A DNA stretch of 58,433 bases, filler included, from Sphacelaria rigidula (taxonomy: Eukaryota): assembly GCA_964200075.2 (NCBI GenBank). It is 4 parts of 4 records of this genome, joined end to end, with 100 filler letters (N's around TTAATTAATTAA, not from the genome) between each part and the next. Parts side by side here need not be neighbours in the genome. Positions count along the whole stretch, not along the records: positions 29,271 to 43,803 come from CAXNAA020002202.1; 3 more parts are not named here. One strand, given 5' to 3'. Within the stretch, counting starts at the first letter, position 1. Each line of letters begins with the position of its first letter. A model generated the notes under the pieces. That model made no database searches and was not told the origin of the DNA. It saw only the letters and a program-made list of their open reading frames with translations. The translations under genes were made by a program, and so were the position numbers. Of the stretch, positions 1 through 58,433 are shown one piece after another.

Positions 1-310
1 GTGACGGTGGTGGTGCTGTGGTGGGGGTTCAGGTCGTTGTGTAAAAATTATGTCCTGTAGAAGCATGTGTTTTTGAAGTTCGCGTAGTGCGCGGGGTTCT
101 ACCTCCCAGTATGCAATACCTGTGCCACCAATAATATTGTAGAGTGGTTCACAAGGAAATATGCGCGGCACCAATTGATTAATCAATAGATCGATTAATT
201 GATTGACTTTCACAAGTTTACGGATCTACTATCAACATGATCAGCGTATTTAAGGCGACTTAACAAACACATTCATTGAGGAAACTCGAGAAAGGGGTAA
301 GATAGGGGGG

Positions 311-794
311 TGTACTCATGATCTTGTATGTCGTAGTCATAAGACCATCGACCTCGCATCCCTACAAAGCCGGGACGAAGCACGCCGGGTTTTCGCCGGA
401 CCGCTCGCACTCAAACCACCAAGCGCGAAGCGCCGTGCTGTGCTCGGCGAGTCGGATGAAGGGTGAGCTGCATCCTGCTAAGATTGTTCGGCCCGCAGCG
501 TACAGATCATCTTACGTATGGATGACAGCCTCCAATGAGTTGCTTTATTCTGTGGTATCGCCACTTCCAGAGACAGCCATGGGTTATACTGCCTCATAAG
601 TATCTCACCATATAAACACTATCTAGTATGATCATCCTCTGTGCGTGGAGTTCGGGTTCTCCACCTCGCACAATATGATCTAGCTCGACCACCATCATGG
701 TAACCAAATATGAAACGGAAGCGCGCAAAAAGACTGGCCGCATAGCTTGCGCAGTGAGGGGCGTGTTTCACAGCGTCGCTACCAACCGACGCCA
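311..794 (-). mobile_element. Unclassified repeat family A, long copy (strand inferred)
   Basis: Begins G-run + tgtactcatg and contains ccctacaaagccgggacg.agcacgccgggttttcgccggacc and aagcgcgaagcgccgtg. Collinear with nine other copies in the window. Confidence 0.85.
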
Positions 795-814
795 GTGCTA
801 CGGGGCGGGGGGAG

Positions 815-938
815 TGTACTCATGACCTTACATGCCGAAGTCATATGACCATTGACCACGCATCCCTACAAATCCGGGACGGGGCACGCCGGGTTTTGCC
901 GGACCAGGCTCACCATCAATCCTCAAGCGCGCAGCGTT
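815..938 (-). mobile_element. Family A, short truncated copy in tandem with the previous one
   Basis: Same tgtactcatg start after a G-tract; ends at ~938 followed by a G-tract. Confidence 0.85.
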
Positions 939-2361
939 CCAGGGGGGATGGGGGAGGGGGGAGCAAATGCTGTAAACCTCAAAATAAAAGGGCAGAGAAG
1001 AGGGGATGAGAATGAAGGAAATGGACATACATGAAGAAGAGGATCTTTCGGCTAATATTCAACACCAATTCCGAGAAAAACACTAGAGTCGTGCAATGTT
1101 GGAGGCGGGATGGGGGGAGCGAAAGAGCATTGGGTCACTCCTTCATCTGTAAACCTGACCAGGTGCGAAAAGTACGGCCATTTTTCTGTCACCCGGGAAG
1201 CGATTCGTCGACACCTGTCAAATCATTTGCCGGTAGATTTGGAGGGGCGGATGGTCGGGGGGGCGAGGGGGGAGGGGGTAACGAAGCGTTTTACAATGAA
1301 CTGTGACGATTTATAGGCAATCGATTAGACTACCGTACAGTCAGCGAATCGTCACAAACGTTAGTTGCTGGTTCGATCCCCGTCGGACGTACTCTTTTCG
1401 AAGAAAAGAGGGAAAAATCGTCACAGAACGGAATAAATACAGAGAATAGTTGCTCCTCTCCAGCCGTTGCAACTTTGCCGACGTCACTCCTCGAGATGAC
1501 TAGCAAAAAGTGAAAATAACGGGGGGAGGGGGGGACAATACGTCTCGACACGACAGGTTGCGGAAACTATTTGGTGTTGTCTTTTCTTAGAAGGGCTGCT
1601 AATTCCCCTCATCGCCCGTACTGTTATCGTATTCGTGGCACTCCTTGGATGCTGTACCTACCGAGTTACCACAAAGACTGAACTGTTCAAGATATAACGG
1701 GGGAAGATAGAGCATCCCCCATCGGTATCGTTTCCCGGCAAATAACGCATTTTTCTGCTGGTTTTCCTTTCTTGTTCATGTTGAACCCGAGTACCATCCA
1801 GCGAGGCTTTCCGTGTGTTTGTATTTGTGGATACCCATATTGTGATCACGACTATTTTCGTAGAGAAGGATTCATTGCCAGACGACCAGTCGAAATATCA
1901 GTTATTGGACGAATCAATCAACACAGACAAGATCCTTCCTGTGTTAAAACTATCCTGCTCCCACCCTCCTTTCTCTCACGTGCATTGAGTATTTGTGGAT
2001 CCCCGCCGCCCTTAGCTGCTTTTCCCCCAGAAAACCATGGTCCAGTCGCTAACTCGCGTTTCCTCCTTTCGTCCTGAACTGTGCCTGGATATCGTGAGGG
2101 CGTGCCTTGCTCCTCCCGGGCGCGATCATGATTTTTTTCCCGGACAGGAGACGACACGATTTCCACCTCTCTCGCTACACTATCCAGGAAGCACCCGAAG
2201 GAAACAGCGAGAACGTTGAAGATTGTCTCCGACAGCGTAAAACCCGCTAGCACAGCGATTTCATCGAGAGCACCTGGGGCGTGCACCGATCGGGGGCGGG
2301 GGCGGGGGAAGACCACGGAGATATTGATCCACCGACAGGGTGTCGACGGACAAAGGGAGGG

Positions 2362-2627
2362 TGTACTCATGGTCTTGCATGCCGTAGTCATTTGGCCGTT
2401 GACCTCGTACCCCTACAAAGCTGGCACGGAGTACGCCGGGTTTCCGCCGAACCAGGGGCGCAATCAATTACCGAGCGCGAGTCGCTGTGATGTGTTCGGC
2501 GAGTCGCATGAAGGGTAAGCTGCATCCTGCCAAGGTTGTTCGGCCCAAAGCGCACAATGCGTCTTGCATATGGATGTCAGCCTACAATAGGTTGCTTCAT
2601 TTTCGGTAACGCCACTTTCAGAGACAG
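2362..2627 (-). mobile_element. Family A, truncated copy
   Basis: Runs from gggaggg|tgtactcatg to gccactttcagagacag|ggg. Confidence 0.85.
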
Positions 2628-2859
2628 GGGGCATGAGAGGGACGCGGACATATTTCAAGCAAACCCAACTCAAACCATTTGTTTGGAATGCGTTTGACAG
2701 AAAACAACATTGATAGTTGACAATTTGTTTCCTCGCGACAATCCAGTATCACGGAATGCATGGTCTACGTAGGATGAATTGCTCATCTATGTCGTAATAT
2801 CAGGCTTCCGATGTGTTTCCTTTTCGAATCTTTGCAATGAACTAAGGATGGGGAGGGTC

Positions 2860-3170
2860 GCGCCTCGGTGGTGTAGTGGTTCGACTGCCACCATCAGGGT
2901 GGAGATGGTGTAGGTTCAATCCTTCATGCGTTGGGCTTTTTCTCCGAAGTATTTGATTCTCACCGTCAAAAGCGTGCGTACTTTAGTAAAAACAGAATAG
3001 TCCACCGAGTTTTGCTTGACGAGAGTTGACACGGTGCGGGAGTGCTGATAGTCATGATCCACGAGACCAAAGTGCAGGGCGTGTACCGGGGAGAGATGGG
3101 TTGATGATCCCTTGAGACAACAGGTTCATCCCGGGGAAGGAGAGGGGTTCCAAGAACGACAAAAATGAAA
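2860..3170 (+). mobile_element. tRNA-derived SINE, family 1
   Basis: A-box tggtgtagtgg, B-box ggttcaatcc, a ~230-bp body and an A-rich end. A collinear reverse copy lies at 24934-25260. Confidence 0.8.
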
Positions 3171-4219
3171 GACACAGGCGGGCACCGGCGTATCAACCGG
3201 GGGAATCCGAGAAGCATTAATAATAATGCATCTTTTGACGGCAGTATCTTAGAGTCGGCGTTGAAACAAACACCACGAAAAATCCAGGATGCTCTACGAA
3301 ATACTGCAAGAAAATGTTGCTGCTGTGAGAGATGCTGCTCTCGAGTGCTTTCATGTTAAGCTGCGTTGAGATCCCTGGCGCATATTCCACAAAACATCTA
3401 AAAAATGTACGCCGATCTACAACAGCCGAAACACCGAAATCCCCGGCCCCCTTTGCTGTACCACCCCGTAGTAGTACGTTGGCCAGAAGCGACCGGCGTT
3501 TTAACTACCAAGGCCCGGGACTTTCTCAAGAAATTTCACGTTATTCCGAACGTTGGGCATCAATAATTCCGAAGGCTGTCCTCGGTACTTCAACTGCGCC
3601 CAAATCGGATATCATCCATGGTTTCGCGCAAATGTGCAAAATTCAGCAAGCATAAACGACGGTACGGGTATGTTCTTGACTGTTTCGTACGGTTTCCTCA
3701 CCTGAAGCCCTGCGGCAGGGGCCTGTCGTCGTTCTATCTCCGCAGGAACGGTGATAGATATGAGGCAATCATTACTTTTTGTTTCTCCTTCCCCTTCGTC
3801 CTTCCCTTCCTGTTCATATCGTATATTCTCTCTTCTCCTTCTCTTCTCCAGATTGCCTCATTTGTTTTCCACATTCAATCTCGTTTTTCCTCATTGTCGG
3901 ATTTCCTTCCTTAAGCAAGTGTTTCCGTGTTTTTTCTTTGAGTATGCCCATCTTGTGACCAAGGGTGGGGTACAAGCGGATCAACTACTGTTTGATAGGT
4001 CAATCGACTCAAGACTAATGCCGGGACAGCCCCCCTACAGAAGGCGCACCGGAGACCGTCCGACAAACCGACTGCGATCTCACTATTGGGCTTGTTTGCA
4101 GCAATTTCGCCCACATGGGAGGCGTGTAGCAGTTCGAAATCAGCTATAACGCCTACAAAAGTCGCGTCGTGCAACACGAAACCAGCTCTAACGGCATTTA
4201 TGATCATCGCCCCCGTGCA

Positions 4220-7200
4220 CTATATCGGCAGCAGGTTCAAGTTGATGCTGTGCGAGTTGGCCCGGTACTCTGCACTCATCTTCTGGTGCTCTGAGTTCGC
4301 CGAAGGTCGACCTCACATCAACAAGACGCGCCGCGTAAAGTACACGTTGCGGAGTTGTGGAAGTACATATTGTCGAGAATTTTTTGTTAACAGGATCGAT
4401 CACGTGATGGCAGTGCAAAGCTTTAGGTCATACGGACAATGAAGAAGGGCCTCTGATCGCCGTGGGTAATACACTCCGTATCGTGCTGTAAGCTGTGTCG
4501 GGGATCTGGATCATCGAGTCGTTTTGGGGAGCAGCTTTTGTTTCGATTTTCCCACATGTAGCTGGAAGACCTTGTCCCCTCAATCGGTACGTGTCTTCTC
4601 TCCACATTTTTGCAGGACTCACCTTCATTGATCTCGTGGAATGGGTAGTGATGGGCCACGAAGTACGGGAGGAGGTCTTGCGAAGGGCTGTCACGGACGT
4701 TAATCGACCGACCCAGGTCAAGCAGCACGCTCCGGATGCCTTCGTCTAGCCTTCCCGTGGCCTCTTCGAACGATGGACGCCGTCGTCATGCAAATCGTGC
4801 TGTTAGTAGACAATGGTCTCATGGAAGTGCTGCTACTGCTCATTGGCTAACGACATTGTGATGCTGCTCCGTCGTTTCACGAGGACTGTGTCATCAGAGT
4901 ACTACCTGCGTATTGCATGATAACATCGTGTTAATATTGCTCGTTTTACACGGTAAGATCATGCCAACGCTGGGAGCGCTGAAATACTAACGCCTCGGGA
5001 ATGCTGAGGCAATCGATCGCTGACATTGCGGTGCATCTACAACGTTGCAACGATGAAGTTATGACAACGTCGGGATACAAAATGGAGACGTCACATGGAT
5101 TTCGATGGCAAGTGATCTGGAATGCGCTTCGATGCTCAACGGGTTCCCGAGATCGTTTGTACTATCTTGACTATTGAAACTGCCAACGAAGCCCAAGTCC
5201 CACCCAGTTAATTGCATCGGTGAATCGATTTTCAGCACAAACGTTTCGGCATCCACGTCGGCTTCGGAGCTAATATGGCGGACAGGGGTGGGGGGGGGGG
5301 GTGTACTCATGGTCTTGCATGCTGTAGTCATATGACCATTGGCCGCGCATCCTTACAAAACCGGTACGGAGCACGCCGGGGTTTCGCCGGACCAGGCTCG
5401 CAATCAATCACCAAGCGCGAAGCGCCGTGGGGTGTTCGGCGAATCGTATGGAGGGTGAGCTGCCTCCTGCTAAGATTTTGTTCAACCCGAAGCGTACTGA
5501 TGGTCCATCTTGCATTTTGGGGGGGAGGGGAGAGAGATGTTGACAACAAGCCGCCGCGCCTCGGTGATTGTATTTGCACAACGGTAGCAAGTCGGGGCGG
5601 ACGATTGCGGGCCCCGAGTCGGGAAGATACGATCTTCCTGACCAGGATCTGGTTTCCGTCATTGAAAGCGTGGGGATACAAAGAGTATATGAAGTTCGAC
5701 ACGTCATCCTTCCGGACTGGGGAGTCGTCCATAGGGAGGGAGGGGGATTGACAATGTGCGGAAGAAAATACGATATAACGGATACTGTTTGTTCGGGCGC
5801 TCCAAGGTTTGTGGCTCACCTGCGAGTGTAAGCATGGGCGTGGGTGTCCAGGGCAGCGTCTCCAGCGGGGGGAACATTTCGGCACACGCGTTGCGGTACC
5901 AGCGGTACACTGCTGCTGAACAAGCTCGGCCGTCGAACATCAAATCTGCCCCGCCCAGCAACTGACAAGTCAGTTTGTGCGGGTGCAGCGTGGAGCACAC
6001 CCCGCCTTCCTTGTAGCGGACGATTACCACGGGAAACTCGAAAAAGCCGAAGGGTATTCCCGCCTGCCGCATGCTCAGATGCATCAAAACCTCCGTTTGT
6101 GCTGGAATCCCAGCGTCTGATTGAGCGCTCAGGACGTGGCAGGAATAGCACAGCCTGCGACGCGGATGCCATCGATCGCCCAAGCGCATGCTTCAACGAC
6201 TTGCTTGAAGAGTAGGGGGTTTCGCTCATGATATTGTATACCGTAGTCATATGACCATTGGCCTCGCATCCCTACAAGCCGAGGTGGAGCACGCCGGATT
6301 TCCGCCTTACCAGGCTCGCAATCAACCACCAAGTGCGAAGCGCCGTGAGGTGTTCGGCGAGTCGCATAAGGGATTACTGGTGTCGTAATAACATTGTTCG
6401 GCCCGAAGAGTACTGATTATTTTGCATGCGGATCTCAGCCTCAAATGAGATGCATCGTATTCTGGTGTCACCACTTCCAGACATATCCACGGGTTACACG
6501 GCCTCGTGGGTGTTTCATCTTTCGAACACTACGCAGTACAATCATCTCCCTTTGCGTGGAATTGAGGTTCTTTACACCTCACAGTAAGATTTTATTCGGC
6601 CACCAACATGGTTAACGCAAAACAGACGAAAGTAGAAGAAAAAAAAAGAGTAAACGGGTTGCATTGGTTACGCCGTGAGTAGCGTGTTATGCAGCGTCGT
6701 TGCCAACCAACGCCAACCGTTAGAAGGGTGAAGAGTAGGAGGGGGGAGGGATGTTTTTGAAGATATTCCAAGCGCGAGAAAAATATCGCCAAGATCCTTC
6801 GGCAGTAGACAATAGAAATCGACTACTAGGAGGCGTCTTTATGTCCCAGACTCACGTCCCATTTCATTGCCTCATCCAAGCTGTTTATGACGTACATCCA
6901 ATTTACACGCCTTAGAATCGGACCGATATTTCAGCCCGAATTTCCGGGTTCTCTTCGTCACCTGACCCGAACCTCCCGCGTGAGTATTTCACTGATTGTT
7001 TTTCTTACCAGCGAGCTGCTACTGTGCACTGATATAAATGGCATCAGCAATGAAGCAACGGGAGAGATGAAGGGGAGATGGAGAAGTTGTTCCAGAGGGG
7101 GAGAAATGGGTGATTTCCGAATGTTACAGGCACGGTTCGAACAAAACAATTCGCCATTGTTTTGTTCGGGATAACACTTCGTGTTCAGCTGCGTGGTGCA

Positions 7201-10200
7201 TCAGACAGCTGCTGAGATCCCGTGCAGCGATTCCAAGCGCGACGGTGTCGCGGGAGGGAAGAGCACCCTATTGATGTTCATACTACACGTTCGGATGCAT
7301 CAAGCATAGTATCCGGTAGCTCCCCCTTTCCGCCCCCTCATTCTGCTCCGTCTCGAAAGGGATTTATGGTCAATGGTCAAAAGACTAAGGCGAGCGATAA
7401 ACGAGTACGCCCCCCCCACCCCCTCCTTCAAGGTAGCAGGGTATAAATATAAGCGAACTATTTGCGTATTGATGAGACTAATGATCGACCACTTTTCGTG
7501 CAGATCTGGCGGATTCCCTAAGCGATCATTACGTTCTAAACCTAAAGCCCCATATATCAGGAAAATTGCATGCAAAACACAACCGCATCTTGAAAACCAG
7601 CGTTTTGCCGCTCTATTCTTCCCACGCCGAACAAATTGATGTGATTCATCCTTGTTCAAGTGCACTACCGTTCTGAGGACTCGCCTGACTACACCGAAAA
7701 TCGTGTCGGCAAATTGGCGCGGTATCAGCAGAAACTGATCGGCCAGAGGGAAGAAGTTGTGGCCAGCGTAGACGCGAGTTGGCGGGAAGCGACTCAGGTG
7801 CGGCATCGGCGATATCCAGCCGATATCCGGTCGAGAGCGGATCACCCACGAATATCTGCGTTGTTCAATTTCGACGGACCGGGTCGAATGCAGTGTCGTT
7901 GAAGGCGATAAGTGAACGTGCAAGACCTTGACTGTGGGGGTCAGTCGCGGAAGCCTGCGATGCGTGTGCATTTATACATCGCAATAATCTGACGTCGTAG
8001 ATCAACAAGGTACGGGAAGATAGGGTACAGGGCATCAACGCAACCACAAGTGACCCCAGACATGAAATTGCGAGTAACGTTCTAGAAGCACAAATTCGTG
8101 GTTCACTCAGAGATCAAGAAGCACTGGATTTCCGTAGCTAGCCACGCAAAAACAAAATCTACTCGGCAGAGGGTGGGAGACAACCCCAGGGCCCCGGTAA
8201 GCACCAGTAAAGGCAGAGGTAAACTCCGGGCTCCACTAGAATGCTTGGCAGAGCGCAGTATGTGCTGTAGCTTTGCGTAAGAGACTGCCGAACTTAGGGG
8301 GTATATATACCTATTACCCGACACAATGTATATATATACACACGGAGACAAGTGGCCTGAACACGAAAATACGTGGTGGATGTCGTATGAGTTGTGGCGT
8401 TTTCCCAGGGCAGCAAAACTTCGCTGACAACGAGGCCTTCTCGTGAAAATAAGGGAACACTATACTACAGCAGTAGAGTAGCTCCCAATGAGAGAAGACC
8501 GGGTGAATGCTGGACGTGAAACTATGATCTCCACCACTCCATTGTTCGACTGCGAAGCCAGATCGAAGCAGTCTCGACTTCATTTCGATGCGTCCGATAC
8601 GCCCGCCTGCAGTTAAAGTCCTAAAATATCATTCATAATGGAAGGGTTGAGTCTCTGCATGCTTTCACCGACCGTATTGATGTCGTGGCTTCATGCTTCT
8701 CCATCATACGGAACACCGCCTTCATTTTGTACAGTTGGCCGAACGTGTTTGGATGGCACCCTGGAGCCTCGCAGAGATTTGGGATGAACCCTGCCTGTTC
8801 CTTCACCACTCTCGCAGTAGATGTAGGCACAGTAATCCATGTGAGGGGGGAGCAGCAGCGCCGGGAGAAGGGCAAAATTAATGGTACAGAGATTGTGCTA
8901 CATTTCGTTATTCCGAGGGACCGAGGAACCGAAATACTCGGTGCCAAAGCGTTCCCCAAACCACGCGCGCAACCTGTCTGGAGTCCAGTGCGTTACGCGG
9001 AGTGTACCTAGGGTGGATACCGTGTGGTGCCCGAAGGCGTGCGCACCGATGAACAATGTGCATTGGTCATTTTGGATATATTTATTCCACTACGATACTA
9101 AAATTAAGCGTCTGTATTCCAAACTTCGGGTTGTTGCTGTTCCCGGGAATGAATGATCATGAGGGCTGTTCTTAGCGACAGGATGTTGGGGAGAAAGCGG
9201 ACAAACGGGCGAAAAAAACGCCAAAAATTGCCGGCAACCGACACATGCCCGCTGAGGAACGGGTGAGGAGCATTGACGGAAACTGGAACGTTTCGCCGCA
9301 AACACCGGGGAAATCGCTCCCGCGCCGACCGCCACTTCCATACGTCCCTAACAGCTACAGGAGGAAGCCGGTAGCGTGCGGACATCGCAGGGACGCTATT
9401 TCGAGCGCTACGCGGCGTATTGGACGGATGCGATCTTGACTTACTGATGTCTGCGCGAGCGATGTACTGTTTGATCTGATTTTGGAGCTGGTCCAACCAT
9501 GATGTGACCGTTGTCGAAATTGGACAATCGTACAGTACGGACGCAGGTATAAGTGGGGACAAGGCGGCGGCAGCACTTTGCGAAATTGTATGCCGTGAGC
9601 GGTCGTGACTTGATCAACACAACACCAAGGAGTACTATAGCTCACATTTATGTTCGTGGGCCACATGGTGAACTATTTTCGGGAATCGATGTCGAAGATA
9701 TCGACGCTTTGAAAGTAACTTCATCGTTGACCTTTGTTAGTTGTTTTTGATATGTACGTGTCGACGGCAGCACAGTTGTAGAACCATGAATACAGCCGGT
9801 CCGACGACACGCCTATTGACGCACATTGTCACTACAGAGCACCTCGTTGGGAGGTAGGTATGCGAGTACCCCTCTCCCAGACAATATCGTCGACACATTT
9901 GCGGTGTTGACTACACCTCGTTGGGACATGGGTATGCGGGTCCCCTTCTCCTAGACAATATCATGACACGTGTGCGGTGTTGACTTTACCTCGTTGGTAG
10001 GTGGGTATGCGAGTACCCTTTTCCTCATATAGTCGACACATCTGCGGTGGTGACTTGCGGATCAAGTTTGAAAACGTCGGGGGGGCACTGCAGGAGACAC
10101 AACGGTATGACCCTTGTTTGATACGGCAGTGAAACGCTGCGGGTATGCCTTTTCCCCACGCACGCAGCATCGGGCCACCTCATGGTGCCATCTTCCGGCC

Positions 10201-12564
10201 GGCTACTTCATGAGTTCTCATGGTGCAAGACATGACCCAGCTAGACTATGCTCTGGAATCAAGTGTTCTATTCTGAAGGCCGGCGATAGTCAAATATACT
10301 GACCGAGATATCCGTTACGTGCTGTGTACGAAGAAAACCACTGCCCTTGCCGGCGGAATTTCGCCGCTCACTGCCTCCGGAAATTGACCGCCCTTGAGCG
10401 CGAAAAAAGGTGTCGCGGAGAAAAGCCCTTACCTCGGAACAAAGTAACGAAGAGAATTCGGGGTGAGCTGTACGCCCTGTCTATGCCACCCGACTAGACG
10501 CCTTTTGAGCTTAGCAAGAAATCTTGATCGTGTTTTAGAAGTTGTGTGACTAATAGTTCCATGTATTTCCGGCCTCATTCGGGAGCGAACAAGGTGCTCG
10601 AAACAAGGTGGACGCACTTACCTCACCCGCATATCATACGGCAGGGATGTAATGTTCTGTTGCCTTCCGTGTGTATGCCTTCACATCAAATATTCTGCGA
10701 CATGTTAATGACTGACGAAAATCACATACGAAATACATCCATGTACACACCTCCTGGTGGCTTGCTCATATTCGAGTAACTGTGCGGGAGTTATTCTACA
10801 TGTGGCAACTTATCCCATACGCGGAGAATCACATGATGATATAATAGCAACAATACCCACTGAATCTACCAATTTTACCGAAAACAGCTTTAGTAGACTT
10901 GTAGATATGATCTAGACGACCTTCGTAAGGCGTGAGCTTGGCCGAGTCACTGTAGTATGTATTATACTATGCCGCAGGATGTTTTCCGCTCACCGACTCA
11001 TATTACCTGATGAAGCACCACCTCAACGGGCTTGAAGAGCTTCACTGCTTCGTGTATCTCGAACTGCTCGGGTGTGTAAGACTCGAAGGCCAGCTTGTCA
11101 GCGAACTTGCCCATGCCTCGCCGCGTTGTTACCTCGTCCTCCACTTGAGAGTCGTTCAACGGTAGAGCATAGTATGGGCATGAGGTGGGCATTTTGTCAG
11201 TAGCTCCAAAGAATTTCACACTTTGGGCTGGCAGTGGAGCGCCCCCAGTATAGTTTACAAAACTACTCCCTCTTCTGGAAACGTGGCGATACGTGCGGGA
11301 TGGTACGGGCACGTGAAAGAAGGTATTGTGGCAAGTAGGGTACTGCCCATCCCCCAGCCGTACATGACGAAGCCTGGTTAACACCGAACATGTCTATGAT
11401 GTGTGACAGTCTCCAGAACTGTGGTTTGACGCACAGCCGAAAGTCGTTCCTCCCTTAGAAAAATCCCCATGACACTCATTTCCATGAGAGAATTGCGACT
11501 TTCGAGAGAAGAAAGAGGGTACAGTTTTCCTTGCTTGAAACTACTCCAGTCCAGCGCTTGCATGATCTTCCGATAAATAGATGCGTACGTAAGGGTCTGG
11601 CTCGCACTCTACCGTGACTTTGCCCGCGAGATCATGATTCGAACCCTGGTTTGTTCCATTAGTCCCATACCTATCCCTTACCCTGTAATGAAAACTCGTG
11701 ACCTGTGGCTGTTTTTCACCGTCATTTGGAACTCTGAAGAGTCTTCGCTGATGGCATTCCATCCCATCGTTCAATGTGATATTGGTGGGAGCAACAGGGA
11801 GCAAGTAGGTTAGTCGACACGAAGATTGAAGAGTGTTACATGGAAGAAAATCTTGTACTTCGTATAATCTTAACGACATATCGGGACACGGTTTGGCACG
11901 CCATGTCTCGACACATGCGAAGTATGGTGCTAAGCACTGAGGGACGCTTGCCGTTGGAAAGGCGCTTGAGGATACCAACCTCACTCATTGCCGTGTTACC
12001 ATGCACGATTCAGTAGAGCTGTACAATTACTGATGGAAAAAAACGCGTTCGAAATGTGTCCACACCCCGGCGCACGATCGCAACTGAATTTCGAGGTATC
12101 GGATGAGTCACGTGCGCCCCGAATAACCTTGGTTCGAACTGTAAGATGACTATATTACCTGCAAGATACATGAACACATCCACATCGCACTCCTCCTCCA
12201 GCGGGTGGATGAGGTTCTGTAAATGGGTGTGATGAACTCTTGGGTGCGCAAAGCTGCGCACGTGCCCAGAGTAGAGCAATGCGACGCGACAGTCGCCGCT
12301 GCCGTTCCCGCTAGTTTCCATGACCACGTCGTCATGCTGTCTGCTGTTGTTGTTGCCGCTGCTGTAGTCGCCTCTTTCAGCTGTCGTTGCACTCGTCGCG
12401 CTTGCTGTGGTTGAGGTATGTATATGGTAAAGGAATCTAAGCATAAGCAATAATGTCGAGAGCTGTGCGGCATGAAGTGCACCAGTAAGGTAGGAAGGCC
12501 ACCACCGGATATCGTAGCTGCGTCCTTGGGTTGCGGGGTCCCATATACAGGCGGTTAATGGCAC
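4220..12564 (-). CDS. Multi-exon putative glycosyltransferase-like protein; 5' end uncertain
   Basis: Phase-consistent exons: ?-12159, 11227-11007, 8794-8673, 7855-7685, 6154-5820, 4763-4623, 4290-4220 (TAG). The spliced protein reads RVALLYSGHVRSF..NLIHPL..DVDVFMY / LFKPVEVVLH / FGQLYKMKAVF / YSWVIRSRPDI..LADQF / TEVLMHL..FPVVIVR. This motif order matches an uncharacterised GT-like family I recall from algae, giant viruses and phages. Function is inferred. Confidence 0.75.
5302..5520 (-). mobile_element. Family A, truncated intronic copy
   Basis: Runs from a 12-G run + tgtactcatg to atcttgcattttgg, followed by a G-tract. Confidence 0.85.
6220..6718 (-). mobile_element. Family A, long intronic copy with TSD
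   Basis: Flanked by the direct repeat tgaagagtagg (6206-6216 and 6729-6739). Confidence 0.85.
7344..7410 (+). repeat. Family B short fragment, related to the fixed end of family A
   Basis: tgctccgtctcgaaagggat..tggtcaatggtcaaa..gagtacg followed by a C-run. A second copy lies at ~18045-18116. The reverse complement resembles the family A terminus. Confidence 0.7.
9841..10057. repeat. Intronic tandem repeat, 3 x ~73 bp
   Basis: acctcgttgg..ggtatgcg.gt.ccc..gacac..tgcggtg.tgact starts at 9841, 9915 and 9988. Confidence 0.85.
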
Positions 12565-14535
12565 TTGGCACAGGAGTCAACCGGATTCACGTGGGCAGTG
12601 GGGGTTCACTTGGTACGCGCGATTCCGCTTGGCTTCCACTATACCGCACCCAAGTGGAGCCGAGCCCCCACTGCACGTGTCTGCTACAGTTGTAGTTTGC
12701 GTGCATCCGAATGACTGAAAACATATGAGCAGATGCCCATCGCGCTCCGTCTCCCGCAGATGAGCGTATCTGCGAAAGCGATCAGAAGGGGTAGCAACCA
12801 ACTCTTCTGCTGTACTTCGCAGTACAAAAGTGCCAATCATGTACTGTATCTCGTTCGTGGTGCGCATGCCAATCTGTCACACCCGTCACGCAGTTGCATC
12901 CGCGCTTGATTTCTTGTAACATTGATCCACCCACAAGGAAAATGCGCGTTGAAGAACACAAGTACAGCGATGTCTATAATATCAACGTCTGTGCCATCAC
13001 CTGCCGTGTGGTACCGTCCTGCGCGTGCCCAAGAGATCATCATTGCGAAGATCCTAGGAGCCACGGAGAGGATTTTCTTGTGCAGCGGAAGCAACATGGG
13101 TCCGCCGTCGGTGACAGTAACTACCTCCGCACGCGCACGCCTGCCTTTCGGAACAAGAAGCAATGGCTATTGTCAATGTTCTCGCTGAAAAGGAAAGCTT
13201 GTCTTCATGAAGATGGTCTACTGCTCAGACGAAAGGTCTAATGTAGACCATGTGTTACCTGTGAAGGAACCGGTATCTTGCGACGACCGCGGGTCTGCAA
13301 CAGAATGAAAGTGTTGGAAAACAAAAATGTTTTATCGATCTTCCTCCCGGAACGGGCACCATACCGGACGGGGAAGGCGAACTGATAGCACTGTGTTGTT
13401 TGAATATTGGCAGGCTACATAATGAAGGTTATTTTCGTGCATCTAGATCTCGGCATAGGTGAGTGTAACAATACCGTAGAGTGTAGTGTGTGCCAATGAA
13501 AGACACTAAAGTACAGTAGTGCAACAGCGATGAGCTTGTACAGAAAACGGAACAGTATCTTTCACTGCTGAGGGCCGCACTGCCGCCCATCACCATGTTG
13601 AAGAATGGTGCTGCTCACGCGACAGCGACCAATATAGTTTTTTAGAGCCAAGAGTATTTCCCATCCTGCATTGGACGTGGGCTTGTGAAAGCTGTAGCTG
13701 CGCATCGATTCTTCTATTTTGGACGCCGTTTCGGACACGAAAAATCGTGTAACATTAAACGGAGTATAACACCCCCTCAGCGGATGACCGAAGTTTTTCA
13801 ACTCAGGTCTCTGGACAGCTGCGACGGCTACGCACCATGGAAAGTTAATTGTTCGAAGATAGTGTAGAGCTGTGTAAACACACCAGACCTTTCAGAAGCA
13901 TGGGGTCGGGTTTCAAGGTGTTATGCCACCGTTGTGCATTGAAACTCGGGTGAATACAGACTTGGGCAAGAAGATACTGTTGCTGTTATTGACAGTAAAG
14001 AGAATATCACTGGTCGTTGGGCATGAAAATATCTCACCAAAACCCTTCTACACTTGTTTTTTCATGTGATGCGTAGGCAGCTTGGACCGAACTGAACATG
14101 GCGGAAGTAGTAGGGCTCCCCATCATGTTATTTTGTCTTCTTTTTCCCTACTATTAATAATTGCTAGCCTCCATTCACCCCTCCCCTCAGGTACCAGGAT
14201 AGAACCCTGCGATCCTCATCGCTATGGCTGGTGATCTTGGTCCTTGAGTTTGGCTCCCTTCCTGTTTGGCTTCCCGTGCTGAGTTGACCAATGCGCCTCT
14301 AGTAGCCCGAATGATCGCGTACGGCATCGGAACTTAGGAGGCTGACAGTTTTTTTTTTCTCTTCTTTTTTTATTATTTTATTTTATTCGTTTTTGTATTT
14401 TTCTTCGTGTCACGTCTGCGTGAATTTTGGGGGTCCGATTCTTTTACCCTATCTTTGAGGTAGTTTACAAGCTGGTTCAGATTGAATACCCAAAATTTAT
14501 TCCCCGGCTAATGACGAACGTAATACCCAGCTAAT

Positions 14536-14635
14536 NNNNNNNNNNNNNNNNNNNNNNNNNNNNNNNNNNNNNNNNNNNNTTAATTAATTAANNNNNNNNN
14601 NNNNNNNNNNNNNNNNNNNNNNNNNNNNNNNNNNN
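14536..14635. other. Assembly gap with artificial TTAATTAATTAA linker (also 29171-29270 and 43804-43903; plain 10-N gap at 20871-20880)
   Basis: The identical 100-bp N44-TTAATTAATTAA-N44 structure occurs three times, and the 12-mer has stops in all six frames. Confidence 0.95.
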
Positions 14636-14703
14636 GTGGGCTGGGGGTTGGGTGGTCGATCGTGGCGGGTGGGGGGCTGGTGGGCGTTCGTGTGGGGGGG
14701 GGG

Positions 14704-14737
<34 letters not shown>

Positions 14738-14977
14738 ATCGCCTGGACTGGTGGGTGTGCCACCGCACCCTCTCTGGCTCGTGAAGCATATCACCACCAC
14801 ACCGAAGAAATAGCGTGGCCGTAAGCTTTGCTGCCGCACCCTAACTTTCACGGGGGGAAATATATGACCCATGCGCTACTTGCTGTCCTTACCCCCCTTT
14901 TTATCCATATTTGCGGTCTAAATTTTGTGCATGTAACTCCGTTTCCACTTTCCATGTGCGGGTACCCCAAACTGCAG

Positions 14978-15137
14978 CATGAACGCTCCTGTGATGATAG
15001 ACATCGAGAACGAAACGGATCCATTGAAGATCGCCATGAAGGAGCTTCGAGAAAGGAAGATTCCGATCAAGATTCGAAGATATCTACCGGACGGCAGCCA
15101 CGAAGATTGGGCGATTGAGGAGCTCATCATCGACTAA
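14978..15137 (+). CDS. RPB6: RNA polymerases I/II/III shared subunit RPB6 (RPABC2), terminal exon only
   Basis: After a ctgcag acceptor it translates as [52 protein letters not shown], the conserved RPB6 C-terminus. Upstream exons were not found and are probably in or beyond the gap at 14536-14635. Confidence 0.95.
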
Positions 15138-15357
15138 GGGCAGCAGTGCAGGAGAAAGCCTACGCGCTGCAGCTTCGCTTTTCAAGTCGTGGTTTGACAA
15201 TGTATAGTACAATAGTGAAATAGCTGTATCAGCCGTACGAGCCATCTAGTGTGGCTGGTGAACTGAGGGGCTGTGTGCAGTGGAGGGCGGCCGCGAAGAG
15301 GTCAATAAGCGTTTGCAGCAAAGGTGACGGTAGCCGGCGATTGGAAACAGCACGGGG

Positions 15358-15640
15358 AACGATGTTTCCATGAGATTGAGAGTAGCGGATACGATTGAGA
15401 GTGAAAAGTGGTCAATCAGTGCCTGAATCGTTTCAGTTCCGAAATGCCCCTCCACGAGGCCCGATGTGCTTTTTCTGTAGTAGTTTGCCACTGAGGCCCT
15501 TGACATCCCTGAGTAGGATATCGACGTGTAGCTGTAATGACACGCTAGTGATGGAGGCAAAGAAGAGAACACACGGAATAAAAAATGGCCAAGTCAAAGC
15601 GAATGACCGATGCCACTCTCCACATCACGAAAACTTTGTT
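15358..15640. mobile_element. MITE family M1 (AAC-ended TIR, 4-bp TSD GGGG)
   Basis: gggg|aacgatgtttccatgag ... cacgaaaactttgtt|gggg; collinear with 53978-54277. Confidence 0.8.
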
Positions 15641-15994
15641 GGGGGCTGTCATGCGCGTCAAATTTGACGAGGCGCTATATATATGTATAAGCTGCGCTAC
15701 GGACGATGTAGGGTGTCAGTTGCGCGCCAGGAGTTGAAATACTGTCTTTCTCTTCAGTAAGCTGGATGTGTTCTGCTTGCCGCCCTCTCCAGTGCTGCCT
15801 TTGTAAGTCAATTTGACCTTCTCGGCGCAATGCCAGCCAATAACCGCCAACTGACCTACAGAAGTTTTTTTATCCAGAAATGATACTACTCACCAAACTT
15901 ATGTGTGCGTGCTTTGTACACCTGAGCAGCCCCCAACGGGCGTGAATCTCCCGCCTATTTTTCAACGTGTGCTTCGCTCATATCCCTGAATTCG

Positions 15995-16340
15995 TCCATG
16001 CACTCCAGTGCATGGTGTACCCTATGTTGTCATCATATCTATTGTGGGCGCTTGCCTACACCTTCTGGTACTACATGTGGGCGCATCAGCTGGGGTCCCT
16101 CAAGAGGAAGATCACACCCAACACTTTTTTTTGTTGTTCTCCACTCTCATTCTGCGGCGCTTGCCTTCATTTTCATCACGAGAAGATTTCGGCAGTCCCT
16201 TTCCCTCATCGACCTCAGGGTCAGACTTCATGTACCCACGACGCTCTCCAGTTGTGGGCATGATGCGGGAAAACATCCCAGATCGTGCTGCTCCACCGAG
16301 ATTCTAACCCACGCCCCAACCGCCAGAAGGTTTCCAGCAG
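15995..16340 (-). mobile_element. tRNA-derived SINE, family 2
   Basis: The reverse complement matches 21500-21860 and 28680-29030 (aaaccttctg.cggttggg.cgtgggtt.gaat head and shared body). Confidence 0.75.
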
Positions 16341-17229
16341 AGCCCACCCAGACGACCCGCACTGTGTGGGGGTGTCAAGCTGATCGCTTTCATCGTCTCG
16401 TCAAACTGACTAAAGAAAGCTGTAGCCACTGCATACTGTCCCGACGCGCCATTTTCAGGATCCCTACGCCAAACTGCGTTGATCCCAAGCATTTTGCCTT
16501 GTCCCAAAATTTCACACACAACGAAGTACCCCCGGTTATTCCACACCAGCTAGCTGATGGTTTCTACACGTTTCGCGGGATACCGGGGCAAAATTCCAGC
16601 TGTCACTACACTCCCTTATTTCAAAATGGCAGCACATCGAATGCCGTGGAACGTTTCGAGGGCGTGTTGGGTAAGGTATTTCCCACCTCCGGGTACCTTG
16701 GAGAATCGGACTCTTGGCACCTAAAACTTGGATAGAAGAGCAGTGAAATCATGCTCAACGATATCCAGGTATTGAGTAGAGCAACGAGCAATGCGATCGT
16801 ACTCAAATCTACCCAAATATTGGGTAGAGGTTGGAGATCGGACTATCACAACATAAAATACGGGAGAGTTAGTACTCGGGTATCTCCCCTACTCAACACA
16901 CCCTTGAACGTTTCACTGTCTTCATCACGTCTTGATGGGCATCTTCGTGACCTGCAAGGCTCAGTTGACTCATGAATGTGGCCCGAGGATGTTCAATGAT
17001 AGATCGCACTACACTTTGCGTATTGTGAGTGGGTCGCTGGCCACATGTAACACGAGAACACGTGCGCGCATGCAAAAACTCTCCTCTCGCATGAAATGCA
17101 GGCACGGTACCGTAACAGGGCCTTCCTCGAACAGCAAAAGCTACACTGCTTCTTTTGAGTAGTATTATCCGCCGAACAACGCGTGCTGTAGGCCTAGCAT
17201 GTTGCCGGAGATGCCCATGATCCCAAACG

Positions 17230-20200
17230 CTACACGTATGTCTCTTGGAGGGCGTCGTCGTCAATCTCTTCGAAATCGATGGCCGGTTCTTGACCTGTTT
17301 GACTCATGATTGCGATCCTCAACTGCGTCGACAAGGCGGGGAACACAGCGGCAACGTGGTAGCGACGGCGATCACCTCATTCAGTGAATGAGATGCTTTG
17401 AAATCCATATTTTTCACCAATCGGGACGGGTCAACAGAAATAAAAAAAGGATACATGTTGCGCTTACCCAAAGTTCACGCTGCACATCACCGAGGGCGTT
17501 GTTCAATGGCACAAGCAATGCGAGTTCAATCACCGCACTGCTACTCGCAGCCACGATTGCTCAGACCCCACGACAGTACGTGCAACCGTGCGTCATTTTG
17601 CTGTAGTGACACTCAATACGCAGAAGCCCCTCCTCAGTATCGACCAGACGAGGATTTTCGTAGTGTGGGCTCAACATTGAGGTACATACAGACATCCAAT
17701 GGCTTTCCCCCATTCTCATACCCGGCGGGAAACTAACTGGAGAACGGGCGAGGGGTGAGAAAGAACAGAAAGTGGACAGGCCTTCATGCATCGTTACATG
17801 CAAACAGTTTGTTCCACCCATCGTCGAAGAGGTATTCCAACGAAAGAGATTGAGGAAGAAACGATAAATCATATCATGAAACACCAACACACAAGACCTG
17901 GCTGTAGACAACTCGGTGGCATCTATCCTCAAAACTTCTCAAGTGTAAAGCTCTACGCACGTATTTCACTGGGGACACTTTACGATACCCCCCCAAAAAA
18001 ATCAGCCAGAATGATGGAGGTGTCCTTATCAGGAGTAGGAACGGTGCTCCGTCTCGAAAGGGATGCGTGGTCAATGGTCAAACTACTGTACTGAGGCAAG
18101 CAACAAATGAGTACGCCCCCCCACCCCCCCCCCCACCCCTAAACTGTGACGACGGAAGTGGTCATACAGCACCTGATGTTTGGTTTCAGGCTGCATGAAG
18201 CGCTTCATTTGCGCGACACAGGCGAGGACGAACCTAAGCGTTAGAATTCTCAGCTGCTCGTTGTGCCCGGCTTTTTTCATTTCGATTCACGTGTAGATTG
18301 TTCTCCTCAAACCATCCACTTTTTGTGGGAAGGTTATCGTAGGAAGTGTCTGGGGCTAATTGCTACAGTACTGCTCTAGATCCCCTACGGACTGCTTCAC
18401 TTTCCCGTCCAACGTCGAGAAAGTTGCAAGTATCGCTGCTAATGACCATGACCACACAAATGCCGCCCGCGAAATACTGTAAGCTGTTTCACGCCATGGC
18501 GTGCTCGCAGCTGAACAAGGCCTCACCTTTCGCTCCATATCCTTGTCCACTTTCAAGTCCTGACGGGTGACTTTGTGCGCACACCCTGCTACTGGGCACT
18601 TGGCGTTGCCTTTTTCAATTTTGAGGTGTTGATGGATGGCAGATTCTTCGAACGTGTGGTTACATTTCTGAGAGGAAGAGCGGACAAGCAGCACAGTTTT
18701 TTCTAAATTAAATCGATTGCATCCAAAAACGAAAAAAAACAAAACATGCGATTGGCGTAGAACCATGAACTCGGCTGGGCATTAGCCGTGCAACATAATC
18801 AACCTCCGCCAACGAGGAGGATGTTGAGAAATGGCAAATCTATTTCTCTTGTTAAGGTCACGAATGCAACGTTTGTAACGGCTGCGTAGGGAAACATTTA
18901 ATTGGCGCGTTGAACACTTGCACCATCACCATCACAGAACGGATCAGCTGGATAATCGGAAGCTCTCGCAGTAAGGTGCACATAGCAGCAGAGAGACAAG
19001 GCAACGTAAAAAGGGTAGGTACGGACGGAGCGAGACCGTCCAATGGGAGAAGAGGTTAAAGAATATCCACAGCAACGGCATGTTGTATGACGGTACCAAC
19101 ACGGAGGTTCCTTTCAGCTCGAGCTTGAGCCAGGAAAGCCGACCAGGGCGAGGGAGGGGTATGCTGACAGTACTCTTGGACGACACTACCAGTGAAATAA
19201 CCGGCGACAAGACAATTCTCACTTACCGTTGATTTGACCGGCTTCTTGAACTGAGCGTTGGTGAGCGGGCAGATCAAGTTGGTTTCATTGTTGACAACAA
19301 AGAGGTCTTCGTCGTCCCCGCCCACGACCTACGATATCCAAGCAGATAAATGTAACGGAGATGGCGGGAAATCGTGCAGCTTAAGGTTACAGCGTACAAA
19401 GGGCACGGGAAAGCCCTGCCGAGTAGTTTTTGTGTGTTGGAGACGGACCAAGCTCAGAAATGTTTCATGATGAGTCCTGTCGCGTAGAGGACGTCACGGG
19501 GTGGGGTCGAGATTTGGTGAGTGCTGGAGGCGACACGACATGAACATTACATCCAAGCTTCCGTCTACTGTGCGCAGATACATAATCGAAGGTCACCCGC
19601 AAACACCACGTGACTCGGGAATCTGTTGCACGACGCGGCTGATGCCCTAAACAGGGCGATAAGCGTGTCAAATTCGTGCGGTGTTGCGGTTGATTCCTTT
19701 AGGGGCAAGGTGCCAAGATACAGCGACAAACGACGGTCTATCCGGGCATGACCGGGACCAGATGGCTGCATTGATAACGAAGCGAACAGCAGCGCGTGCA
19801 AGATGTGAACTGGACACAACATAGTCTGCGCAACCCGCACAAAGCAGCCCACCCAGGGCTCACCTTGAATTTTTTCACCACTTGCTTGTACGTTTCAGAC
19901 TCGAGCGCCTTGTTCTCCGCGCCTTGCATGGCCTTCTTCACCTGCATCAAAATCTGTGTCGCGTAATCCTTCAGATCCGCCTTTTGTTTAAACACGCCAC
20001 GCAGTGAAAATCAAGCAGCCGCGCAGAAGAACACTTCGTGAGACCGCTGAAAAGTGCAGCGGCACCTGACATTGTTGCCGTGCCAAGCACCGAAACCATT
20101 TCGGGGAGTTTTAAATCGCCGCGCCCCGACGGTCGAAGGGGAACTTCTACGGTTGGTTAAGGCAGATTCTTGCGGGTTCCAGGCCTCGACATCCATGTGT

Positions 20201-21096
20201 TTTTTTTGGGCTCGGTCGTCCGTGCGCGTGAGGACGTACGTAAGTAACCGCGAATAACAAAAAAAAAGTGATCCAATGTTGGATAATAAATAGTCGGCCA
20301 TGTACTGGGGGGAGCGGAATTCATCCCTTGAGGCTGCGAAATCGCCCTGGGAAAGGGTAACGGGTTGAAGTTTGACACATATTTTTTTGTGAAAAAAACT
20401 CGAAGGCTCGAGGGGAAAAATACAATTTTGTCACCATTCGTCGCCGGAGAGGACAACATGAGACAGCGGGAAAAACGTCGTCCGGAAATCCGCCAAACCA
20501 CACCCAATATCGAAGATGATATCTGCCGAACCGGCTTGACCAGGGAAATCTCCGCGGTAGACACTGCCATATCGTGTGCATGCCGCTGTACAGTCTACGC
20601 TCACCCGCGGAAAAATGAAGCTATCACTTTCTTGAGTCATGGACAGGAACGGAATTCTATAAAAAGAGGTGTACCACACACCACGTGCAAAACAGCTCGA
20701 TAACGACAGTATAGGTCGCTGTTGTGTAGCTAGGAGTCTGGCCCTACCACGGCACCACGATCGGTATGTACGTGTGTGGTCGGGGGGGGGGGGGGGGGGG
20801 TTGGCGCGCACGCCCTTTGGGGTATATTGGTGTATGTTTATCCCGAACCTGTTTTCCCGCGCGGCTCACCNNNNNNNNNNTGATACTGCGCCCCCCCCCG
20901 CCGTGGGCGCCGTGGGGGGGGGGGGTGTGTGGCGGGGGGGGGGTCCTTTTTTGGATTCGCGCTCAAGCCCTTCGTTGTATATTGCTGTATCGTTATCCCG
21001 CACCTCGTCTTCCGCGTCGTCTACCCTACTCCTCCTCGTCCGCTCTGCTTCTACTTGGTTCGTCAGCGAGCTCATAGCCTTGGCAACTGCTGCCAC
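17230..21096 (-). CDS. NSE2: E3 SUMO ligase NSE2/MMS21 (SMC5/6 subunit, SP-RING domain); 5' exons uncertain
   Basis: Exons 21096-~20870 (interrupted by a gap), 19980-19864, 19328-19227, 18667-18527 and 17322-17230; the four gap-free exons are phase 0 with GT-AG sites. They give DDEDLFVV..NLICPLTNAQFKKPVKSTKCNHTFEESAI..KCPVAGC..DLKVDKDMERK plus an acidic tail, the SP-RING/zf-Nse signature. Confidence 0.88.
17974..18350. mobile_element. MITE family M2 (GACAC-ended TIR, 4-bp TSD TGGG) carrying a family B insertion
   Basis: tggg|gacactttacgata ... tatcgtaggaagtgtc|tggg; the interior matches 43020-43180. It lies in the last NSE2 intron. Confidence 0.82.
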
Positions 21097-21499
21097 CTGT
21101 AAAAAGGAGACAAAAAAATACAGATCAAATCAGAATATCAGTCCCAGTGGCCATCACGTCCCCAAACAGTCAAATGACGCCACTCTAACAACTTCTAACA
21201 ACGGCGCCGACCAACTGCTTAGCCTTCCGGCCGTGTTCTATCATGATCAAAAAGGATTTTCACCTTCATCTCGAGAACGGCATCTGTTCTGGCCAATCGC
21301 TCCACGTGCTCTGCCAGCTTTCTGTGCACGGCGTCGTCTAAGGGACTGCTTCGACATGAACAGGCAACAGCGGTGTGACGCGACGGCAAGGGTCAGAGAA
21401 CGAAATAAGAAAGGGGCAGCGTACAAGCCATGTTTGCTTCGTCACGCATCTACCGCTATGCGGTTTCCGAAGTTGTTTTGCATTTATTGTTCTCAATCA

Positions 21500-21860
21500 A
21501 GTGGGTCGTCGGTTGGTAACGTCCAAACCTTCTGACGGTTGGGTCGTGGGTTCGAATGTCAGTGCAGTCACACGATCTGGGATTTTCTTCTACACCATGC
21601 CCAACAGTGGAGAGCGACTATGTCGTAGGTACACAAAAGTCGACTTCACGATCGACGAGGGAAAAGGACCGCTGAATCCCTCTTGCGATAAAAAAATTAA
21701 GTCAAGCACCGTAGAAGAGAGGTGGAGTACCAAAACAAAACGAAAACGAAAAAGCTGATGTGTTGGTCTTTCTCCTTCGTGACCCCGGCTGATGCGCCCA
21801 CATATACAGAAAGGTGTAGACACGGCGTCCAGAATAGATGGGATGACAACACGCACGCCA
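21500..21860 (+). mobile_element. tRNA-derived SINE, family 2
   Basis: A-box-like ggttggtaa, B-box ggttcgaat, and a body containing cacaaaagtcgactt..tcgacgagggaaa. Confidence 0.75.
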
Positions 21861-22449
21861 TCGAGTGCTTTCGAACATCGAGCTCAACATGAGGCGCAGA
21901 ACTCGCCATCGAGACAGAGTGCAGAGGTTACAGCTCCAAGTACACGGATGGGAGCATTCACTTGGTATGTGGTCGAGCACTGCGACTCCGTGAAAACTAG
22001 CGGGCGGATTGCACCCGCACAGGCGTTCGCGGTCATAAGGCGTGCAATGGTGAAGTTCACGTGGTGACGTACACCTGAGGCCCTACGGTACATGAACCAA
22101 CCTATAACCCCGGCCCTGCCGTCACGCTCTCGCCGCCACCATTGCTATCGTGGGTGTCTGCGGTCGCGTGTTGTGGTTGCTTCTCGTCTACAAAATTCAA
22201 TTTTTTCGTCAATCACTCAGTAGCCGCTGCCGCATGCAATGACAGTGCCGAACCACATTGTTGTTACAACCGCCTGTTTGCGGTAAGCTCCATTCAATTG
22301 GAATTTGACTTGCTGTGAATTTCGAAAGCAGAAGAACACGGTGAGGGTAGTAACCAGAAGAGCGATGCGGTTTCCGACCTGGCCGGTCCACAGTCGACAT
22401 GGTGTTCGTTGTGCGTGGACTCCAAGAATTTGCCAGAGAGAAGAATCTT

Positions 22450-24260
22450 CCTCTTCACATGTGCTTCATCGACCTCCAGGATGCATATGACTCAGTGGAC
22501 TGTTCTATTCCCTGAAAACTTCTAGCATGCTACGGTATTACCGCCAAGGTGATTTCCATCATCCACCAATTCCGACGGCATGCGGGCACGCGTGCGCCTT
22601 GACAGCGGCGATATATCTAAGTGGTTTAACGCTAATCAGGGCCTCCGCCAAGGCTGTGCGCTTTTCCCCAGTCTGTTGAACACCTCTTTCACGGCGGTGC
22701 TGACGGTGACGTTCGACCGCTTCTACATCAATAAAGTGGTGGCGCAGGACTTCACCCGCATCGCTGAAAGAGGCGGGAAGACCAGGGACCAACTCAGCAA
22801 AGTGCTCTGGGCCATGCCATACGCCGACGACGCTGGCATCGCCTCGCGGTCCCAAGTAAGCCTGCCAAAGATGATGGGGGCCGTCATCGAAGTATGTGCG
22901 GCATTCGGCCTCGTCGTGGCGGAAAAGATGGTCAACATGCACATGCACTCCCCGAGCATGCAGGAGGATACGGTCGAGGTGGGGTCAGCTGGCCAAAGAT
23001 ACAAGCGAGTTGAGTCGTTCCTCTACTTTGGCGGAATATCAGTAGCATTGGCGATGTCACTCCTGAGACCCACAGCCGCATTGGCCAAGCCCGAACATAG
23101 TTCTAAAAGTACAGTAGAGTGGAATACGACAACCCGCACATCGTCCAGGCCACCAAGGTTCGTCTCCTGAATACTGAAGTGATCGAGGTAATGCTGTACA
23201 GCTGCGTGACCTGGACGACCGCACACGACAATTTCGGCGCGTTACGGGAGGCCCATCGGGAATTCCTGCTGACGTGCCTCAATAAGCATACCTCAAGCCG
23301 CAGCGCCCCTGACTACCATGTGCTGCCATACCATGAGGTCCTGGAAAGAACTAGCTGTGAGTGCATTGATGCCACCGTGATGACACGAACCCTCCGACAC
23401 GCCGGCCGCGTTGTGCGCATGCGCGATGAACGCCTCCACAACACCGTCATGCGTGGAGCGATGGTTGGAGGAAAGTCGAAGGCAGGCCGACCAGCAAGAC
23501 GCTTACAATACAATGTCACGGAATACTGCTCCGACTTCGGAATAAACGCGACATCGTGGATGAAGGTTGCCCAAGGTGTGTCCGAATGGCCCCGAGTCTT
23601 TGAGGAGGGGGCTGACATGTACATGGCAGCCTGGACCAAAGCACGCCATGCTAAGGAATTGTTTGATGTGCTACCACTTGAGCTCCTCCAGTGCGTACCG
23701 AGGACCTCCGGAAAAAAACCAGTAGTACATCGGGTAGTACACTCGCTAGTGCATCTGCCGTATTTTCCGAACAGCTGTGGTAGTTGTCCATGAGGGTGCC
23801 TGGGGTTGTTCTTCAGTTGACCCGCGCTTGGTGGCCATGCTAATGTCCTTGTGTCATCTGTCTTTTGTTGTCTCTCCTTTTCTTCCCCTTTCCTTCTGGT
23901 GTGCTTCTTTACTAGATCTGAAGGGGTTTCATTATTATTGAAGGGGTTTTATTCCACTCCATCCCGTCGAACTCGGGGAAGCTACTTCTCATGTTTTCTT
24001 GGCGTATCTCTTCTTATTTTCATTTTGGTAATATTTTGATTGTTTTTTTTTGTTTTTGTAATCGGTCTGGAGTCTAAAAAAAATGTCCAGGACTATGTGT
24101 CTTGTAAGGAATAGCAGGGACGGTATCGGGAAGACGAGCCTACGTCTGTAACCACGGTATCCGAGAGATCGGACTGATGTGCGGAAATAATGATAATAAG
24201 AAGATGAAGATGAAAGAGAAGAAGGAGAAGAAAAAGAAGAACAATAATCATAAATCATCA
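22450..24260 (+). mobile_element. 5'-truncated, frameshifted non-LTR retrotransposon (RTE-like LINE): RT region, 3' UTR and microsatellite tail
   Basis: Translates as CFIDLQDAYDSVD, WFNANQGLRQGCALFPSLLN, YADD, FLYFGG and MLYSCVTWT. It ends in a conserved 3' motif (gtaaggaatag..acgtctgt..aaataat) followed by a taa/gaa-rich tail. Confidence 0.9.
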
Positions 24261-24299
24261 TAGGTGAAGAGGATAATAACGGACCGCCGCAAAGTCAGT

Positions 24300-24760
24300 G
24301 CTCATGACGTCGATTTCTCGCTCACTCTTCTCTGTTCTCTCTTTCTTTCCCCATCTCTCCTTCTCCTTGCGTGTGCTCTTTCTTCCGGGTGTGTGCAAGT
24401 CGCAGTTTGGTGCCTCGATTCCGTAGGGGTCATGGGTGGGAGTTTATTGTATACCCAGAATAGTCGCGATCTATCTCCACGACTCTTTATTTTTTCTCGA
24501 TGGGTGTGAATGCGGGTGCTGTTGCGCAAGACCTTGTCCACCTGATTCCCTGTTGCAGAGACCGGTCATCTCTAGTTATTCTGTTTTCTCTCTGTTCTAT
24601 TTTGTTTCTTCTTGTTTTTTCAGTCTACTCTGTGTCTCTTCCACCTCTCTTTTTTCACTTCCTTCAGCGAGTGTCTCGCTTCATCTCGGATACGTCCACC
24701 ACGCGAAGACGGCTCGATCCCTGGAGAATCAGTTAATACGCGGAAAACAAGTCAAGTATT
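24300..24760 (+). mobile_element. LINE-type 3' UTR fragment, related to 55860-56190
   Basis: Shares tgcaagtcgcagt.tggtgcctcg.ttccgtaggg.tcatg and tgttgcagag.ccgg.cat with the sequence downstream of the LINE at 52660-55860. Confidence 0.6.
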
Positions 24761-24811
24761 CAACCATTGTCTTGCCACACGACGTTCTTGGTTGTGGGTA
24801 AAGTGCGGTAT

Positions 24812-24933
24812 TATTGACTATTGACTATTAACTATTATTATCATTATCATTATTATTATTTATTATTATTACTATTATTATCATTGTTATTGTTATTGTT
24901 CTTATTCTTATTCTTATTATTATCATCATCATC
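24812..24933. repeat. Degenerate (TTA/TCA)n microsatellite
   Basis: Directly visible; it adjoins the SINE poly(A) tail. Confidence 0.9.
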
Positions 24934-25260
24934 ATTTTTTTTTTTTTTCATTTTTTATCTGTCGCACTTTGAACCTCCCCCTTCTTAGGGACGAGTCCGT
25001 GGTCCCAAGGGATCAACCTATCTCTATCTCTGTCAGGTACACGCCTTGCATTTTGATCCCCCGTGAATTGGGTCAGCACTCCCGCACCGCGTCAACTCTC
25101 ATCAAACAAACTCAGTCAATTTTTTTTTGTTTACTCGCGTACTCACGCTTTCGACGGTGGAAACCAGACAATTCGAAGGAAAAACCCAATATATCGGGAA
25201 TCGAACCCGCGTTCCTGCCACCCTGATGGTGACAGTCAGACCCTAACACCACCGGGGCGC
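24934..25260 (-). mobile_element. tRNA-derived SINE, family 1, with poly(A) tail
   Basis: The reverse strand reads gccccggtggtgttaggg..gggttcgattccc.., with a body matching 2860-3170. It ends in an A-run adjoining a tta/tca microsatellite. Confidence 0.82.
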
Positions 25261-26330
25261 CATTACACATGAAAAAATGTACACAAAATGCTTCAGCGAA
25301 TCTTGTGCGAGAGAATTAAACGTAGACTCCCTCCGTCGTAGGGCTACGCATCACAACTAGTGAATAAGTCGTCCTTGATCACCTGTCGTTCTCCATTCCA
25401 AGCATATCGGCCAAGTCACTAGTTTCTTGGCGGACGTCCTCCGCAAGACTCTGGCACTTGGTTGCCAGCCGACTTGAGTCTCCCTTCGCGGTGGTTTTTG
25501 CAGAAATCATGCTGCTTCCCCGCGCTGCCGTTCACTCGTCGTTCCTTTCCCTCCGCTTTCTTCACTACCGCACCGTGCTGAATGGCTCGCTGAACCGCCG
25601 GACAGACGAAAAGAAACAGCGGAGTGTTGTGCACTGCGACCAACATGTAGAATAGTGTTGCCGAGTTGCACGCGCAGTTTCAAAGTATGTCTCTGGTCGG
25701 TTGTTTCACCTTTGGACCGCCAGCATGGGTCATGTGAGTCGTATTATGATAATGTTATTCAAGTGAACATTAGAGAGTTTCGGAAAACGCTTTTTTTGTC
25801 TTTTCAGTGTGCAAATAGCTCAGGATCAGAGAGTACCGAAAAATTATATCCCCCTCCGTCCACTGTGGTATTCCCTCAAGTTTTTTACGATGAGATGTTT
25901 GTTTTTATTTTGCACTCTGATCCCGAGATTTTTGCACTCTGAAATGACAAAAAAGCCTTTGCCGAAACTCTCTATTATGTCAATTCAAGAGATGACCCTT
26001 CTTGCTTCAGGGGTTATATAACTCCATGGGCGCAAGATCGATTTTCGGAACAATTTTACGGACTGATCTCCAACACCTACAATAAACGCGTTGCCGGCAC
26101 TATAGCCGACCAGCTCCCCTCCGGATGCAAGCACAATAACCCATGACAACACAACGTGTATTCCGTGGTGTTCAACTCGTGGCTCATGAACAAGAGGAGT
26201 GTTAACCTGGAACATGTAGTCGTCTCACTTGTCTTTCACACTTTCCAAGTGATTGACTCTGGTGTCGAAGGGATCAACGCTTCCGCACATGGCGTTCCGC
26301 CCGCTGTCGGTGATTTTGCACTCTCTTAGA

Positions 26331-26683
26331 GACCGTCTTGTATGGCCACAAATCCGTATTCGTACAAATATGAGGATTCCAACCCGTCTACATCCGATTT
26401 TCTGCCGTGGATTGGTTTTTCGGACCTCACTCCTTGGGCAGTGTTTTCCGTCCAGCACATTCGGGGGAGATGCGGGAATCTGCCGATCTGAGCAGAAAGT
26501 CGATAAACTCAAAGTCCGCGTCCGGAAAATCGGATAATTGATCTGTTTTTTTCAGAGCTAGGCGGAAAACATTGCCCAAGGGACTGGGGCCCGAAAAATC
26601 AATCCACGGGAGGAAATCCGCTGTAGACGGGCTGAAATCTTCATATTTGTACAAATACGGATTGGTTACCATACAATACGGTC
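26331..26683. mobile_element. Foldback-type MITE with ~125-bp imperfect TIRs
   Basis: gaccgtcttgtatgg..aatccgtattcgtacaaatatga..ccttgggcagtgttttccg is mirrored by cggaaaacattgcccaagg..tcatatttgtacaaatacggatt..ccatacaatacggtc. The TSD is ambiguous (tta/ta). Confidence 0.8.
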
Positions 26684-28679
26684 TTACTGGCCCGACAAGT
26701 GATCACAAAAATTAGCCACGGAACTTAACTCGCGTGTTTCTTCGTCCTGTCCAGCTACAGTAGGGTATGGCTACAACAGTATACTGCAGGGCGGTTGCAC
26801 TGTGACCGAGAGCAAATAGCAGCGAGCTAGCCGGCGGGGGTGGTGGTACAATATGATCCATAAGCCCTCACACGAGCTCTTTTTGCCCATCACTTATCGA
26901 TTCAATCATCCACAAGACTGTGATTTGAAGCCTGGTTCGTGTCAATTTCTCTCGAAGGTGCTATAGTAGTCAGCATCAGAAGTCTGCGGAATTCCTAATT
27001 TATTGGTTACTTGGAGATTTTCAAAATTTCTTTCGCTTGCCACCGCTCATTATAGTGATTGTTGGATGCCAAAAAATGGGTTTCTGAAGATATTATAATC
27101 TTTTTGACAAATATCGAAAGAAAAAGAATCTGCGATCAACACTGAGTGACTTATGGGATTGGTCGATCTTCGGGGGTCCTTCGAAAGTGCGACCCTAGAA
27201 TCTAGCTTTTTAAATTTTTCGGTGGACCGACTCGATCCCGATCAATATGTGAATACATGAAATTTGTTGTTTTCTTTGAAAGTTCACCTGTTCACTGAGC
27301 TAGAGCTGGAAATTATGTTTCTTCTTGGACCATCCGCCGTCAATGACACCCTCCTGATAAACGGGGTCTTTACTGGGTATCGCCCTCACAACAACAACTT
27401 GGGTATCGTGATTAGAGCACGATCTGCTCAATTTGCCAAAACTATCGACGCTAGCGCTTTCGAGTGCTCATGGAAAATAGCATGCGAAAACTCCCTGAAA
27501 ATAAGCCATTCACGGAAAATGCTGACTGAGTTCTGTCTGTGCAGTATAGGGGGGAAAGACGATCTCGATCGTTATTTTGAATAATTTTATACATACTCAT
27601 TTATCTGGAAGCTAACCGTTTAGTTGCGAAAAAGACGGAAAGCTGTTTTATTTGACCAAAAACGTTCAATAACACCCTCCTGATAAACGGGGTATCTCGT
27701 CTGTATCGCCCGAAAACACCAATCTGGGCACTGTGGTTTGAGCGCGGCCTACGCTTCCCCCCTAAATTGACCGACGTTAGCAATTTTAAGTACTAATGAA
27801 GAATAGTACTTGAGAAAAACTCATAACATATAACAACTACGAATACCGAACACTTCTGATGCTGACTACTTTTAGTACCGATTCCTGATCCTGTCAGAGT
27901 ATTGGGCGAGGGGTGGGGGGTGCTCAAGCGCGTTGTACTTTTTCGGAGGATAGTACTGGAACAGTAGTACAAAGTGCAACATATACATGCCCTGACGTCT
28001 TCACTCAGGTACATGGTAGTTTTAAGGAAGAGACAAGGGGTCGGCGAGAGCGGCTGGGCGGTGCTGATGTGCGAGATCGCTCCACGAGGTACAGCACGCG
28101 AAGCTTCACCTCGCATGTAAATTTGGTCCTAGCCATGCCGCATCTTGCCTCAAGTGAGGATCTGCTTTTGATAGCAGAAAAAAATCAAAAACATGCTTCG
28201 TTACTTTCAGGAGGAGTTTCTTCTGTCAACGAAGATCATGTAGCAATTGCATAGACATCTGGCGCTATACAAAGTAACCGGGTCATGGCCGTAGCATGGC
28301 GCGATAAACGAGATACGAAGGGGTGGCGAGAACAGCGCCGGCGGTATCCAGATGGAGAACAACAGAGTCTGAACATGAAATTCAAAATTAGTATTACAGT
28401 ATCTCACACTACCACGATTTGAATTTCATTTCAGTTACTGTTCAGTGCAGCAAGCACCATATACGTACCGCTGTGAAGCAGCACTACTTTCCCGCTAGTA
28501 CCACCGAATCGAAACGCCCTCAGCTCGCCCGAAATGCACCACGGCTTTACCAGACCACGATTTCTGCCTTCCCGAGAGAGCTAAGCGTGCTAAGCCCTGA
28601 GACAACGAATGGTGTCGGAACTGCCGCACTGCACTAGACCAATACTTGCTGCATGACACATATTTACCGAGGCATACGG

Positions 28680-29030
28680 TCGCCCCGGCGGCTCCGTTGG
28701 TAAGCTCGAAAACCTTCTGACGATTGGATCGTGGGTCCAAATCTCGAAGCGATATGGGACTTTTATTCACATCATGCCCAATAGTAGCGGAGTGCGGCTG
28801 TGTCGTGGGTTCACAAAAGTCGACTTGACGGTCGACGAGGGAAAGGGACTGCTGAACCCCTTTCGCGATAACAAATAAAGACCAGGACCGCAGAAGGAAG
28901 GTAGAGTAGTAAAAAAAAATCTCCGGTGTTGACCTCTCTCCTGTGTGACCCCGGCTGGTGCGCCCACGCATACCGAAAGGTGCAGGCCGGCGGGTAGAAA
29001 AGATGGGACGACAACAACACACAACACACA
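28680..29030 (+). mobile_element. tRNA-derived SINE, family 2
   Basis: tRNA-like head gccccggcggctccgttggtaa..gtgggtccaaatctcg, with the same body as the other two copies. Confidence 0.75.
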
Positions 29031-29100
29031 TGCATGTCTTATGTTATTGCCTTCTGAGGCATATACTTGTCGGATTTATCATGGGTATACATATACATAC

Positions 29101-29161
<61 letters not shown>

Positions 29162-29270
29162 ACCCTCCCCNNNNNNNNNNNNNNNNNNNNNNNNNNNNNN
29201 NNNNNNNNNNNNNNTTAATTAATTAANNNNNNNNNNNNNNNNNNNNNNNNNNNNNNNNNNNNNNNNNNNN

Positions 29271-30500
29271 TGCCCTTGTCCCCTGGTCATCATCCAGGAT
29301 CCTACATGCTACATTTACTACGCCTTGGTGTATTTTGGCTACATACTACAACAAAATAACTCACTACCAGAGCGTAGCGCGATGCAGCGCAGCGCAGTAC
29401 CGCACCATACTGAAACGGTTCGTTTCTTGTCGGCAGAAGTGATCGAGGACATACTGTTTGGCTGCGTGTCCTGGACGCTCTCACCCAATAATTTCGGCAC
29501 TTTGCCGCACGCCCACCGCGGTTTCCTGTTGAGGTGTCTCAACGAGCATATCTCAACCCGCAGCGCTCCGGATCACATGCTACCATACTGCGAGGTCTTT
29601 GAAAGGACTGACTCCGGGTGCATCGAGGCTACCGCGATTAGGCGAATCCTCTTACACGCCGGTCACGTCTCGCTCATCCATGACAAACGCCCCCCCAATA
29701 TCGTCATGCGTGCAGGAAATATCGGAGGTGCGCGGGAGGCCGGCCAGGGTCAACCTGCGAAACGCCTTGAGTACTCGGTTACTGAGTACTGCTCCGCCTT
29801 CGGGATACATTCGCCATGGTGTACGCAAATCGTCAAACATTTTCTCAAGTGGTACCGGGTCGTATAGGAAGGAGCTAAGATTTGCGTGGCAACAACTCGG
29901 ACCACCACGCAAGTGAACACGACCGACGTGCGCCATGCAGAGAAATTGGACGCCGTGTCACCACTAGATTTCCCTCTGCGTCACTTGAAGCTTACCGAAG
30001 CGTAACAAGTAGCCCGTCACGGCGTGTTCGCTTTTGCGTCTGCCGTCTTCCTGGTAACGTTTTCTGCCTTTTTTCCGTGGTTACCTGGGCATGTTGTTTG
30101 GCGCTCGTTTGGTATCCATATATTTCCCTGGGGTGTACTTCTTGTATTTTTATTACTTTCACGTTTCTCGAGTTCCTATACTTTATTGGCAGAACTGCCT
30201 TGTTTACTGTACCACACCACCACCAACTCGAGTATTATTTTTTCTTTCTGTTTTTTTACTTCTCTCCTTTTTTGTTTTATTTTGTTAGCTATGGAGTCTC
30301 AGAAGAAGCCGCTCAGTAAGCGCTTCTATGTAAGGAATAGTAGTGCCGGAAAGGCGAGCCAACGTCTGTGGCCACGGCTTCGAGGGACCGGGCTAATATG
30401 CAGAAATAATGCTAATACTAATGTTAATGCTAGTGCGAATGCCAACACCAGCAACACCAACAACACCCACAACCGCAACCACGACAGCAACAACTACAAA
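29271..30500 (+). mobile_element. 3' fragment of the same RTE-like LINE family
   Basis: EVIEDILFGCVSWTL..HAHRGFLLRCLNEHISTRSAPDH..HAGHV aligns with the 23119-23793 ORF. It has the same 3' terminal motif at ~30327-30410 and an aat/aac tail. Confidence 0.88.
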
Positions 30501-30510
30501 ACTATATATA

Positions 30511-31132
30511 CTTCCTCTGTCCCATACGTTAGAGTACCTATGGGCAATATGTTGTCTGGGTACAACCGTGTTAGTGAGGATAGTGTAGTCGGATTCGTCA
30601 GGGAGATAAAACGAAAATACGAAGCTAGAGTAAAAAACGAGGTTATATTCCTTCACCTAAAATGAGTCAAAATATACCCTATTTTGGCCTATTTTAGGAA
30701 TACTTTTGGAAATGTATTTTGATCAATTTTACAGAATTCTCCAAAAATTATTAAAAAGCGTCCAAATTTGGTACCCTACCTACCCACTGCATCATTCTAG
30801 CGATGGGCTCGCCCCCCAGTACACCCCCACCTCGCAAACGAGGCGCCGAGATATCGGTTGGGAGCCGCTACCCAATGGCGGTAGATATTGCGATGGTCAT
30901 GCAGTCCCGTGGGAAAGGCGTGAAATAGGGCCACTTTTGGACCGACTGGTTGTTTTTCGGCCGTTCGGCCGCATGGCTCAAGCACCGGATGGAAAAAAAA
31001 CAAACATGTTTCTTCCTGGAAAAACACCGAAGGTTTCAAGAAAAAAAATGAAAAACAGATCGGACACGGTTGAGGGCTCGTACCTGAACAAAATTTTATA
31101 TTTAGGTACCCTGACTTATGAGACAGAGGAAG
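30511..31132. mobile_element. Stowaway-like (Tc1/mariner) non-autonomous element
   Basis: ta|cttcctctgtcccatacgttagagtaccta ... taggtaccctgacttatgagacagaggaag|ta; TA TSD and a CTCCCTCCGT-like TIR. Confidence 0.8.
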
Positions 31133-31456
31133 TAATACCTATGGTAACGCCCGTTTTTGGCTACTGACTGCTTTTTGATTGTTCAACCTCCGCTGACATG
31201 ATTCATTTTATCACCACTCCAAAATACAAAAGAAGATGCTGTAAACACTACGTTCATGTGGCACTACTCGTATTATAACAAGGCCTGGGGCTGCCTGGGG
31301 CAAACAAGGGTTGAATCCCCGATGAAAAACCCAAATTTAGCCGTCGAGCATATTAATGTCCGCTGACGTCACCTACGCATTCCCGAGCACCCTGTACTGA
31401 GCCCCCCTCTCCAGACACGAAATGTCAACTTTCGGGGTCTACCGCACAATATGATG

Positions 31457-31818
31457 CAGTGTTGGATATCGAATCGAAAGTTGTATCGTGTCGGAATATC
31501 ATCGTTATCGTTATCGTATCGAAAACATTTCGACATAACGATAAAACGTGCGGTGTGATCATTGGGTTTCGTCGAATCTGGACACGTTTTCTCCTAGGCT
31601 GGGAGACCTTGATTAGGCCGATTTCGATGGTAAATAAAGCCATATATCCTCACGAGCCGGGGTGAGGGGGGGAAGGGCATCTGGCGCTCGCACAGCGAGT
31701 GGACTGGCTGCGCTCGCCGCGGTTCGGCTTCGCCGCAATTTATCAAAACCTATCGTTATCGAACGCTGAAGAAGTCAATGTCGTACCGAAGTGGTACATG
31801 GCTCGATATCCAGCACTA
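31457..31818. mobile_element. hAT-type MITE with 8-bp TSD
   Basis: atatgatg|cagtgttggatatcga ... tcgatatccagcacta|atatgatg, with subterminal tatcg repeats. Confidence 0.88.
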
Positions 31819-32389
31819 ATATGATGTAGTGTAAGCCGTTCAAAGTACATGCGAGCCCCCAAGCCCCCCAAAAATGCCTCCGGACAACCTTTCCGCTAAT
31901 TGTGGATTTTTGGCGAGATACCACTTTATCAGGTACTGTACCGGGGCACGTAGTACACCCCCAAATACCGCTTCCGGGTGATGCGTCTTCAGCCCCCAGA
32001 ACTCGTTGCACGAGGAGCATATAAACTGCATTCTACAGCACAGTAGGTATCTGAATTCAATTGATGAGCACAACAGTGCGGTAACCCCGTGTGTGCGCGC
32101 GACCTATGGAGGATGTCACGTGTAAATGCATGGACGGAGTGGATTGTATCAGATGCAGTCCTTCCGTGATCAAACCGCATGCGCACTGAAGCCTCGAGGG
32201 GCGACTCTTTTGCATCCCTACCGCGATGGGCAAGGAAAGTGTATACCATGGTAGACAAATGTAGGAGGAGTGTACAAGTAGGAGGAATAAGTGCGCTTCA
32301 TTTAGTCGAGGTGGTGCTTCGTTTCGGAATAGTTTATCTGCGTGTTCGACTTCCTGTTCACTCTGACTGCCTGATTTTGCATATTGTAC

Positions 32390-32623
32390 CTTATTCCGTT
32401 GCCCGATAGCCCGGAGCTTCTGCTTGTCGATACGAGCAGCATTTTCGTGCAATACCTCCACGATGTGATGCACCGAACTATTAAAGTCCTTTATCTTACT
32501 TACGAACCCCCGACATTCTTCCTCGAGCGTTTCCGAGTGCTTGAACTGCTCGGGGTCGAGGACACGAATGCGACACTCGTCGTCAAACGATATTTGGACG
32601 CCACCTGCATCTTCATTCATCAT
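32390..32623 (-). CDS. IFT20: Intraflagellar transport protein 20, first exon
   Basis: MMNEDAGGVQISFDDECRIRVLDPEQFKHSETLEEECRGFVSKIKDFNSSVHHIVEVLHENAARIDKQKLRAIGQRNK followed by a GT donor. FDD..IRVLDP and KLRAIG.RN are IFT20 hallmarks. The 3' exon(s) were not located. Confidence 0.92.
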
Positions 32624-32976
32624 GCACCGCTGCTCTCGATTCCTAGCTCTTGGCGTTTTGCCGCCACTCTCTGTGCGGGTGAGGTATTTTGAGCGGTAAT
32701 TGCATCGAATCTTTTTTGTTGTCTTCACAGGAACGGCAGTGTTCGGATTTCAATTTGGAGCAATCCTTCTGATTATAGTTACTCCGCATCTCCGAATCAA
32801 CGGGAGATCCTGAGAGTCTGCATCGAGAGAGGCTCTGCAAGATCGAGATCGGCGCGTTGTATCCCTAGCCCGCAGCTTAATGGCGATGTTTCTGTAAGCA
32901 GCCGAGATCACAGATACCTGAAGGGAGGGAATCCTGTCGTTGTGGTTCTCAATGCTTGGCAGTTCAGACGGTCACG
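32624..32976. promoter_or_regulatory. Short divergent intergenic region, candidate bidirectional promoter
   Basis: Only ~350 bp separate the IFT20 ATG (minus, 32623) from the putative MDHAR-like ATG (plus, 32977). No repeat is recognisable in between. Confidence 0.55.
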
Positions 32977-35900
32977 ATGCGAGCTGAAGTCGAAATTATC
33001 GCTCCGTCGCATGAATCTCGGCGCAAAAGCTCCTTGCTAGCCAAACAGGTGCTCGCGGCTATTAGGGAGACGGACGATGAGGCTTTCGACGACGTCCTCC
33101 GGTTCGATTTCGTGGCGCTTGGTGGTGGTGTTGCTGCCGGATACTGGGCCAAGGTGTGCGTGGTGGTGCGAAAGCGGCTACAGATAGCACCACGTTGGAT
33201 CTAGCACGTACATCCAACGCCACGTAATGTACTCGTCATCATTGCAGCGCTTCAAAGCAACACTGTGCCGTACTCATGTTAAGTGCTGTAGTATCGGTCG
33301 CTTAGAGGCAAACGCAGCTGGATACACAAATAAATACAGGCGCAGCTGCTCCTCCCCGTACAATCAGAGTGATCTGTTATGTGTTTTGGCTGTTAGCATG
33401 ATGAACCCAAGGTTGGTTTGGGCGCGAAAACATGCGAGTCAACTTCGCAAAAACATGACGAGGTGGACACGTGGGTGACGGTCGTCGTCGCTTTGGAACA
33501 GTATTCAATGAAACAGCAGTATGAACGCCGTCTTGACCCTTTTGGAACCGTTGATGGAAAAATGACGATTTTACAATTGATGTTTTCTTGAGCAAGGTAT
33601 GGTTGTTTTTCTGCAATTTTTAATGATGCAGCCCACCAAAACGGTGCATCACTCTAAGGTCAAGTACACAAATGTGACAGACTCTTGCACCGAACTCGAA
33701 GTGGCGTTTTTTCCGGCGACGAAAGCTCGCATGTGGGAGTTTGTGCTGTTTTCGTGAGTTCCAAAAATGGTTAACTTCGGTGGTCCAACCTGCTGTCTCT
33801 GGCAACACGCAAACAGACTATCGCAGAATCTCTATGTGGGGGAGGAGGTACAGCCGCAATCGTCAGCGGCGATCCCGCAGGCCTCGTTCCGTTCGAAAGG
33901 TAACCCGAGACAGAGACCTCGACTCTCGCCTTACCGTCTTCGAAGACCATGGTGATTGACAACGCTCTCGCAGATGTCACCTACACTACAGTAAATGGGC
34001 CAGCACGAATGACATTCGAAAACTATTACGTAGGAGGTGGCGAGTCAACAGTGATCGTTTGCACTGCTTTTGAAAATATAGTGGTAACCTAGCTGGTCGA
34101 AGTTCATACCGCCTTGACAACATGCAGCAGGTAGATGTATCATCTACGTCTTCGTACGATATTATACCACTTACTTTATCACCCCTCCCCTACAGAAACA
34201 GAATGCTGCTGCAGACAACTCGCTCCATCATCAACCAGAATGAGTTCATCATAAATGAGTCCAGTACCATCCTCAAACCGGCCGTGTCAATAAGATTCGC
34301 GTGAGTCCTAGCCTTTTGTGTATGTTGATGACTTTTGGTAGGCTAGGTGCGCATACGTATCACTAGCCCCCCCCTCCCCCCCTCTCTTCTACCCCCCGCA
34401 CCCTCTCCCCCACTCGTGCTGTGACGTGTAGACCAGCCCTATCAAAGGACTGCCTAAATCCACATTTATCCGGTTTCCGTGACTTCTCAGCCAAATCTCC
34501 AGACTTCCCGTTCGTGTGTTTGGGATCTGGCGGCGAATCCCAACCGCCGCAATGGTACCAGGATAAGGTACCTACCGAAGTGCCGTGCCAGAAGTGTTGT
34601 CGTTGATACCAGCGTAACATCGAGCTTTGATCGAATGCGTGACAACGATTCCTTATTTCGCTCAGTGGTGGGGGTCCAGCGAATTAAAGCCTCTCTTACA
34701 TTGTCGTGTGACACCTCAAGATATCTTGTTTGTTCACGGTGCTTTGCTCTATTGATGTCGAGCACAGGGCATCGCAATCTTGTCGGAATGCCAAGCGGTT
34801 TCCGTCGATCTGGAGAAGAAACACATCAAGGTCAGGCGCATCAGATCGGGTAGCATGACAACGTTGGAGTTCAGCGAAACGATCAAAGTGAGACATGATC
34901 TACTTCTATCATGTAATTGCGACCAGTCAGTATGATACATGCAGGAATAGGGTATAACATTTCGCCACCGCTGACATCGCGGCTAAATCCAAGGCTTCTT
35001 CCTGTGCTCCTTGTTGGTTTTTACCACCTTGGTTAGATCTACGATGCGCTAGAGTACACGAGCCTCGCACATTGACATGCAAGGAGATGAATCTACGACA
35101 CCTGCCGCGAGTGAAAAAAACACTTGGCGTACCCGATTTCCACGCAGAACCTATGCCGTATGCATTCCCTGTCGTGCTTTTGTGTTATGTTCGTGTTTAG
35201 GTGGAGTATGGCCGGTTGTTGATTGTCACGGGAGTGCGAGCTCGACGTATTGCCGACAGCACCCATAAAGACATCGCGAGGGCACTACAGGTGATCTCCT
35301 CGAATTATGAATCGACGACGATTGAAACACTGGAACTCCTGCGGTGGTTGCTATACATATTTAAATCTGCAACATGATAACTTGGGACTTCCATGAGTTT
35401 CAGGAGGCAGAACATCACGCCCGTGGCTGTTGAGTATGGTATTCAGCAGTCTGGCTTGTCTTCTCACGAGAATGTTCGCGTAGTCCCCTCCCCAGACTCC
35501 GAGCCTATATAGATAAACGCCCATTGGTATACTTTTGCGTTCTGTCAGCTTTGATACCACAGCTCCAAGCCATGACTCCTATACGGTGTCCTGCCGTTCT
35601 CTGTTGATGTCCCGTTTCATCACAGGCCAGCTGCTCTTGCTCTCGACATCCAGACCTCACCGGGTGTCCGTTATCACTTGCAGCTCCTGAGCGATTTGGC
35701 TTCGGATCTGTGCACCATCTGCGAGATCTAGGAGATACATTGAAGCTGCTGCAGGCAATGAAAAGGGTGGAGGCTGACGGGCAAGTGAGGGACTGGGTAG
35801 TAGCTGTCATGGTGTAGAGGATGATCGAACTGCGTCATGCGTCAAACATTTAATCGGCCTTGCTCTATTCGTGTTGAGTTCACCAATAGGAAGTCCGCGG

Positions 35901-38900
35901 CAAAGAAGAAAAATACATGATCACAAGTCGACCTCGTGGACGGGTATCGCTGTTTTGTTGGCGGAGTAGAAGAGCACGTCCATGTTAGATCCTCGAGTGG
36001 GGATGACGCTCGTCACAGCATCGTCAACTTACCACTACGAGATGGTTGGTATATCATTCATACGGGCATACTAAATGGCCAGAAGAGATTACTTGACATT
36101 GGTGATACGAAGAAACTTTGAGAACATTGGTCGGTGTAAACTTTTACTGGGGGGTCTTGAGAGGTAATTTGGTGCACTAGCGAATTTGGTTCGAAACTGC
36201 AATGTAACATAAACTTTCCCATATCTGACTGTCGACCACAACATGATAGGACACGTGCAAGCACCCAGCCGTTCTAATCGGCGGCGGTGTGATAACCTGG
36301 GAGGTGGCTGCCGCCATTGTTGTACATTACCCGGACATGCCGTTGGTCATGATCATGGCCGGTGAAACAGTTTTGGAGCAAACTGGCTTCGGTCCGGAGA
36401 TCTGTCAGTTCTACGAAAGGCGATTGGCACGGGTAAGGAGCGCATACGTGGTGGGTAGGACGCTGTAACAAAGATGAGCTGCTACGTGAGGTAGCGACAG
36501 GTCTTCGTAAATCCGGAGGGCGGCAGGTGGCGAGAAACTTGTCAGTGAATTGACCATCAAATAGTGCGGTTCCCTCTTAATTATTTCTCGGCGTTTTACA
36601 TATGCGGGTATTTTCTAAGACGTGAAACATACACTCTGTGGATATACATACTTCGAAGTATATCGTACCTCGACCGAAAGGAAAATCCACCCCAAGTGTC
36701 TTCACCGCTGTCTTGCTTTGCATGGATTTGTCACCTCCCGAATCACCCCTGAAAATGGAAGTCTGGTGTGGGGTTTGCAAAGGGGTATGCCGTGACTCGT
36801 CTGTGGCCCATAGAGGAGGAGGGATGTTTTCCGACGCTGGAGCGTTCCTCCGAGGGACTGAGTCTCAAGAAAACGCTTCCCCGGACTTTCGGCGCAGCTG
36901 ATCCACATTTTACCGAATGTCGTGGAGTCGTACTTTCGAACGTGCGTACCGGCGAGGAGGTGAGACCTGAGATGACTATCACAAGCGAAAATTTAGCGGG
37001 GCGTTATGCGAAAATGCCCTGCGAAATCATCTTCGGGGGCTGCTCGCGATAGACACGACTTTCGACTAGCAGACCCGTTACAGCTTGTGGTGTGGTGGTG
37101 GGCAGCTTGCCAATTTCTGTGCAGAAAACGTTTGTAAAATAAGACCATGGTGGCTATAACCCAGCTCGTCGCATGCACTAATGAGAATAAATATGCTATG
37201 GTGGGTGCAGATGGGGTAGCGATGCAATACTTTGGAGTAGAGACCATGCTGACGATAGCGATGGTGCGGTTTTCATGCGTAGTGCACGTGTCGCATCACC
37301 ATCTCCGCGCGATGTTGTTTTCCTCTTGCGTGTTATCCCATGCGACGGATCTTCGTAGTAGGCCATGAGGTGTCCGTAGGTGGCGTCAAGTAGTTCCTTG
37401 ACCGGTAGCTGCTAGAGTCAAACCCGCTGGTTTATGCAATCTGTCTGTTTTCGGGTAGCACACACTACTCACGCGGCAACCGAATCAAGCACACGGACTT
37501 ACTGCCCTCGAATCTCTCGTTTCGATGTGGATACCTTGCACTACTGTATGTATGTACTTGAATAAATACCAAAGCTAGATCTGGCTAGCGTGCCGCTACG
37601 TCGTAGCAGGCATTGGAACCATTCCGAATTCCGAGCTATTCAAGGGATCGCTCGAACTCTCTCGAGATGGTGGCATCATCACGGATTCCTGCCTGCGTAC
37701 CAGTCATCCCTCCGGGGATGTTTTTGCCGCGGGAGACGTGGCATGCGTTCCCGTTCCTCTCACAGGCGACAGCGAAGGAGGTTTCCCTGCCACTACCGCC
37801 AGATACGAGCATGTTTGGGCGGCGCAGGAGATGGGCGCTCATGCGGCGAGAGCGATGCTGGGTGCTGCTGGGGGGCAGCAACCATACGATCCTGTGCCGT
37901 ACATGTACTCCAGGTCAGATCTCTGGGATCAGGAGCAAGTCGTGCCTGCTTGACTTGTTTGCGGTGTGCTTTGGAGACGGGCAAGGGTGGAGGGTGACGT
38001 CCCGCCCTAGATCTTCGCACGTACTCAGCTGCGAGATGTACAGCAAGAAACCATCCTGACAGTGGATCTCACGACCGACCACCGTGACGTCACGGTCCAT
38101 GGAGTGCGATGGGGCTGGTATTGCCTGCCCGGATGGTACAGAAACAAAGCATGTGCTGATGCGCTTCCAAGTACAATGAATATACGATACCGTTATCTCC
38201 ATAAGTTCAAGGCTTGCTTCACAGCGCGAAGGCCACAATACAAAGTCAGGATTCTGCTCGAGATATCTCTCTCCCCGAATCGCACGCACTGCTGGTTATC
38301 CAAGCAAACTGCGAGTGCTCGAACAATCCTTCTTTTTTTCTACTGACATATGGTCGTGCTATTCCGCTGCAAGCGGTGTTCTGCTGTGCTCGTTTGTCCC
38401 CGCTGCTATGCCGGGTGTGCGTTTGTTGTTCTGCCGAGTTTACCGACCCTAGTATCCGATGCTTGTTCTGGCAGCTTCTTGGAGATGTCCTGGAAGTTTT
38501 ATGGATTCACAAGAGGGGAGATCTGCGTTTTGGGTATGGAGGCATTTCCCACCACGAGAACGTTCGGGGCATTTTGGGTGTCAGCCGGGAGAATCGTCGG
38601 TGCATTCCTCGAGGTGTGGTACGACCAATAAATCAGCAGAGGGGGGAATGGTCAAGCGACCAGCGATCAAAAGCGGGCAGGTGTTATTCGTTCATACAGA
38701 GACAGCGCACCGTGGTGCTAACACAGTAACACCTGCCTGCCTCACTCACGCCACGACCAAGCGATCACGCAAAGGCCAATATGACGAGGGATGCAGTATT
38801 TAGACGACTTGGGTCCTCCCGGGGTATTGATCACTTCATTAAGTTTGGAAAAATTCATCGTTTTGTTGTGCGATCACTCATCAGTTGATTTTAGAGTAGG

Positions 38901-41313
38901 GGAAGTCATACACAACTCCATGGCTATATATCCCTCTCCGTAGCACAAACGAAAACCAACCCGTTCAATATACCAACACCAGCTGGGAAACCAGATTTGC
39001 GGAGAGTACACGATGACTGCAATACGCAGCAACGACAGAGTTTGCCACTTCTTAGGCCCAATATTATCGACACTGTTTTTCCGGAGACCACCGAAAATTT
39101 AGGAAGTAGATGATTCGCGAAAGCTTGTGAGCGCCACGGCGTACGCACAGGGCAGCTCTCCGAATTGTTGGGTTGCAATCCTGAATACCTAGACTTGTTC
39201 CAAAATGGGGGTTCGGAGAAAAAATCACGCTGCTTCATTTTTGGAGAAGCTCGAACGCAGAGTCCGACATGTCTGAAAAACTCAGAGATCTCCGAATAAA
39301 CGGTGTCGATAATAATGGGCCTTACTACCCCATCCAGTCGCGTGGCTGACGGCAGCGTAATCAGGGACACGAGCCGCCAGTAATCATCACACACAAGCTG
39401 GGCCAAACATGGATTCGGCAGCGGTGTATCTCCCCGTAGATATACTGGCTGTGCTGTACGGTACTGTACGGTGCTGTACGGTGTGTACTATACGATACGC
39501 TCGTTGTTGACTTGACTCACGAGCACCTTGTCAAGAAGCGTCGTTGCTGCCCTGACCTCGAGCTGGGAGTCACGTTTGTCGGTCACAGGCTTAGATACAG
39601 ATGGGTGTATGAAGATATGTACTCTCGGCTGCGCGGTGCCATTCCATCTCATGTCGTGTCGCGTCGTGCCGTGGTCTACTACTGCACTGTACTGCTGTCG
39701 TATTGGCAGCCGCCGATCTGGGACGAATGCATGGACTGCACGGTTTTGAGTCATGCATGCTCGATTTCGATAATATTCACCATTCCCGACACTCATGACT
39801 AGCCAGAAAAGCGGACTATGGTTGTTAGTAAGTCTGGGGCCCGAAAGAGTTACGGCGCCTCATACGCAGTGCAGTTTACTCAACGGATGGCCACATCGAC
39901 AGCATCACGAATCCAATTGTAACACCGTAGTCCTGGCTGAGAAAGTGTAAGGCACGACTGGCCCACAACTCTTGTACGTCGTTTTCCACAAAGTCGTGTT
40001 GCGTCCCTCACGTGGTTTTGGCTACTACAACTCGGTCACACTGTACGCATGCTGTTTAACTTGCGCAATAACTTCGGGGCACTCCAAAACGCGAATAACG
40101 TGTACCAGCGGCCACCCGTGCCCGTGTAACAATCATGATCCGATCAAACATTATCTCAGAGCTATTATTCCGCGTGAGATACGACTGCTTCTTCGATGCA
40201 CCGAGTTGTAAACGGTAGCAATTGCTGGTGTTCGGACTCCACACGGCGTTCGCTCGGACTCACTTCGCATGGCATGATTTTCTTGGCTCTGCATGTCACC
40301 ACCTTGACCTTGTGTACCTTGTGTACTACACACCGAACTTCCTCGGCGAGAACAGGAAGACCCATCATCTGGAGTTGATCACACGGCGACACTGGAATGC
40401 ATAGCAAGGGAGCGACCGCGAGTGTTAAACATCAAATGCTTGCGCAAGGTATTTGATACGTTTGCTCGTCCTGCGACTGACCTGTTCAGGCCAGGCGGTC
40501 CACGTGGGGTTTTGAAACGTATGTAGATTTCGGGTGGTAGAGCCGAACTTTAGCACAATGAAATTTTGACGGGATATTTTGAGCTGTACTTTACATGTCC
40601 TTTCAGATGTCTTGGGATTGTATTTCCTGCCGTGCTTTCGGAACTTTACCCTGTAGAGCTATTAACCCAGGGTGCGCGCGCTTGTTCCACACTAACGCTG
40701 ACCTCAACTGCTGCTTGACCGGATGAACTCGGCGTCCCACCACAGTGCCCTCTGGAGCGGCTTCTTGCCGATCCTCGTTGCTTGGAGCCCCCGCCTATAG
40801 GCGTTGGCGAATTTCACGCCGATACCGACGAAACCAGCATTGATGAGGCCTTCCGCAAATATGCAGGAGCGAGCCATAAGGTTGAATGAGCCACCATATT
40901 ATGGCGCTGACGTCGAATGCTGTTAGTTACAAATGAACGAAGTAATGCCGGGATCGTTCAGAGAGCCAGACAACGGGGCCAGCGACCCAGTTTGACGGGG
41001 GCGGAAAGACCAGTACAATTGTGGTGTAGAACGGTAGGGTGCTAGACCTCAAAAACACATCTGAGGACATGCTCTTGTACTCGGTACTCGAAGCGCCACA
41101 TACTTCGTGGGGTGAATTCTTCGGAGTACAGCTTATCTCGTTCCAATGGACACGCTCAACCGGCAGGTGAAGAGGGAAGACATGGCCGCCGTTATGCAGG
41201 AGCTCGGAGCAGACTGGGATGCAGATGAGCTGGCCGATGCACTCGAGGCCCTGGACCCCTCTGACTCGGGTGCTGTGCACTTCTCGGACTTCGTGTCGTG
41301 GTGGTCCAATTGA
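32977..41313 (+). CDS. MDHAR: Monodehydroascorbate reductase-like FAD/NAD(P)H oxidoreductase with C-terminal EF-hand pair
   Basis: Thirteen phase-consistent exons: 32977-33153, 33817-33899, 34432-34567, 34768-34830, 35201-35290, 35626-35784, 36250-36432, 36762-36959, 37579-37913, 38475-38613, 40356-40448, 40746-40880, 41167-41313. Motifs: FVALGGGVAAGY, PFERPALSK, VCLGSGGE..PQWY, LLIVTG, HLRDLGD, LIGGGVITWE, VFAAGDVA, RYEHV, YDPVPYMYS, SWKFYG, FGAFWV..IVGAFLE, then IDEAFRKY..LDPSDSGAVHFSDFVSWW*. Confidence 0.88.
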
Positions 41314-42951
41314 GAGTTAGTCGTGTTCCAGGGTTTTACTGATGCGTTGCTGTAACCCTCACTGCCGGTAAGACCCGAGACGGAGGAAGAATTCCCCCAC
41401 TCATTCTTTTTCGTTGACGTATTTTTCACATAAATATTTTTGTATGCGGTTTTTGGCGGTACACCCACAACTAAAAACTCTCGTGAAGTCTCGACCGGAT
41501 GTGCGCCTAATTTCCACTCGAGCAATGGGATATCCGTTTTATGCAGGCCGCCAAGGACATACGCTGCCGTTGGCTGGTCGTCTGTTCACCAAGGTGGAGG
41601 ACGGAGCAGCCCATAAATGAAACTGCAACACCGCTCTGAACGGCATCACTCATATGTTGTCTCAATTGCAGCTGATAGGGTTGATTGACCGCAACACCCA
41701 CCACGTGACGTCCAAATACACTCATTGTCAAAAACGGGAACCCGTGCTCGTTCACCGGCTGCAAAATTCATCGCGTTTGAGGGACAAGAGTTGTCATCTT
41801 ACGCGCATCTATTCCCCCCAGAGGCTGCCACTTTCTCATTTTGCCAAAACACTAGTCAAACGACACGAGCAAGTAATCACCAATTGCATCAGGTGGATTT
41901 CGTTCCCGCACAAGCCGCAGATACGACGAGATATACGTATGGCCGCCTGCTGGGCTTCCGCAATACATACAGTGTAGGTGCGCGTCGACAAATATCTGTA
42001 GTTCTCCAGTTGTCCACATGTGTGCTACGACAGAACGATATATTTATGTTCTCCGAAATACATGAGCATAATACAGATGCCTCACGACTCGTACTCCTTG
42101 ACGCGCACGTATCCATGCCCACAAAAACACCTAGTTGCCCCGTTACGACCTCCAACGACGGTTGTGGCGGGGGGGTGTCAGCGCTGTACATAGCGGTAGC
42201 GGCTGCAGCATTGTCGTCCGAACCCTAGGAACGCACTATTTTGTTTCAGCCCAAGGTGGCCTGTATCCCTGGTCCGAGATGCGACTGTATGGGTCTGTCA
42301 GGTATGTAGTCTAGTGCTCGCTAAGTTGCCCAAAAAAGAGTTGGTAAATCTGATCGATTAACCCTTGGCCGACATCTGACGTCATCGGCGGCCCTTTACA
42401 GCGTAGGGGCTTCCGAACATTAAATGCGCCGCCCGATGGATTTTGTTGTTTTGGTTAAACTCCTCTGCGGGGGGAATATCCCGGAAATTTATAAGCCACT
42501 GCTGATATAGGTGAAGTGGCACAAAGTTCTCAGGTGGGTCGAAGTTCTCAGGTGGGTCAAAGCTCTCGGCTCGTTGCTTTGATCGCCGAAAAACCTCCGT
42601 CCATCGATGAGTTCATCAGACAATTCCGAGGGGAAATGAACCCTCGGGAAAAGACCTAAGAAACATTGACGAATCACAGTTCCTGAGTTGTTTTCGTGGA
42701 GGATCACAAAACTTCGTGCCACTTTACTTTTTGTCAGATACCTACAGGCCTATCGTCCCATCCATTCAGAGACGAGACTGCTCCACCAGTTCCTGCACCA
42801 ATGTGCTTGAATACGGCATCGCACACTGTAGTGTTACTGCACTACTTCCTCTGCGCCGTAAGTAAAGTCCGTGGTGTTTACACGCGTCCTCGTACGTGTC
42901 CAATGCTTCAAGCTATCATTTTACTGACACATTTGGCGTTTGATGAGTGAG

Positions 42952-43201
42952 GACACTTTCTACGATAGCCCCCCCCCGAAACCAGCCAAAAATGTCACTA
43001 AAAAAAATGACCATACAACGCCTGCTGTTCGGGTTCAGGCTGCATGAAGCGCCTCATATTGGCGATATTGGCTAGAACGAACCCGAGTGTGGGAATTTCT
43101 AGCTTCTCGTTGTGCTCGGCTTCTCCCATTTCGATTTACGTGAAGATTTCGCCTCCCAAAACCGTGCACTTTTCTGGGGGGGGGCTATCGTAGAAAGTGT
43201 C
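42952..43201. mobile_element. MITE family M2 (4-bp TSD TGAG)
   Basis: tgag|gacactttctacgatagcccccccc ... ggggggggctatcgtagaaagtgtc|tgag; perfect ~25-bp TIR. Confidence 0.9.
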
Positions 43202-43903
43202 TGAGGAACCTGTTGAGATTTGTTTTCTCTCTCGCTTTACCCTGCATGGACGAACGGCCGCGAAAAAGCAGTCGACCCGAAAACGGCGGTATTTCGCACC
43301 TATCTCGTCTATCTGAGCTACGCAGTTTTTCCTGTAGTTTTGTCGGGTACTCGAGACTGACACCGTAGCGCTCGGTGAGCAAATTCAGACTGCCCTTCGG
43401 CACCCTTGAGCTGCCTGGCGGAACGACCAGTGCTTTTTCCATCGTCGTGGTGTATCGGTGGCCCCATGATACTTCGGCGCCCCGTTTACGAGATATGTGT
43501 GTGGGGACTGCAGAGTTCATCATGGTTGTGGTGAGTAGTGGGCAATTGAACACCGAAGCTTAACCCTTTTGGGACCGGGTCTCCAGAACGACCAACGAGG
43601 CTGGTTAGGAATGACGTGTCCTGCATATGCATAAAACAGTGGCTTCATGTTGCTGAAAATCAACGAATGTATGTAACGGCAGGCTTAGATGAAGACCGAC
43701 AGTTTCATCCAACCTATTTTCAGTTACAAATAACTGTCTGTTTAAGGAAGGCGTATCGCTAGAGTAGTCAGAGACCTACGGGGGGAGACTGCCGTCCTGA
43801 TGCNNNNNNNNNNNNNNNNNNNNNNNNNNNNNNNNNNNNNNNNNNNNTTAATTAATTAANNNNNNNNNNNNNNNNNNNNNNNNNNNNNNNNNNNNNNNNN
43901 NNN

Positions 43904-44415
43904 CAAAGCCGGGACGGAGCACGCCGGGTTTTTGCCGGACTAGGTTCGCAGTCAATCACCAAGCGCGAAGCGCCGTGGTGAGTTCGGCGAGTCGCATGAA
44001 GGGTCAGCTGTATCCTGCTAAGATTGTGTTCGGCCCGAAGCGTACCGACTATCTTGCATATGGATGACAGCCTCCAATGAGTTTCTTCATTTTCTGGTAT
44101 TGCAACTTCCAGAGACAGCCATGGCTTACACGCTGCCTCATGGATGTTGCACCATTCAAACTCTACCGCATCACGATTATCCCTTTCGTGCGGAGTTGAG
44201 CTTCTCCCACCCCGCACAATATCATCTAGCTCGATTATCATCATGGTTGCCGCAAAGAAAAAACGCAAGCGCGCAAAAAACATGGTAACCTGGTTGCGGT
44301 AGCTTACGCAGTGAGTTGCGTGTTTTACAGAGTCATCGCCAACCGACGCCAACCCCACAGGGGATCTGCTCCTACAAAGCCGGGACGGAGCATACCGGGT
44401 TTTAGCCGGACCAGG
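43904..44415 (-). mobile_element. Family A, copy carrying the ~46-bp motif twice
   Basis: caaagccgggacggagcacgccgggtttttgccggac at 43904 recurs as cctacaaagccgggacggagcataccgggttttagccggaccagg at ~44371-44415, followed by a G-tract. The left end is cut by a gap. Confidence 0.85.
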
Positions 44416-44652
44416 GGCGAAGGGGGGGAGAGGGGGGGCGAGGGTGGGGTGGGGGTGGGGGGGGGAGGACGAGAAAGGTGAGAACATCAATGTTGCGCGA
44501 CAACGGTCCGCTATCGTGCGTGAATTCGCATTCCCGTGTTCTCATGCGCGCTAGTACCCTTCCCAAAAACATCAATAAAAACAATGGGTCCTACCAACTG
44601 CAGGCCGTGGTACACCACCTCGATCTGGGGCACACCACTGGGCGAGGCTCGA

Positions 44653-44695
44653 GGTGGCGGTGGTGGTGGTGGCGGTGGTGGTGGTGGTGGTGGTG
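44653..44695. repeat. (GGT)n microsatellite
   Basis: Directly visible. Confidence 0.9.
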
Positions 44696-45319
44696 TATCC
44701 CCGTTTCGAGGGGGGATACCCCCCTGATGCCATAGATAATACTTGTAGCAATATCAGGTACTGTACAGTAACAACAATACAGTGGGGCGGGGTTCCACAA
44801 TAGTGCGGTCATTCGAGGTTAGCAACCCATCGCGCGACATTACAGTGGGACCATCATTGCACATACGTACTATACTGCACTGTACTAACTGTGCAGTGTC
44901 GACAGTGCAGTGTAAGCAGTGCAGTACAGTGTAGTAGGTGGACTAGTACGTGGAGGGGTACCTATCGTACCTTCGGACAATGATCTATTTCTGTAGACAG
45001 GTATGCGTGGGTAAAGCAGGTGATCGACAAATGCAGCCTTCTTGCAACATGGGGTGCATTTCTTGACCCACCGCGCGACTAAGACGTCACAGCCCGGCGG
45101 CCAAAAGCCACGCCCGCGGACCCCAGAGAGAACTGAGACATGAGAACGTTTCGGTTTGAGCTGCTCGTGCAAAGGCGACCCATGGGTGATGAAGGCGTTC
45201 TCCAATCGGGTATACTGGTGAAGAAACAGGGAGATCGAGATTCATGTAATCCATTTTGGTACCTTCCTCACTCTCGAGAGCCTCTGAGGGAGGGAAGGAG
45301 GGGGGGGAGGAGGGGGAGA

Positions 45320-45696
45320 CTCATGATCTTGCATGCCATAGTTGTTGGCCTCGCATTCCTACAACGCCGGGACGGAGCACGCCGGGTTTTCGCCGGACCA
45401 GGCTCACGATCAATCACCAAGCGCGAAGCGCTGTGATGTGTTCGGCGAGTCGCATGAAGGGTGAGCCGCACCCCGCTAAGATTGTTCGACTCAAAGCGTA
45501 CTGGTTGTCTTGCATTTGGGCGACGGCTCCAATGAGTTGCTTCATTTTCTGGTATCGCCACTTCCAGAGACAGCGGAAGGAGGGGAGGGAGGTGGTGTAC
45601 TCATGATTCTGCATACCGTAGTCTGAAAGTCATTGATCTCGCATCCCTGCAAGGCCGGGACGGAGCATGCCGGGTGTGCGCCAGACCAGGTTCGCG
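45320..45696 (-). mobile_element. Family A, two tandem truncated copies (45320-45574 and 45596-45696)
   Basis: Both start at ctcatgat after G/A-rich tracts. ggaaggagggg flanks the first copy on both sides (45293 and 45575). Confidence 0.85.
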
Positions 45697-45839
45697 TGGG
45701 AGGTCATGGCTTGCAGTTGGTTGAGCCCCTCGGATGAAACGGTGAATAATCACAAAACCACAAAGACACGGGAACCTTACCACCACGATCTCCCGGACCC
45801 TACCCTCCCACAGCCCCTCTGCCTCAACGGCCTGCGTAC

Positions 45840-48800
45840 CTTTTCCACGCCTGACACGCTTGCCCGAACCTTCCAGCAGTCAGCAACGCTACCCCGACGC
45901 CGTGGAGGGCATCACCTTTCACCTGGATACGCTCGTCTTGCTTGGCGCTGCTGCTGGCTGGCGAAGCTGTATGTGCAGAGCACGCAGGGCTTGCTGATGC
46001 ACGGGAAACGAGCGATGGGCTCGCCGTCTCACTCCTCAGAGAGGCTTTGTAGAGAGCGAGGGCGGTCTTGTGCCTACCTTCTTCCAGTGCCTGATCTGCT
46101 AGGGTCTAGCGGGCGCGGAGCGGGGAAGGGGTGGGCGGCGGCTGTGGGTTGGGGGCCGGAGTGGCGCGTGGGGGCGGGAGAGGGGTGAGAGGGAGAGGAG
46201 GGAGGTACTCATGATATTGCATGCCGTAGTGATCTGATCATTGACCTCGCATCCCTACAAAACCGGGACGGTGGACGCCGGGTTTGGCCGGACCAGGCTC
46301 GCAATCAATCACCAAGCGCGAAGCGCCGTGATGTATGTGATTGGCGAGTCGCATGAATAGCGAGCCGCATCCTGCCAAGATTGTGTTCGGCCCGAAGCGT
46401 ACCGACTATCTTGCATATGGATGGTAGCCTCCAATGAGTTGATTCATTTTCTGGTATCGCCACTTCCAGAGACATTCACGGCTTATACACTGCCTTACTG
46501 GTGTCTCACCATATGAAGACTACGTAGTACGGCCATCCCCTTTGCGGGGAAATGAGGTCCTCCCACTCCGCACAAAATGATCTAGCTCGACCACCATCAT
46601 GGTTACCGCAAAAAAAGCGCAAGTGCAAGAACCCGGTAACCTGATTGCCTAGCTTACTCCGTGAGTGGTGTGTTTTACAGCCTCGTTGCCAACTGAAACC
46701 AACCCCGAGGAGGGGGGGGGGGTAGATGTCAAATACTAACACTTCGAACACCCGATACTTGTTGGCCACTGGCAAGTTGACTAGTCGACGAGAGGGGCGT
46801 ATAAATAAGGCGAAGCTAAGTGTCGATGTCTGACGCTCTAATGCTGCTATTTGTTCGCCCTCTGAACTTGTCATGCTCGGCGCTAGCTTTGTACGGGTCG
46901 TATTTTCTTCGCTACCGAAACACCAACGCTGCTACCATCACCAACCACACTTGTCCGTCACTCCTCCCCCTTGTCCCCTACCGAAAGAGCAGTTGAGGCG
47001 ACTGCGCACGCCATACCTTTAGCATCTCAGACCCGCATTCCTGGTCCCGGTCGGCTTCAAGGCGACATCGTGGGCAGCAGCACGCGAATGATAGTCTCGA
47101 GGATAACTCATGCCGCCTCTGCTCCACGGGAAGGCCAACCGCGACATAAGGGGCGAACAGCTCCCCTCGCTTGCGAATACTTCGCAAGGCCACCAGACCC
47201 ACGCGTAGTGCCGTCGTCCTTTTCCCTCCTTGTTGCTCACCTGTTGATCATCGCGACAATAACATTAATCATCACCAATATATCTCTTTGTCCGCCGCGT
47301 ATATTAGAGCCGTAAATAAGCCGCGAAGCTGGCGATCGACGACGACATCGTTCCTGTTTTAAGAAACTTCCACAGGCACCGTAGGTAAGGTACCGTACCG
47401 AACGTACCCACGGTATTTACCGGGGTATCCCATATCGTGGTATACGTAGGTATCGTAGGTATGGCATTCGAAAATACCGGATTGGATCGGTACCGGTAGG
47501 CTATGAGATGTCCCAAAAACCGGTACCGGGTACCTACCTTACCTACGGCGCACACCGTTCCTGTTTTCAGAAACTTCTTACACGCCAAAAAATGTCCACC
47601 CCCACAGGGTCAGCGGCGATCACCTCGGCCGTCATTCTCCACAGGTGGCAGCAGAAACGCCTCGAGCTGGGCGTTGGGCACGCAACTGTGATCCGGGCAG
47701 CAGGAAGCAGGCAGCAGTCCCACCACCGAAAGAGGCGGGAAGGGGGCGTCGCTGCCAATACGTTGTTCCCCAGGAAATACCACAGAAAGTCGAAATCACG
47801 ATTGAGAGAGGGAGAGAGGAAGGGACAAAACGATGCGGCAAGGTAGGGCAGGGGTGGGCTGGGGCTGAAAGGAGAAATGGCGGCAATTTCACCCGCTAGG
47901 AATCGATCAATCAACAACACAGACGGGCAGAGTGAAAGAGAGAGAGAGCGAAAGAGAAAGCAATATACTAATCTAGCAGTGCAACGTAAACCTCGTTTCG
48001 CCATCCACTCCGCTGCTTAACGCACAAACTCAAGCTGTGTTTCCAGGCCCAGCTTGTCAGCATGTGCGCAACTTAACACGTGTAGATACGTCACCTGTCC
48101 TCAAGACAATGACAAGCGTACGCGAGCTCACTCGAGACCATATCACACGTGTGCCGCGCCTTATCACGCTTGCCCCCTTTCCCCCCGTGCGCGTGCGCCC
48201 TATTTCAGAAAAGAACTGCGACCCTGGTCAAACGCTTCGCAAAAGCGTGCCCACCTGCCGACCGTCCCACCCGCAGCGGACGTAGATGCCGCCTGTACGA
48301 GCCGACACAGCGCCCTCTCGGACGCAACAGGTTGCCATATATCGTGTTTCGCACTTGTGCCTCTGAACGTGCGTTCGGTAGTGGCGATGGCGGTGGCGGT
48401 AGTGGTGGCCGGGCCAACCACCGCTGCCGCCGCCGCCGCCGCCGCCTCCTCCTCCTCCCCCCCTGCCCCTGCGCAGAGTCCGGCTCTCGAGATAGCCGCG
48501 GACAAGCACGGGAGGGCACTCTTCTTGATGTCGGCAGGTGTTTGGGCAAGTCGGGAGCAGTAGCTGCAATTGGAGTAGAACGTGAAGTGTGGAGGTGTTA
48601 TTCGAAGTTGCGATAGACTGACTTCGGCAATCGACAATCTGAGAGTAAGCAGTCGCTGACGAGTGTGGAGCGAGAGAGAAGAGGGTGTGAGTGTGCATGT
48701 TCCGCTTCGTATCGATTTGTATCGCGAGGGTCGAGTACGGTTGCCGTATCCGTTTTTTTCGTATTTCGTGAATTTACGCGCAGCGAAAAACTTCGCTACG

Positions 48801-51654
48801 GAAGGGGGGCAAGGGCCAAATGTCATGTGTGTCTGCAGCGGTGAAAAGTGGTATTCTCATTACGAATGGAATAGTCAAGACTACCACGCAGGAGTGCGAA
48901 GGCCAGCAAGCTTTCCCTGGCAAATACAGCTTTCCACCAGGTGTAATTGACGGCCGATCCCGTCTCCCTTCCCTCCCTCCCCCTCCCCCCCGACAAAGCA
49001 GTGACCACACCAAGCCACCGAAGCAAGAAAAATCGAAAAGACAGCGCCTGCATAACAAATACCCACAACGGGAGAGCTTGCGCGACCAAAAAAATGTATT
49101 ACGAAACAGAAAGCGTTGTAAACCATGAAAACGTAGCGAATTACTTGCGTGCACCTTATCAGAGGCGAGGGCACGGTTATCGGCGCTAAGTGCCTCTCCA
49201 GAGCCCGAACCGTGCGCACAAAAAATGACAGAGTGAGGGCCGAAGAACCATCGCTGTTGCTGCCGCTACTGCTGTTGCTGCTGACGCCGCAGTGTCCGTT
49301 TTCTATCGGTCCCATTGGCGTTTGCGCTACGCCACCCGCCATGCCCCTCACGTCATCGGAGTGGCATGCGGCGCGGCCGCCTTCGCCAGTAACGTTGTCT
49401 TTTTTGTTGCTATTGTCATCATTGCCATTGCGGCTGCTCTCGTTGCGGTGGGCGTGCGCAAGGGCGGCGGAGAGCATGGACCACGCCTCCTCGACCTAAT
49501 CGCTCGTGAGAATCGGGGCAAGCAAAACAGCGTTTGTCACCCTTCTTCATGTGTGCAGTATACAGAAGAAGAGCCGCCGGCACACGAACGTACGTCAGAA
49601 GTTTTTGTGTGCGAGTTCGGAATGTTGATCACCATGGCGAACGGCAGGTGTACGCACACTCGAGCGTGGTACATGAAGGAAACTTGCACCCATTTTTCTC
49701 TCGCTAGAATGGAACTCATGCCCCCGCGCATCGTAACAACAAATTAATCGCTTCACGATATGCACCGAACATGCACACTCCCCGATATTTTACGCCCTTC
49801 AAGCTACGAGCACCGTGCGTTTCCCATCCACCTGAGGCTTGTGAACCACCATAATGTTTTTCTCGGCTTCTTTCGCTCGGAGCAAGTGTCATTTCCACCA
49901 TAGTATAGTACATGCCTTTTCAATGGAATTAAGCGTCGTTCCAATCAATGTACCAAATAATCGATCTAGCCATGGCAGACCCCCCCCCCTCCCCTGACCT
50001 CTTCTGCTTTAGCCGACGCGATGCTCCCCTCTTCTCCCGAGGACACGGGATCCTCCCACCCATCCAAGGCCTCAAACGGCCGAGTCCCCTGCGGGGCCGA
50101 CAGTGCTGCCGCCACGGCGGCTGCCGCAATAAGATATGTCTCGTTCGTTTGCTCAGCGTATCTTCTGAACTCGTATATAGGACTGGCCCAGCATGGCCGG
50201 TATATATAGTGTGCCGCCATCCAAAAAGCACGGATACGATCGTGGCGGAATGCAAGAGCAAGTGAGTGTGACGGGGGGAGAAGGGGGGCAGGGGGGGCAG
50301 GGAGCGGAAGCGGTACATGAGATGTACGGCCGGCGAATTGAGAGGTGGACGGTATACTTGTTGGTGTGGGCTGATGCTGATAAAAAATAGCCACTGAAGC
50401 GACAGAGCTTGGACTGGCGGAGGAAGTTCGCGACCAGTCACCGCTGTCAGTGAGTGCAGCTGACTCAGACGTAACTTTGGGGTAATGTAAACGCCGTTAC
50501 TCGTAGGCAACATACGTGACCTAGCGGGAGAGATTAATTTCCAGAGGAGGGGTTCGAGAAGCGTTAATATAACATCTCGCAGCAACGGAGCACCATCAGC
50601 GCATCGAATGAACAAGCCGTGCGCCTGCCTCTACTTTCGGTGTTACCTTCCGTCCTCGCTACCTCCTGCGCAGATCAAACCATGCCCTGCCGCTATCGCT
50701 GCCTCCCTGCACTCAGGAGAGCAGTACAGATCTTCGCACGGCGCCCCTCCCTCGCACCGCCAGATCGTACCACAACCCCTCTTGCCCCCAGCAGCGTCGC
50801 CTGCATTGCCATTGCTATGAGTACAGTTGTTGCCACCGCCGTCTCCGTCTTCGCTATGATCGCCACCAGCACAATTATCCGCTTCTTCTCCTCGGGAGGT
50901 TGGCGGGACTCGGGGAAGACGAGGCAACTCACAGGGACGCGCGAAGGCCACCGCGAGCCGTCTAGATCGCTGCCGCCGCTGGACCAATGATGGTGACGGT
51001 GGTGATGGCGATGATGGTAGCAGAGTTACTGCTGACATAGCCCTACTGTTGTCGTGGCCACCGCAGTCGCCGACGCTATCCTCAGCGGCCCAACGTCTCT
51101 TCCTGCCGCCGCCGTTGCTGTTGTTTTCGGTGGTGGTCGTTGTTGTTGTGTGGTTGGTGCGGGGGTTTCTATGCTTCTGAGGACTGCCACAAGAGAGACC
51201 ATCAAGCATGGCGAGCTGCATAGCTTCGGTTCCCAGGAACTGGTGACAGGCTGCGCAGACCAAGACCTGCGCGCACGTTCGTCTGCACATGTGGGTGGGC
51301 GAGTTTCACTCGCAGGGGAAAGTGAGCTCGCTGGTGATGGGCCCCTCGGGGTGCACACGCATCTATTGAACCGTAAATCAGGTGGCTGTCATCCCAGCAA
51401 ACCGCGCCTACCGATAAATAGCGCACACCACATCAGCAGGACGCAGCGGATCAAGCTGCACCCAAGGCATAACTATACAGTTGTGCTGCGCGCACCTCCT
51501 TCCTGTTGGCCAGCGTCTGGTGCACCAGAAACGGTGGCGAGGCTCCAACCACCTCGCCCTTGTCTATTGCACGGGTCGCGAAAACCTGTCGCAGTTCGGC
51601 AAGAGAAAGCGCCCGGTGTGACAACCAGAAGCATGGGCACGATGGCACTTCCAT
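45840..51654 (-). CDS. SMYD-type SET + MYND zinc finger + TPR protein (putative lysine methyltransferase); 3' end extends further
   Basis: Exons include 51654-51496 (RQVFATRAIDKGEVV), 51266-50647 (CAAC..CEDLYCSPEC..HGLIC, MYND), 50182-49999, 49495-~49155, ~48564-48270, ~47790-47625 (DHSCVPN), ~47206-47017 (ELFAPY..FACCCPRC, post-SET) and 46105-45840 (TPR-like ALALYKASL..ALHGVGVALLTAGRFGQACQAW). Confidence 0.82.
46206..46706 (-). mobile_element. Family A, long intronic copy with TSD
   Basis: Flanked by gaggagggagg (46195-46205) and gaggagggggg (46707-46717). Confidence 0.85.
47375..47551. mobile_element. Small inverted-repeat element in a SMYD intron
   Basis: gcaccgtaggtaaggta ... taccttacctacggcgc, rich in ggtacc/taccg. 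It is flanked by a 22-bp near-identical direct repeat. Confidence 0.7.
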
Positions 51655-52659
51655 ACGTGACAGGGGAACACGGTCTTTACTGCCGGACCCTACCGGTCGA
51701 ACACTACGAAATGCCCACAAAAACAGGGCGACCTGCTTTTCACTAAGCGACGGGAACATATCATTCACCCCTAACGGTAGAAAAAAAGTGAACTCCAGAA
51801 CAGCGTACGGTAAACATAACGTTTGGATTTCTTCAGTAAATTAGAATGTTTCTTTTGAGTCCCACAAATTTCTCAGGTTCCAGTGTTTCAAACCCAAGCA
51901 TCTGAGAGTACGATTATTTTCACGAAATACGTACACCACCGCCTCCGTACGGAACATGCTCCTATACACACAGCCTTACGCGGATGCACCACACCATCTT
52001 CATGTACACATGAATCTGACATGACAGTGCCGAGACAGTTCGACACTGCTCTTTCGACATGGCTGCAGAGCTTACGGACCCTCGCATAATTTCACGCCTT
52101 TCCAGATACGGCCAAGCTTTTACTGACGGATTACCGATGCGCTCCTGCCCCCGGCCACCCGAGTAGGGACGGCTTTGTTGGGGTAAGCTAAACCCAACCA
52201 GGAATCAAACAACACAACCACGCGAGAGAGAGAGAGTGGTATGACCTATAGACTAGTATGTGTTTTGTGTCGGCGGTGATGCAACACACAATCTAGCCGG
52301 TGGGCAATGCCGAAAGTGCAAAACTCCAGGTTCAACCCTGCAGCTGCCAAGCTATTACCCTGTACTGAGACCCAAACTCTATCCCGCAGCTGGGTCACTG
52401 TCACAGGAACCACATTGATGGAGGTGAGGCACACGTGTGAACAAGTGCCAGATTCGGCGGACTGAAGCTAGCGACAGACGCGGGTTGGCAAGGCTACACT
52501 CTTCCCGCGAGGCCACAACAACGGGTAAGTACCGTGACCGACGTGCAAGGAAGTGGAACGGGAAAACAAAATCGCGGGTATCAAAAGAAGGAGAAACACA
52601 TCCAAAAAGAAGGCATAATGAAAAGAAAAGCGTGTAAATATGGAAAAGGCTGCAGCTAG

Positions 52660-55600
52660 GTTGCGTGCAGGGGAGCTCAAATTGGGGACCTATGACGTCC
52701 ATACACTGTCCCTCACAGATAAGAGCGGCGTTGGTCAGGCCATTCTGGGAAAGTGTCAAGCGGTGGGATGTGACGCCATCGGATTGCAGGACTAAAGAGA
52801 GCGGGTGCAACCGAGTTCGTTGCCACGGGATATCGTGTCTTCTGCTGCGGGCCGGAAGGTGGCATGGCAAGGGAAGGGTTGGACAGAATGGGGTCGAGTT
52901 GGCGGTCAAGGAGTCGATAATCAAGGAGACGACGCGGACTCAGGCACTCATCAGCGAAGGCATTTTGTCGATGGCCTTCAACCTCGCAGGCAAATCGAAC
53001 GCTTTCGCATTTGTGGTTGGGTATGCCGCTACAGACACCTCAAAGTCAAGAGAAGAGAAAAAAAGCATGTTCCGAACTGAGTTCGAGAGCATTGTAAACC
53101 GATTCCCGACAAACAACACGCGTTTATTTTCATAGACGCTCTCGCTAGGACTGTCGTGAGAACGGGCGAAGAGGACTGTAACATAGCGGGGGGCATTCGA
53201 CCCGGACTCCTGAACCAACGACAGCAACCGCACCTCTTTTGCTACAATCTGCGGGTGACAACAGGCTTGGCCTGGCCAACACGTTTTTCTACCCCCAAGT
53301 GACGCACGTCTCGTACGTTCAACGGTATTGCGAATCGTCCCGCGGACAACAAACGCATTGAGTACATCCTCACACGGCAAGATTGTCGTAGGCTTCTTGG
53401 CGGTTGTCACCGTCCACCTTCACCCACCCCACACTACTCTGACCACAATATCGTATGCGCTTCGGTGCGACCCGTTGGGCGCTTTGCACGCAACAGACCT
53501 CGGCGTATCCAAATGCCGACCGATTCACAGGCGGGCAGTAATATATCCGACACCGACAGACGTTGGCAACTCACCCAGTTCATCGTCAGCGAGCTCAAGC
53601 AGGGTAGAACTGGCGATGCGGTCAGTGCACTGGCGGTCAACTTTACCAGCGTACCTCTGAGCTCCGCTGAGCAGTTAGTGCCCAGTCACATCTGATTGCC
53701 TCGTATACCGGGGTGGTTCGACGATGTTGCCATCCGAACGGAGTTCGAACAGGCCTGAAATGAGAGGAAAAGGGCCAGGTCGACGGTGCGACTGGGACCG
53801 AGAGAAAAACCCGCATGGCGTGTATCACGAGTAGCGTGCGGGAAACTCAAAGAGGTGACCCAAACTGGGGTGGACAGGTACCTGGAGGTATACGCGAAGG
53901 AACTGAAGGAGTATTTTAGGATTGGAGACATGAGAGGATTATATCGATATGATGTTCGTGGTGCGCCGACGACGGGAAACAATGTTTTCGTGAGATTGAG
54001 AGTAGAGGATACTATTGAGAGTGAAGAGTGGTCAGTTAGTGAATGAATCGCTCCAGTCTCGAAATGCTCCTCCACGAGGCCCGATATGCTTTCTGTAGTA
54101 GCTTTCTACTGAGGCCCTTACTATCTTTGAGGAGGATATCGACGCGTAGCTGTAAGCATACGCCACTGATGGAGGCAAAGAAAAGCACACGCGGGATGCA
54201 AAAATGGCTAACTTAAAGGGAGTGGTCAAAACCACTCTCAATCAGCGCTCTACTCTCAATCCCACGAAAACGTTGTTGGGAGTGGGGACGAACGAGCAAC
54301 CTCCCACTAACCATGTGCTTCATCGACCTGCAGAAAGCCTACGATTCCGTGGACCGCACGCTCGGTGGGGAGTGCTTGCCCTCTTCAGAGTCCCGCCGCG
54401 AAAGAACATAATTATCTGTAAGTTTCACGACAGCATGAGAACTCGAGTACAGCTGGATTATTACAGATCGTCAGAATGGTTCCACGTCTGCCGGGGACTC
54501 AGACGAGGATGTGCTTCGTCCTCGCTGTTGTTCAATATCTTCGGCGCAGCCGTGGTCGACGAGATCTTACAGCAGTTCGCGACAGACCCAGTCATCGCCT
54601 CACACCTGGTATATGTAGATGATGTGCCAACAGGTCACGGTAGTAAACCCCCGAGATGAGGTGCCGCTGGAGAAGGTGCGGTGCGCTGTGCGGGGAATGC
54701 TATACGCCGATGACGCTGGCATAGTCTTCAGGTTCCCAAAGATGCTTGCTAGAAAATTATGGCCGCGGTCGTGGTGGACTGTAAGGAGTTCGGATTTACG
54801 GTATCGGAAGGTAAGGCAGAGTTCACGTGCCTGTGGCCAATACCCAGTTCCGCAGAGACCGCCCTGCACATCAGCGCGGGAGGTCGGCGGTATAAGCAGA
54901 AGGCAGAAGGCAGATTTTGTCTGCCTCGGTGGTGATGTCAGCACGGATGCAAAATGTTTTCGTCGAAATCAACCGCTGCGTCAGCGCTGCGTGGGCTCGC
55001 CTCTGAAAGCGTAGTTTCCAACTCTACGATCGACACAACGCCCAGTAATCTCTGAGGATCCGGCTACGCAAAGCGGAGGTGGTGGAAGCCATGCTATACA
55101 GATGTTCTACATGGACGCTGCGTTTTGACGACTCCACGAGTCTGCGCATTGCACGCCACGAGATTTCGCTGCAAGTGGGATGGATTCCGCAGGAAGGAGC
55201 GAATTGCTTTCGTAGAGAGATGTGCTCGAGATGGTGAACTGCAAACGTATCGAGGCGCCCACCTGCCAGTGTCAACTCTTATCGTGGGGGCCTTTGTACG
55301 GTAGGACGAAATAGTCTTCCGAAACGCATCATGCGCGGACGGCTAGCCGTACAAGGACCCACGGAGGCTGGCCACCCCCCCAAACACTGGGGGACAACCT
55401 CGAGGAGACCCACGTGTACTAGGGGCTTTTCCACGCGAAGGAGCACGACGGAAGTGGTTCGTCTACGGTGTGGAGATTAATAACGCACACGATGGGGTCG
55501 CTGCGGCAGAGGACATGGGAAAATGGCGTCTTGGGGTCGAGAACGAGGCGGAAGAGTTCGAGGACACGTGGCGACGCGAAGACAGACAACAATCGGACCT

Positions 55601-56190
55601 CTGCCACAAAGGAGAGGCTGCTGCGTCGAGAACCGCCAATCAGCAGTAGCGCGATGGAAATGGCCGAGAGGACGTCCCGCTTTGTGTCCGACAAGGAACG
55701 AGTGGGGGAAGCTGGGTCAACACGGAAACCGATGTACCCCTGTCTTAAGCTATCTGTTGTTGATTTTGTACTCGGTCGATGGTCTTACGGTGTTCCCTGT
55801 TTGTGCATTTGTACCTACTGTACTATACTGTGCCCTTGGACTTCATCACTTTCGTAGTCTCCTTCCCTGTTATCTCTCTCTCTCTCTCTCTCTCTCATAT
55901 TTTTTTCCCTCTAGGTCTCTATGCAAGTCGCAGTCTGGTGCCTCGCTTCCGTAGGGCTCATGAGTGAGAGCACGTACCTGAAACAGTGTGGCCGAAATAG
56001 ATGAGCCGTCATCTGTTCCCACGTTTTGTTTTCGTTTTCGTTTGGATAGGAGTGCATGTGCTTTTGCGCAACACCTTTTCTACCTGAAGACATGTTGCAG
56101 AGGCCGGCCATTTATATTTTTTCTCCCGTCTCTTTTTCATTTCTGTTTGTCAGTCTCATCTTTCTGCCTTATCCACTCTTCGCCAGCGAG
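52660..56190 (+). mobile_element. Degenerate RTE-like LINE with APE endonuclease and RT remnants
   Basis: APE-like LKLGTYDVHTL, GVELAVKESI and FVVGYAAT; RT-like CFIDLQKAYDSVDR, WFHVCRGLRRGC..LLFNIF, MLYADDAG and FVCLGG. It has many stops and frameshifts, an internal deletion and a nested MITE. Confidence 0.9.
53978..54277. mobile_element. MITE family M1 nested in a LINE (4-bp TSD GGGA)
   Basis: ggga|aacaatgttttcgtgagattgagagtagag ... ctctactctcaatcccacgaaaacgttgtt|ggga; imperfect TIR of ~45 bp. Confidence 0.88.
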
Positions 56191-56195
56191 TTTTT

Positions 56196-57368
56196 CACAC
56201 GTCGGACAGATCATGATCTGTGTCGCCCGGGTTACACAGGTAGAGTATGACCACGTTTGCGTACACGATTTGGATGATTTGGATGGCAGTGCAACTCGTT
56301 ATGAAACGGTTCCCGTGTTTCGGGTATCACCGAGTCATGAGGGTATCACAGGTTGTTATCGGCGTTTCGAGTACACCTGATTCGGAACACACAAGTGTGT
56401 TTACGGAGGCGATGTACAGATAAAACGGAGTATGCACATTACTCATGGCCATCCTAATACAACCAACTTGGGTCATACAGATCACCGTCAAGCGGACTTG
56501 TACGAATCACACGGGTCATACAGATTGTTCGTCAAGCCATATGTACAGAGCAACCGGGCTCTGTAGGTCACCGGCCGAGAAATGTGCATACGGATTTCAG
56601 ATCACTCGCAGATCGCAAAGGTCATACGGCTGATAGCCAGGCGGGCTTGCGGGAGCCACCCGTGCTCCATCAACGCTGGCAATGTGCACGTCGATGACTT
56701 TCCCCCGGAATTTTCTGTCAGATGCTGGCCGAACAGCGTTATAATGTGTCAATTGAGAATAGAGCAACAGTGACCCTTTCTTTGCAAGCCGCACATGGGT
56801 GCACAATCTGAACAAAGAAATACGAAAATAGTCGTCAAAACTCTGTACAGATATCTGTACCTCCTTCATGAAGTCACCGGGGCATCAACTTCATGTTCCA
56901 TGTGCCCGTGGTGTTACAGTCAACCTACCGTATTGCGAGCATGCACCACGCACCAGGGTCATACAGGTTAGCAGGTGTTGAATACTGAATACTGTTTCTT
57001 TTACACTGGATTCGGATCTTGCAGGCGCGGGAAACTGTTTCTTGTATACTGAGTTCGGATTCCACAGGTAAGGGGCAGCTTTCCGTACACATAAGATTCA
57101 AATCACACCGTTCGACGAGAAGCTGCTGTGTTTGAACGAGCCAAGCTATACAGATGGCAACTACGCGGTGTTGTACAGATGACACAGTTCTGCAGATCAA
57201 CTCTCCATGAAAGTGTGTGTGTGTGTGAAGCGGGTCATACAGCTCGTCACTCAGATCTCCATCGGACAAGCGTGCACGGGTGACAGCACACCTCGGCCAG
57301 ATCACGACCTCAGTATGCCCCAAATGAGCCGACCCGGATCTGTCACGATCTGATCTATCTGACGTGTG
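56196..57368. mobile_element. ~1.2-kb non-coding element with CACAC-ended TIR
   Basis: cacacgtcggacagatca ... tgatctatctgacgtgtg; the interior is enriched in acagat/gatc motifs. No TSD seen. Confidence 0.6.
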
Positions 57369-57885
57369 CAGTGTTTTCGTTTTGTCCATCTTGAGTGCGT
57401 CTATCTCGTGAATGATATCCGCGGCTGGGTCCCTTGGGGATTACCTAATGTGCGACCATCAACCAATCTACCAATTCATCAATCAGACGCTGATGGTACA
57501 TATAGAAACGTGGCATGGTGAACGAGGGAACCCGGGAGACACAAAATGTACACAAAAGTGCCAGCGTGGCTTGTTAGAGTTTTGTATTGCTAGCATTGAT
57601 TTTTGATGCGTGCATACAGTTGGACACACCTCATCCGTCCCCCGCTATTATCGGGAAGAAAAAAAAACTAACCCGACCGCACCAGGATGGAATGTTCCGT
57701 GCGCGCATGACGTATGCTTGTGGAATTTTCTTCACCCTTCAGGAATATGAAATATTTACCCTCGGTCTTTTCTGTTTCCACATTTTCCTTCTTTCTCGAA
57801 GCTTGATACAATTAGGCGTCTGACCTGGGGACAGAAGGGGAGGGTTCCAAAGGGGATAATATGGAAACTTGCATGACTTTTCCCA

Positions 57886-58433
57886 GCCTGGCCCGGCGAG
57901 AACCCGGCGTGCTCCGTCCCGGCTTTGTAGGGGCGGATGGTTGGCGTCGGTTGGCGATGACGCTGTAAAACACGACACTCACTGCGTAAGCTACGTGAAC
58001 AGGTTACCGATTTTTTTGCGCACTTACGTTTTTTTGCGGTAACCATGATGGTAGTCTAGCTAGATCATGTTGTGCGGCGTGGGAGAACCTCAACTCCGCA
58101 CAATGGCGATGATCGTACTGATTGATTTGATTGCTTGTCGCACTTAAACTGACCGCCTAGGGGTCCAGCCATGGTCTCATGATAGACGTACCCAAGTAAA
58201 ACGAAACTGAAACACGCTCAAGGGGGCAAAAAATACGAAGGAAAAAAAAAAACGAGACAGAAAAAAAAAAACGGTGTAATCGTGAGACACCCATGAGGCA
58301 GTGCATAAGCCGCGGCTGTCTCTGGAAGCTACAATACCAGAAAATAACGCAACTCATTGTCGGCTGTCATCCAAATGCAAGATAACCAGTACGCTTCGGG
58401 CCGAACAATCTTAGCAGGATGCAGATCACCCTT
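57886..58433 (+). mobile_element. Family A, opposite orientation, interrupted at ~58120-58285 and running off the window end
   Basis: cctggcccggcgagaacccggcgtgctccgtcccggctttgtaggg is the reverse complement of the 46-bp motif. The body matches the reverse complement of 44000-44360. Confidence 0.85.

Follow-up and report, generated by a model that had tools for sequence, protein, structure and literature searches.

An MDHAR-Type Reductase Gene of Sphacelaria rigidula Ending in a Calmodulin-like EF-Hand Pair of Probably Ca2+-Independent Role

In the present study, we describe a gene from the brown alga Sphacelaria rigidula whose predicted product joins an MDHAR-type flavoreductase to a C-terminal pair of degenerate EF-hands. 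The gene lies in the window, i.e. the whole stretch of DNA that was analysed (58,433 nucleotides, filler included). The initial annotation had proposed this architecture as a possible means of regulating ascorbate recycling by Ca2+. The reading that we favour, with moderate confidence, is a 13-exon MDHAR–EF-hand fusion in which the tail would serve as a Ca2+-independent docking or interaction module, with at most a weak site in the second EF-hand (EF2).

The gene model extends from 32977 to 41313 on the plus strand and contains 1995 nt, or 664 codons, with no internal stop and with GT–AG ends at all 12 introns (Table 1). It is collinear with protein P0008 of Ectocarpus fasciculatus over 13 tblastn segments. 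The translations originally claimed for the end of the gene are reproduced letter for letter, namely EDPSS...CLRK for 40356–40448, CPLERL...GASHK for 40746–40880, and VKRED...WWSN plus the stop codon for 41167–41313. All three exons are phase 0, with their AG acceptors and GT donors in place, and the continuation of the reading frame is as it had been described. The three segments are genuine exons and form the 3' end of a single gene with 13 exons.

Table 1. Exons and predicted features of the MDHAR–EF-hand gene (positions in the window).
Feature	Position	Strand	Content	Basis
Exon 1	32977..33153	+	start codon and N-terminal FAD-binding motif LGGGVAAG	tblastn with P0008, gene model, motif table
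Exon 2	33817..33899	+	AG/GT ends, in frame	tblastn with P0008, gene model
Exon 3	34432..34567	+	MDHAR-specific active-site loop FVCLGSGGE	tblastn with P0008, gene model, motif table
Exon 4	34768..34887	+		tblastn with P0008, gene model; joint 34887>35201 in X1 and X3
Exon 5	35201..35290	+		contig joint, tblastn with P0008, gene model
Exon 6	35626..35784	+	subfamily-specific insertion 1, Cys-rich (SCSCSRHPD ... RFGFGSVHH)	tblastn, gene model
Exon 7	36250..36432	+	NAD(P)H-binding motif IGGGVITWE	Pfam scan, tblastn, gene model, motif table
Exon 8	36762..36959	+	subfamily-specific insertion 2 (RLWPIEEEGCFPTLE...PRTFG)	tblastn, gene model, alignment
Exon 9	37579..37913	+	end of Pyr_redox_2	Pfam 2.8e-10, tblastn, gene model, joint to 38475 in X1
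Exon 10	38475..38613	+	MDHAR3-like C-terminal domain	Pfam PF21791 5.3e-12
Exon 11	40356..40448	+	last MDHAR-homologous segment, EDPSS...LECIARERPRVLNIKCLRK	translation, PDB alignment, tblastn, gene model
Exon 12, first part	40746..40838	+	conserved Pro-rich acidic linker CPLERLLADPRCLEPPPIGVGEFHADTDETS	translation, alignments
Exon 12, rest	40839..40880	+	EF1 entering helix IDEAFRKY and first half of degenerate EF1 loop AGASHK	aligned to CaM I85-G98; AF2 model
Exon 13, first part	41167..41253	+	rest of EF1 loop VKRED, exiting helix, invariant LGADWD turn, EF2 entering helix	
EF2 loop	41254..41289	+	DPSDSGAVHFSD; positions 1/3/5/12 = D/S/S/D, 9 = His	aligned to CaM D129-E140
EF2 exiting helix	41290..41313	+	invariant F..WW, then stop codon 41311-41313	

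Splicing was also followed in contigs from three runs, X1–X3. Their RNA origin is a guess, none of the eight sources of sequencing runs listed being recorded as RNA, and both introns and exons are covered by them. GT..AG joints are seen at 34887>35201 (X1, X3), 37913>38475 (X1) and 40880>41167 (X1). Of the junctions that the initial annotation had singled out, 40880>41167 is weakly supported, by one low-depth contig (depth 2, shorter side 26 letters), while for 38613>40356 and 40448>40746 no spliced contig was found in these runs at this locus. Unspliced contigs also cover these introns, and one from X2 (40354–40630) reads through the donor of exon 11, which would give a stop near 40527.

These gaps could be taken to mean that the EF-hand exons form a separate downstream gene or are spurious frames, and that the real protein ends near 40448–40527. 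We consider this extremely improbable. Since the RNA-like runs cover other introns equally, the unspliced X2 contig says little. The first Met in the tail exons comes no earlier than the middle of exon 13, and the tail is 73–80% identical to those of six orthologues, as compared to 62–67% for the core, which is more than chance would give. The same architecture is moreover encoded by ORFs from transcripts and by a genomic ORF without interruptions (see below). The separate-gene and spurious-ORF readings were both rejected, and the EF-hand exons belong to the same protein as the reductase, as had been claimed.

The gene encodes an NAD(P)H flavoreductase of the MDHAR family (EC 1.6.5.4), with a putative MDHA-reducing activity. 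The best PDB matches of the orthologue P0008 are plant MDHARs (five sequences, E 4e-43 to 3.5e-42), not ferredoxin or rubredoxin reductases, and the next family follows at E 8.5e-11 (3lxd). In the window, exon 10 alone reaches 46.2 bits with the Pfam model MDHAR3-like_C (PF21791, cut-off 27) and exon 9 reaches 40.6 bits with Pyr_redox_2 (PF07992, cut-off 26.1); the orthologues score 59–72 and 76–105 bits, respectively, above the cut-offs. The assignment as an MDHAR-like reductase can therefore be retained. This tail-bearing enzyme is the only MDHAR-type match from brown algae that the searches gave.

The dinucleotide, GD and loop motifs are all present in the window protein (LGGGVAAG, IGGGVITWE, FAAGDVA and FVCLGSGGE). 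The P0008 equivalent of the last of these aligns to plant HVCVGSGGE, part of the MDHAR-unique 63–80 loop, the role of which is described for the rice enzyme in PMC5031999. The catalytic Tyr349 (rice numbering) is also kept (codon 37906–37908), the window segment PYMYSS corresponding to PHMYSR in P0008 and to PYFYSR in plants. At the position of the substrate-binding Arg320 of rice, on the other hand, the window has Gln (EHVWAAQEMG, codon 37825–37827), while Arg is kept in all seven other brown-algal models. According to PMC5031999, the rice R320A variant retains 20% of the activity.

It could be envisaged that the protein no longer serves MDHA reduction but acts, for example, as a redox-inactive scaffold or sensor, or reduces another substrate, such that the tail carries the main function and the reductase fold is a platform. 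This Gln is consistent with such a scenario, and so are the two conserved subfamily-specific insertions that are absent from plant MDHAR; in the one encoded by exon 8, W, G, R and F columns are invariant in the family alignment. The same can be said of the scattered losses of catalytic residues, as assessed from named lineages. Tyr349 is replaced by Q in P0092, T in P0169, H in P0132 and S in P0131, and the GxGxxG and GD motifs are lost in P0092, P0160 and P0169, with the tail retained in all cases. The window protein itself, however, retains the two dinucleotide motifs and the GD motif, along with the MDHAR-specific loop and Tyr349, all intact, Arg320 is present in the other brown-algal models, and genuine MDHARs are by far the best solved relatives. 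We therefore regard a changed role as quite improbable.

The 94-residue C-terminal tail consists of a 31-residue Pro-rich linker and a 62-residue EF-hand pair resembling a lobe of calmodulin. Searched against the PDB, the tail profile finds calmodulins at E 2.9e-15 to 1e-13 (55–59 bits), with both CaM lobes matched and a gap-poor alignment over CaM 77–144, and in total 291 distinct PDB sequences at E <= 0.01. The AF2 model, which is a prediction from a 6-sequence alignment, has the topology H-E-H-H-E-H (H30–41, E46–48, H49–59, H65–75, E82–84, H85–93), with a pLDDT of ca 80 across the EF pair and ca 48 in the linker when folded without the core. With Foldseek, it gives target-normalised TM values of 0.72–0.86 to single calmodulin N-lobe chains, and the VIA matches have Z scores of 10–12 (12.1, 12.0 and 11.5 at the top), with apo and closed CaM forms among them. 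The ESM Atlas adds EF-hand clusters at 0.80–0.81, which is below the meaningful level and gives leads only. Profile, model and both structural comparisons agree with the calmodulin-like EF-hand pair that had been claimed for the end of the MDHAR, and the predicted fold of the tail is that of a calmodulin-type EF-hand pair.

The Pfam EF-hand models, with cut-offs of 28–30 bits, stay under threshold for this tail. For the last exon, the score is 19.3 bits (cut-off 30), the orthologues score 15.0–20.3 bits (P0007 gives no match), and all 17 representatives with the tail remain below the cut-off, P0133 coming closest with 24.3 bits. The architecture is thus hidden from routine annotation.

The fusion is, as judged by its occurrence in named sequence records, old and shared among photosynthetic stramenopiles (ochrophytes). 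The reductase plus EF-hand architecture occurs in brown algae and in other ochrophytes. The same tail is present in five of six long brown-algal gene models, which may share one annotation pipeline and hence may not be mutually independent; the sixth is a partial model that ends before the tail. It is also found on MDHAR-like proteins in named records of Chattonella (P0156, labelled as the complete ORF of a transcript) and Octactis (P0127), both from the same transcriptome collection, with further tail-bearing named records from Pelagophyceae, Aureococcus, Triparma, Parmales and Chrysoparadoxa. At the metagenomic locus L006, a single uninterrupted ORF of 1021 codons ends in the tail.

In a scan of 17 representatives with the tail, MDHAR3-like_C or Pyr_redox_2 was found upstream of it in 15; the remaining two are fragments, beginning within the MDHAR C-terminal domain or immediately after it. 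Scanning the metagenomes with the tail alignment gave eight loci, and the scan with P0092 gave no relative. A word-index search with the last exon alone against longer proteins returned 48 candidates, none of which scored, a miss of sensitivity in view of the orthologues found by other searches.

The tail is better conserved than the enzyme to which it is attached. Its identity exceeds that of the core in all seven comparisons with a tail (57% vs 34% for P0092), and 18 of its 94 columns are invariant, as compared to 25 of 562 in the core. Conservation is centred on the linker, whose majority fraction of 0.70 is among the highest of the protein, and on the helix between the EF-hands (0.74 for LGADWD...LDPS), and less so on the loops (0.47 for the stretch around the EF1 loop).

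The EF1 loop is, as originally noted, shortened and degenerate. It has 11 residues, one short, with A, a gap and S/N at positions 1, 3 and 5, such that the ligand set is absent and, in brown algae, none of these positions is acidic. For EF2, the claimed D-x-S-x-S-G-x-V...D series is indeed present in the window, with oxygen ligands at positions 1, 3, 5 and 12 and with Gly 6 and Val 8. Position 9 is His, however, and a PROSITE-type EF-hand pattern is not passed. Only two of the ligands are carboxylates, with Asp instead of Glu at position 12.

The EF2 ligand set is found in five of 27 tails, all from brown algae (the window, two Ectocarpus species, Nemacystus and Hapterophycus), i.e. in five of the seven brown-algal tails. 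Both Ectocarpus loops satisfy the PROSITE-type pattern. The two brown-algal exceptions are Scytosiphon, with Ala at position 12, and Laminaria, with Lys at position 3, and the set is absent from all 20 non-brown-algal tails. Of the 22 tails without it, 20 have A, T, V, Q, N, H or S at position 12.

An alternative is that the tail is a working Ca2+ sensor, in which binding at EF2 shifts the tail conformation and switches or tunes MDHA reduction, thereby coupling Ca2+ to ascorbate recycling. The ligand pattern of the window and of most brown-algal tails is compatible with this, as is the clear homology to calmodulin lobes, and a precedent exists in the plant external NADPH dehydrogenase NDB1, for which an EF-hand and Ca2+ regulation are discussed in PMC4587368. 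EF1, on the other hand, cannot bind Ca2+, the EF2 site is poor in carboxylates, and the set breaks down both in Scytosiphon and Laminaria and outside the brown algae. The AF2 model resembles apo and closed lobes, which is weak evidence in the same direction. The loops are, furthermore, the less conserved parts of the tail, opposite to Ca2+ sensors in general, where they are usually the better conserved ones. We therefore find a sensor rather unlikely. With the EF2 ligands in five of 27 tails and the loops less conserved than linker and helix, the proposed Ca2+-regulated ascorbate recycling is not supported, and since the calcium-binding residues are mostly degenerate, Ca2+ control is unproven.

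In brown algae, the window included, the EF2 D-x-S-x-S...D residues are kept, and at most one weak Ca2+/Mg2+ site may therefore exist there. One can imagine that this loop (D-x-S-x-S-G-x-V-x-x-x-D) is a working, low-affinity Ca2+/Mg2+ site, and that the bound metal brings the acidic lobe onto the basic face of the active site or away from it. Ca2+ transients, such as are reported alongside oxidative stress responses, would then directly gate ascorbate recycling. We hold this to be unlikely; if true, it would amount to a Ca2+ switch built into the enzyme, of a kind not known from plant MDHARs.

The conserved function of the tail is instead probably Ca2+-independent, because the EF1 ligands are missing everywhere and the EF2 ligands in most lineages, and because hardly any variation is seen in the linker, the LGADWD turn and the terminal F..WW. 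Acidity is a further constant: the net charge of the tail is −13 in the window, and all 27 tails are acidic (−5 to −18). It is important to point out that calmodulin-like domains are acidic in general, and that the charge is, by itself, no sign of docking on a basic pocket.

The reductase fold runs directly into the linker and then into the EF-hand lobe. In the Ca2+-independent scenario, the strongly acidic tail could act as a docking or lid module or as a protein-interaction module. It would be tethered to the reductase C-terminal domain, which adjoins the basic substrate pocket and is the surface at which homologous reductases bind small acidic redox partners. PMC5031999 describes the active site of rice MDHAR as strongly basic, and places the partners of the homologues Pdr, BphA4 and RdxR on the C-terminal domain. 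A docking of the tail on the reductase core is something that we purely infer.

MDHAR is viewed as a simple unregulated recycling enzyme of the ascorbate–glutathione cycle, and plant reviews name no regulatory domain; the 2026 MDHAR review has no occurrence of "EF-hand" (PMC13571949). In the freely accessible literature, PMC7730656, PMC13571949 and PMC4396506 included, we came across no account of an EF-hand in an MDHAR. Here, a whole MDHAR branch, in brown algae, raphidophytes, pelagophytes, dictyochophytes and bolidophytes, bears a domain of calmodulin origin, the conservation of which exceeds that of the core and which survives even the loss of catalytic residues. Being below the Pfam thresholds, this domain is missed by domain-based surveys of ROS networks and Ca2+ toolkits, in algae that are ecologically dominant. 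Whether Ca2+ switch or Ca2+-independent docking module, it offers a testable handle on the control of ascorbate recycling in stramenopile algae, and it adds to the cases in which a degenerate EF-hand has been taken over as an appendage of an enzyme.

Compared to plant MDHAR (rice OsMDHAR, PDB 5JCI/5JCK; Pennisetum, 7BQ6), the algal protein belongs to the same three-domain FAD/NAD/C-terminal fold family and shares both GxGxxG motifs, the 63–80 loop and Tyr349. The plant chains lack an EF-hand, as stated in the initial annotation, and stop ca 6 residues past the junction, whereas the algal protein adds the 94-residue linker and EF-hand pair. It differs also in two extra conserved insertions (P0008 about 145–220 and 317–376) and, in the window, in the Gln at Arg320. 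The window protein ends in WWSN, with no PTS1 or membrane anchor there.

With a calmodulin lobe (PF13499 clan), the tail aligns residue for residue over CaM 77–144, and the two have in common the DTD-EE lead-in, the hydrophobic core, the LG turn, two helix-loop-helix units and, in the AF2 model, short beta bridges. The tail is different in that EF1 is one residue short and ligand-less, that EF2 has Ser, Ser and Asp in place of Asp, Asp and Glu, and that CaM M124, M144 and M145 are replaced by Ala, Trp and Trp. It is, moreover, a single lobe fused to an enzyme, scoring 15–24 bits against the Pfam cut-offs of 28–30.

NDB1-type NDH-2 enzymes, which we take to belong to the same flavoprotein superfamily (Pyr_redox_2-type), resemble the algal protein in concept only, as flavoenzymes with a built-in EF-hand. 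The EF-hand of NDB1, which has a Ca2+-binding loop, is inserted within the protein. These enzymes constitute a different, quinone-reducing subfamily, whereas the best solved relatives of the window protein are MDHARs. The activity of NDB1 is given as Ca2+-dependent in PMC4587368.

Two further enzymes are alike by analogy and fold, with unrelated catalytic domains. The CPK-related kinases (CRK) are reported to carry degenerate EF-hands only, which likely makes their activation Ca2+-independent. MINDY3 is likewise an EF-hand-bearing enzyme, and its EF-hand bound to a UBL domain (8q06, Z 12.1) is by title the top structural match of the tail with VIA.

Using the Ectocarpus fasciculatus orthologue (P0008) as guide, tblastn of the window gives 13 collinear segments of the monodehydroascorbate reductase (MDHAR)-like gene on the plus strand (33007 to 41310). 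After splice-site refinement, the model comprises 13 exons (32977 to 41313; 1995 nt, 664 codons), with no internal stop and with GT-AG ends at all 12 introns. Re-translation of the last three exons is identical to that in the initial annotation, and they are indeed phase-0 GT-AG exons, with AG before each and GT after all but the last. The locus is eukaryotic and intron-rich, the G+C content of the window is about 50%, and the closest proteins to the product are brown-algal orthologues, with 62-67% identity over the core.

Features in and around the MDHAR-like gene (window positions)
Feature	Position	Strand	Details
zf-Nse, MIZ-type zinc finger of Nse2/Mms21 SUMO ligase	18359-18781	minus	Pfam 1e-09, 38.5 bits (cut-off 27)
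IFT20 exon (intraflagellar transport complex B)	32060-32749	minus	open frame, Pfam 2.2e-24
Intron 1 element	33531-33752
Insertion in exon 6	35626-35784		Cys-rich, SCSCSRHPD...RFGFGSVHH
Insertion in exon 8	36762-36959		RLW..EE.G.FPTLE...PR.FG, invariant residues across ochrophytes
Intron 10 element	39054-39322		41-nt inverted-repeat arms (39054-39094, 39282-39322), 83% complementary, ~190 bp between
Exon 11	40356-40448	plus	EDPSS...LECIARERPRVLNIKCLRK
Exon 12	40746-40880	plus	CPLERL...IDEAFRKYAGASHK
Exon 13	41167-41313	plus	VKREDMAAVMQELGADWDADELADALEALDPSDSGAVHFSDFVSWWSN, then stop
EF2 loop	41254-41289	plus	DPSDSGAVHFSD; D, S, S, D at 1, 3, 5, 12; Gly 6, Val 8, His 9
RVT_1 reverse transcriptase, weak sub-threshold match	54156-54656	plus	E 8.5e-05, 22.8 bits (cut-off 29.6)

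The enzyme part belongs to the MDHAR family, as originally assigned. Exon 9 corresponds to Pyr_redox_2 and exon 10 to MDHAR3-like_C (Pfam; the latter 46.2 bits, cut-off 27), and among solved structures P0008 matches plant MDHARs with E 4e-43 to 3.5e-42; no other family does better than 8.5e-11. The two GxGxxG motifs and the GD motif are intact, as is the equivalent of rice Tyr349, described as catalytic in passages of PMC5031999, and the MDHAR-specific loop reads FVCLGSGGE, compared with HVCVGSGGE in plants. The defining residue Arg320 is absent from the window protein, which has Gln at this substrate-binding position (codon 37825-37827), while all seven other brown-algal models retain the arginine; rice R320A has 20% activity left, according to the same passages (PMC5031999). 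The subfamily also differs from plant MDHAR by two conserved insertions that the plant enzyme lacks (P0008 ~145-220 and 317-376; exons 6 and 8 in the window).

The initial annotation proposed that the last exons add an EF-hand pair (EF1, EF2) to this reductase. Of 1801 candidates in a search with exon 9, 88 proteins reach E <= 1e-5. The eight best are orthologues (56-71% identity), namely two fragments and models from Laminaria digitata, Scytosiphon promiscuus, Ectocarpus fasciculatus, Hapterophycus canaliculatus, Discosporangium mesarthrocarpum and Nemacystus decipiens (eukprot). The C-terminal 94 residues, called the tail below, are found at the end of five of these six long models; that of Discosporangium is partial and breaks off just before them. 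When the P0008 tail alone is used, six of 102 candidates are found, which are these five brown-algal models and P0092, a tail-bearing metagenomic protein of 1012 residues. At the DNA level, a relative of P0092 (L006) has a single uninterrupted ORF (723..3788, 1021 codons) with the tail at its end, so the fusion there is independent of splicing assumptions. Among 1.84 billion representatives, a profile built from six tails (A1) retrieves many more clusters, each with a single full-length match at the C-terminus. Upstream of it, 15 of the 17 tail-bearing representatives scanned have MDHAR3-like_C and/or Pyr_redox_2, and the remaining two are fragments whose first residues fall within the MDHAR C-terminal domain or shortly behind it. 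Named members come from Pelagophyceae sp. CCMP2097, Aureococcus anophagefferens, Fibrocapsa japonica, Triparma laevis, Parmales sp., Chrysoparadoxa australica, Chattonella subsalsa (a transcriptome-collection record labelled 'type:complete', 639 aa) and Octactis speculum (same collection). The reductase-tail architecture is thus common to algae across the ochrophytes, and we regard this comparative evidence as decisive for the EF exons continuing the MDHAR-like protein. An independent protein of any size is ruled out for these exons, because they have no Met ahead of the middle of exon 13.

Locus-specific support for this assignment is thin. None of the runs listed for the locus is on record as RNA, and X1-X3, guessed to be RNA, have low depth and cover introns and exons alike. 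Of the predicted introns, exactly three appear as GT..AG joints in their contigs, 34887>35201 (X1 and X3), 37913>38475 (X1) and 40880>41167 (X1; at depth 2, with 26 letters on the shorter side). The last of these lies between the two EF exons. Joints 38613>40356 and 40448>40746 are not reported in the X1-X3 contigs, and an X2 contig (40354-40630) continues unspliced past the exon 11 donor.

The EF-hand is missing from precomputed domain lists because Pfam EF-hand scores stay below the cut-offs, both in the last exon of the window (19.3 bits, cut-off 30) and in the orthologues (15.0-20.3) and the 17 representatives (best 24.3). Profile A1, on the other hand, matches calmodulins with E 2.9e-15 to 1e-13, aligning nearly gap-free to residues 77-144, 'DTD-EE..AF' lead-in included, and it matches the N-lobe too. 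The AF2 model of the tail (pLDDT 71.6 on average, ~80 in the EF pair and ~48 in the first 20 residues) has a helix-strand-helix-helix-strand-helix topology. Foldseek relates it to isolated calmodulin N-lobe chains (target-normalised TM 0.72-0.86), and VIA-align to the MINDY3 EF-hand bound to UBL (top Z 12.1), the calmodulin N-lobe (Z 12.0 and 11.5) and apo-calmodulin entries (Z ~10). Judged by profile and predicted structure, and not by the Pfam threshold, the tail clearly belongs to the calmodulin-like EF-hand-pair fold claimed for it, with largely non-canonical loops.

It was also suggested that the fusion might make ascorbate recycling Ca2+-regulated. With loop positions assigned from the alignment of A1 with calmodulin, the EF1 loop (AGASHK-VKRED, cut by the last intron) proves as short and degenerate as first described, being one residue short and lacking acidic side chains at positions 1, 3 and 5 alike. 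In EF2 of the window the four ligand-position residues are present; a PROSITE-style EF-hand pattern is fitted by only the two Ectocarpus loops among 27 tails. The looser D-x-[DNS]-x-[DNS]...[DE] is kept in five of the 27 (window, two Ectocarpus, Nemacystus and Hapterophycus), which would allow at most one weak site in brown algae. Ligands are lost in Scytosiphon (Ala at position 12) and Laminaria (Lys at position 3), and the set is absent from all 20 non-brown-algal tails. Together with the state of EF1, this makes a Ca2+ switch rather improbable.

The constraint on the tail is stronger than that on the core, with 18 of 94 columns invariant versus 25 of 562 (15-sequence alignment) and a higher identity in all seven tail-bearing comparisons (57% vs 34% for P0092). 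It lies outside the Ca2+ loops: the best-conserved 20-residue windows are LGADWDEDELEDALRALDPS (0.74) and the linker (0.65-0.69), and conservation is lower in the EF1-loop (0.47) and EF2-loop/C-terminal (0.58) windows. We infer that the conserved role of the tail is Ca2+-independent. A strongly acidic character is common to all 27 tails, whose net charge runs from -5 to -18 (window -13).

The protein is a single polypeptide in which an MDHAR-type reductase is followed by a conserved linker and then by a calmodulin-lobe-like domain. Its tail is attached at the end of the reductase C-terminal domain, which in the homologues Pdr, BphA4 and RdxR binds small redox-protein partners, and the substrate pocket of rice MDHAR is strongly basic (both from passages of PMC5031999); for these reasons an acidic tail would be well placed for that face. 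The acidic lobe on its conserved, Pro-rich tether might sit there as a lid or pseudo-partner, or alternatively bring in a further protein. Although almost invariant, the linker is predicted to be disordered in the model that lacks the core, as would suit a segment packing on the core.

Some non-brown members have replaced Tyr349 (Q in P0092, T in P0169, H in P0132, S in P0131), and the tail is kept in members lacking this residue or the dinucleotide motifs. A metagenomic clade (loci L001-L007, P0092, P0128) is intron-less, and its proteins carry very large inserts of low complexity (poly-N, poly-G, poly-A). The catalytic Tyr is gone from this clade, as are the GD motif and the N-terminal FAD motif, yet its tail is retained (57% identity to that of the window). 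It may be a pseudoenzyme.

As to the surroundings, the likely IFT20 ATG (~32623) lies head to head with the MDHAR-like ATG (32977), 353 bp away, so the two genes may share a bidirectional promoter. Introns 1 and 10 contain high-copy elements. Over the first, summed contig depth in run X5 rises from ~67-71 to ~20,000, and numerous contigs end there with differing loose ends. This points to a dispersed repeat that is short and present in very many copies; a search for repeat structure inside it found none. The second, with depth raised to 441-897 and 39080>39304 skipped by one X5 contig, looks like a MITE-like element, polymorphic or multi-copy. A joint 34809>35468 in X1, X2 and X3 has CT..AC ends, that is, GT..AG on the minus strand, and the contigs carrying it pass unspliced through exons 6-8 of the plus strand. 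The likely source is an antisense transcript, itself spliced, that overlaps exons 4-8 (34418-37910). No recognisable feature was found in the ~2 kb 3' of the stop, and the RVT_1 match, which lies in the right part of the window where G+C is higher, may be what is left of a retroelement.

Public databases already contain tail-bearing proteins, some auto-named 'monodehydroascorbate reductase (NADH)' and some tail fragments 'Ca2+-binding EF-hand superfamily protein'. Full-text literature searches found no description of the MDHAR + EF-hand architecture: 'EF-hand' has no occurrence in PMC13571949, does not appear in the MDHAR passages of PMC4396506, and is mentioned once in PMC7730656, in a section on NOX enzymes. 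The nearest conceptual parallels are offered by the NDB1-type NAD(P)H dehydrogenases, which also bear an EF-hand (PMC4587368), and by enzymes whose EF-hands are degenerate, the CRKs among them.
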